Positions 1 to 64,000 of a stretch of 64,000 nucleotides of DNA are shown here, piece after piece. The stretch covers positions 434,001-498,000 of the forward strand of contig JASTWF010000069.1 in assembly GCA_030390025.1 (NCBI GenBank). The letters run 5' to 3'. The notes beneath the pieces were generated by a model. The model had not been told where the DNA came from, made no database searches, and saw only the letters and a program-made list of their open reading frames with translations. A program made the position numbers and the translations under genes. Each line of letters begins with the position of its first letter. Position 1 is the first letter of the stretch. The DNA is from Squalus acanthias. Its lineage: Eukaryota.

Positions 1-664
1 CGGATAATCTCACTGGTGATAAATCCCGAAACTGGATGACTCGGATTTTAATGCAAATTTTGGGCCATCTTTTGTTCTTGGTTCCCAGACACAACTGACG
101 GGGAATAAAGTGGAAATCTAAAGGAGCAGAACTGGATTACACAGGGACATTAATATTTAACTGATTATTATGGTCTGTGCGCTTCCTGCACTGAAATTCA
201 TAGCTTTGCCCCTGATAGAATTAAAACAAAATCTGATCTTGTTGTCTGAGAAACGGATCTCAATGAGAAGAGAAATTCCTCCGAGTGTGTCAGACACGGC
301 TCTCAGGAAACATCACCATCTTACACCCACACAGTGTGCAAGTAATTCTTCACCAATCCAATACACAGGGTGTGAGCAATGACTTTAACCCTAACCTGTG
401 TTATAATTTGCCCTTACTTGTTAGAAAACCAGGAATGAAAGCTCCTGTCCCCACTGCACCCTCCAATGTAGATTATTTCCACCTTCACCACGATAGAAGA
501 TTTCAGAAAAATAAATATCGGCCGATTAAAAGTAACGATTGAACAATTGGAAAAACTCGACATTTCACGAAAAAAATCAATTGACAGGAGCAGTGTCAGG
601 GAGGGAATCATCAGTGACTCTTGCAATCGCTGACAGGATTCATTTTAATCCACACAAGACATCA

Positions 665-1000
665 GCCGTCTTTCAGATGAGACGTTAAACCGAGGGCTCC
701 GTCTGCCCTCTCAGGTGGATGTAAAAGATCCCACGGCCACTATTTGAAAGAAGAGCAGGGGGGAGTTCTCCCCGGCGTCCTGAGGCCAATATTTATCCCT
801 CAATCAACATCACTAAAAACAGACTCTCTGGTCATTATCACATTGCTGTTCGTGGGAGCTTGCTGTGCGTAAATTGGCTGCCGTGTTTCCTACATTACAT
901 CAGTGACCACACTTCAAAAAAAGTACTTCATTGTCTGAGAAGCGCTTTGGGACGTCCTGAGGTGGTGAAAGGTGCTGGAGAAATGCGAGTCTTTCTTTCA
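665..1000 (+). mobile_element. DeuSINE 3' body without head (similar pieces at ~40962-41205 + and 46060-46395 -)
   Basis: gccgtctttcagatgagacgttaaaccgagg…aaggtgctggagaaatgcgagtctttc. Confidence 0.75.
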
Positions 1001-1307
1001 CATTCAATATCATCAGTCAATTTACAATATATTCATCCGCTTGTGGGAAATACAGGTTTAAACAGACCAGAACTAGCGAATAATTAGCAACATAAAACAC
1101 TTTGATGTCCACTTGACCTGATGTTTGCAGCTACAGTCAAAGCTTTGTATTGAAGCAATTCTAGTGGCGAGATGTGATGGGCCAATTTCCCATCTACAAT
1201 TTCAGTTCACACTTTAATTGGGCGCAAATCTTCTTTGCACTTAATGTTGTTAAAAATGCAGAGAAACCAATTGCCAACCAGCCTGTTCCTGGTGGATTGT
1301 ACACTGC

Positions 1308-1862
1308 ACAGCTGGAGTACTGTGTACAGGTCTGGTCACCACATTACAGGAAAGACGTGATTGTACTAGAGAGGCTGCAGAGGAGATTTACGAGGATGTT
1401 GCCAGGACTGGAGAATTTTAGCTATGAGGAAAGATTGGAGAGGCTGGGGTTGTTTTCTTTCGAACAGAGGAGGCTGAGGGAAGACTTAATTGAGGTGTAT
1501 AAAATGATGAGGGGCTTAGATAGAGTGGATAGGAAGGACCTATTTCCCCTAGCAGAGAGGTCAATAACCAGGGGGCAGAGATTTAAAGTAATTGGTCGAA
1601 GGATTAGAGGGGAGTTGAGGAGAACTTTTTTCACCCAGAGGGTGGTGGGGGTCTGGAACTCACTGCCTGAAAGGGTGGTAGAGGCAGAAACCCTCATCGC
1701 ATTTAAAAAGTTCTTGGATATGCACTTGAAGTGCTGTAACCTACAGGGCCATGGACCAAGAGCTGGAAAGTGGGATTAGACTGGATAGCTCATTCGGCAG
1801 GCACAGACACGGTGAGTCGAATGGCCTCCTTCTGTGCTGTAAATTTCTATGATTCTATGAAT
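1308..1862 (+). mobile_element. CR1 LINE 3' fragment
   Basis: LEYCVQVWSPHY…FFTQRVVGVWNSLP; terminal (ttctatga) repeat. Confidence 0.9.
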
Positions 1863-2228
1863 TACAATAGAAAGCCCTCAGATTGTGATAAAACCGCCCT
1901 CAGAAAACCCTGTGATCTTTTTAAACTCCCCTATAAATACATATGATGCAATAAATTGATATCCTCCGAAAGAGCCGGGTTTGAAACAAATCCAGTTAAA
2001 GAAGTTTAGTTAGTGACCCTTTCCGGAAATTAAACTTATCCATCCATTCATTTTCAAGCAGTTTCTTTTGAACAGAGGATGGGTTAGCTCGCTGTGTTTG
2101 ACGAGGTGGAGAGAGAGAGTACTTCATGGTGAAGAGTTTCTGCATCTTAATTTGCTGCCCATTCTCCTCCTGAAGATGACTTGTGGGGATCCTGTTCACA
2201 ATGTCCAGAGAACTCTCAAATTGAGGCA

Positions 2229-3045
2229 TCAGCCGTGGCTCAGTGGGTAGCACTCTCGCCTCTGAGTCAGAAGGTTGTGGGTTCAAGTCCCACTCCAGAG
2301 AACTTGAGCACAAAATCCAGGCTAACACTCCCAGTGCAGTACTGAGGGAGCGCCGCACTGTCGGAGGGGCGGTACTGAGGGAGCGCCGCAGTGTCGGAGG
2401 GGCAGCACTGAGGGAGCGCCGCACTGTCGGAGGGGCAGTACTGAGGGAGAGCCGCACTGTCGGAGGGGCAGTACTGAGGGAGCGCCGCACTGTCGGAGGG
2501 GCAGTACTGAGGGAGCGCCGCACTGTCGGAGGGGCAGTACTGAGGGAGCACCGCACTGTGGGAGAGGCAGTACTGAGGGAGCGCCGCACTGTCGGAGGGG
2601 CAGTACTGAGGGAACGCTGAACTGTCGCGGGGCAGTACTGAGGGAGAGCCGCACTGTCAGAGAGCCGGTACTGAGGGATCGCTGCACTGTCGGAGGGGCA
2701 GTACTGAGGGAGCGCCGCACTGACGGAGGGGCCGTTATTTGGAGAGGTTAAACCGAGGTTCCGTTTGCCCTCTCAGGTGGATGTAAAGTATCCCATGCCC
2801 CCTATTGGAAGAGCAGGCGAGTTCTCCCTGGGGCCAATATTTATCCCTCAATCAATATCACTGAAACAGATGATCTGGTCATTATCACATTGCTGTTTGT
2901 GGGAGCTTGCTGTGCGCAAATTGGCTGCCGCGTTTCCTAAATTACAACAGTGACTACACTTCAAAAAAGGTACTTCATTGGCTGTGAAGCGCTTTGGGAC
3001 GTCCTGAGGTGGTGAAAGGCGCTGGAGAAATGCGAGTCTTTCTTT
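2229..3045 (+). mobile_element. Full-length DeuSINE (SacSINE1/AmnSINE1-like) with internal 33-bp array (~2337-2732)
   Basis: tRNA-like head with A box (tggctcagtggg) and B box (ggttcaagtcc), conserved central domain, L2-like tail. Confidence 0.8.
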
Positions 3046-3622
3046 AATGTTGCTCCAGGGTGTCCCTGCAATACCTCCCTTCGTCCACCGGGTGGTGCTG
3101 GTGCTCTGTTTACCATTGGCCCGTTGAGCTGGACAACACCGCCATCTCCTGGCTGAGCACCATTAATACAGGAACCAAAACAACAACAACAACTTCCATT
3201 TATATAGCGCCTTTAACGCAGTAAAACGTCCCAAGGCGCTGCACAGGAGCAATTATCAAACAAATTTTACCTCCGATCCAGATAAGGAGATATTAGGACA
3301 GGTGACCAAACGCTTGGCCAAAGAGGTAGGTTTTAAGGAGCGTCTTAGAGGAGGAGAGAGGCGGAGAGGTTTAGGGAGGGAATTCCAGAGCTTAGGGCCC
3401 GGGCAGCTGAAGGCACGGCCGCCAATGGTGTAGCGATTAAAATCGGGGGATGCGCTAGAGGCCAGAATTGGAGGAGCGCAGAGATCTCGGAGGGTCAGAA
3501 TCATAGAACGGTTACAGCACAGGAGGAGGCCATTCGGCCCGTCGAGCCCGTGCCGGCTCTCTGCAAGAGCACTTCAGCTAGTTCCCCGTAGCCCTGCAAG
3601 TTTTTTTTCCTTCAGGTACTTA

Positions 3623-5001
3623 TGGAGGTGGGACAGTTGGCAAAATGGCAAAAACTGAGGGTGGGTTCGGAACCCGCCTCCGCGCAATTTTGCCGGAGGC
3701 GGGTTTGATGGCTGCGATTTGGTCCCGCCTCCATCAATCAGGAGAGGAAGACCCTTAAATAGTAGTTAAGGGCCTCTACAATCCGATTTTGACAGGCCTT
3801 TGTTATTTTACCACATTTTGTGCGTGTTGCACGACCCTCCTAAACCACGCCAGCCAATCCTGGCGGGTTGACAAGTGGGTGGCCTCCTCACAGCTGCAGC
3901 TCCATTAAAACGGAGCTTTCATCAGGAAGCTGTTGCAGGTGGCAGAACTTTTGTTCCAAAGGTCTTTCAGCACTTTTTGCAGGCCTACCGAAGTCGGAGG
4001 TGCTGCAGCTTCTATCTCTCAACTGTGGGACCTCCTTGGAAGACCCTCTCCCCACTTGGACTGAGCGCTTCCCCAATGGAGGTATCTGCCAGCAGCATGG
4101 GAACCATTTATTTCCTTTCATCATGGACCTCAGATTCGGATGAGCAGCAGCCACGGCAGCAGCAGAACCAGGCAGCTCAGCAGCAACAGCAGCAGGAGCC
4201 CCAACCTCCTGCTCACCCACCTGATGTTGCACAGGGCAGAAGGCGCCAGCGCATGGAAGCACGTCGTGCAAGGAATGCACTCATCCTGGCCAGATTTGCA
4301 CAGGTTGCCCATTGTGGCACATGTGCTTGGCTCCTTCTTAACACAGGATAGACAAAGGACATGACTCTCTGGCCTCCTTTCACTCTGACCACCAACCTGA
4401 CCACGCAAGTGTCGCGGAGCCCGCAATGTGGAGCTGCCTAAGCCGAAATAACAGATGCCATCACGCCAACAGTTTGCCATCACCTAATTTTAATACATTC
4501 CCACAGGGATGGCATTTCATCAATGAACAGAATCAATCACCCAATCTGCACACAGATCTGGAGGTTATATCCCTTGCCAGCTGGACCCACACAGCCTTGG
4601 TTTCTTTGGGAGGCCTCTTCCTCCCAGATGAGGGGAAGAGCACCTCCCTGCTAGCTCTCGCCCCCTCAACCAGCATACCCAGCGCCTCATCCGAGAACCT
4701 CGGGGAGGCCCTTGCCTTGGAGCTGGCCATTCTTCAAGGAGATAACAGCTTGGAGGTGGTGCAGCATCGACCAAGAACCAGTGGAATGAGCCAAGGCAAC
4801 AAGCAGCCCTTAAATGACGCTGGATGAGTGACGTCAGTAGAGGCGAGTTTCAGTCCCAAAACACTAGTTGGCCCAGGGGAACTCACACCTCTGAAATCAA
4901 CTGGCCAATTAGGGGAAAATCGCAAATTTTTCCCACCTCTCAGTGGAGGCGGGTTTGGAACCCACCCAAACCGAAACCCGCCTCCATTGGGAAAATCGCC
5001 C
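3623..5001. mobile_element. Degenerate PIF/Harbinger element with Myb/SANT-like ORF remnant (4533-4730, -)
   Basis: RASPRFSDEALGMLVEG…REVLF…TKAVWVQLA motif; subterminal palindromes (ggaggcgggttt…aaacccgcctcc); GGGC-type end near 5001. Confidence 0.65.
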
Positions 5002-5585
5002 CCAATACTCCAGTTGAGGCCGAACCAGGGTTTTATAAAGTTTCATCATAACTTCCTTGCTTTTGTACCCTGTGCCTCTATTTATGAAGCCCAGGATTCC
5101 GTATGCTTTTTTAACCAGTTTCTCAACCTGCCCTGACACCTTCAACGATTTATTTACATATACCCCCAGGTCTCTCTGTTCATGCACCCCCTTTAGAATT
5201 GTACCCTTTAGTTTATATTGCCTCTCCTCGTTCTTCCTACCAAAATGTATCACTTCACTCTTTTCCTGTTAAATTTCATCTGCCACGTGTCCGCCCATTC
5301 CACCAGCCTGTCTATATCCTCTTGAAGTCTATCACTCTCCTCCTCACTGTTCACTATACTTCCAAGTTTTGTGTCATCTGCAAATTTTGAAATTGTGCCC
5401 TGTACATCCTAGTCTAAGTCATTAATATATATCAAGAAAAGCAGTGGTCCTAGTACCGACCCCTGGGGAACACCACTGTGTACCTTCCTCCAGTCCGAAA
5501 AACAACCGTTCACCACTACTCTCTGTTTCCTGTCACTTAGCCAATTCCGTATCCATGCTGCCACTGTCCCTTTTATTCCATGGGT
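5002..5585 (-). mobile_element. CR1 RT fragment
   Basis: KFADDTK and HFGRKN…DLGVYV…LYKTLVRPQLEY. Confidence 0.85.
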
Positions 5586-7940
5586 TGTGGGGCTGGAGGA
5601 GGTTACAGAGATCGGGAGAGGGCGAGGAGGCCATGAAGGGATTTGAACACAAGGATGAGAATTTTAAAATCGAGGCATTGCTTAACCGGGAGCCCGTGTA
5701 GGTCAGCGAGCGACAGGGGGTGACGGGTGAAGGGGACTGGGTGCGAGTTAGGACACGGGGCAGCAGAGTTTTGGAGGAGCTCAGTTTACGGAGGGTGGAA
5801 GGTGGGAGGTCGGCCAGGAGAGCGTTGGAATAGTCGAGTCTGGAGGTAACAAAGGCACGGGTGAGGGTTTCAGCAGCGGATGAGCTGAGGCAGGGGCGGA
5901 GATGTAATGTAAACAATGCCATGGCATTCCCTGAGTAAGACCAGGAGAGTTCTTCGGTGCCCTACCCAATGTTCCCCTTCAACCTCTTTGTGGACAGGAC
6001 ATACCCGGGCAGTTTTCCGCATTGTCGGGTAGATGCCAGTGTTGTAGCTGCACTGGAACAGCTTGGCTAAGAGCACGGTTAATTCTTGTGGTGAAGGTGC
6101 TCCCGCGGCACCGTTTGGTCGGGAGTTGCGGGATTTTGAACCGGCGACTATGATGGAACGGCCGATATATCTCCAAGTCGGGGTCGGTGAGTGTGTGACT
6201 CGGAGGGGGAACTTGGAGGCGATGGTGTTCCCATGTGCCGGCTGTCCTTGTCCTTCCAGGAGTGGTGCTGGAGGTGACGTGTTTGGGAGGTTTTGTCGAA
6301 GAATGTGGCACTGGGCACAGAAGAGAAAGAAGACTTGTTATCCTCCTTGTCCTGTCACCCTCCTCCAGGAAGCCTCAATCCCAGCCAATAAACTCATTCT
6401 TTCACTAAAAAAAAACCTTTAAAGTAAATCCAACTCCTTCTCCCATCTCATTAAACATTTCCCCCCCAACAGCTCCTTCTCTGGGCTTCCTGAATGTGTT
6501 TTTCCCCCAGTAGACTGAGCTTTCTGAAGTTGGCCATTGAGTTTAACCTTTCACCAGGAGGAGGCACACTGAGCCTGTTACAGAGAGAGAGGGGGACAGA
6601 GAGAGAGAAACAAAGAGAGGGAGAGACTCCTGGTGGATCAGCGAGCGTTGGGGTCCCTCTCCCCCGTCCCCGCAGCGCCGAGACCATCGCTCGCTCTGCC
6701 CGGAGTCCGGGCCCACATCCCCCGGATACCATCGCTCGCTCTGACAGGGAAACGGTTAAACACTGAGGCAGCTCCTGTGGACAGGGACGCTGCCGCCAGC
6801 CCCACACTACAGAATTTACAGTGTGGGGAATACATGGTTCAGTTCTGACACACAACCCGGCGGCCAATCACAGCCCCTGGAGTGAGCACAGTGACGGGAA
6901 ACTGAGAAACAGTAATCTCCAGAAAGCAGAAAGTCACCAACGCTGCAGTTTCTGTGACCGGGCCACTAATCGCAATCCCCGGAAGAAAGATAGTTTACAG
7001 AAAGTGGCCTTTTAGCTCTGCAAAAAAAAAGATAGTTGAAAGAATCTGTTGGCAATGTTTGATGAAACGTAACATCTTATTTTGGACATTAGAAATTTGC
7101 TGATGCAAAAACTAAACAAACTTTAAAATCCAATTTGAGATTTAATTATTGTCAAGTGTGATGCTGAGGTGGTTTTGACATTATAAATGTTTACGTAGGC
7201 AATCTCCATTTTAAATCTTTCCCATTAAAAATTACAAAAGATATTATTGCTTGGCATACACGGGACCTGTCGCTCTAAATTATAAAATTCTCATCCTCGT
7301 GTTCAAATCCCTCCATGGCCCTCGCCCCTCCCTATCTCTGTAACCTCCTCCAACCCTTCCAGATCTCTGCGCTCCTCCAATTCTGACCTCTTGCGCATCC
7401 CCCGATTTCCATCACTCCACCATTGGTGGCCGTGCCTTCAGTTGCCTGGGCCCCAAGCTCTGGAATTCCCTCCCTAAACCTCTCCGCCTCTCTCTCCTCC
7501 TTTAAGACGCTGCTTAGAACCGACCTCTTTGACCCAGCTTTTGGTCACCTGTCCTAATATCTCCTCATGTGGCTTGGTGTCAAATTTTATTCGTTGATCG
7601 CTGCTGTGAAGCCTGGAAACACAAGGACAGAGAATGAATAACACCCGGGCTGAGAAAAAGGCCTTGTCTTATCAGGGTATGATGCGTTTCCAAACTCTCT
7701 GTTGTTCGTACATCGCCCTTTCCTCCACAGTTTCTCTCACACTAAAAGTGCTAAGGGAAAGGATGCTATATAAATGGTGCTTGTTGTCAATAGTACATGC
7801 CTGAGCTTCAGCCTTCCCACAGCAGTGAAAGCAGTGAGTTACTGGTCAGAGCTTCTTGCAGTATAACCCTGTGAAGCTTGGGATGTAATGTTCCAGCAGG
7901 GAGGTTATATCTGTGGATAAATTCTTTGAATCTTTTCCAG

Positions 7941-8090
7941 GTTCTTTGCCTGTCACAGTTTCCGGGTTCCTTGGGGAGCAGGTTGTGTTGCCCTGTACCT
8001 ACAAAGGGAATGTCCCAGTCCCAGATTTACAAGTCCTTTGGTGGATACCCAAGCGTAAAGTTGTCCACAAGTTTGTCTATGGGAGCGATG
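7941..8090 (+). pseudogene. Truncated IgV exon copy with ~0.9 kb of upstream intron
   Basis: 7030-8090 duplicates ~17085-18140; the exon stops after nt 150 and continues into a 33-bp repeat unit. Confidence 0.85.
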
Positions 8091-8878
8091 CACTGCCGGA
8101 GGGGCAGTACTGAGGGAGCACTGCAAAAATGAGGCAACTTATTCGTTCCACTGCTTTTACATCCAGTAGATTGTGCTCCATTATGAAGACAGTTTTTATA
8201 TGGACGGGTCCTTAGCCTGATGAACAATGCCCTACCAGGAGGGTCCGGCTAGATACGATGGGTGTCGGGTTGACACTCCACTCCCATCGGGCACCAGAAC
8301 CTCGCTGGATGTCAACCCAGTATTCAGAGACTGGAATTCTCGCCTCCGCTTACCAGGGTAGAGATAACAAGTAGGGATTGGAATAAAGAGGTAAAAAGGT
8401 GTCTGGTAAAAAAGCCACAGCCATGAGGAGGTTCAATGTGTCTCAGATACTGGAACAAGCCCAGCAGCAACAAATGGAGGGTTCAATGTGTCCTGGACAT
8501 TGAAGTAAACTCAATCGCAATGATGAGGAAGGTCGAGTTGATCCTGGAGAATGCTTGCAATCAGAAGTAGTGTGTCTAGAGGCCACACGGACAGTCAAAC
8601 ATGATCCAAATCATAGCAACATGAGGAGAGACCCCCAACCAACAGTCCAATGTATCTCGGAAAGGTAATTCCCATTTTCAGTTTTCACACTTTACACACA
8701 GCAAGGTCCCACAAACACCACTGTGATAAATGACCAGTTAATCTGTTTTGGATGTTGCTTGAGGGATAAATATTGGCCTGAGGACACCAGGGAGATCTCC
8801 CCTGTTCTTCTTCGAAATGAAGGACTTCCACGCGAGGGGCCTCGGTTTCACATCTCATCTGAAAGACGGCACCTTCAA

Positions 8879-10624
8879 CAGTGCGGCCCTGCCTCAGTAC
8901 TGCCCCTCCGACAGTGCAGCGTTCCCTCAGTACTGCCCCTCCGACAGTGTGGCGCTCCCTCAGTACTGCCCCTCCGACAGTGCGGCGCTCCCTCAGTACT
9001 GCCCCTCCGACAATGCGGCGTTCCCTCAGTACTGCCCCTCCGACAGTGCAGCGCTCCCTCAGTACTGCCACTCCGACAGTGCGGCGCTCCCTCACTACTG
9101 CCCCTCCGACAGTGCGCCGTTCCCTCAGTACTGCCCCTCCAGTGCGGCACTCCCTCAGTACTGCCCCTCCGACAGTGCGGCGCTCCCTCAGTACTGCCCC
9201 TCCGACAGTGCGGCGCTCCCTCAGTACTGCCACTCCGACAGTGCGGCGCTCCCTCAGTACTGCCCCTCCGACAGTGCTGCGCTCCCTCAGTACTGCCCCT
9301 CCGACAGTGCGGCGCTCCCTCAGTACTGCCCCTCCGACAGTGCGGCGCACCCTCAGTACTGCCCCTCCGACAGTGCGGCGCTCCCTCAGTACTGCCCCTC
9401 CGACAGTGCGGCGCTCCCTCAGTACTGCCCCTCCGACAGTGCGGCACTCCCTCAGTACTGCCCCTCCGACAGTCCGGCGCTCCCTCAGTACTGCCCCTCC
9501 GACAGTGCGGCGCTCCCTCAGTACTGCCCCTCCGACAGTGCGGCGCTCCCTCAGTACTGCCCCTCCGACAGTGCGGCGCTCCCTCAGTACTGCCACTCCG
9601 ACAGTGCAACGCTCCCTCAGTACCGCCCTCCGACAGTTCGGCGCTCCCTCAGTACTGCCCCTCCGACAGTGCTGCGCTCCCTCAGTACTGCCCCTCCAAC
9701 AGTGCGGCGCTCCCTCAGTACTGCCCCTCCGACAGTGCGGCGCTCCCTCAGTACTGCCCCTCCGACAGTGCAGCGCTCCCTCAGTACTGCCACTCCGACA
9801 GTGCGGCGCTCCCTCACTACTGCCCCTCCGACAGTGCGCCGTTCCCTCAGTACTGCCCCTCCAGTGCGGCACTCCCTCAGTACTGCCCCTCCGACAGTGC
9901 GGCGCTCCCTCAGTACTGCCCCTCCGACAGTGCGGCGCTCCCTCAGTACTGCCACTCCGACAGTGCGGCGCTCCCTCAGTACTGCCCCTCCGACAGTGCG
10001 GCGCTCCCTCAGTACTGCCCCTCCGACAGTGCGGCGCTCCCTCAGTACTGCCCCTCCGACAGTGCGGCGCTCCCTCAGTACTGCCCCTCCGACAGTGCGG
10101 CGCTCCCTCAGTACTGCCCCTCCGACAGTGCGGCGCTCCCTCAGTACTGCCCCTCCGACAGTGCGGCACTCCCTCAGTACTGCCCCTCCGACAGTCCGGC
10201 GCTCCCTCAGTACTGCCCCTCCGACAGTGCGGCGCTCCCTCAGTACTGCCCCTCCGACAGTGCGGCGCTCCCTCAGTACTGCCCCTCCGACAGTGCGGCG
10301 CTCCCTCAGTACTGCCACTCCGACAGTGCAACACTCCCTCAGTACCGCCCTCCGACAGTTCGGCGCTCCCTCAGTACTGCCCCTCCGACAGTGCTGCGCT
10401 CCCTCAGTACTGCCCCTCCAACAGTGCGGCGCTCCCTCAGTACTGCCCCTCCGACAGTGCGGCGCTCCCTCGGTACCGCCCCTCCGACAGTGCGGCGCTC
10501 CCTCGGTACCGCCCCTCCGACAGTGCGGCACTCCCTCAGTACTGCCCCTCTGACAGTGCGGCGCTCCCTCTGTACCGCCCCTCCGACAGTGCAGCTGTCC
10601 CTCAGTACTGCCCCTCCGACAGTG
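8879..10624 (-). repeat. 33-bp minisatellite (~53 units) attached to the DeuSINE body at ~8700-8880
   Basis: Unit cagtactgcccctccgacagtgcggcgctccct. Confidence 0.95.
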
Positions 10625-10655
10625 CATCGCTCCCATCGACAAACTTGTGCAAAAC
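10625..10655 (-). pseudogene. 31-bp IgV exon remnant (VLHKFVDGSD) between two minisatellites
   Basis: Reverse complement gttttgcacaagtttgtcgatgggagcgatg; same 3' breakpoint as the other copies. Confidence 0.75.
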
Positions 10656-11680
10656 AAGAGCTGTGTCCCCAACCCCCGGGTACAAGAGCTGTGTCCCCCC
10701 AACCCCTGGGTACAAGAGCTGTGTCCCCCCAACACCCGGGTACAAGAGCTGTGTCCCCCCAACCCCCCGGGTACAAAAGCTGTGTCCCCAACCCCCCGGG
10801 TACAAGAGCTGTGTCCCCAACCCCCGGGTACAAGAGCTGTGTCGCCCAACCCCCCGGGTACAAGAGCTGTGCCCCCAACCGCCGGGTACAAGTGCTGTGT
10901 CTCCAACCCCCGGGTACAGGAGCCGTGTCCCCCCAACCCCCGGGTACAGGAGCCGTGTCCCCCCAACCCCCGGGTACAAGAGCTGTGTCCCCCCAACCCC
11001 CGGGTACAAGAGCTGTGTCCCCAACCCCCGGGTACAAGAGCTGTGCCCCCAACCCCCCGGGTACAAGAGCTGTGTCTCCCCCAACCCCCGGGTACAAGAG
11101 CTGTGTCCCCAAGCCCCCGGGTACAGAGCTGTGTCTCCCAACCCCCGGGTACAAGAGCTGTGTCCCCCCAACCCCCGGGTACAAGAGCTGTGTCTCCCAA
11201 CCCCCGGGTACAAGAGCTGTGTCTCCAACCCCCGGGTACAAGAGCCGTGTCCCCCCAACCCCCGGGTACAGGAGCCGTGTCCCCAACCCCCGGGTACAGG
11301 AGCTGTGTCCCCCCAACCCCCGGGTACAAGAGCTGTGTCCCCAACCCCCGGGTACAAGAGCTGTGTCTCCAACCCCCCGGGTACAGGAGCTGTGTCCCCC
11401 AACCCCCCGGGTACAAGAGCTGTGTCTCCAACCCCCGGGTACAAGAGCTGTGTCTCCAACCCCCCGGGTACAGGAGCTGTGTCCCCAACCCCCCGGGTAC
11501 AAGAGCTGTGTCCCCAACCCCCCGGGTACAAGAGCTGTGTCCCCAACCCCCGGGTACAAGAGCTGTGTCCCCAACCCCCGGGTACAAGAGCTGTGTCCCC
11601 AACCCCCGGGTACAAGAGCTGTGTCTCCAACCCCCGGGTACAAGAGCTGTGTCCCCAACCCCCGGGTACAAGAGCTGTGC
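10656..11680. repeat. ~28-31-bp minisatellite
   Basis: Unit aagagctgtgtccccaacccccgggtac with variable C runs. Confidence 0.95.
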
Positions 11681-11794
11681 TCATCCCAGGGGCTGTGATT
11701 GGCCACCGGGTTGTGTGTCAGAACTGAACCATGTATTTCACCACACTGTAAATTCTGTCGTGTGGGCGGCAAAGCCACTGTTTAACCATTTCCC

Positions 11795-12278
11795 TGGAGA
11801 TTTACGAGGATGTTGCCAGGACTGGAGAATTTTAGCTATGAGGAAAGATTGGATAGGCTGGGGTTGTTTTCTTTGGAACAGAGGAGGCTGAGGGAAGACT
11901 TAAATCAAGTGTATAAAATGATGAGGGGCTTAGATAGAGTGGATAGGAAGGACCTATTTCCCCTAGCAGAGAGGTCAATAACCAGGGGGCAGAGATTTGA
12001 AGTAATTGGTAGAAGGATTAGAGAGGAGTTGAGAACTTTTTTCACCCAGAGGGTGGTGGGGGTCTGGAACTCACTGCCTGAAAGGGTGGTAGAGGCAGAA
12101 ACCCTCATCACATTTAAAAACTTCTTGGATATGCACTTGAAGTGCGTAACCTACAGGGCCATGGACCAAGAGCTGGAAAGTGGGATTAGACTGGATAGCT
12201 CATTCGGCCGGCACAGACACGGTGAGTCGAATGGCCTCCTTCTGTGCTGTAAATTTCTCTGATTCTATTCTATGATTC
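11795..12278 (+). mobile_element. CR1 3' fragment
   Basis: RT C-terminal motifs and tail. Confidence 0.9.
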
Positions 12279-13643
12279 AGTCTGTCTCGCTCTTGATCCT
12301 CCTGAAGTCTGTTCCTGCCCCATCTCGCTGTCTTATTACATTTCAGAGTTCCGTGTCATCTGCAAACTTTGAAATGATGCCCTGTATACCCAAGACCAGG
12401 TCATTAATATACATCAAAAGAGCAGTGGTCCCAACAGCAAGCCCTTGGACACCACTGTATACCTCCCTCCAGTCTGAAAAACAACCGTTCACCGTTACTC
12501 TGCTTTCGGTCCTTAAACAAAGCAAGACTGTACATCCACTCGTATAAACAGGGGCTTCCCTTTAATCACAGGTTCAAAATGTACATATAGAAAAATGACA
12601 TTCCAGTCTACAGGAGAGAGCAAGATAGACACATTATATACATTTATTTATTTATACAAAGGACCTGAATTTGCGGTCGGAGGATTTCCCGCGGGGAAAT
12701 GCCTCTGAACCCGAATAAAATCCGCGCCTACCTGGTTCCTCGGGATCCACGTAGACTCGCCTTCCTGGGCCTCTACGTGTATGCTGGCCCAACCAGGCCT
12801 TTTACCTTATAGGGAACAGTAGCATAGTGGTAATATTACTGGACTAATAATCCAGAGACCTGGACTAATAATCGATTTATTCTATGCATTATATCGCAGC
12901 ATTACTGTGTCCAATGTTAGTCTCAGGAACATCCACCTTTCGCGCACGAAAACCCAGAACTTGCAGGACCCTTACGGGTGCGTATGCCCCAGAGAATACG
13001 GGCCAAAATATACACACAATATTTGGTCACTAAGGCAGTGTCATTCGTGTCAAGACATATGTAAAATATTTAGAATATGAATTGTGTGTATAAAACAGTG
13101 AGAGACGAGGAACTGTAGAGCAGAGAGATTTGGGAGTCCAAGGTTCACGAATCATTAAAAGCCAGTGGCCAGGTACAGGTCCATGGGTTTATAAATAGAG
13201 GCCTCTGTCTCTGCTGTGTCCTTCTATGATTCTGTACATCCACTGACAAATATAAAGACCGGCTTCTCTTTAATCACTGCTTGGATTGAAAACTTCATAG
13301 AAAAGCAATATTCAAATATAAATGCATAATTTTTGCTGCAGACAGTTTCAATATGTAAAACATCTGGAATATAAATTCTGTATATAAAGCAGTTGCTGGC
13401 AATGATGTCGTCGCTGGCTCTGGCTCGTGAGTGATGCTGCAGAGGGAGGTTCTGAAGCCTCTTCCCACATTCCCCACTGTGGGAGTGCCATCGCTACAAG
13501 GACTGCAGTGGTTCAAGTCGAGATGGTCAAGAAATGGGGCCCCGCCCGCACCACCCACACCCTGAACAAGTAAAGAAATGAATCAGAAAGTGCCTGTTGT
13601 TCCCGCTCATCAATGGGATATTTGGGAGTTACCATCTCTCACA

Positions 13644-13938
13644 GGGAGTGATCAATGGGTTACACAGCTAAAGGTGGTCCTGAGACTGGGTTTGGACACT
13701 GTGTGACAGTAATGCTGAGATATAATACACGGAGTGCTCAATGGGTTACACAGCTAAAGGTGGTCCTGAGACTGGGTTTGGACACAGTGTGTGACAGTAA
13801 TGCTGAGATATAATACACAGGGAGTGCTCAATGGGTTACACAGCTAAAGGTGGTCCTGAGACTGGGTTTGGACACAGTGTGTGACAGTAATGCTGAGATA
13901 TAATACACAGGGACTGGAGTGCTCAATGGGTTACACAG
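13644..13938. repeat. Paralogous 90-bp tandem repeat (~3 units), no LTR
   Basis: Same unit; flanks ~11795-13640 duplicate much of ~55710-57220. Confidence 0.9.
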
Positions 13939-14028
13939 GAAGCTGCAACACAGGACTACATGCATGCTAAAAAGCAGAAGCAGCATGCTATAGACAGGGC
14001 TAAGCGATCCCACAATTAACAGATCAGA

Positions 14029-14395
14029 TTCCCGGGTGGGGAAAGAGCCTCAGTGAGTTTGTTACTGACTGGGTGAGGCAGAGTGGGAGCACCGACACAC
14101 AGCCTGGGGTCAGGGTCCCTCTCCCTCTCCCCGGGTGGGGAAAGAGCCTCAGTGAGTTTGTTACTGACTGGGTGAGGCAGAGTGGGAGCACCGACACACA
14201 GCCCGGGTCAGGGTCCCTCTCCCTCTCCCCGGGTGGGGAAAGAGCTTCAGTGAGTTTGTTACTGACTGGGTGAGGCAGAGTGTTTCATGTTTCTGTTTCC
14301 TGTTCTGTTCTGTTCTGTGTTTTCTGTTCTGTTCTGGTCTGTGTTTCCTGTTCTGTTCTGTTCTGTGTTTCCTGTTCTGTTCTGTGCTCTGCTCC
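14029..14395. repeat. ~101-bp tandem repeat (~2.5 units) followed by (ttctg)n microsatellite
   Basis: cccgggtggggaaagagcctcagtgagtttgttactgactgggtgaggcagag repeated; the same motif occurs at ~16262-16318, 26165-26260 and 29905-30015. Confidence 0.85.
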
Positions 14396-14833
14396 TGTCA
14401 CAGAAATGGGGCACAGCCTGAGCCTCTCACGGCGGCTAATCAGATTCCAGCCTTATATGGATAGTGACCCCAATCACGGGGCTGGTCGTCCTCCAGATCC
14501 GAATATAAATTCTCCAGTGCGTGATGTGACCATTGTCCACAGTGAAGAGAGACTCCGGGCAGAGCGAGCGATGGTAAAGGTTCTGACGAAAGGTCTTCGA
14601 CCTGAAACATTAACTCTGTTTTTCTCTCCACAGATGCTCTCTGGTCTGCTGAGTTTTCCAGCATTTTTTGTTGTTATTTCGGATTTCCAACATCCGCTGT
14701 ATTTTGCTGTTGTATATGTGATGGTCCCGGCGCTGCGGGGAGGGGGAGAGACCGGCCTCCGGGACTCTGTGTGGCTCAAATCACAAATTCAGTCTCCACA
14801 CAGCACAGATGTAACCAAGACCTTTACAGGGTG

Positions 14834-15993
14834 AATCTTTTATTCAAACCAATAATACCACTCATCAATTACATAGTAAATCCATTACATTCATCCATCA
14901 CAGTAAAACATAAAGCCTTAAAAACAGCCTTATAGTTAATATAAATGCAATGATTAATTTTACAAATAATCAATAATGTTTACAGTACAAATACCCTTAA
15001 ACAATACCACACTTTTTTTAGATTTAAAATAATAAATCTCAGTTAACTCCACATAAAACAACCCATTTCAACACCACAGTGTACAAACACATAGCACCAT
15101 CATAATCCAATTAAATGCTACAGATAACATTTGTTCCAATACACCAAGAAAACCTGTTTTATGCCAGTCCTACTGGCATTGTTCATTCGATCATTCATTC
15201 AATTGTTCGTCCGTTCATTCAAGCGTTCGTCCATTCGTTCACTCGAGCGTCCGTTCACACCTCTGCCGACCAGCCGCCCCGCCCTGGGCCCCCCGCCTGG
15301 GGTTCTCCGTGCTGGGCCTCCCGCCCAGGCCTCTCTCCTCTGGGTCTTCCACCTTGGGCCTTCTGCACCGGACCCTCCGCACCGGCATTCCCCGCGAGCA
15401 GCCGGGGTGAATCAACCGCATCTCCCGACTCCACCTCTGCCGACCAGCCGCCCCGCCCTGGGCCCCCCGCCTGGGGTTCTCTGTGCTGGGCCTCCCGCCC
15501 AGGCCACTCTCCTCCAGGTCTTCCACCTTGGGCCTTCTGCACCGGACCCTCCGCACCGGTATTCCCCGCAAGCAGCCGGGGTGTGGCGCTCACCCGTTCA
15601 CACAGCACCGAGTTGAGCTGAGAATCTCGCAGCCTCAGCTTCTGCCTCTGCCTCTGTCTGTCCTCCCCCGGGTGTTTGTGAAGCGGATAATGTGGAGTGC
15701 ATTAAACTAAAATAACATTTCCCGGGGAAACGATGCACTCCAGTCCCTGCGGCGCCCACCGGTCTCGGAAGGCTTCAAGTGTGCCGGCGGACACCGCGTG
15801 CTCCATCTCCAGGGCCACCCAGGCGCGAACATAGCCGCGGAAGAGAGGCAGGCAATTGGGCCGCACGACCCACTCGACCGCCCGCTGCCTGGACCTGTTA
15901 ATGGCCACTTTGGCCAGGCCCAGGAGCAGTCCTACGAGGAGGTCCTCCGACCTGCTCTCTCCCCTCCGCACCGGGTGACCGTAGATCAGGAGC
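14834..15993 (-). mobile_element. 5'-truncated Tx1-like non-LTR retrotransposon with 13-bp TSD
   Basis: ORF2 C-terminus LLIYGHPV…LLLGLAKVAI…EAFRDRWAPQG (stop at 15702). TSD cctttacagggtg at 14821-14833 and 15994-16006. Empty site in the inverted paralog near 30326-30340. Confidence 0.8.
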
Positions 15994-16171
15994 CCTTTAC
16001 AGGGTGTCAGGCTAACCTGCCGCGGTTTGATGTCTGGATGCTGCAAACTGATATGGGCGGGGGGACTGGGGGCTCGGTCTGTTTCTCCGGCTCTGAACAC
16101 ACGGACAGGAGGAGGAGCACTGAGAGAGACTGAGACTGAGAGAGCGACGTTATCCTTTAAAAAGGGGGCAC

Positions 16172-16191
16172 ATGCTGATCCTTAAATTGGG
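16172..16191 (+). CDS. Candidate exon 1 (start of signal peptide) of B7/butyrophilin-like gene
   Basis: atg ctg atc ctt aaa ttg gg|gtaaga; joined to 16691 it gives MLILKLGLLNLLLNTAGVSG. Confidence 0.5.
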
Positions 16192-16690
16192 GTAAGAGAG
16201 AGAGAGAGAGAGAGAGACTGACTGGGAGAGGGGTTGTCGTGGCCCCCCGTGTCCGCACTCACACTCTGCCTCACCCAGTCAGTAACAAACTCACTGAGGC
16301 TCTTTCCCCACCTGGGGAGAGTCACCCCGCGGGTTAAGGGCCGCTCACTGTGCGGGGTTAAAATCTCCTTTTTCTCCGCTGTGATTTGGGTGTTTGAGCT
16401 GCTCTGAAAAGGGGGCGATTCTGTTCCATTCCTGTGCTTTGTGTCGCTGCCCCTGGGGCAGAGTCTCCTAAAGGGGCTGTTAGACAAGGCAACTCCTCAC
16501 CAGGCGGAGGAGGGAGGGTGAGAGAAGTTTAAATCACAAAACTCTCAATTACAGCAAGTGGGACATTGGAGGAATTGGTGGGTGGAGACTCATTGATCGC
16601 CTGTCAATCATCACCCTGGGGAAATGACCCTGAGCAGGAGGAAGGAACTGTGCAAAGGCTTCACTCTGCTTTCTTGTTGCAGGGACCCAG

Positions 16691-16728
16691 TTTGCTGAAC
16701 CTGCTGCTGAATACTGCTGGGGTTTCGG
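16691..16728 (+). CDS. Candidate exon 2 (rest of signal peptide)
   Basis: Acceptor cccAG at 16689-16690 (a competing AG lies at 16681-16682); encodes LLNLLLNTAGVS; phase-1 donor g|gtcagt matches the V exon. Confidence 0.5.
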
Positions 16729-17990
16729 GTCAGTGCTGTGACGCGAGTAACATTTCAGTTCAAGTGTCAGTGGTTGATTCGTTGGGTCAGTGTCGAAGCC
16801 TGGGGGTGTGTGTGGACCTCAGTCCCTAATCCAGCGGCAGTTTGGCTCTCTTACTGCCAGTTAACCGCCAGTGTGGGTCATTGATATTAATTGCATCAGG
16901 AAATCCTCGAGTTTGGAAGCACTGTATGTACTGCCTGTGGGCCATTGAGGGAGTGGACACAGTAGGTGAACTGAGAGCTGAAAGGAAGGCAGGTAATGTC
17001 TTCAGATTAACCCCTGTGATGTGATCCGCTGCTTTTGGTTCGTTTGATTCAGCCATTCCCAGGCTTCGGGTTGTAGTAATAAAGATAGTTCAATGAATAC
17101 ATTGAAAATGTTTGATGAAACGTAACATCTTATTTTGGACATTAGAAATTTGGCACTGATGCATAAACTAAACAAACTTTAAAATCCAATTTGAAGTTTA
17201 TTTGTTGCAAAGTGTGATGCTGAGGTGGTTTTGACATAAATGTTTACGTAGGAAATCTCCATTTTAAATCTTTCCAATTAAAAATTACAAAAGAAATAAT
17301 TGCTTGGTATAGACGGGACTTGTCGCTATAAATTATAAAATTCTCATCCTTGTGTTCAAATCCCTCCATGGCCCTCGCCCCTCCCTATCTCTGTAACCTC
17401 CTCCAACCCTTCCAGATCTCTGCGCTCCTCCAATTCTGGCCTCTTGCGCATCCCCCGATTTCCATCGCTCCACCATTGGCGGCCGTGCCTTCAGCTGCCT
17501 GGGCCCCGAGCTCTGGAATTCCCTCCCTAAACCTCTCCGCCTCTCTCTCCTTTAAGACGCTGCTGAGAACCTACATCTTTGACAGAGTGTTTGGTCACCT
17601 GTCCTAATATCTCCTTATGTGGCTCGGTGTCAAATTTTATTCGTTGATCGCTGCTGTGAAGCTTGGAAACACAAGGCCAGAGAATGAATAACACCCGGGC
17701 TGAGAAAAAGGCCTTGTCTTATCAGGGTATGATGCGTTTCCAAACTGTCTGTTGTTCGTACATCGCCCTTTCCTCCACAGTTTCACTCACACTAAAAATA
17801 CTAAGGGAAAGGATGCTATATAAATGGTGCTTGTTGTAAATAGTACATGCCTGAGCTTCAGCCTTCCCACAGCAGTGAAAGCAGTGAGTTACTGGTCAGA
17901 GCTTCTTGCAGTGTAACCCTGTGAAGCTTGGGATGTAATGTTCCAGCAGGGAGGTTATATCTGAGGATAAATACTTTGAATCTTTTCCAG

Positions 17991-18335
17991 GTTCTTTGCC
18001 TGTCAGAGTTTCCGGGTTCCTTGGGGGGCAGGTTGAGCTGCCCTGTACCTACAAAGGGAATGCCCCAGTCCCAGATTTACAAGTCATTTGGCGAATACCC
18101 GGGCCTGAAGTTGTCCACCAGTTTGTCGATGGGAACGATGATTTGACACAGCAAGACCCGCGGTTCAGAAACAGAACAAACCTCTTCAAAGATCAACTGG
18201 AACACGGCAACTGGTCAGTTCTGCTCTCTGACCTCAGGGAGTCTGACCATAACGAGTATGAGTGTCTGATTTTCAGGAGGACGGGTGAGGGCTTTCATTG
18301 GCAGCAAGCTGTTCTCGTCCATCTCTCTGTAACAG
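17991..18335 (+). CDS. Intact Ig V-set exon, B7/butyrophilin family-like
   Basis: ttttccAG|…|GTgag, 345 bp, phase 1-1. Motifs GQVELPC, VIW, QDPRFRNRTNLFKDQLEHGNWSVLLSDLRESD and EYEC are typical of B7/BTN V domains. Confidence 0.9.
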
Positions 18336-18384
18336 GTGAGAGGTTTCTGTTTCTGCATTGATCAGGAGTCTGTCAGCAATTTTA

Positions 18385-18692
18385 TGGGTACGATAGTGCA
18401 GGGGTTCTGTTGCTAGATTAATAAGCCAGAGGTCTGGGCTCATAATCCAGAGAAGGTGAGTTCAAATCCCACCATGGCACTTTGAGAATTTGAGAATAAA
18501 TCTGCAAATAAAAAGTTGGTATCAATAGAAGTGACCATGAAGCTGTTGAATTGCCATAAAACCCAACTGGTTCACTGATGTCCTTAAGGGAAGGAAACCT
18601 GCCGTCCTTACCCGGTCTGGTCTATAGGTGACTCCAGTCCCACACCAATGTGGTTGGCTTTTCACGGCCCTCTGTGGCCCAGCAAGCCAATC
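18385..18692 (+). mobile_element. tRNA-derived SINE (LF-SINE-like) in the V-TM intron
   Basis: B-box gagttcaaatccc and body ggttcactgatgtccttaagggaaggaaacc. Confidence 0.5.
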
Positions 18693-19399
18693 AGTTTCTA
18701 TCAAACCACTAGAAAGATAAACAAGAATTAAATTGGACAAGCCAGGCATCGAACCAGGACACAGGAAAGGCAAATCCAGCCCAGTCAACCCTGCAAAGTC
18801 CTCCTCACTAACATCTGGGGCCTGGTGCCCAAGTCGGGAGAGCTGTGTGACATGGTCATGCTCCCAGAATCAACCCTAAATCCAGACTCCTCTATTACCA
18901 TCCCCGGGTATGTCCTGTCCCACCGGCAGGACAGACCCACCAGAGGTGGGGGCTCAGTGGTATACAGGCGGGTGGGAGTGGCCCCGGGAGTCCTCAACAT
19001 TGACGACAATGGGGAGTAATATTGGGCCGGGTGTGAAACCGGCGTTCCACCCGATCCCAAGACTTCCCCGACCCACAGATTAGTTTAAAATTCCCCCTCT
19101 GTTTCAGTGGGCTGTTGGGTTTAATTGTAGGGAGGCTGCTGCTTGTCAGTCTCCAGTTATCTCTATCGGAAAGCCTGTATCGATCGCATTGTGGGGCAGT
19201 GTGTGTGTGTTCAAGGAGCTGTGGGCTGGCCTGGTGTGTGTGAGATTATTGGAATCTAACCTCTCCCATCGCTCCGGGGCTAGAATTGACCAGGGATCTA
19301 TTTGTGCTGGGGATGGTTCTGAAGCACTCGGTGCTGAAGGTCTCTGCTGTTAGTTTTGTGAGTGTGTCCCGGTCTGTTAATGGTTTATTCTGTCTCTAG

Positions 19400-19502
19400 A
19401 TCCTGGACTCTCTACTGGAGCAGCAGTTGGATTGGGAATCGGAATTCTTGCTCTTCTTACTCTTGCTGTCATTGGGGTTTTCCTGATCCGAAAGCGACGG
19501 TG
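19400..19502 (+). CDS. Transmembrane exon of the B7-like gene (missed by the ORF track)
   Basis: tctctAG|…|GTgagt; phase 1 entry; DPGLSTGAAVGLGIGILALLTLAVIGVFLIRKRR, a hydrophobic helix with basic stop-transfer residues. Confidence 0.85.
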
Positions 19503-21867
19503 GTGAGTTCTAGAATGTGCCGCAGTTTCCATTGTTGATTCTAGTTTTGTTCGATTACACTTTGTGTTTAAAGATGTTGTGTGCAGCGATACACTTTGAG
19601 CTGTGTGCGATGCTTCAATGTAGCATTATCCCGTCACTTCCAGCTTGTTGTCATCTCTGTTGCTCCGTTCACTAGCCACCGACTCCATCCCTCTCCCTGG
19701 CCACTGTCTGAGGCTGAACCAGTTCACAACCTCGGTGTCTTATTAGACCCTGAGCTGAGCTTCCGACCCGTATCCTCCCCATCACCAAGACCGCCTACTT
19801 CCACCTCCGTAACATCGCCCGTCTCCGCCCCTACCTCAGCTCATCTGCTGCTGAAACCCTCATCCATGCCTTACCGCAAAACTCGACCATTCCAAAACTC
19901 TCCTTTCTGTATCCTAACTCACACCAAGTCCCGTTCACCCATCACCCTCTGTGTTCACTGACCTACATTCATCCTCCTGTTCAAATCCCTCCGTGGCCTC
20001 CTCCAGCCCCACAACCCTCGAGATCTCTGCACTCCTCCAATTCTGGCCTCTTGAGCATCCCTGATTTCCATCGCTCCACCATTGGTGGCCGTGCCTTCAG
20101 CTGCCTGGGCCCTAAGCTCTGGAATTCCCTCCATAAACCTCTCCGCCTCTCTTCCTCCTTTAAGATGCTCCTTAAAACCTACCTCTTTGACCAAGTTTTT
20201 GGTCGCCTGTCCTAATATCTCCTTATGTGGCTCGCTGTCAAATTTTGTTTGATCGCCACTGTGAAGCACCTTGGGCGATAAAGGCGCTATATAAATTCAA
20301 GCTGTTGCTCTATCTCCACTCGTGCTTACATTTTTCAAACCACCCCCTTGACCCGGCCATCAGTGATTCCGATCACTGAGAAGGCCATCCTGGATTTCCT
20401 CGTCTCCCTCAACATCCACATCTCCCTGCCCACCTCTTACCCCCCACTTCCCCCTTTGCCCCCCGATGGGGAGATGGAACTATTGCTGGGATCTCTAACT
20501 CTTCTCTGGTCTTTCCCCGTCACGATATTTCTGCCTCCGTTAGCCTGTTTGGCCACTGCTGGAACAGGCTTGACCACATCAAGGAATACCATCTCCATCT
20601 GTGGCTCTCAGTACTTCAGGATCAGCCTGGAGAGTACGGACATGCCCAACATCCTCCTGTCTGATCTGATCCCCATCATCTTCAGCTCAGTGTTAACCCA
20701 GGTCCTCATCAATTCTTCTTAATCTCCAAAATTGAGGCTAGCTGTCATTTTTCTATTTCTCTGGTGCCTCAGGCAGCACGGGTCCTGTGGAGTGTACAGC
20801 TCCTGCCCATTGCCTCCCCTATAAACCTCCTCTCCTCTACACTCTGCTCCATCAACGTGCAGCTCCTGTGACACATTTTCCAGCTACCAGTGGTGCCCAG
20901 GATGTTGTGTAATTTAATCGGTCTGTGCTCCTGAACGGCTCCTTTACACACTTGTCCAAAGTGTTGGATCCTTTTAACGTAACCTGCACTCTGCTGGTTT
21001 CTCTCTCCTAGGAACTGTGTTCGAAATAGAGACTCCAGCAATCCAGAAGCAGCACCCACTGACGACCCTTTGACAAACGTGACTTGTTTGGATGAAGCAC
21101 GGAGCCTTGTGACAACAGCAGCTGAGCATCAGAATGGAGCGGCTGGAGAACAAAACCTTCTGGGGAATCTGACTGTCCAGCACTGACTGAGTTTACATAG
21201 AAACATAGAATCTAGGAGCAGGAGTAGGCCATTCGGCCCGTCGAGCCTGCTCCACCATTCAATACGATCATGGCTGATCATTCAAATCCAGTACCCTGTC
21301 CTGCTTTAATCCCCACAGTACACATATCCCACCCTAGCCCCGTAACCCCACGTATTTAATTCCCCCTAACATATCCCATCCTATCCCCATAACCCCACAT
21401 ATTTAATCCCCCCCCCCCTAACACTAAGGGTCAATTTATCATAGCCAATTTATTTACGCTGCACTGTGCCTGTATATATTTTATATATATATTTTTTATG
21501 TATATTTTTATATATATATATATTTAAAGTATATATATTTTGGAATGTCACTTTTCTATATGTACATTTTGAACCTGTGAATAAAGGGAAGCCCCTGTTT
21601 ATACGATTGGATGTACAGTCTTGCTTTGTTTAAGGACCGAAAGCAGAGTAACGGTGAACGGTTGTTTTTCAGACAGGAGGGAGGTATACAGTGGTGTCCA
21701 AGGGCTTGCTGTTGGGACCACTGCTCTTTTGATGTATATTAATGACCTGGTCTTGGGTATACAGGGCATCATTTCAAAGTTTGCAGATGATACGGAACTC
21801 TGAAATGTAATAAGACAGCGAGATGGGGCAGGAACAGACTTCAGGAGGATCGAGATCGAGACAGACT

Positions 21868-22772
21868 GAATCATAGAATAGAATCATAGAATAGAATCAT
21901 AGAAATTTACAGCACAGAAGGAGGCCATTCGACTCACAGTGTCTGTGCCGGCCGAATGAGCTATCCAGTCTAATCCCACTTTCCAGCTCTTGGTCCATGG
22001 CCCTGTAGGTTACGGCACTTCAAGTGCATATCCAAGAACTTTTTAAATGTGATGAGTGTTTCTGCCTCTACCACCCTTTCAGGCAGTGAGTTCCAGACCC
22101 CCACCACCCTCTGGGTGAAAAAAGTTCTCCTCAACTCCCCTCTAATCCTTCTACCAATTACTTTAAATCACTGCCCCCTGGTTATTGACCTCTCTGCTAG
22201 GGGAAATAGGTCCTTCCTATCCACTCTATCTAAGCCCCTCATCATTTTATACACCTCAATTAAGTCCTTCCCTCAGCCTCCTCTGTTCCAAAGAAAACAA
22301 CCCCAGCCTATCCAATCTTTCCTCATAGCAGAAATTCTCCAGTCCTGGCAACATCCTCGGAAATCTCCTCTGTACCCTCTCCAGTGCAATCACGTCTTTC
22401 CTGTAATGTGGTGACCAGACCTGTACACAGTATTCTAGCTGTGGCCTAACTAGTGTTTTATACAATTCAAGCATAACCTTCCTGCTCTTATATTCTATGC
22501 CTCGGCTAATAAAGGAAAGTATCCCGTATGCCTTCTTAACCGCCTTATCTACCTGTCCTGCCACCTTCAGGGATTTGTGGACATGCACTCCAAGGAGCCT
22601 CTGTTCCTCTGCAAATCTCAGTATCTGACCATTTATTGTGTATTCCCTTGCCTTGTTAGCCCTCCACAAATGCATTACCTCACACTTCTCCAGTTTGAAT
22701 TCCATTTGCCACTTCTCTGCCCACCTGACCAGTCCATTGATATCTTCTTGTAGTCTACAGCTTTCTTCCTCA
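21868..22772 (-). mobile_element. CR1 3' fragment
   Basis: [19 protein letters not shown]…; inverted paralog of ~55300-56195. Confidence 0.9.
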
Positions 22773-22774
22773 CT

Positions 22775-23180
22775 TCGAGACACACAACAACACAAAATCA
22801 TCGAGCAGAAACTGATAGCCAAGTTCCGCTCCCATGAGGACGGCCTCAACCGGGATCTCGGTTTCATGTCACGCTACAGGACGTGACTTGATGTGATTTA
22901 CAGTTTTTAAAAAAAGTAAAAAGCTTAACTGAAGACTGCAGCATTTGACACGTTGGACCCCCTGTGACCCCACCTCATTGTCTTAGCTGTACTCTGCTGT
23001 GTCTTTGATGTAATGCCTCCCTGACGGATTGTATCTCTGCAGACACATTGTTCTCTGTCTATATATACTTTGTAACCGATTTGTATTCCCTCACTGTACC
23101 TGATGAAGGAGCAGCGCTCCGAAAGCTCGTAATTTCAAATAAAACTGTTGGACTATAACCAGGTGTTGTGCGACTTCTCA
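22775..23180 (+). mobile_element. Penelope-like element 3' end with hammerhead-like motif
   Basis: GIY-YIG C-terminal-like KIIEQKLIAKFRSHEDGLNRDLGFMSRY; ctgatga…gaaa at 23100-23124. Confidence 0.7.
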
Positions 23181-24341
23181 AATTGGAAAGTGGGCTGGGA
23201 GGTGAAAGGTCAAACTCAATGGCCAACTTCAGAAAGCTCAGTCTATTGGGGGGAAAAACACATTCAGGAAGCCCAGAGAAGGAGCTGTAGGGGGGAAAAT
23301 GTTTAATGAGATGGGAGAAGCAGTTGGATTTACCCTCAAGGTTTTTTTGGGGAAAGAATGAGTTTATTGGCTGGGATTGAGGCTTCCTGGAGGAGGGTGA
23401 CAGGACAAGGAGGATAACAAGTCTTCTTTCTCTTCTGTGCCCAGTGCCACATTCTTCGAGAAAACCTCCCAAACACGTCCCCTCCAGCCCCCCTCCTAGA
23501 AGGACAAGGACAGCATGGGAACACCATCGCCTCCAAGTTCCCCCTCCGAGTCACACACACACTGTCCCCGACTTGGAGATATATCGGCCGTTCCGTCATC
23601 GTCGCCGGGTGAAAATCCCGCAACTCCCGACCTAATGGTGCCGCGGGAGCTCCTTCACCACACGGGATGGTGGCGGTTCAAGAAGAAGGCCCGCCAACAC
23701 TTTCTCTAGGGACGACGAGGGATGGGCAATAAATGCCGGCCTTGCCAGCGACATCTCGAGAATTATTATTTCAAAAATGTGGCAACTCATTCGTTCCACT
23801 GCTTTTACATCCAGTAGATTGTGCTCCATTATGAAGACCCTTTTTATATGGACGGGTCCTTAGCCTGATGAACAATGCCCTACCAGGAGGGTCCGGCTAG
23901 ATACGATGGGTGTCGGGTTGACACTCCGCTCCCATCGGGCAGCAGAACCTCGCTGGATGTCAACCCGGTATTCAGAGACTGGAATTCTCGCCTCCGCTCG
24001 CCAGTGTAGAGGTAACAAGTAGGGATCGGAATAAAGAGGTAAAAAGGTGTCTGATGAAAAAGCCACAGCCATGAGGAGGTTCAATGTGTCTCAGATACTG
24101 GAACAAGCCCAGCAGCAACCAATGGAGGGTTCAATATGTCCTGGACATTGAAGTAAACTCAATCGCGATGATTGAGGAAGGTCGAGTTGATCCTGGAGAA
24201 TGCTTGCAATCAGAAGTAGTGTGTCTAGAGGCCACACGGACAGTCAAACATGACCCAAATCATAGCAACACGAGGAGAGACCCCCAACCAACAGTCCAAT
24301 GTATCTCGGAAAGGTAATCCCATTTTCAGTTTTTTCACTTT

Positions 24342-26031
24342 ACATCGCTCGTTTTGCACTGAGTCCACCCCATCCCCCGCCCCGCCCCGGATTACATCGC
24401 TCGTTTTGCACTGAGTCCAGCCCATCCCCCCCCGGATACCATCACTCGTTTTGCACTGAGTCCAGCCCATCCCCCCCCGGATACATCGCTCGTTTTGCAC
24501 TGAGTCCAGCCCATCCCCCCCCCCGGAATACATCACTCGTTTTGCACTGAGTCCAGCCCCTCCCCCCCCCCCGGATTACATCACTCGTTTTGCACTGAGT
24601 CCAGCCCATCCCCCCCCCCGGATACCATCGCTCGTTTTGCACTGAGTCCAGCCCCTCCCCCTCCCGGATTACATCGCTCGTTTTGCACTGAGTCCAGCCC
24701 CTCCCCCTCCCGGATTACATCGCTCGTTTTGCACTGAGTCCAGCCCATCCCCCCCCCGGATACATCGCTCGTTTTGCACTGAGTCCATCCCATCCCCCCC
24801 GGATACCATCGCTCGTTTTGCACTGAGTCCAGCCCATCCCCCCCCCCCCCCCCCGGAATACATCACTCGTTTTGCACTGAGTCCAGCCCATCCCCCCCCG
24901 ATACATCGCTCGTTTTGCACTGAGTCCAGCCCCTCCCCCCCGGATACCATCGCTCGTTTTGCACTGAGTCCAGCCCCTCCCCCCCGGATACCATCGCTCG
25001 TTTTGCACTGAGTCCAGCCCATCCCCCCCCCCCCCCGGATTACATCACTCGTTTTGCACTGAGTCCAGCCCATCCCCCCCCCGGATACCATCGCTCGTTT
25101 TGCACTGAGTCCAGCCCCTCCCCCTCCCGGATTACATCGCTCGTTTTGCACTGAGTCCAGCCCCCCCCCCCCCGGAATACATCGCTCGTTTTGCACTGAG
25201 TCCAGCCCATCCCCCCCCCCCCCCGGAATACATCGCTCGTTTTGCACTGAGTCCAGCCCATCCCCCCCCCCCCCCGGAATACATCGCTCGTTTTGCACTG
25301 AGTCCAGCCCCCCCCCCCCCCCGGAATACATCGCTCGTTTTGCACTGAGTCCAGCCCATCCCCCCCCCCCCCCCCCGGAATACATCGCTCGTTTTGCACT
25401 GAGTCCAGCCCCCCCCCCCCCCCCGGAATACATCACTCGTTTTGCACTGAGTCCAGCCCCTCCCCCCCCCGGAATACATCACTCGTTTTGCACTGAGTCC
25501 AGCCCATCCCCCCCCGATACATCGCTCGTTTTGCACTGAGTCCAGCCCATCCCCCCCGGATACATCGCTCGTTTTGCACTGAGTCCATCCCATCCCCCCC
25601 GGATACCATCGCTCGTTTTGCACTGAGTCCAGCCCATCCCCCCCGGATACCATCGCTCGTTTTGCACTGAGTCCAGCCCATCCCCCCCGGATACCATGGC
25701 TCGTTTTGCACTGAGTCCAGCCCATCCCCCCCGGATACCATCGCTCGTTTTGCACTGAGTCCAGCCCCTCCCCCCCCCCCCCCCCCCCCCGGAATACATC
25801 GCTCGTTTTGCACTGAGTCCAGCCCATCCCCCCCGGATACATCGCTCGTTTTGCACTGAGTCCATCCCATCCCCCCCGGATACCATCGCTCGTTTTGCAC
25901 TGAGTCCAGCCCATCCCCCCCGGATACCATGGCTCGTTTTACACTGAGTCCACCCCCCGGATACATCGCTCGTTTTGCACTGAGTCCAGCCCATCCCCCC
26001 CGGATACAATGGCTCGTTTTGCACTGAGTCC
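24342..26031. repeat. ~40-bp minisatellite with variable poly-C tract
   Basis: Unit catcgctcgttttgcactgagtccagcccat(c)nggatac. Confidence 0.95.
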
Positions 26032-26379
26032 ATTCCGCACCAAATGGTTAAAACCTGAGGCGATGACGTCACTGCCCAAACTGCGACAGCCGGCGAGCCG
26101 AGTCTGGGCTCTGATTGGCCGAGGGAGGCTCTGGCTGTTCCCCAGTTTGTGTGACCGCAACATTCCGCCTCACCCAGTCAGTAAACTCACTGAGACTCTT
26201 TCCCCACCCGGGGAGAGGGAGAGGGACCCTGACCCCGGGCTGTGTGTCGGTGCTCCCACAGCAGTGAAAGCAGTGAGTTACTGGTCAGAGCTTCTTGCAG
26301 TGTATCCCTGTGAAACTTGGGATGTAATGTTCCAGCAGGGAGGTTATATCTGTGGATAAATACTTTGAATATTATCCAG

Positions 26380-26529
26380 GTTCTTTGCCTGTCACAGTTT
26401 CTGTGTTCCTTGGGGGGCAGGTTGTGCTGCCCTGTACCTACAAAGGGAATGCCCCAGTCCCAGATTTACAAGTCCTTTGGCGAATACCTGGGCGTGAAGT
26501 TTTGCACAAGTTTGTCGATGGGAATGATG
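26380..26529 (+). pseudogene. Truncated IgV exon copy
   Basis: GSLPVTVSVFLGGQVVLPCTYKG…VLHKFVDGND, then the 33-bp array. Confidence 0.85.
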
Positions 26530-26972
26530 CACTGTTGGCGGGGCAGTACTGAGGGAGTGCCGCACTGTCGGAGGGGCAGTACTGAGGGAGCGCCGCACTG
26601 TCGGAGGGGCAGTACTGAGGGAGCGCTGCACTGTCGGAGGGGCAGTACTGAGGGAGCGCCGCACTGTCGGAGGGGCAGTACTGAGGGAGCGCCTGCACTG
26701 TCGGAGGGGCAGTACTGAGGGAGCGCCGCACTGTCGGAGGGGCAGTACTGAGGGAGCGCCGCACTGTCGGAGGGGCAGTACTGAGGGAGCGCCGCACTGT
26801 CGGAGGGGCAGTACTGAGGGAGAGCCGCACTGTCGGAGGGGCAGTACTGAGGGAGCGCCGCACTGTCGGAGGGGCAGTACTGAGGGAGTGCCGCACTGTC
26901 GGAGGGGCAGTACTGAGGGAGCGCCGCACTGTCGGAGGGGCAGTACTGAGGGAGCGCTGCACTGTCGGAGGT
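26530..26972 (+). repeat. 33-bp minisatellite followed by DeuSINE body (short inverted partner at ~29485-29624)
   Basis: Same unit, G-rich on +. Confidence 0.95.
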
Positions 26973-27904
26973 GCCGTCTTTCGGATGAGACGTTAAACCG
27001 AGGCCCCTCGGGTGGACGACCATCATTTCAAAGAAGAGCAGGGGAGTTCTCCCCGTGTCCTCAGGCCAATATTTATCCCTCAAGCAACATCCAAAACAGA
27101 TTAACTGGTCATTTATCTCAGTGCTGTTTGTGGGACCTTGCTGTGTGTAAAGTGAAAAAACTGAAAATGGGAATTACCTTTCCGAGATACATTGGACTGT
27201 TGGTTGGGGGTCTCTCCTCGTGTTGCTATGATTTGGGTCATGTTTGACTGTCCGTGTGGCCTCTAGACACACTACTTCTGATTGCAAGCATTCTCCAGGA
27301 TCAACTCGACCTTCCTCAATCATTGCGATTGAGTTTACTTCAGTGTCCCTTGAGAAAGTGTTGGCGGGCCTTCTTCTTGAACCGCCGCCATCCCGTGTGG
27401 TGAAGGTGCTCCCGCGGCACCGTTAGGTCGGGAGTTGCGGGATTTTGAACCGGCGACGATGACGGAACGGCCGATATATCTCCAAGTCGGGGACGGTGAG
27501 TGTGTGACTCGGAGGGGGAACTTGGAGGCGATGGTGTTCCCATGCGCCGGCTGTCCTTGTCCTTCCAGGAGTGGTGCTGGAGGTGACGTGTTTGGGAGGT
27601 TTTGTCGAAGAATGTGGCACTGGGCACAGAAGAGAAAGAAGACTTGTTATCCTCCTTGTCCTGTCACCCTCCTCCAGGAAGCCTCAATCCCAGCCAATAA
27701 ACTCATTCTTTCCCCCAAAAAAGCCTTCTTTAGAGTAAATCCAACTCCTTCTCTCATCTCATTAAACATTTCCCCCCCAACAGCTCCTTCTCTGGGCTTC
27801 CTGAATGTGTTTTTCCCCCAATAGACTGAGCTTTCTGAAGTTGGCCATTGAGTTTGACCTTTCACCTCCCAGCCCACTTTCCAATTTAAACACTTTTTTC
27901 TGCC

Positions 27905-28130
27905 AACGGTTTCTGCTCGCGCCGGTCGCGGGCCGGGAGGCAGCCGGCCAATCAGGTGCCGGGGATCGCTGTCACTCACCGTCCGCTCTGGCCCCGCCCC
28001 CCACTACGCCAGCTGATCCACTAGGGGCGGGGTCACAGTTGGCGGTGCGGCCCGCTGAGTGACAGCGCTCTCCTGCCCCTGATTGGCTGGCTGCCACCCG
28101 GCCCGCGACGGGCGCGAGCAGAAGCCGTTG
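27905..28130. promoter_or_regulatory. CpG-rich symmetric promoter-like element at the palindrome centre
   Basis: Mirror-image CCAAT boxes (~27948, ~28082) and GC boxes (~27993, ~28024). Confidence 0.4.
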
Positions 28131-29624
28131 GGGGAAAAAACGGTTCAAATTGGAAAGTGGGCTGGGAGGTGAAAGGTCAAACTCAATGGCCAACTTCAGA
28201 AAGCTCAGTCTATTGGGGGAAAAACACATTCAGGAAGCCCAGAGAAGGAGCTGTTGGGGGGAAATGTTTAATGAGATGGGAGAAGCAGTTGGATTTACTC
28301 CAAAGGAAGATTTTTTAGTGAAAGAATGAGTTTATTGGCTGGGATTGAGGCTTCCTGGAGGAGGGTGACAGGACAAGGAGGATAACAAGTCTTCTTTCTC
28401 TTCTGTGCCCAGTGCCACATTCTTCGACAAAACCTCCCAAACACGTCACCTCCAGCACCACTCCTGGAAGGACAAGGACAGCCGGCGCATGGGAACACCA
28501 TCACCTCCGAGTCACACACTCACCGTCCCCGACTTGGAGATATATCGGCCGTTCCATCATCGTCGCCGGTTCAAAATCCCGCAACTCCCGACCTAACGGC
28601 GCCGCGGGAGCACCTTCACCACACGGGATGGTGGCGGTTCAAGAAGAAGGCCCGCCAACACTTTCTCAAGGGACGACAAGGGATGGGCAATAAATGCCGG
28701 CCTTGCCAGCAACATCTCGAGAATTATTATTTCAAAAATGTGGCAACTCATTCGTTCCACTGCTTTTACATCCAGTAGATTGTGCTCCATTATGAAGACC
28801 CTTTTTATATGGACGGGTCCTTAGCCTGATGAACAATGCCCTACCAGGAGGGTCCGGCTAGATACGATGGGTGTCGGGTTGACACTCCGCTCCCATCGGG
28901 CACCAGAACCTCGCTGGATGTCAACCCAGTATTCAGAGACTGGAATTCTCGCCTCCGCTCGCCAGGGTAGAGGTAACAAGTAGGGATCGGAATAAAGAGG
29001 TAAAAAGGTGTCTGGTGAAAAAGCCACAGCCATGAGGAGGTTCAATGTGTCTCAGATACTGGAACAAGCCCAGCAGCAACAAATGGAGGGTTCAATGTGT
29101 CCTGGACACTGAAGTAAACTCAATCGCAATGATTGAGGAAGGTCGAGTTGATCCTGGAGAATGCTTGCAATCAGAAGTAGTGTGTCTAGAGGCCACACGG
29201 ACAGTCAAACATGATCCAAATCATAGCAACACGAGGAGAGACCCCCAACCAACAGTCCAATGAATCTCGGAAAGGTAATTCCCATTTTCAGTTTTTTCAC
29301 TTTACACACAGCAAGGTCCCACAAACAGCACTGAGATAAATGACCAGTTAATCTGTTTTGGATGTTGCTTGAGGGATAAATATTGGCCTGAGGACACCGG
29401 GGAGAACTCCCCTGCTCTTCTTTGAAATGATGGCCGTCCACCCGAGAGGCCTTGTTTAACGTCTCATCCGAAAGACGGCACCTGCGACAGTGCGGCACTC
29501 CCTCAGTACTGCCCCTCCGACAGTGCGGCGCTCCCTCAGTACTGCCCCTCCGACAGTGCGGCGCTCCCTCAGTACTGCCCCTCCGACAGTGCGGCGCTCC
29601 CTCAGTACTGCCCCTCCGACAGTG

Positions 29625-29774
29625 CATCGCTCCCATCGACAAACTTGTGCAAAACTTCACGGCCGGGTATTTGCCAAAGTACTTGTAAATCTGGGACTGG
29701 GGCATTCCCTTTGTAGGTACAGGGCAGCACAACCTGCCCCCCAAGGAACCCAGAAACTGTGACAGGCGAAGAAC
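29625..29774 (-). pseudogene. Truncated IgV exon copy (inverted partner of 26380)
   Basis: GSSPVTVSGFLGGQVVLPCTYKG…WQIPGREVLHKFVDGSD, then the 33-bp array. Confidence 0.85.
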
Positions 29775-32505
29775 CTGGAAAAGATTCAAAGTATTTATCC
29801 TCAGGTATAACCCTCCCTGCTGGACATTACATACCAAGCTTCACAGGGATACACGGCAAGAAGCTCTGGGACCAATAACTCACTGCTTTCACTGCTGGGG
29901 GAAGGTGACACACAGCCCGGGGTCAGGGTCCCTCTCCCTCTCCCTCTCCCAGGGTGGGGAAAGAGCCTCAGTGAGTTTGTTACTGACTGGGTGAGGCAGA
30001 GGGGAGCACCGACACATCGCTCGCTGATCACACCAAGGGGGAGCGCCAGCCGACCTATCCAGGGCCGGGGAGCCGCCACTCTTCCCCTCCCACCTCGCGA
30101 CCTAGGGGGCGCGCACAGGGCGGGAGCGCTCAGCCCACTCTGGCTCCGCCCTCCCATCGCTCGCTGATCCACAAGGAGTCTCTCCCTCACTGTGTTTGTC
30201 TCTGTAACAGGCTCAGTCCGTGTGTTCAGAGCCGGAGATAGACGGAGAGACAGACCGAGCCCCCAGTCCCCCCGCCCATATCAGTTTGCAGCATCCAGAC
30301 ATCAAACCGCGGCAGGTTAGCCTGACACCCTGTAAAGGTCTTGGTTACATCTGTGCTGTGTGGAGACTGAATTTGTGATTCGAGCCACACAGAGTCCCGG
30401 AGGCCGGTCTCTCTCCCTCCCCGCAGCGCCGAGACCCTTGTGGGAAATACAGGTTTAAACAGAGCAGAACTATCGAATATTTAGCAACATAAAACACTTT
30501 GATGTCCACTTGACCTGATGTTTGCAGCGACAGTCAAAGCTTTGTATTGAAGCAATTCTAGCGGCGAGATGTGATGGGCCAATTTCCCATCTACAATTTC
30601 AGTTTACACTTTAATTGGGCGCAAATCTTCTTTGCATTTTATGTTGTTAAAAATGCAGAGAAACCAATTGCCAACCAGCCTGTTCCTGGTGGCTTGTACT
30701 GTACTCATCAGATCATAAATTAGAATAGAAACCGCCCAGATTGTGTCAGAAATCCGCCCTCAGAAAACCCTGTGATCTTTTTAAACTCCCCTATCAATAC
30801 ATGTGATGCAATAAATTGATATCCTCCGAAAGAGCGGGGCTTTAAAACAAATCCGGTTAAAGAAGTTCAGCTAGAGACCCTTTCCAGAAATTAAACTTAT
30901 CCACCCATTCATTTTCAAGCAGTTTCTTTTGAACAGAGGACGGGTTAGCTCGCTGTGTTTGACGAGGTGGAGAGAGAGAGAGTACTTCATGGCAAAGAGT
31001 TTCTGCATCTGAATTTACTGCACATTCTCCTCCTGAAGATGACTTGTGGGGATCCTGTTCACAATGTCCAGAGAACTCCCGGATTAAACTGCCTCTGCAC
31101 CCGGGGCTGGGCCCTGTCCTGGAATGAACAGTAATTGACATCAAAGGTCAGGCCCGGATCCACTGGATCCACAGGACAGGTGAGCCCACCCTCATCAACC
31201 TGGTCTAAAATGTACAGGACCCCAGCTAAAGTTAGCCAACCGATTCCCCAACCTTACTCGCCTATTCCCCACAAACTGCAAACATTCATAACTCACCCAG
31301 AACATTTGCCCGGGACAGTCGAGTCTCCGGCTCAGTCTGACACTGGTACAAGGTTTCTTTTGGTCGACTGTGACGCATGCAAGGCTCGATTGAAACAACC
31401 CAACACTCGCATGGCTTAAATCATCTCGCCTCATATCTCGGAAAGGTGAGGTCCAATCAGACTGCTTTCCTTCAATTTACATTCATAAACATTACCTCGA
31501 CACAAAACCATTGCAACTAAAGCATTTGGAGGAATAGAATTCAAAAGCTGAGAAGTGAAGCTCGGAAACACACAAAGGGTGGTAGAAGTTTGGAACTCTC
31601 TTCCACAAACGGCAATTGATGCTGGGCCAATTGTTAATTTTAAATCGGAGATTAATGGCTTTTTTTTACCAAAGGTATTAAGGGATATGGGGCAAAGGCG
31701 GGTGGATGGAGTTAGGTCACAGATCAGCCATGATCTCATTGAATGTGGAACAGGCTCGAGGGGCTGAATGGCCTCCTCCTGTTCCTATTTTCCTGGACCA
31801 CATTTGGAATATTGTGTTTTCTCTGGGAATGCCGTTACAGGAAGGATATTAGAGCCTTGGAGAGGGAACCGTGAAGGTTCCCTAGAATGATGCCAGGAAT
31901 GAAAAGCTGTAATGATAAAGGAAGGCTCAGAATGGGACTTCTTGATATCGAATTACATCGAGTGTGCAGCACAGACACAGGCCATTTATAGGGGAGGTTT
32001 CATGTAGTTAAAGTGGAGTTTAAAAAGATCACAGGGTTTTCGGAGGGCAGATTTCCGAAACACTCGGAGGAATTTCTCTTATTATTGAGGTCCGTTTCTC
32101 AGACAACAAGAACAGGTTTTGTTTTAACTCTATCAGGGGCAAAGCTATGTGCTGACTTGAACTGCGAGCAGGAATTGTGGTGAAATTTCCAAAATATTAT
32201 CGGGAGGGATGTGTCAATAAAATTGGGTCAGTGAAACTGGCTCCTGTGTTTCCCGTGTGTCTTCTGTTGATAAACATTTCGATTGAACGAGAGTTTATAT
32301 TTACAAGCGAGTGACTGTTAAAATCTGTTCATGAGACAGGGACTGATCTGATCTGCACTCTGCAACACTGAACATCTTGTCTTTACAGACACATTTTGTG
32401 CCGCTTTTGTGCAGATTGAATGGTCCATTTGCTTATTTCCCAATTCACAGATGTAGGTTTCACTCTCAAACACGTGTAGGTGTGAATTTCAGTGCAGGAA
32501 GCGCT

Positions 32506-32850
32506 GGGACACGGGTCCCATCCCGGTTCAGATGGAGACCCGTCCCATCGGCACCAGCTCCTTCCTGTCCCAGAACTGGTGCCAGTGTCCCATGAAAAGG
32601 AACCTCTTTCCCACACCGGCCCTTTAGCCACCTGTTCATTCTCCTGATCTCTCTGCTTCTGTGACAATTTGCACGTGGCTCGGGCAATAATCCAGAGATT
32701 ATTACCCTGGAGGTCCTGCTTTTTAATTTATATCCCAGCTCCTGATACTCTTTCAGCAGGACCTCCTCCCTGTTCCTACCTATGTCGCTCGTTCCAACAT
32801 GGACCAGGACAACTGGATTTACCCCCTCCCTTCCCAATCTGACTATTCCT
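32506..32850 (-). mobile_element. CR1 ORF1 SGNH-esterase fragment
   Basis: VVLVHVGTSDIGR…VIISGLLPEPRA…GLHLNRDG. Confidence 0.8.
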
Positions 32851-35067
32851 CTCAACCAGAATCACTGTCCGGGTGAATGGACTTCTCAAATCAGAGGTCT
32901 ACATTTCCCCAACCTATCCCTTGATTGCTAAATCATCATTTACCATCAAACATTGTTGCTAAATTCAACATTTTTCATTCGTTCAATTCACTCCCAGAAC
33001 AGGCGGAAAAGCCTCTCGGTTTTAGGGCTGAACATTTAATTTTAAATGTGGAATACGGAGAGGGTCAGACGGATAATCTCACTGGTGATAAATCCCGAAA
33101 CTGGATGACTCGGATTTTAATGCAAATTTTGAGCCATCTTTTGTTCTTGGTTCCCAGACACAACTGACGGGGAATAAAGTGGAAATCTAAAGGAGCAGTA
33201 ACTGGATTACACAGGGACATTAATATTTAACTGATTATTATGGTCTGTGCGCTTCCTGCACTGAAATTCACACCTACACGTGTTTGAGAGTGAAACCTAC
33301 ATCTGTGAATTGGGAAATAAGCAAATGGACCATTCAATCTGCACAAAATCGGGATAAAATGTGTCTGTAAAGACAAGATGTTCAGTGTTGCAGAGTGCAG
33401 ATCAGATCAGTCCCTGTCTCATGAACAGATTTTAACACAGCCACTCGCTTGTAAATATAAACTCTGGTTCAATCGAAATGTTTATCAACAGAAGACACAC
33501 GGGAAACACAGGAGCCAGTTTCACTGACCCAATTTTATTGACACATCCCTCCCGATAATATTTTGGAAATTTCACCACAATTCCTGCTCGCAGTTCAAGT
33601 CAGCACATAGCTTTGGCCCTGATAGAGTTAAAACAAAACCTGATCTTGTTGTCTGAGAAACTGATCTCAATGAGAAGAGAAATTCCTCCGAGTGTGTCAG
33701 ACACGGCTCTCAGGAAACATCACCATCTTACACCCACACAGTGTGCAAGTAATTCCTCACCAACCCAATACACAGGGTGTGAGCAATGGCTTTAACCCTA
33801 ACCTCTGTTATAATTTGCCCTCACTTGTTAGAAAACCAGTAATGAAAGCTCCTGTCCCCACTGCACCCTCCAATGTAGATTATTTCCACCTTCACCACGA
33901 TAGAAGATTTCAGAAAAATAAATATTGGCCGATTAAAAATAACGATTGAACAATTGGAAAAACTCGACATTTCACAAACAAATCGACTCACACGAGCAGC
34001 GTCAGGGAGGGAATCATCAGTGACTCTTGCAATCTCTAAAAGGATTCATTTTAATCCTCACAAACACATCACATTCAATATCATCAGTCAATTTACAATA
34101 TATTCATCCCCTTGTGGGAAATACAGGTTTAAACAGAGCAGAACTAGCGAATAATTAGCAACATAAAACTCTTCGATGTCCACTTGACCTGATGTTTGCA
34201 GCTTGATGTTTAGAGCGGGGTTTAAAACAAATCCGGTTAAAGAAGTTCAGCTAGAGACCCTTTCCAGAAATTAAACTTATCCATCCATTCATTTTCAAGC
34301 AGTTTCTTTTGAACAGAGGACGGGTTAGCTCGCTGTGTTTGACGAGGTGGAGAGAGTACTTCATGGCAATGAGTTTTTGAATCTGAATTTACTGCACATT
34401 CTCCTCCTGAAGATGACTTGTCTAAGATGATCAGAGCCCCACCCAAAAGCCAAATTGTGCGGATGCTGGAAACCTTGTTCCAGCTCTGATGAAGGTCCAT
34501 CGAGCTGAAACGTTAACTCTGTGTCTCTCTCCACTGATGCTAATACCTGAGCTGCTGACTGTTTCCAGCACTCTCTGTTATTAATCCCCATCCTTACTCG
34601 CCTGTTTTCCCCACAAACTGCAAATATTCAGGACTTACCCAGATCATTTTGGCCGGACAGTCGAGTCTCCAGCTCAGTGTTAAACTGGTGCAAGTTAGAA
34701 GGTGTCTGCTGCCGACTGTGACTCACCCCAAGCTGGGCGCGGCTGTTCGAACAACCCAACACTCATCAACCACAACACCTTGCATTCAGACAAAAATTTC
34801 ACACCGAACCACAATGTGAGAAACGCGGCAGCTAATTTGCGTACAGCAAGCTCCCACAAACAGTAATGTAAAAGTAACCAGGTCATCTGTTTTAGTGAAG
34901 TTGGTTGAGAGATAAATATTGGCCCCAGGACACCGGGGAGAACTCCGCCCCCCCCCCCCCCCCCCCACACCCCCTGCTCTTCTACATAGTGGCTGTGAGA
35001 TCTTTTACATCCACCTGAGGGGGCAGACGGGGCTTTGGTTTAACATCTCATCCGAAAGACGGCACTT

Positions 35068-35930
35068 CCGACAGTGCAGCGCTCTCTCAGTACTGCCCCT
35101 CAGACAGTGCGGCGCTCCGTCAGTACTGCTCCTCCAACAGTGCGACGCTCCGTCAGTACTGCCCCTCCGACAGTGCGGCGCTCCCTCAGTACTGCCCCTC
35201 CGACAGTGCAGCGCTCCCTCAGTACCGCCCCTCCGACAGTGCGGCGCTCCCTCAGTACTGCCCCTCCGACAGTGCAGCGCTCCCTCAGTACCGCCCCTCC
35301 GACAGTGCGACGCTCCCTCAGTACTGCCCCTCCGACAGTGCAGCGCTCCCTCAGTACTGCCCCTCCGACAGTGAGGCGCTCCCTCAGTACTGCCCCTCCG
35401 ACAGTGCGACGCTCCCACAGTACTGCCCCTCCAACAGTGCAGCGCTCCCTCAGTACTGCCCCTCCGACAGTGAGGCGCTCCCTCAGTACTGACCCTCCGA
35501 CAGTACAGCACTCCCTCAGTACTGCCCCTCCGACAGTGCGGCACTCCCTCAGTACCGCCCCTCCGACAGTGCGACGCTCCCTCAGTACTGCCCCTCCGAC
35601 AGTGCGGCGCTCCCTCAGTACTGACCCTCCGACAGTACAGCACTCCCTCAGTACTGCCCCTCCGACAGTACAGCACTCCCTCAGTACTGCCCCTCCGACA
35701 GTGCGGCGCTCCCTCAGTACCGCCCCTCCGACAGTGCGGCGCTCCCTCAGTACTGCCCCTCCGACAGTGTAGCGCTCCCTCAGTACCGCCCCTCCGACAG
35801 TGCGGCGCTCCCTCAGTACTGCCCCTCCGACAGTGCGGCGCTCCCTCAGTACTGCTCCTCCGACAGTGCGGCGCTCCCTCAGTACTGCCCCTCCGACAGT
35901 GCGGCGCTACCTCAGTACCGCCCCTCTGAC
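35068..35930 (-). repeat. 33-bp minisatellite attached to DeuSINE body (~34810-35068)
   Basis: Same unit. Confidence 0.95.
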
Positions 35931-36404
35931 ATGTGTCTCTACAGGTACCTTTTGTACATTTGAAATCGCTCTACCAATATTTTCCATTGGAGGCCTGTCC
36001 CTCTCTGAGAAGCCTGGGTGTAAATTTATATGTTGTCTGCTGAATACCTAGCGACAGCCCGGTAGCAGACTGCAAGTCCCAATGGCTCCAGCGAGAGGGC
36101 CAAACCATTCTCATGCTCTCTTTGCTTTTCACTGTTTAATACAAAGGCTGTTAAAAAGGCACACGGGATCCTTTGCTTTATAAATAGAGGCTTAGAGTAC
36201 AAATGCAAGGAAGTTATTACTAACCCTTTGTAAACCACTTGTTAGGCCCCAGCTGGAGTCCAATTCTGGGCACCACACACTTTTAGGAAGCATGCCAAAG
36301 CCTTAGAGGAGATTTTATTGGAATGGTGCCAGGGATGAGGGATTCAGTGATAGAAGAAACATAGAAACATAGAAAATTAGGAGCAGGAGTCGGCCATTAC
36401 TACA

Positions 36405-37755
36405 GGAACCAAAACAACAACCACAACTTGTATTTATATAGCGCCTTTAACGTAGTAAAAGATCCCAAGGCGCTGCACAGGAGTATTTTAAGACAAAAAA
36501 TTTGACACCGATCCACATAAGGATGAATTAGGGCAGGTGACCAAAAACTTGGTCAAAGAGGTAGGTTTTAAGGAGCGTCTTAAAGGAGGCAAGAGAGGTA
36601 GCGAGGCGGAGAGGTTTAGGGAGGGAATTCCAGAGCTTAGGGCCTGGGCAACAGAAGGCACGGCCACCAATGGTTGAGCGATTATAATCAGGGATGCTCA
36701 AGAGGTCAGAATTAGAGGTCCGCAGATATCTCAGGGGGTTGTGGGGCTGGAGAACGTTACAGAGATAGGGAGGGGGGCGAGGCCATGGAGGGATTTGAAA
36801 TCAAGGATGAGAATTTTGAAATCGAGGCACTGCTTAACCGGGAGCCAATGTAGGTCAGCGAGCACAGGGGTGATGGGCGAACGGGACTCAGTGCGAGTTT
36901 TAGATGACCTCAAGTTTACGTAGGGTGGAATGTGGGAGGCCGGCCAGGAGTGCGTTGGAATAGTCAAGTCTAGAGGTCACAAAGGCATGGATGAGGGTTT
37001 CAGCAGCAGATGAGCTGAGACAAGGGCAGAGACGGGCGATGTTATGGAGGTGGAAGTAGGCGGTCTTAGTTATGCTGCAGATATGTGGTCGGAAGCTCAT
37101 TTCAGGGTCAAATATGACACCAAGGTTGCGAACAGTGTGGTTCAGCCTCAGACAGATGTTAGGGAGAGGGATGGAGTCAGTGGCTAGGGAACGGAGTTTG
37201 TGGCGGGGACCGAAAACAATGGCTTCGGTTTTCCCAATATTTAATTGGAGAAAATTTTAGCTCATCCAGAACTGTATGTCGGACAAGCAGTCTGACAATT
37301 TAGGGACCGTGGAGGGGTCGAGAGAAGAAGTAGTGAGGTAGAGCTGGAGATATTAGGGCAGGTGACCAAAAGCTGGGTCAAAGAGGTAGGTTTTAAGGAG
37401 CGTCTTAAAGGAGGAGAGAGAGAGGCGGAGAGGTTTAGGGAGGGAATTCCAGAGCTTGGGGCCCAGGCGGCTGAAGGCACGGCCGCCAATGGTGGAGCGA
37501 TGGAAATCGGGGGATGCGCAAGAGGCCAGAATTGGAGGAGCGCAGAGATCTCGGAGGGTTGTAGTGGCTGGAGGAGGTTACAGAGATAGGGAGGGAGGTG
37601 CGAGGAGGCCGCGGAGGGATTTGAACACGAGGATGAGAATTTTAAAATCGAGGCGTTGCCGGACCGGGAGCCAGTGTGGGTCAGCGAGCACAGGGGTGAT
37701 GGGTGAACGGGACTTGGTGCGAGTTAGGACACGGGGCAGCAGAGTTTTGGATGAG
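36405..37755 (-). mobile_element. L2 LINE 3' fragments (others near 3178-3495 -, 5585-5905 -, 7280-7612 +, 17330-17662 +, 19660-20305 +, 41212-41795 -, 53515-53835 +)
   Basis: AETLIHAFVTSRLDYSNALL and LHWLPV motifs; (ttg)n tail. Confidence 0.85.
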
Positions 37756-38769
37756 CGTGAGTTCAGAGGGTGGATCATTTCGCCAACTGATCCCAAACTC
37801 GTATAACTGTCGGTTTCCACTGATGCTTCACTCACCAGTTGTAGACCAGGAAGAGCTTCCCAATTCATCTGCGTGTAACTCCTTGGAGGGAGCAGGTTTC
37901 AAGCGAAGCTCTGATCCTCTGGGCCCGGCCAATATCCAACACCAGCCATTCTCTCCGTGAAGTCCTCCTCCATCGGAAGGCAGCTTTCAGAGTCGTTTTG
38001 GAACCATTAATGCTCTTTGGGTAGATGTTCCTCCGGCCCATTCTTCCAGTTTGGAGGAGCGTCTCCAAGTGGTAAGGGTGGCTGCAAAGAGGAGAAGCGA
38101 CTGGCTGATATCAACTCGTGGTATTTAGGACAGGGACACCACTCCTGTGGCCAGCAACGATTGCGGCCTGGTGCAATGAAGTCCGTGCTAGATTGATCCC
38201 GAGGATGAGAGGGCTGTCCTATGAGGAGAGATTGAGTAGATTGGGCCGATACTCTCTGGTGTTTAGAAGAACGTAAGAACATGAGAAATAGGAGCAGGAG
38301 TTGGCCATTCGGCCCCTCGAGCCTGCTCCGCCATTCAATGAGATCATGGCTGGTCTGATCTTGGCCTCAACTCCACTTTCCCACCTGTTCCCCATAACCC
38401 TCGACTCCCCTGTAGCTCAAACATCTGTCTATCTCCGCCTTGAATATATTCAATGACTCCGCCTCCACAGCTCCCGGTGATCTCATTGAAACATATCAAA
38501 TTCTTAGAGGGGATTGACAGGGTAGAGACTGAGAGGATGTTTCCCCTGGCTGGAGAGTCTAGAACTTGGGGAGCACAGTCTCAGGATAGGGGGTCGGCCA
38601 TTTAGGACTGAGATGAGGAGGAATTTCTTCACTCAGAGGGTGGTGAATCTTTGGAATTCTCTGCCTCAGAGGGCTGTGGAGGCTCAGTCGTTGAGGATAT
38701 TCAAGGCTGAGATCGATAGATTTTTGGACTCCAGGGGAATCAAGGGATTTTAAAAAAAAAGTATTTGTT

Positions 38770-39415
38770 TTTATGGGATCTGGGCGTCGCTGGCAAGGCC
38801 AGCATTTATTGCCCATCCCTAGTTGCCCCTTGAGAAGGTGGTGGTGAGCCGCCTTCTTGAACCACTGCAGTCCGTGTGGTGAAGGTGCTCCCACAGTGCT
38901 GTTAGGGAGGGAGTTCCAGGATTTTGACCCAGCGACGATGAAGGAACGGCCGATATATTTCCAAGTCAGGATGGTGTGTGACTTGGAGGGGAACTTGGAG
39001 GTGGTGGTGTTCCCATGCGCCTGCTGCCCTTGTCCTTCTAGGTGGAAGAGGTCGCGGGTTTGGGAGGTGCTGCCGAAGAAGCCTTGGCGAGTTGCTGCAG
39101 TGCATCTTGTAGATGGTGCACACTGCAGCCACGGTACGCCGGTGGTGGAGGGAGTGAATGTTTAAGGTGGTGGATGGGGTACCGATCAAGCGGGCTGCTT
39201 TGTCCTGGATGGTGTCGAGCTTCTTGAGTGTTGTTGGAGCTGCACTCATCCAGGCAAGTGGAGAGTATTCCATCACACTCCTGACTTGTGCCTTGTAGAT
39301 GGTGGAAAGGCTTTGGGGAGTCAGGAGGTGAGACACTTGCTGCAGAATACCCAGCCTCTGACCTGCTCTTGTGGCCACAGTATTAATGTGGCTGGTCCAG
39401 TTAAGTTTCTGGTCA
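38770..39415 (-). mobile_element. RT 3' fragment of a second CR1-group LINE family (pieces also near 5925-6290, 23470-23755, 27345-27595, 28430-28715)
   Basis: IYKAQVRSVMEYSPLAWMSAAPTTLKKLDTIQDKAARLI. Confidence 0.75.
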
Positions 39416-39474
39416 ATTGAGATAGTGCAGGAAAGTGGAGATGAGGTCGAAGATCAGCCATGATCTCATTGATC

Positions 39475-40040
39475 AAGCGTTCTCCAAGGCGGCCTTCGAG
39501 ACACACGACAACGCAAAATCATCGAGCAGAAACTGATAGCCAAGTTCCGCACCCATGAGGACGGCCTCAACCGAGATCTTGGGTTCATGTCACGCTACAT
39601 GACGTAGAGTCATCCAGACTCGAGTCGTCGTTGGCTTGTTCACAGATGTGATTTCCAGTTTAAAAAAAAGTAAAAATTTTAAAGTTTATGGTTTTTTTAC
39701 AGACTGCATTTGACACATTAGACCCCCTGTAACCCCACCTCATTGTCTTAGCTGTATCTTGCTATGTCTTTGATATAATGCCTTCCTGACCTGATTGTTT
39801 CTCTGCCGAGGTGTGATAAAAGGCAGTCAGCAAGATTAACTGTAGTCGTCTGACATTGTACGCTACACAGGCATTGCTCGCTGTCTATATATGCTGTGCC
39901 GATTCGTATTCCTTCACTTCACCTGACGAAGGGGCAGCAGCTCCGAAAGCTTGTGATTTCAAATAAAACTGTTGGACTATAACCTGGTGTTGTGCGACTT
40001 CTCACTTTTGTCCACCCCAGACCAACACCGGCATCTCCGC
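39475..40040 (+). mobile_element. Penelope-like element 3' end, second copy
   Basis: Same peptide; ctgacga…gaaa at 39923-39948. Confidence 0.7.
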
Positions 40041-42057
40041 ATCATGATCTCATTGAATGGTGGAGCAGGCTCGAGGGGCCGAATGGCCGACTCCTGCTCC
40101 TATGTCTTATGTTCTTATGTACAGGCACATCCATCACTCCAAGGCGTTGCTTACATTGAATTTTTCTGCTGTTTCTTTGAAATGTGTACAACAGAGCTGA
40201 GGCGACCAAGTATCTGGCTTTCAACCTAGAATCCTAGAATTTATGGTTGGTGAGGAGAGGTTGGAAAAGTTGGGACTGTTCTCCTTGGAACGGAGAAGGT
40301 TAAGAGGAGACCGAATAGAGTTTTTCAAGATGAGGAGAGGTTGGGATAGAGGAGATGGAGAAAAACGATTCCCTCTGGCGAGTGGGTCAATAACCAGAGG
40401 TCAGAGATTCCAAATCATTGGCCGAAGGTCTAGAGGGGAGATGAGGAGAAGTGTTCTCACTCCGAGAGTTGTGGGGGTCGGGAACGCTCGACCTGATAAG
40501 GTTGGTGGAAGCTGATTCCATCGATAATTTGAAAAGGGAGTTGGAGGGGTTCTCGAGGATGAGGAGCTCACAGGGTCACGGACAAAGAGCGGGGGGATGA
40601 GGGACTGAGCAGGACTGCTCCTTCAAAGAGCCGGCACAGGCACGATGGGCCGAATGGCCTCCTTCTCCGCTGTGAGTTTCTGCGATTCGATCAAGTTGCA
40701 GCACAGAAGGCGGTCACTGCACCTTTGTTCATTCTCGGGATGTGGGCGTCGCTGGCAAGGCCAGCATTTATTGCCCATCCCTAGTTGCTCGAAGAATCAT
40801 AGCATCATAGAAATTCTCGGCACAGGAGGAGGCCAGTCGGCCCGTCGTGTCCGCGCCTGCCGAGAAAGAGCCATCCGGCCCAATCCCACTTTCCAGCTCT
40901 CAGTCCACAGCCCTGTAGGTTACAGCACTTCCAGTGCGTATCCAAGTACTTTTTAAAAGCGAGGGAGTGTTCTCCCCGGTGTCCCGGTTCCAATGTTGAT
41001 CCCTCAACCAACAGCACTAAAGAACAGAGGATCTGGGTCATTATCGCACTGCTGTTTGTGGGAGCTTGCTGTGCGCAAATTGGCTGCCGCATTTCCCACA
41101 TTACAACAGTGACCACACTTCAAAAAAAACACTTCATTGGCTGTGAAGCGCTTTGGGACGTCCTGAGGTGGTGAAAGGCGCTGGAGAAATGCAAGATCTT
41201 TCTTTTCAACAGACAACAACAACTTGTATTTATATAGCACCTTTAACGTAGTAAAACGTCCCAAGGTGCTTCACAGGAGTATTATAAGACAAAAAATTTG
41301 ACACCGAGCCACATGAGGAGATATTAGGACGGGCGACCAAAAGCTCGGTCAAAGAGGTAGGTTTTAAGGAGCGTCTTAAAGGAGGAGAGAGAGGCGGAGA
41401 GGTTTAGGGAGGGAATTCCAGAGCTCGGGGCCCAGGCGGCTGAAGGCACGGCCGCCAATGGTGGAGCGATGGAAATCGGGGGATGCTCAAGAGGGCAGAA
41501 TTAGAGGAGCGCAGAGATCTCGGGGGGGTTGTAGGAGGTTACAGAGATAGGGAGGGGGGGGCGAGGAGACCATGGAGGGATTTGAGAACAAGGATGAGAA
41601 TTTTGAAATCGAGGCGCTGCTTAACCGGGAGCCAGTGTGGGTCAGCGAGCACAGGGGTGATGGGTGAACGGGACTTGGTGTGAGTTCGGACACGGGGCAG
41701 CAGAGCTTTGGGTGACCTCAAGTTTACGTAGGGTAGAACGTGGGAGGCCAGCCAGGAGTGCGCTGGAATAGTCAAGTCTAGAGGTAACAAAGGCTGAAGC
41801 CTCTCATCCCTGGTACCATTTGTTTTGTGAGTTTCCCTTCAGCCTTCTCCGTGGCTTGAACATCCTTCCTAAGGCAAGGTAGCCGACAATTTAAAACCAG
41901 AATGGAGAAGCAAAGTTTCAAAAAGTCACTGTGCACATTTAACCAGCCTGAACTTGCTGCAATACCACCTGGCCGACAGCAGAGGGCGAGCTAACAGTCC
42001 CCTCTAGTGGCCGAGCGGGGTACTACAACAGTTTGTCCACTGTTTTCTTCAGATTCA

Positions 42058-42845
42058 ATCAGAGAATCTCACAGCACAGAAGGAGCCCATTCAGCCCACC
42101 CTGCCTGTGCCGGCTCTTTGAAAGAGCTCTCCAATTAGCCCCGCTCCCCACCCCACCGCTGTTCTTTCCCCCGTAGCCCTGCAAATCTTTCCTTTTCAAG
42201 TATTTCTCCAATTCCCCTTTTGAAAGCTACTATTGAATCTGCTTCCACCGCCCTTTCAGGCAGCGCGTTCCAGATCACAACAACTCGCTGCGTAAAAAAC
42301 ATTCCCCTCATCTCCCCCTCTGGTTCTTTTGCCGATTATCTTCAATCTGTGTCCTCTGGTTACCGACCCTCCTGCCACTGGAAACAGTTTCTCCTTATTT
42401 AATCTATCAAAACCCCTCATGATTTTGAACACCTCTATTAAATCTGCTCTAAGGAGAACAACCCCAGCTTCTCCAGTCTCTCCACATCACTGAAGTCCCT
42501 CATCCCTGGTTCCGTTCTGGTCAATCTCTTCTGCACCCTCTCCAAGGCCTTGACATCCTTCCTAAAGTGTGCGGGGCCCAGAATTGAACGCAATACTCCA
42601 GCTGAGGCCTAACCAGTGTTTTATAAAGGGTTGAACATAACTTCCTTGCTTTTGGACTCGATCCTCTAAAAGGATTCCGTAGGCTTTTTTAACAGCCTTC
42701 TCAACCTGTCCTGCCACCTTCAAAGATTGGTGCACATACACCCCGAGGTCTCTCTGTTCCTGCACACCCTTTAAAATTGTTCCATTTAGTTTATATTGCC
42801 TCTCCTCATTCTTCCCACCAAAATGTGTCACTTCACACTTTACTG
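42058..42845 (-). mobile_element. CR1 3' fragment
   Basis: HFGGKN…DLGVYVHQSLK; tail. Confidence 0.85.
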
Positions 42846-44292
42846 CATTTCTCCAGTGCCTTTCACCACCTCAGGACGTCCCAAAGCGCTTCACAGCCAA
42901 TGAAGCACTTTTGAAGTGTGGTCACTGTTGTAATGTAGGAAACACGGCCGCCAATTTGTGCACAGCAAGATCCCACAGACAGCAATGTGATAATGACCAG
43001 ATCATCTGTTTTTTAGTGATGTTGATTGAGGGATAAATATTGGTCCCAGGACACCACAGAGAATTCCCCCCTGCTCTTCTTCCAATTAGTGGCCGTGAGA
43101 TTTTTTACATCCACCTGAGAGGGCAGATGGGGCCTCGGTTTAACCTCTCATCCGAAAGACGGCATCTCCACCAGTGCAGCACTCCCTGAGTCCTGCCCCT
43201 CCGACAGTGCGGCGCTCCCTGAGTCCCGCCCCTCTGACTGTGCGGCGCTCCCTCAGTACTGCCCCTCCGACAGTGCGGCGCTCCCTCAGTACTGCCCCTC
43301 CGACAGTGCAGCAATCCCTCAGTACTGCCCCTCCGACAGTGCGGCGCTCCCTCAGTACTGCCCCTCCGACAGTGCGGCGCTCGCTCAGTACTGCCCCTCC
43401 GACAGTGCAGCGCTCCCTCAGTACTGCCCCTCCGACAGTGCAGCACTCCCTCAGTATTGCCCCTCCGACAGAGCAGCACTCCCTCAGTACTGCCCCTCCG
43501 ACAGTGCTGCGCTCCCTCAGTACTGCCCCTCCGACAGTGCAGCGCTCCCTCAGTACTGCCCCTCCGACAGTGCAGCGCTCCCTCAGTACTGCCCCTCTGA
43601 CAGTGCAGCACCTCCTCAGTACTGCCCCTCCGACAGTGCGGTGCTCCCTCAGTACTGGCCATCTGACAGTGCGGCGCTCCCTCGGTACTGCCCCTCCGAC
43701 AGTGCGGCGCTCCCTCGGTACTGCCATCCGACAGTGCGGCGCTCCTTCAGTACTGCCCCTCCGACAGTGCGGCGCTCCCTCGGTACTGCCCCTCCGACAG
43801 TGCGCCGCTCCCTCGGTACTGCCCCTCCGACAGTGCGGCGCTCCCTCAGTACTGGCCATCCGACAGTGCAGTACACCCTCAGTACTGCCCCTCCGATAGT
43901 GCGGCGCTCCCTCAGAACTGCCCCTCCGACAGTGCAGTGCTCCGTCCGTACTGCCCCTCCGACAGTGCAGCGCTCCCTCAGTACCGCCCCTCCGACAGTG
44001 CGGCGCTTCCTCAGTACTGCCCCTCCCACAGTGCGGTGCTCCCTCCGTACTGCCCCTCCGACAGCGCAGCACTCCCTCAGTACTGCCCCTCCGACAGTGC
44101 GGCGCTCCCTCAGTACTGCCCCTCCGACAGTGCGGCCCTCCCTCAGTACTGCCCCTCCTGACAGTGCAGCGCTCCCTCAGTACTGTACTGGGAGTGTTAG
44201 CCTGGATTTTGTGCTCAAGTTCTCTGGAGTGGGACTTGAACCCACAACCTTCTGACTCAGAGGCGAGAGTGCTACCCACTGAGCCACGGCTG
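42845..44292 (-). mobile_element. Full-length DeuSINE with ~30-unit 33-bp array; inverted paralog of 2229-3045
   Basis: Same head and same 5' flank as the 2229 copy in reverse complement, but a longer array (~43170-44185). Confidence 0.8.
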
Positions 44293-44659
44293 ATGCCTCA
44301 ATTTGAGAGTTCTCTGGACATTGTGAACAGGATCCCCACAAGTCATCTTCAGGAGGAGAATGTGCAGTAAATTAAGATGCAGAAACTCTTCACCATGAAG
44401 TACTCTCTCTCTCTCCACCTCGTCAAACACAGCGAGCTAACCCATCCTCTGTTCAAAAGAAACTGCTTGAAAATAAATGGATGGATAAGTTTAATTTCCG
44501 GAAAGGGTCACTAACTAAACTTCTTTAACCGGATTTGTTTCAAACCCCGCTCTTTCGGAGGATATCAATTTATTGCATCATATGTATTTATAGGGGAGTT
44601 TAAAAAGATCACAGGGTTTTCTGAGGGCGGTTTTATCACAATCTGAGGGCTTTCTATTG

Positions 44660-45840
44660 TAATTCATAGATTCATAGATATTTACAGCACAGAAGGAGGC
44701 CATTCGACTCACCGTGTCTGTGCCGGCCGAATGAGCTATCCAGTCTAATCCCACTTTCCAGCTCTTGGTCCATGGCCCTGTAGGTTACGGCACTTCAAGT
44801 GCATATCCAAGAACTTTTTAAATGCAATGAGGGTTTCTGCCTCTACCACCCTTTCAGGCAGTGAGTTCCAGACCCCCACCACCCTCTGGGTGAAAAAAGT
44901 TCTCCTCAACTCCCCTCTAATCCTTCGACCAATTACTTTAAATCACTGCCCCCTGGTTATTGACCTCTCTGCTAGGGGAAATAGGTCCTTCCTATCCACT
45001 CTATCTAAGCCCCTCATCATTTTATACACCTCAATTAGGCTCCCCTCAGCCTCCTCCGTTCCAAAGAAAACAATCCCAGCCTATCCAATCTTTCTAAGGA
45101 TAAGGGGCAAGCCATTTAGGACTGAGATGAGGAGGAATTTCTTCACCCAGAGAGTGGTGAACCTGTGGAATTCTCTGCCACAGAAGGCAGTTGAGGCCAA
45201 TTCATTAAATAGATTCAAGAAGGAGTTAGATATATTTCTTAAGGCTAAAGGGATCAAGGGATGTGGGGAGAAAGCAGGGACAGGGTACTGAATTTGGATG
45301 ATCAGCCATGATCTCATTAAATGGCGGAGCAGGCTCGAGGGGCCGAATGGCCTACTCCTGCTCCTATCTTCTATGTTTCTATGTTTCCTCATAGCTGAAA
45401 TTCCCCAGCCCAGGCAACATCCTTATCTTGCGTAGCAACCTTTTATGTGGCACTTTATCGAATGCCTTTTGGAAATCCAAATATACCATGTCCATTGGTT
45501 CCCCTTTATCTACCCTGCTAGTTACCTCCTCAAAAAACTCGAATAAATTTGTCAAACACGATTTCCCTTTCATAAAACCATGTTGACTCTGCCTAATCAT
45601 ATTATGATTTTTTAAGTGCCCTGTTACCACTTCCTTAATAATGGATTCCAGCATTTTCCCGACGACTGATATCAGGCTAACTGGTCTGCAGTTCCCGGTT
45701 TCATCCCTCCCTCCTTTCTTGAATAGCGGGGTTACATTTGCTCCCTTCCAATCCCCTGGGACCGTTCTAGAATCTAGGGAATTTTGGAAGATCACACCCA
45801 ATGCATCGACTATCTCTGCACCACCTCCTTTACAACCCTA
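44660..45840 (-). mobile_element. CR1 fragments with a nested + strand CR1 3' end (~45093-45384)
   Basis: RT motifs (QHGFMKGKSCLTNL, YLDFQKAFDKVPH); the nested piece is absent from the paralog at ~1420-1440. Confidence 0.8.
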
Positions 45841-47165
45841 GAAGTGTAAACTGAAATTGTAGATGGGAAATTGGCCCATCACATCTCGCCACTAGAATTG
45901 CTTCAATACAAAGCTTTGACTGTAGCTGAAAACATCAGGTCAAGTGGACATCAAAGTGTTTTATTTTGCTAATTTTTTGATGGTTCTGCTCTGTTTTAAC
46001 CTGTATTTCTCACAAGCGGATGAATATATTGTAAATTGACTGATGATGTTGAATGTGAAAGAAAGACTCGCATTTCTCCAGCGCCTTTCACCACCTCAGG
46101 ACGTCCCAAAGCGCTTCACAGCCAATGAAGTACTTTTTTTGAAGTGTGGTCACTGATGTTAATGTAGGAAACACGGCAGCCAATTTGCGCACAGCAAGCT
46201 CCCACGAACAGCAATGTGATAATGACCAGAGAGTCTGTTTTTTAGTGATGTTGATTGAGGGATAAATATTGGCCTCAGTACGCCGGGGAGAACTCTCCCC
46301 CTGCTCTTCTTTGAAATAGTGGCCGTGGGATCTTTTACATCCACCTGAGAGGGCAGACGGAGCCCTCGGTTTAACGTCTCATCTGAAAGACGGCTGATGT
46401 CTTGTGAGGATTAAAATGAATCCTGTCAGCGATTGCAAGAGTCACTGATGATTCCCTCCCTGACACTGCTCCTGTCAATTGATTTTTTTCGTGAAATGTC
46501 GAGTTTTTCCAATTGTTCAATCGTTACTTTTAATCGGCCGATATTTATTTTTCTGAAATCTTCTATCGTGGTGAAGGTGGAAATAATCTACATTGGAGGG
46601 TGCAGTGGGGACAGGAGCTTTCATTCCTGGTTTTCTAACAAGTGAGGGCAAATTATAACACAGGTTAGGGTTAAAGCCATTGCTCACACCCTGTGTATTG
46701 GATTGGTGAAGAATTACTTGCACACTGTGTGGGGGTAAGATGGTGATGTTTCCTGAGAGCCGTGTCTGACACACTCGGAGGAATTTCTCTTCTCATTGAG
46801 ATCCGTTTCTCAGACAACAAGAACAGGTTTTGTTTTAATTCTATCAGGGGCAAAGCTATGTGCTGACTTGAACTGCGAGCAGGAATTGTGGTGAAATTTC
46901 CAAAATATTATCGAGAGGGATGTGTCAATAAAATTGGGTCAGTGAAACTGGCTCCTGAGTTTCCCGTGTGTCTTCTATTGATAAACATTTCGATTGAACC
47001 AGAGTTTATATTTACAAGCGAGTGACTGTGTTAAAATCTGTTCATGAGACAGGGACTGATCTGATCTGCACTCTGCAACACTGAACATCTTGATCTTACA
47101 GACACATTTTATGCCGCTTTTGTGCAGATTGAATGGTCCATTTGCTTATTTCCCAATTCACAGAT

Positions 47166-47593
47166 GGGCAACACGGTGGCATAGTGGTTAGCACTGGTGC
47201 CTCACAGCGCCAGAGACCCGGGTTCGAATCTGACCTCGGGTGACTGTCTGTGTGGAGTTTGCACATTCTCCCCGTGTCTGCGTGGGTTTCCTCCGGGTGC
47301 TCCGGTTTCCTCCCACAGTCCAAAAATGTGTGGGTTAGGTTGATTTGGCTATGATAAATTGACCCTTAGTGTTAGGGGGGATTAAATATGTGGGGTTATG
47401 GGGATAGGATGGGATATGTTAGGGGGAATTAAATACGTGGGGTTACGGGGGTAGGGTGGGATATGTGTACTGTGGGGATTAAAGCAGGGACAGGGTACTG
47501 GATTTGGATGATCAGCCATGATCGTATTGAATGGCGGAGCAGGCTCGACGGGCCGAATGGCCTACTCCTGCTCCTAGATTCTATGTTTCTATG
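47166..47593 (+). mobile_element. HE1-like V-SINE, full length (3' half also at ~21194-21450, -)
   Basis: tRNA head, V domain tgtggagtttgcacattctccccgtgtctgcgtgggtttcctccggg, CR1-like tail; absent from the paralogs at ~32450 and ~33300. Confidence 0.85.
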
Positions 47594-49729
47594 TAGGTTT
47601 CACTCTCAAACACGTGTAGGTGTGAATTTCAGTGCAGGAAGCGCACAGACCATAATAATCAGTTAAATATTAACGTCCCTGTGTAATCCAGTTCTGCTCC
47701 TTTAGATTTTCACTTTATTCCCCGTCAGTTGTGTCTGGGAACCAGGAACAAAAGATAGCCCAAAATTTGCATTAAAATCCGAGTCATCCAGTTTCGGGAT
47801 TTATCACCAGTGAGATTATCCGTCTGACCCTCTCCGTATTCCACATTTAAAATTAAATGTTCAGCCCTAAAACCGAGAGGCTTTTCCGCCTGTTCTGGGA
47901 GTGAATTGAAGGAGTGTAAAATGGTGAATTTAGCAACAATGTTTGATGGTAAATCATGATTTAGCAATCAAGGGATAGGTTGTCTGAGAAACGGATCTCA
48001 ATGAGAAGAGAAATCCCTCCGAGTGCCTCAGACACGGCTCTCAGGAAACATCACCATCTTACACCCACACAGTGTGCAAGTAATTCTTCACCAATCCAAT
48101 ACACAGGGTGTGAGCAATGGTTTTAACCCTAACCTGTGTTATAATTTGCCCTCACTTGTTAGAAAACCAGGAATGAAAGCTCCTGTCCCCACTGCACCCT
48201 CCAATGTGGATTATTTCCACCTTCACCACGATAGAAGTCTTCAGAAAAATAAATATCGGCCGATTAAAAATAACGATTGAACAATTGAAAAACTCGACAT
48301 TTCACAAACAAATCGACTCACACGAGCAGCGTCAGGGAGGGAATCATCAGTGACTCTTGCAATCTCTAAAAGGATTCATTTTAATCCTCACAAACACATC
48401 ACATTCAATATCATCAGTCAATTTACAATATATTCATCCCCTTGTGGGAAATACAGGTTTAAACAGACCAGAACAATCGAATAATTAGCAACACAAAACA
48501 CTTCCACTTGACCTGATGTTTTCAGCTACAGTCAAAGCTTTGTCTTGAAGCAATTCTAGTGGCGAGATGTGATGGGCCAATTTCCCATCTACAATTTCAG
48601 TTTACACTTTAATTGGGCGCAAATCTTCTTTGCACTTAATGTTGTTAAAAATGCAGAGAAACCAATTGCCAACCAGCCTGTTCCTGGTGGCTTGTACTGT
48701 ACACATCAGATCATAAATTAGAATAGAAACCGCCCAGATTGTGTCGGAAATCCGCCCTCAGAAAACCCTGTGATCTTTTTAAACTCCCCTATCAATACAT
48801 GTGATGCAATAAATTGATATCCTCCGAAAGAGCGGGGGCTTTAAAACAAATCCGGTTAAAGAAGTTCAGCTAGAGACCCTTTCCAGAAATTAAACTTATC
48901 CATCCATTCATTTTCAAGCAGTTTCTTTTGAACAGAGGACGGGTTAGCTCGCTGTGTTTGACGAGGTGGAGAGAGAGAGAGTACTTCATGGCAAAGAGTT
49001 TTTGAATCTGAATTTACTGCACATTCTCCTCCTGAAGATGACTTGTGGGGATCCTGTTCACAATGTCCAGAGAACTCTCGGATTAAACTGCCTCTGCACC
49101 CGGGGCTGGGCCCTGTCCTGGAATGAACAGTAATTGACATCAAAGGTCAGGCCCGGATCCACTGGATCCACAGGACAGGTGAGCCCACCGCATCAACCTG
49201 GTCTAAAATGTACAGGACCCCCAGCTAAAGTTAGCCAACCGATTCCCCAACCTTACTCGCCTATTCCCCACAAACATTCATAACTCACCCAGAACATTTG
49301 CCCGGGACAGTCGAGTCTCCGGCTCAGTCTGACACTGGTACAAGGTGTCTGCTGTGGAATATGACTCCTCCCAGGCTTCTCGCTTTCATTACCATGACTC
49401 ATCCTGTAGCAGGTGAGAAACATGTCTTCTACGTCCCCCCCTCTCACCGCCTGCTCATGTACCACACACAGACCGGAGTTCAAGGGTTGATCACCACAGC
49501 CAAAAATTTCCACATCCCCGAAAAAGAAAGTAAGACTCTTATTTTACACAGTTCTACTTTCAAACAGATGAAGTTTATCTCTATCCAAAAGAGTAAAAGC
49601 CAATCTCACTCTTTTAACTGACAAATGCTGCAGGCACTCCGAGAGAACTGCCTGATAGCGCAGTCCCTAATTATTCAGAGGAATATGATCAGGAAATTCC
49701 CAACCACAATCCTGAGCATACTGTCACTT

Positions 49730-51175
49730 CCAGTGCGGCGCTCCCTCAGTACTGCCCCTCCGACAGTGCTGCAATCCCTCAGTACTGCCCCTCCGACAGT
49801 GCGACGCTCCCTCAGTACTGCCCCTCCGACAGTGCGGCGCTCCCTCAGTACTGCCCCTCCGACAGTGCGGCGCTCCCTCAGTACTGCCCCTCCAACAGTG
49901 CAGCGCTCCCTCAGTACTGCCCCTCCGACAGTGCAGCACTCCCTCAGTATTGCCCCTCCGACATAGCAGCACTCCCTCAGTACTGCCACTCCGACAGTGC
50001 TGCGCTCCCTCAGTACTGCCCCTCCGACAGTGCAGCGCTCCCTCAGTACTGCCCCTCCGACAGTGCAGCACTCCCTCAGTACTGCCGCTCCGACAGTGCA
50101 GCACCTCCTCAGTACTGCCCCTCTGACAGTGCGGCGCTCCCTCAGTACTGGCCATCCGACAGTGCGGCGCTCCCTCGGTACTGCCCCTCCGACAGTGCGG
50201 CGCTCCCTCAGTACTGCCCCTCCGACAGACGGCGCTCCCTCAGTACTGCCCCTATGACAGTGCGGCGCTCCCTCAGTACTGCCCCTCCGACAGTGCGGCG
50301 CTCCCTCAGTACTACCCCTCCGACAGTGCGGCGCTCCCTCAGTACTGCCCCTCCGACAGTGCGGCGCTCCCTCAGTACTGGCCATCCGACAGACGGCGCT
50401 CCCTCAATCCTGCCCCTCCGACAGTGCGGCGCTCCCTCGGTACTGCCCCTCCGACAGTGCGGCACTCCCTCATTACTGGCCATCCGACAGTGCAGTACAC
50501 CCTCAGTACTGCCCCTCTGATAGCGTGGCGCTCCCTCAGAACTGCCCCTCCGACAGTGCAGCGCTCCCTCCGTACTGCCCCTCTGACAGTGCAGCGCTCC
50601 CTCAGTACTGCCCCTCTGACAGTGCGGCACTCCCTCAGTACTGCCCCTCTGACAGTGCGGCGCTCCCTCAGTACTACCCCTCCGACAGTGCTGCGCTCCC
50701 TCAGTATTGCCCCTCTGACAGTGCGGCGCTCCCTCAGTCCTACCCCTCCGACAGTGCTGCGCTCCCTCAGTACTGCCCATCCGACAGTGCGGCGCTCCCT
50801 CAGTACTACCCCTCCGACAGTGCGGCGCTCCCTCAGTACTGCCCCTCCAACAGTGCGGCGCTCCCTCAGTACTGCCCCTCCGACAGTGCAGCGCTCCCTC
50901 AGTACTGCCCCTCCGACAGTGCTGCACTCCCTCAGTACTGCCCCTCCGACAGTGCAGCGCTCCCTCAGTACTGCCCCTCCGACAGTGCAGCACTCCCTCA
51001 GTACTGCCCCTCCGACAGTGCAGCACTCCCTCAGTACTGTCCCTCCGACAGTGCAGCAGCTCCCTCAGTACTGCCCCTCCGACAGTGCAGCACTCCCTCA
51101 GTACTGCCCCTCCGACAGTGCAGCACTCCCTCAGTACTGCCCCTCCGACAGTGTAGTGCTCCCTCAGTACTGGCA
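49730..51175 (-). repeat. 33-bp minisatellite (~44 units)
   Basis: Same unit; shares variant units (e.g. tactggccatccgac) with the 43170 array. Confidence 0.95.
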
Positions 51176-51197
51176 CTGGGAAGTGTCGACCTGGTTT

Positions 51198-51533
51198 ATG
51201 ACCACGATGATTCTGGAGACCCTGGCTGCGGAGTACTGCAGGGCTCCACCTGACCTATCACGGCATCTGAATCGCATCTTCAGCAAGCCGATGGTTTGCT
51301 CGATAATGGATCTGGTGGAAATGTGGCTGGAGTTGTAGCGCTCCTCAGCTTCATTGGATGGCCTCCTCAACAGCGTCATTAGCCACGTCTTCAGGGGATA
51401 GCCCGTGTCTCCAAGTAGCCATCCGAAAAGTTGGTCTGGCGGACTGAAGAGCGGAGGCACACCAGACTGGCGCAGGATGAAGGAGTCATGGCAACTGCCA
51501 GGGTACTTGGTGCAAACATGCAAAATTTCCTTA
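51198..51533 (-). mobile_element. Harbinger (HARBI1-like, DDE_Tnp_4) transposase fragment
   Basis: [11 protein letters not shown]…[10 protein letters not shown]…[25 protein letters not shown]. Confidence 0.85.
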
Positions 51534-51675
51534 TTGTGGCTGGAGGAGGTTACAGAGATAGGGAGGTGGGCGAGGAGGCCATGGAGGGATTTGAACACGA
51601 GGATGAGAATTTTAAAATCAAGGCGTTGCTGGACCGGGAACCAATGTAGGTCAGCGAGCGACAGGAGGGTGATGG

Positions 51676-52578
51676 GTGATTGGCCGTGTGGTTGATAGTG
51701 AGGAAGAAAGCTGTGGACTGCAGGAAGATATCAATGGACTGGTCAGGTGGGCAGAGAAGTGGCAAATGGAATTCAAACTGGAGAAGTGTGAGGTAATGCA
51801 TTTGTGGAGGGCTAACAAGGCAAGGGAATACACAATAAATGGTAGGATACTGAGACTTGTAGAGGAACAGAGGCTCCTTGGAGTGCATGTCCACAGATCC
51901 CTGAAGGTAACAGGACAGGTAGATAAGGTGGTTAAGAAGGCATACGGGATACTTTCCTTTATTAGCCGAGGCATAGAATATAAGAGCAGGGAGGTTTTGC
52001 TTGAATTGTATAAAACACTAGTTAGGCCACAGCTAGAGTACTGTGTACAGTTCTGGTCACCACATTACAGGAAAGACGTGATTGCACTGGAGAGGGTACA
52101 GAGGAGATTTACGAGGATGTTGCCAGGACTGGAGAATTTTAGCTATGAGGAAAGATTGGATAGGCTGGGGTTGTTTTCTTTGGAACAGAGGAGGCTGAGG
52201 GAAGACTTAATTGAGGTGTATAAAATGATGAGGGGCTTAGATAGAGTGGATAGGAAGGACCTATTTCCCCTAGCAGAGAGGTCAATAACCAGGGGGCAGA
52301 GATTTAAAGTAATTGGTAGAAGGATTAGAGGGGAGTTGAGGAGAACTTTTTTCACCCAGAGGGTGGTGGGGGTCTGGAACTCACTGCCTGAAAGGGTGGT
52401 AGAGGCAGAAACCCTCATCACATTTAAAAAGTACTTGGATATGCACTTGAAGTGCCGTAACCTACAGGGCCATGGACCAAGAGCTGGAAAGTGGGATTAG
52501 GCTGGATAGCTCATTCGGCCGGCACAGACACGGTGAGTCGAATGGCCTCCTTCTGTGCTGTAAATTTCTATGATTCTC
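51676..52578 (+). mobile_element. CR1 3' fragment
   Basis: 274-aa RT C-terminal ORF plus tail. Confidence 0.9.
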
Positions 52579-53006
52579 TGAAAGTTTCACGACGTAATCT
52601 CTCCTGTACAGAGAACAGTCTCACTCTATTGTTACGATAATTAATGCATATTATGTCCCTGAAAACAAAACTGAGGCAACATCGTGTCGAGGCTTGCCCT
52701 GATCTCAGTGTGTGGCTCCTAATAATCTCTATGTTCGATATTAAAGAAAGACTTATTATCGTAGATCCTCATGGATGCCCAGTTTTGAGCCGCTAGATCT
52801 GTTCCGAATCTATCCCATTTAGCACGGTGGTAGTGCCACACAACACGATGGAGGGTGTCCTCAGTGTGAAGACGGGACTTGGTCTCAACAAGGACTGTGC
52901 GGTGGTCACTGCTACCAATACTGTCACACACAAATACAGACACACAAACCGAAGCATCCTTCATCGGTGCGACCTCCTCAGAGTGAGATTACTAATTGAA
53001 AGAAAG

Positions 53007-53513
53007 AATGTCAAGGCCTTGGAGAGGGTGCGGAGGAGATTTACGAGAATGGTTCCAGGGATGAGGGACTTCAGTTACGTGGATAGACTGGAGAAGCTGG
53101 GGTTGTTCTCCTTGGAGCAGAGAAGGTTAAGAGGAGATTTGATAGAGGTGTTCAAAATCATGAGGGGTCTGGACAGAGTAGATAGAGAGAAACTGTTCCC
53201 ATTGGCGGAAGGGTCGAGAACCAGTGGACACAGATTTAAGGTGACTGGTAGAAGAACCAAAGGTGACATGGGGGAAAACTATTTTACGCAGCGAGTGGTG
53301 AGGATCTGGAATGCTCTGCCTGAAAGGGTGGTGGAGGCAGATTCAACCGTGGCTTTCAAAAGGGAATTGGATAAGTACCTGAAGGAAACAAAATTCACGG
53401 GGATACGGGGAAAGGGCGGAGGAGTGGGACTAGCTGAAGTGCTCTTGCAGAGAGCCGGCACGGGCTCGACGGGCCGAATGGCCTCCTACTGTGCTGTAAC
53501 CATTCTATGATTC
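53007..53513 (+). mobile_element. CR1 3' fragment
   Basis: LERVRRRFTRMVPG…RVVRIWNALP. Confidence 0.85.
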
Positions 53514-54289
53514 TGACCCTCCGAGATCTCTGCTCTCCTCCAATTCTGGCCTCTTGCGCATCCCCCGATTTTAATCGCTACACCATTGGTGGCCGTGCCT
53601 TCAGCTGCCTGGGCCCCAAGCTCTGGAATTCCCTCCCTAAACCTCTCCGCCTCTCTTTTCACCTTTAAGACGCTCCTTAAAACCTACCTCTTCGGCCAAG
53701 TTTTTGGTCACCTGTCCTAATATCTCCTTATGTGGCTCGGTGTCAAATTTAGTCTGATAATTGCTCCTGTGCAGCGCCTTGGGACGTTTTACTACGTTAA
53801 AGGCACTATATAAATGGAAGTTGTTGTTGTTGTTTTGGTTCCTGTATTAATGGTGCTCAGCCAGGAGATGGCGGTGTTGTCCAGCTCAACGGGCCAATGG
53901 TAAACAGAGCACCAGCACCACCCGGTGGACGAAGGGCGGTATTGCAGGGACACCCTGGGGCAACATTAAAGAAAGACTCGCATTTCTCCAGCGCCTTTCA
54001 CCACCTCAGGACGTCCCAAAGCACTTCACAGCCAATGAAGTACCTTTTTTGAAGTGCAGTCACTGTTGTAATGTAGGAAACGCGGCAGCCAATTTGTGCA
54101 CAGCAAGCTCCCACAAACAGCAATGTGATAATGACCGGATAATCTGTTTTAGTGATGTTGATTGAGGGATAAATATTGGCCCCAGGACACCGGGGAGAAC
54201 TCGCCTGCTCTTCTTCCAATAGTGGCCGTGGGATCTTTTAGGTCCACCTGAGAGGGCAGACGGGGCCTCGGTTTAAACTCTGTTAGAAA

Positions 54290-54988
54290 CTGCCCCTCCG
54301 TCAGTGCATCGCTCCCTCAGTACTGCCCCTCCGTCAGTGCATCGCTCCCTCAGTACTGCCCCTCCGTCAGTGCGGCGCTCCCTCAGTACTGCCCCTCCGA
54401 CAGTGCGGCGCTCCCTCAGTTCTGCCCCTCCGACAGTGCATCGCTCCCTCAGTACTGCCCCTCCGACAGTGCGGCGCTCCCTCAGTACTGCCCCTCCGAC
54501 AGTGCAGCGCTCCCTCAGTACTGCCCCTCCGACAGTGCGGCGCTCCCTCAGTACTGCCCCTCCGACAGTGCAGCGCTCCCTCAGTACTGCCCCTCCGACA
54601 GTGCGGCGCTCCCTCAGTACTGCCCCTCCGACAGTGCGGCGCTCCCTCAGTACTGCCCCTCGACAGTGCGGCGCTCCCTCAGTACTGCCCCTCCGACAGT
54701 GCGGCGCTCCCTCAGTACTGCCCCTCCGTCAGTGCATCGCTCCCTCAGTACTGCCCCTCCGACAGTGCGGCGCTCCCTCAGTACTGCCCCTCCGACAGTG
54801 CGGCGCTCCCTCAGTACTGCCCCTCGACAGTGCGGCGCTCCCTCAGTACTGCCCCTCCGACAGTGCGGCGCTCCCTCAGTACTGCCCCTCCGACAGTGCG
54901 GCGCTCCCTCAGTACTGCCCCTCCGACAGTGCGGCGCTCCCTCAGTACTGCCCCTCCGACAGTGCGGTCGCTCCCTCAGTACTGCCCC
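54290..54988 (-). repeat. 33-bp minisatellite attached to DeuSINE body (~53968-54290)
   Basis: Same unit. Confidence 0.95.
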
Positions 54989-55002
54989 CCACCCACAGGA
55001 TT

Positions 55003-56195
55003 GTCAGTTTGATGTAGTCTACATAGATTTTAGCAAGGCTTTTGACAAGGTCCCACATGACAGTTTGAGCAGAAAAGTAAAAGCTCATGGGATCTAAGGG
55101 AAAGTTGGATCCAAAATAGGCTCAGTGGCAGGAAGCAAAGGGTAATGGCCGACGGGAGTTTTTGTGACTGGAAGGCTGTTTCCAGTGGGATTCCGTACTA
55201 GGTCCCTTGCATTTTGTGGTATATATCAATAATTTAGACTTCAATGTAGGGGATATGATTAAGAATTTTGCGGATCATCTAAAAATTGGCCGTGTGGTTG
55301 ATAGTGAGGAAGAAAGCTGTGGACTACAGGAAGATATCAATGGACTGGTCAGGTGGGCAGAGAAGTGGCAAATGGAATTCAAACTGGAGAAGTGTGAGGT
55401 AATGCATTTGTGGAGGGCTAACAAGGCAAGGGAATACACAATAAATGGTAGGATACTGAGACTTGTAGAGGAACAGAGGCTCCTTGGAGTGCATGTCCAC
55501 AGATCCCTGAAGGTAACAGGACAGGTAGATAAGGCGGTTAAGAAGGCATACGGGATACTTTCCTTTATTAGCCGAGGCATAGAATATAAGAGCAGGGAGG
55601 TTATGCTTAAATTGTATAAAACACTGGTCAGGCCACAGCTAGAGTACTGTGTACAGTTCTGGTCACCACATTACAGGAAAGACGTGATTGCACTAGAGAG
55701 GGTACAGAGGAGATTTACGAGGATGTTGCCAGGACTGGAGAATTTCTGCTATGAGGAAAGACTGGATAGGCTGGGGTTGTTTTCTTTGGAACAGAGGCGG
55801 CTGAGGGGAGATTTAATTGAGCTGTATAAAATGATGAGGGGCTCAGATAGAGTGGATAGGAAGGACCTATTTCCCCTAGCAGAGAGGTCAATAACCAGGC
55901 GGCAGAGATTTAAAGTAATTGGTAGAAGGATTAGAGGGGAGTTGAGGAGAACTTTTTTCACCCAGAGGGTGGTGGGGGTCTGGAACTCACTGCCTGAAAG
56001 GGTGGTAGAGGCAGAAACCCTCATCACATTTAAAAAGTACTTAGATATGCACTTGAAGTGCGTAACCTACAGGGCCATGGACCAAGAGCTGGAAAGTGGG
56101 ATTAGACTGGATAGCTCATTCGGCCGGCACAGACACGGTGAGTCGAATGGCCTCCTTCTGTGCTGTAAATTTCTCTGATTCTATTCTATGATTCA
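55003..56195 (+). mobile_element. CR1 RT fragment to 3' end
   Basis: DVVYIDFSKAFDKVPH…; 323-aa ORF; tail. Confidence 0.9.
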
Positions 56196-57220
56196 GTCTG
56201 TCTCGCTCTCGATCCTCCTGAAGTCTGTTCCTGCCCCATCTCGCTGTCTTATTACATTTCAGAGTTCCGTGTCATCTGCAAACTTTGAAATGATGCCCTG
56301 TATACCCCAGACCAGGTCATTAATATACATCAAAAGAGCAGTGGTCCCAACAGCAAGCCCTTGGACACCACTGTATACCTCCCTCCAGTCTGAAAAACAA
56401 CCGTTCACCGTTACTCTGCTTTCGGTCCTTAAACAAAGCAAGACTGTACATCCACTCGTATAAACAGGGGCTTCCCTTTAATCACAGGTTCAAAATGTAC
56501 ATATAGAAAAGTGACATTCCAGTATACAGGAGAGAGAAAGACAGACACATTATATACATTTATTTATTTATACAAAGGGCCTGAATTTGCGGTCGGAGGC
56601 TTCCCGCGGGGAAATGCCTCTGAACCCGAATAAAATCCGCGCCTGCCTGGTTCCTCGGGATCCACGTAGACTCGCCTTCCTGGGCCTCTCCGTGTATGCT
56701 GGCCCAACCAGGCCTTTTACCAGCACAAGAATTTCACGGGCATTCGCTGGGCAGTAGTTGGGACAATAGCCCAACTCTCCGACCCCGAATGCCCTTTTCC
56801 CGGGAATGGCTACGATCGGTCAAAAGGATTCTTGACAGATCGCAAATTCCGGGTTTTCGCGCATGCGCTTCATATAGAAATGCAGTATTTAAATATATAG
56901 GATATAAATGCATAATTTTTTGCTGTAATCTGTAAAACATCTGGAATATAAATTCTGTATATAAAGCAGTTGCTGGCAATGATGTCGTCGCTGGCTCTGG
57001 CTCGTGAGTGATGCTGCAGAGGGAGGTTCTGAAGCCTCTTCCCACATTCCCCACTGTGGGAGCGCCATCGCTACAAGGACTGCAGTGGTTCAAGTCGAGA
57101 TGGTCAAGAAATGGGGCCCTGCCAGCACCACCCACACCCTGAACAAGTAAAGAAATTAATCAGAAAGTGCCTGTTGTTCCCGCTCATTGATGGGATATTT
57201 GGGAGTTAGAATCTCTCACA

Positions 57221-58570
57221 GGGAGTGCTCAATGGGTTACACAGCTAAAGGTGGTCCTGAGACTGGGTTTGGACACAGTGTGTGACAGTAATGCTGAGAT
57301 ATAATACACAGGGAGTGCTCAATGGGTTACACAGCGAAAGGTGGTCCTGAGACTGGGTTTGGACACAGTGTGTGACAGTAATGCTGAGATATAATACACA
57401 GGGAGTGATCAATGGGTTACACAGCTAAAGATGGTCCTGAGACTGGGTTTGGACACAGTGTGTGACAGTAATGCTGTGATATAATACACAGGGAGTGATC
57501 AATGGGTTACACAGCTAAAGGTGGTCCTGAGACTGGGTTTGGACACAGTGTGTGACAGTAATGTTGAGATATAATACACAGGGAGTGATCAATGGGTTAC
57601 ACAGCTGTTAGATTCGAATTTGGAGAAACTCTAGACGGAGACGGAATTGAGGACAAGTTCAGAATTTATTAAAATAAACAAAAGACTTGTGCACAAGGGA
57701 GAGCCACTCAGCTTCCTCAAGCTAGGGGCGCACTCTCTGAGGAACAAGTAACGGTTCATTCAATTTATACATTTCTATAAGCACCGCCCACTTACTACAG
57801 AATGGGACGTACACGTACAAACAGTGTCACTACAGTTACTCTCTATTGGTTATATGGTTAGTCACTCAACTGTCGGGCCCTCCCCTTGAACCCTGACCAT
57901 GCCAGTCACAGATGTTGGTTGCCTCATCCTACTCCCCAAATTCTTGCTGTTATCTCTTCCTTTGCGGGCATAGTTTATAGTTTGAGAAAACATATTTTAT
58001 CCCTAGCTGTCGGACAGAGCGGGGTGGCTCAAGGCCGTAATGGCTTGGATGCTCAGTGACTGGAACCGTGTTGGTCATTAATTGCTCCCTTATCTCTTGG
58101 GAGACCAGGTTCGAATAGTAGATGTACCCCCCGTGCCTGGAACTGTGTTGGTTGTTAATTGCTCCCTTATCTCTTGGGAGGCCAGGCTGTGCTTTGACAA
58201 TGGCTCTACTGAGGTTGTGAATACATATATCCCAAGGTTTGATAAGGGGAGGGAGGCACCTTCCAGTCTACAAATATGCCTTAGTTAGCTAAACCTACTA
58301 TCTGAGTAAAGTAGAGGGTTAATGTAGTCAAGTATCCCAGCATTCTTTGGGAACAAGCAGGATCCTTCAGTAGTAGTCAAGTATCCCAGAGTTCTTTGGG
58401 AACAAGCTGGATCCTTCACAGCTAAAGGCGGTCCTGAGACTGGGTTTGGACACAGTGTGTGACAGTAATGCTGAGATATAATACACGGAGTGCTCAATGG
58501 GTTACACAGCTAAAGGTGGTCCTGGATGTTCCTGAGACTGAGCTTGGACACAGTAATGCTGCGATATAAT
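57221..58570. repeat. 90-bp tandem repeat interrupted by the solo LTR
   Basis: Unit starts at 57221, 57311, 57401, 57491 and 57581; resumes at 58419. Confidence 0.9.
57606..58418 (-). mobile_element. Solo LTR (813 bp), unrelated in sequence to the 59219 LTR
   Basis: TG…CA termini; 4-bp TSD CAGC (57602-57605, 58419-58422); interrupts a 90-bp repeat unit. Minus-strand CCAAT (~57845), TATA-like (~57778), AATAAA (~57668) and U3 direct repeats. Confidence 0.85.
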
Positions 58571-59218
58571 GCATAGAATAAAATACCGATCAGATAGTTT
58601 TTCTAGTGAAGGGCAACAGTTCCATTGGGAGCTTATCTCCTCTGAGACTGTGCTGGTCAGAGGGGGAAGTGACTGCTGATCCCAAGCCTGAGCTCAGACT
58701 TCCCTCCAGGAGTCACTCGATAGAATGGCCTCCTTCTGTGCTGTGCTATTCTATGATAACTACAATACCGGGCTGGTCGGCCCCTCCCTGACCCAGGCAC
58801 AGTGCCGTGTAAACTCAGTCAGTGCTGGACAGCCAGGTTCCCCAGAAGGTTTTGTTCTCCAGCCGCTCCATTCTGATGCTCAGCTGCTGTTGTCACAGGG
58901 CCCCGTGCTTCATCCAAACAAGGCACGTTTGTCAAAGGGTCGTCAGTAGGTGCTGCTTCTGGATTGCTGGAGTCTCTATTTTGTTTCCTAGGAGAGAAAC
59001 CAGCAGAGTGCAGGTTACGTTAAAAGGATCCAACACTTTGGACAAGTGTGTAAAGGAGCCGTTCAGGAGCACAGACCGATTAAATTACACAACATCCTGG
59101 GCACCACTGGTAGCTGGAAAATGTGTCACAGGAGCTGCACGTTGATGGAGCAGAGTGTAGAGGAGAGGAGGTTTATAGGGGAGGCAATGGGCAGGAGCTG
59201 TACACTCCACAGGACCCG

Positions 59219-60995
59219 TGTAAGGGGTTCGCGGCGTGCTTGTATCGCAGACGGTGCTGGTGCGGGGTTCGGCCTTCGTTGCCTAATACTGTTGCTTGCT
59301 CTGGTCTCCGGCCAGCCTTGTTGCAATAAGCACCTGTGAGTGGTTCGACCCACTCGCCCTTACGGTTCTAACACTGGACTTCTGTGCGAGAGCAGTAATG
59401 CAGAGAAAAACTCAAATAGAACCGGTTGAATAGTACGAAATGGAAATCTTTATTGCATAGCGTCTAAAATCATGAAGTACATGTCATAGGCACAAATTAA
59501 CGATAGTACAAGTATACATACATTCATAAAGCTTGGTCTATGGTAATGAAGAACGCACGGCACATCGTAAAAAGGGGAACACATTATACTTTATCCTTAA
59601 CAAAACCACCCTCCCTTATCAATACCTACACTACATCTAGATTTGTAGGATCGGGAAACATGCTCACCACTCGTGATACTTCGGAGAATTTTAAAGTGAG
59701 GCACTCGGCTCGTTTCGCTGCAGCGCCTGACTGTCACGTGTTTGGAGGGGTCTCTGTACCCCACTTGTTTATCTTCGCTGCTGCGGCAAGCAGGCCAGAC
59801 CGTCTTTTGTCATGAAGAACTCGGCAGAACTCGGACACGTTTGTAAAATTCAAAGAGTCTTCCTGTACCGACACCGGTTGTCGGTAGGATTCAAAGAAGA
59901 GTCTTTGACCGGTTCGTGCAATAACCTGTAGAGTTCAAGAAGTGGGTCTTATATTTTCGGGCGCGGTCGGGGTTTACTGACCGCGGCGGCACGTGGATTC
60001 TTCTTCTTCTCGTCTCGTTTCGTGTTGTCTCTTCGGGCCTTCGGGTCAGACACCGTTTACCGACTCTCGGGATGGTGCACCCGGTCACTTACCTTTGTCG
60101 AGGCGGCTCGTTCCGTTTGAGCTCCACCCAACATTCGAATAACCGACCAGTACGGCTAAAAGTCAAGAGTCAACAATATCCAGCCCTCAAGAAGAGCTTC
60201 AGCAAGGGTCCGCCGAGAGATAAGAGTCGATTCAAGCAAATAAGAGCCAAATCAAGAGGCCGATGGACGTTTGTTCACTATAGTTATAGTGCTGTGTTCC
60301 CTTATCTCCCGCCCAAATCTTAATGTTTGTCCTTTGTGAAATATTGGCGCTCAAAACTCCCAGCATGGGGCGATTCTTGTCTTTAACAGGTTTCGGTAGC
60401 ACCTGAAACTGGCCAACTACCCGTTAATGTTTTCCCCATTGTTGACCCAGCCAGGATCGTATGAATCGTCTCCCTGACTGGTTTTGGGGGCCCCCGAATA
60501 CTTGTTTAATCACCCAAGAATGGCTCTCTCATTGTAGAGCCGTGGGGGTATTTGTGTATTGATGTGTCTGGATGGGCCTTCGATTGCCCAGTACAATGAA
60601 CCTTACTTGTGCATGGAAAACGATTCCAGCACTCATATCTTTTGCTATTGTTTCGAATGCAAACAGGTTGCATCCTGTCTTTAACAGTGTTTATCGAGTA
60701 TGATCCCGTCTTATATTGAAATGTTTATTCGAACGCCATCTTGTCTGCCCACTGAAATTCTGGAAGCTTCTGCCACGATGCGCGGTGGCCATTTTACAGG
60801 CTTCTGTGTCCTTTTTAATCATGACAGCATTTCGTTTAAATAAACTGATCAAACGAATCTGCTTCTCTCTCGTTATTTTGAATCGCGATAATTGCGAAAC
60901 TTTACAGTCCCTCCTGTTGATGCGAATAACTCCGCTTATCGTATCAATTAAAAGTGGTGGTGAGCAAAATTATCCCGATTCTCCACATCCAAACA
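59219..60995 (-). mobile_element. Putative 3' LTR (~1.8 kb) of the env-bearing element
   Basis: Minus strand ends …ccccttaCA at 59219, where similarity to the uninterrupted paralog (20777-21190) stops. A purine run aagttaagggag precedes TG at 60995 (this boundary is less certain). AATAAA near 59450; CCAAT- and TATA-like motifs near 60345 and 60285. Confidence 0.6.
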
Positions 60996-61322
60996 CTCCC
61001 TTAACTTAAACTAGCTATGGCCTCCATGCCGTCCTCATTTCCCAGGGAAAATTACACTGTTTAAACTTGGACAAATCGTAGGCAGTATTGCCTTTAAACT
61101 TACATCGCGTATACGCCTTCCAGGTGCAACAGGCCGATGCCTCTCGCACCACCTGTATGTGCATGTTTTTATTATACAAGGAAAAAATAATCAAAACAAC
61201 TCTTTTAAAATACAAAGTTCCAAACTTAGTTACACATCTACATAACTGAACAATCAATTACAAAACACACATGGTAAAATGGAGCGGCGTCATCCTGGCC
61301 GTTTACGCGGCGCTTTCTTCGT

Positions 61323-63644
61323 TCACGCGCACGTAACGTTCTCTCCACTCTCCTGCTTTGTGAGGTGTTTGCCTCTCTTGCAGTGTATGACCAAGAGGTA
61401 CACTACAATTATAACTTGGCACACAACCAAAATGTGGGAGGCTATCCTGATCCATGAAGGCACTTCAATATTAGTGAACAGATCCCACCACGGTGGGATC
61501 ACTATGTCCAGAATTTCTGTCCCTATCTCGACAGTCTTTTGTTCCAGGGTGTAAAAATGTTTTTGTGATACCGCGACGGCTTTCAAAAGCTTGGTGAGGT
61601 GTTCAGGGAGAGGGGGAATGATGTATCCGAAATGCGCGACGAATCGCTGCAAGTCGGTGAAATTCTCTTTTACTGTAAGATGAACAGTGGATGGTTCAGG
61701 GATCGGGACAATTCGCTGTTGTGCCACTTGAACTTCAGCCCTGGGTTTAAAACAGAAACTGCTGTCACTCACCGGACACCGGCTGTGGTTTCCATGCTGG
61801 TAGTGTTGCGCTGCAGTGGTAACGCAATATGTTCCACCCCCTATGTATGCCACCTGCGGAGGCACATGATCTTGTGTCATTGCCTCCATGGTGCAATTCA
61901 TGGGCTTCGCGCCAGCCGTTCTGAACCCGCATTGTGGTGTTAAAAAGGCATTCAAGTGCTGGGGACACAGTATTATGTGTGCTCCCCAGCCACGACAACC
62001 CGATAGGTCGGTACCTGTCATCGTTTGCTCCCAGCGGATGACGTAAGGTGGGACCGCTGCGTAGCGAACGTGGGCTCCCCCCTGAATGACACCAATGTTC
62101 TCTACCCGATACACCGGGGCGGGCTTTGCTGTGTCGCCCAAAACCGGCATACGTAGTACTATACCCATGATGGTATGGTTTGACCGTCCGCAGTCCACGG
62201 GGACTGGGTATGCCTCTGAGGCTAGCCTGAGCTGGCACGGGCTTAATGCGTTCTGGAAAGGGTGGAGCGCCTGCAGGTGTTTGTTACTTATCCAGGACGG
62301 GACCAAACCTTGTTTTAAATCCTCCAAATTACTGCGGCCCTCGCCCAGTAACCACGCCCCGTATAGTACGCACACCTCGTTCTGCGCAGCTTGATCGGAT
62401 GCATTCTGATCTTCCCTGATCAGGGCATTTACCGTTCTCGCATGTTTCTCCAGCTCTGCTATAATCTCCTTTAAGTGTAGTGTCATGGCCTGGTCCTCAT
62501 GTAACTCGGACCCTACTACCTTGTTTTCGCTTGTGAGGATGCTTTTTAATTGTGTTTTTAAACCATTTATCTGGGTCTGCAGCTCCACGTTGTCTAGAGC
62601 GTTGACCACAGATGTTCCTGTATTAAAGGCAGTGAACATATCGTTCACAACACCCCTTCTTTGTCTCCCCACCTGACCCAAAACTTCGTGTGGTGTGGTG
62701 TACAAGCTTGTTTTGTCAATCTCTGCAAAATCAAACTCGTAGAATTGTCTGAACATGTTTGTCAACAGGACCTGGTACAATTGTTCCGTCTCTTTGGGGC
62801 ACCACTCTGGCAAACGCACCTCGGTGAGATTTAAAATCACCGAGGCCACCGCGTAATGTACCCCTTGAAATAGTATCTGGTCTGTTGGGACCAATACCAA
62901 ACCATTCCCGGGCCCCTTAGTGGTTTTAGGGCACCCTTCCTCCTGAGCCAAAACCACCGGAATCGTGGGCGGAGACTTGCGTGGGCGCGTGATGAGTTCA
63001 GTGGCGTTTACCGGGATCGGGGAGTATGGAGCTCCGCACCCCTTTGTGCTGACATCCCACCTCATCCCTTTCCCGTTATCCTGCCACTGGTGTACGAAAA
63101 ATATGGATATACCCTTGGGGCAAATGTACTTCGATCCCCACATACAAACATATATTCCCTCATCCGGTTCCCACCATTTGTCCCAACAGACTTTCAATTG
63201 TCCGTTAGTCCCCGTAATTGTCCGATGGGTATTGTTACCCAATCGCTCCCACTCGACCGAGGAATTTCTCATATTCTTGCTCAATTTCCGTCACCACCAC
63301 CATCGGCTCAATGGGACCTTCCCATTGCATGTCAAACAAATCCTTTTGCCGACGGTGACGCTGATCCTGGGTGCAATGATCCTCACTCTGGGGCACATCA
63401 AAGAAGTCTCTTTGTAGGCAAATCCGGATGCGCTGGAGTATTCCGTCGAATTCGTTCCCAGCCATCCCGGCCACCTTCCCTTGTGGAAATAAGTGGCGGT
63501 CTCCTCAGCCTTTCGCTCCCCGGTCCCATCCGTCGCGATGGGGCCCGTGACCCCGGAGCAACCAAACACAACGACATCCTTGGTGAGGCCCCGATAGGCC
63601 AATCCATATCCGATCGTTGCGAGCACTATCAGAATCCGTTCCAT
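61323..63644 (-). CDS. env: Endogenous retroviral envelope, class I fusion protein (lokiretrovirus/Mononegavirales-F-like), 773 codons with one in-frame TGA at 63293-63291
   Basis: ORFs 63291..63644 and 61323..63284 are in the same frame (…tgg tgg tgg TGA cgg aaa ttg…). Signal peptide MERILIVLATIGYGLA; furin site RQRR then a fusion-peptide-like GVVNDMFTAFNTGTSVVN; heptad repeat; Cys-rich region; C-terminal TM (ILVVCQVIIVVYLLVIHC) and short tail. Candidate splice acceptor ttttatctgatcacAG (AG 63658-63657) just upstream of the ATG. Confidence 0.85.
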
Positions 63645-63862
63645 CTTTCCTGGTTCCTGTGATCAGATAAAATGATGTAGCCAGCCTCCCAAGAGTCTCT
63701 GGCTTTTGTGAAGGGTGAGCGGGTCCCTTGACCTCGTCTCACGTAAAAGGACATGTATACTGGATAGACTTTAACTATTCCTATCTCTAACTCCCATCAT
63801 TTTACCATTTACTATTAAAATTAAACTACAATCTTACTGAACTTAAAACTATAAACTTAAAC

Positions 63863-64000
63863 TTATGAACTTATAATCCTAAACTTAAACTGTACAGCGC
63901 CGCCCGTTCCCAGGGCACCCTCCCTGGCTAGCGCATCCGCCTGCTGGTTGCCCTCCCCGCGGGGTTCTGTGGAGGAGTGAGCCTTCACCTTATGGATGAA
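63863..64000 (-). CDS. pol: C-terminal end of retroviral-type RNase H (pol), runs off the window
   Basis: Manual translation from 64000: FIHKVKAHSSTEPRGEGNQQADALAREGALGTGGAVQFKFRIISS*, containing the KVKAH…GN..AD.LA RNase H motif. Confidence 0.8.
   Translation of the reverse strand, partial: FIHKVKAHSSTEPRGEGNQQADALAREGALGTGGAVQFKFRIISS

Follow-up and report, generated by a model that had tools for sequence, protein, structure and literature searches.

A broken env copy from an abundant, likely SnRV-related retrovirus family of a shark, with a predicted F-type fusogen and a probable Ig-like head

We propose, at a probability of roughly 0.68, that the window analysed here, a 64,000-nt stretch of shark DNA, carries the broken env of one copy of an abundant SnRV-related endogenous retrovirus (ERV) family, and that this env specifies an F-type fusogen preceded by a probable Ig-like head, likely an attachment module. 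The features of the provirus are as follows, with residue numbers referring to the Env protein:

59219..60906 (−): 3′ LTR, 1,688 nt, TG...CA, from LTR comparison
about 60908-60916 (−): short purine tract next to the 3′ LTR, preceding it
61323..63644 (−): env gene, 773 codons as it stands, defective copy, from the reading frame
61323-61325 (−): env stop codon
61386..61445 (−): transmembrane helix, residues 734-753, then a short tail, from the hydropathy peak
61470..61694 (−): HRB-like stalk, 651-725, in the predicted model
61695..62309 (−): Cys-rich beta domains I/II of the F fold, 446-650, in the model at mostly pLDDT 80-96
62310..62588 (−): long helices, HRA/HRC-like, 353-445, in the predicted model
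62589..62654 (−): putative fusion peptide, 331-352, from its place directly after the cleavage site
62655..62666 (−): furin-type cleavage site RQRR, 327-330, from the motif
62667..62939 (−): F2-like part of the fusion core, 236-326, from the conserved Cys238 motif, by alignment and model
62940..63089 (−): Pro/Thr-rich linker, 186-235, predicted disordered, from sequence and pLDDT <50
63090..63560 (−): N-terminal head, 29-185, probable Ig-like beta-sandwich, from profiles, alignment and predicted model
63090-63392 (−): canonical Cys106/Trp/Cys167 core of the head, 85-185
63291..63293 (−): in-frame TGA, codon 118, interrupting the Ig-like head
63579..63644 (−): predicted signal peptide, 1-22, from a hydropathy peak at 4-22 and a model helix at 2-16
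63863..64000 (−): end of the RNase H coding stretch
L011:4605-6245, outside the window: 5′ LTR, 1,641 nt

The frame runs on the minus strand from 63644 to 61326 and, with an X put at the in-frame TGA, yields 773 residues. The copy is defective: apart from the TGA at codon 118, it ends early, at codon 774, while six of the ten closest copies end, in the same frame, at 784. The gene named in the original prediction is real, although its title was silent on this breakage. Some 400 ectodomain residues separate the RQRR site from the transmembrane peak, with ten cysteines within 425-631 (11 counting one just outside), and the 773-residue translation contains neither CX6CC nor an LQNR-type immunosuppressive core. 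The Cys-rich post-furin ectodomain free of both motifs was thereby confirmed, and the protein departs from gamma-type Env, which combines them with a short TM subunit. The presumed fusion peptide is mildly hydrophobic (mean Kyte-Doolittle 0.32). Elsewhere in the window, large 33-bp repeat arrays and LINE-like RT fragments (8700-11700, 49600-51200 and 54250-55000) take up much of the sequence; a stretch of about 0.8 kb at 57606-58415, which starts with TG and breaks into a 90-bp tandem repeat, is possibly a solo LTR of another family.

The predicted structure of the core finds its best matches in paramyxo- and pneumovirus F proteins (PF00523), at 7-15% identity. In the model, a core beta sheet, a helical bundle and domains I and II are laid out as in F, the arrangement that defines class Ib, and the similarity to Mononegavirales F is that described for lokiretrovirus Env. 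Searches of Pfam and PDB sequences with env returned no F or Ig family above cut-off. Weak sequence matches to ArfGAP were dismissed as a two-Cys coincidence, and a single-sequence fold prediction (pLDDT 33) was of no use. Among structure matches to the F-type model, a 928-aa BFVD entry, A0A384ZVF2, ranks second. Judging from the model, env almost certainly adopts the fold of a paramyxovirus-F-type fusogen, and structural matching bears out the F-like fusion subunit that had been anticipated.

The N-terminal part had been said to show an Ig-superfamily pattern, and each of its elements lies at the expected spacing: RISVTVGKRICLTC at 93-106, a Trp at 115-117 and DEGIYVC at 161-167, with 61 residues from Cys106 to Cys167. 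Residues 46-91 are modelled at low confidence and may be an inserted loop. Pfam Ig_3 matches seven of the nine members of the head alignment at E<=1, the best at 0.0027; the best head score, 18.6 bits, stays under the curated Pfam Ig cut-off of 30. On a host-Ig profile, where 300 shuffles reach at most 2.9 bits, the sister copy's head scores 3.9 bits and that of the window copy 2.6, below the shuffle maximum. Over 71 columns the B-strand Cys, the C-strand Trp and D-x-G-x-Y-x-C line up with their counterparts in host I-set domains, at an hhalign probability of 7%. The best structural matches of the predicted head include LAG3, CD8 and TREM-1; since titin and obscurin match equally well, no immune ligand is singled out, and identity to all of these matches is 8-17%. 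No host donor gene of the head was found, and the capture of the domain, as first proposed, is at most a candidate explanation. Three N-glycosylation sequons lie in the head. On the model, the head quite probably folds as an Ig-like domain. Of the Ig domain first proposed, the fold is probable on the Ig_3 profile, the I-set register and the structural match, but the window copy alone fails the shuffle control and the curated cut-off is missed.

Past the window edge the provirus continues into RNase H, tether, RT and protease, together with a zinc-knuckle gag; about 2.1 kb, including integrase, is missing between RNase H and env in this copy. The RT motif of this provirus is LPQGF. In the available part of the alignment of Wang and Han 2020 (PMC7947760), PFG occurs in 24/24 loki rows and LPQG in 15/15 retrovirus rows, and SnRV is, by motifs and hand count over 138 residues, the closest of its reference rows (70 identical, 51%), compared with about 51 (37%) for Loki-Lch and about 48 (35%) for MuLV. 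The 20 closest RTs include no PFG, 18 having LPQG and two an unreadable motif; an RT scan of viral contigs gave no match. The tether and RNase H make a dual RNase H, which is common to all retroviruses and so not diagnostic of loki. A tRNA-Arg primer site and a gag/pro-pol frame with a single stop are SnRV-type features. From these sequence comparisons, the family is very likely SnRV-related, not loki, and likely belongs to clade Huo of class III, where SnRV-related ERVs are placed in the accessible text of Xu 2018 (PMC6001957). The loki-like virus of the original prediction thus gives way to one whose RT bears the canonical-retrovirus signature. Its other expectations fared better. Because the closest named env relatives come from skate (76%) and sawshark (73%), the host is, by sequence, a cartilaginous fish, as foreseen; none of the six chondrichthyan genomes listed in the accessible part of PMC7947760 is marked as holding lokiretroviruses, in agreement with the original statement that these were unreported from such hosts. 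SnRV-related ERVs are known from elephant shark (lineage I CmiERV), according to the available portion of Han 2015 (PMC4422223).

The LTR pair of the window provirus differs at 91 of 1,628 aligned sites and lacks a target-site duplication; therefore, the two LTRs probably come from different integrations, and dating by LTR divergence was dropped on the same grounds. Four sequencing runs, guessed to be RNA, hold contigs spanning env and LTR, which show presence only. In the same runs the left flank is joined to other sequence at 59220, as if at an empty site, but this flank occurs as a 12-fold repeat along the contig and the joins do not demonstrate an insertion polymorphism. Of 4,227 first-look env candidates in the 3.7-Gb genome, a figure that is not a copy number, 40 were scored, and all of these have 97-100% identity. 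Four of the ten closest env copies have no stop over 783 codons and one more is open for 779. Across seven of the ten, pairwise dN/dS is 0.14 (pairs not independent), with 0.07-0.11 in the fusion core and 0.26-0.30 in head and linker. Clearly, env was under constraint during the spread of the family, which therefore spread via particles that used Env. Individual loci are rearranged with env kept: L006 is without most of pol, L090 has an insertion of about 1.25 kb in pol with a second RT match, and in L092 pol and env lie about 0.8 kb further apart.

The primer binding site is complementary to a genomic tRNA-Arg(UCG); Hart reportedly described a tRNA-Arg primer for SnRV, too, in 1996. At L042-L053, primer sites lie just inside the 5′ LTR, and six of the nine readable loci fit that tRNA-Arg(UCG), one with a mismatch, while the remaining three presumably fit another tRNA-Arg(UCG) isodecoder. 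In these loci, the primer site and the first gag-frame ATG overlap. The tRNA-Arg pattern has 424 matches in the genome, and long tandem arrays of 1.6-kb period on G000:C26, 39.0-42.2 Mb (L055-L057), carry tRNA-Arg(UCG) and tRNA-Ser(GCU) genes. In 13/13 loci gag and pro-pol share one frame, parted by a single stop, TGA-CTAG; this gag-pro junction is at L011:2770-2782 (−) and also in L006 and L042-L053. In alphaviruses and mammalian genes, TGA-CTAG is known as the type II readthrough signal. It is not among the retroviral readthrough contexts in the accessible part of PMC13517186.

Among 1.84 billion representative sequences, 45 relatives were found; 15 env relatives were looked up by name, and the sources, where named, are sharks, a skate, frogs and coelacanth. 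Identity across this Env family is 16-76%, and all relatives have in common the fusion core from the Cys238 motif onward. The core start is readable in 13 of 17 rows (three rows of the head comparison, cut by stops, are uninformative), and between clades the heads show no BLAST similarity, one frog pair excepted. Two proteins with named starts, P0053 and P0064, are headless, and headed and headless Envs are sisters (support 97/100). Thus, with heads varying between related families and the core kept, the head is an exchangeable module. Within the family it is under purifying selection and conserved across subfamilies that are 50-62% identical. RT lies upstream of eight of ten further env loci and reads LPQG in all six readable ones, so the F-type core accompanies an LPQG-type RT across families. 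The head of P0052, a related Env, reaches 10.6 bits on the host-Ig profile; it is V-set-like, its first Ig cysteine is missing, and by eye it resembles a CD2-family domain, whereas the sister of P0052, P0053, is headless. This head may stem from a later capture of its own. One further related Env carries the UniRef name ‘Ig-like domain-containing’. Other shark families (P0031, P0041 and P0048) combine this core with a third type of head, which is Cys-rich and gives no Ig score, and the genome holds several more F-type env families (L012-L041, L058-L069). Database gene models P0003, P0004, P0030 and P0055 fuse parts of env with Niban, zinc-finger, cadherin and F-box sequences; these are probably gene-calling artefacts, exonisation being the alternative.

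The mechanism that we postulate is for the family, not for the broken window copy. The signal peptide would take the Env precursor into the ER, where Env, like members of the F family, would trimerise; a furin-type cut would fall at the RQRR motif. The model predicts a surface part made of head, flexible linker and F2-like segment, the latter built into the fusion core. The head would then bind a cell-surface protein, a step to which we give slightly better than even odds. By analogy with paramyxovirus F and foamy Env, binding, low pH or both would free the helices, the post-cut peptide would enter the target membrane, and the stalk would zip back and drive fusion. An attachment role fits the head best: the domain stands N-terminally on a flexible linker, varies more than the core does and differs between families; by this analogy we favour it by a small measure. 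In the accessible text of Fernandez 2024 (PMC11468914), F is a minimal scaffold that takes receptor-binding modules N-terminally or between subunits.

The head might instead serve as a decoy for the immune system, shield the protein with its glycans or cap and hold the prefusion trimer, the core binding cells itself. The headless P0053 and P0064, the three sequons and the resemblance to LAG3, CD8 and TREM-1 would suit such functions. We nevertheless consider them doubtful: titin and obscurin match equally well with no immune ligand singled out, position and linker match the N-terminal attachment modules of coronavirus spike, and purifying selection has kept the head across the subfamilies. That the head is a viral beta-sandwich merely resembling the Ig superfamily, with no host-gene capture, would agree with the 8-17% identities, the lack of a host donor and the hhalign value. 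The 71-column register of Cys, Trp and D-x-G-x-Y-x-C, the P0052 score and the UniRef-named relative make this distinctly unlikely.

Two other alternatives bear on the origin of the virus. An SnRV-type gag-pol may have acquired its env by recombination, the donor being a lokiretrovirus or an RNA virus, in which case the F-type Env would be uninformative on the ancestral Env. Anamniote ERVs often recombine Env and Pol, SnRV-related Pol occurring with gamma-type Env in the available part of bioRxiv 2021.11.23.469661, and the Env search results contain no named SnRV Env. The Env family is old and wide, however (sharks, skate, frogs and coelacanth, at 16-76% identity), RT with LPQG recurs upstream of the further env loci, and F-like Envs occur in walleye epsilonretrovirus and foamy virus as well; a recombinant is, in our judgement, unlikely. 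The original prediction, a cartilaginous-fish lokiretrovirus whose Env gained an Ig domain, would account for the F-like Env with a furin site and for the dual RNase H, and the core start looks, by eye, like the published Loki-Xtr Env. Yet the RT has LPQGF in place of PFG, stands nearer to SnRV than to Loki-Lch and has no PFG among its 20 closest relatives, and dual RNase H is shared by all retroviruses, leaving this highly improbable.

On the preferred reading, an SnRV-related virus with an F-type fusogen and an Ig-like attachment head, F-type (class Ib) Env would extend beyond foamy viruses and lokiretroviruses into a canonical, non-foamy retrovirus clade, and this would make it possible to test where retroviral env came from by a joint phylogeny of RT and Env core; work by Calcraft in 2024 may already discuss other retroviral F-type Envs. 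Swappable heads, one of which is Ig-like, on a compact fusion core are a layout that we did not find described for retroviral Env in the accessible parts of the literature searched. The available portions of PMC9040795, PMC12440569, PMC10435555, PMC12583693 and PMC4977317 describe neither an F-type nor an Ig-headed Env in SnRV-related ERVs. The same is true of those of PMC11521997, PMC13709493, bioRxiv 2023.10.26.564294 and bioRxiv 2021.11.23.469661, the last of which, as far as its text was available, screened anamniotes for gamma- and beta-type Env only. The family being young and abundant, selection on head and core is directly measurable. A broader proposal, which we put forward tentatively and would not back at even odds, is that SnRV-related retroviruses of sharks, amphibians and coelacanth represent a large unrecognised Env class, an F-type core onto which host-derived IgSF heads were grafted more than once as exchangeable receptor-binding heads. 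The F fold would then be the ancestral retroviral Env, because foamy, walleye epsilon and loki Envs are also F-type, and gamma- and beta-type Env a later replacement. If true, this would contradict the view of separate env gains in loki and canonical retroviruses.

SnRV has the closest RT among the reference rows compared, and with SnRV and its related ERVs the shark family has in common an in-frame gag/pro stop and occurrence in cartilaginous fish. It differs in its LTR of about 1.65 kb and in the stop context, UGA-CUAG versus UAG-GGC in SnRV (PMC13517186, accessible part); the available portions of PMC4422223 and PMC6001957 give no F-type or Ig-headed Env for the SnRV-related clade. Lokiretrovirus Env, in the accessible part of PMC7947760, likewise has a signal peptide, furin site, fusion peptide, coiled coil and F-like ectodomain and no CX6CC. 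In Loki-Xtr, the single loki Env compared in that material, the signal peptide leads straight into the core with no head, and the RT is of another lineage.

The RBD of foamy Env (class Ib; PMC11468914, accessible text) is a novel fold between subunits, whereas the shark module is N-terminal, small and Ig-like; moreover, pol of the shark family would be expressed by readthrough, unlike that of foamy virus. Paramyxo- and pneumovirus F, the source of the best structural matches to the predicted env, relies on a second protein for attachment and lacks an N-terminal Ig head, with the low identity given above. The Envs of the walleye epsilonretroviruses WDSV and WEHV1 are much longer (1,159-1,317 aa), are accompanied by a class I RT and, in the available part of bioRxiv 2021.11.23.469661, are neither gamma- nor beta-type; their predicted structures match the env model at E values of 7e-11 and 2.5e-8, respectively.
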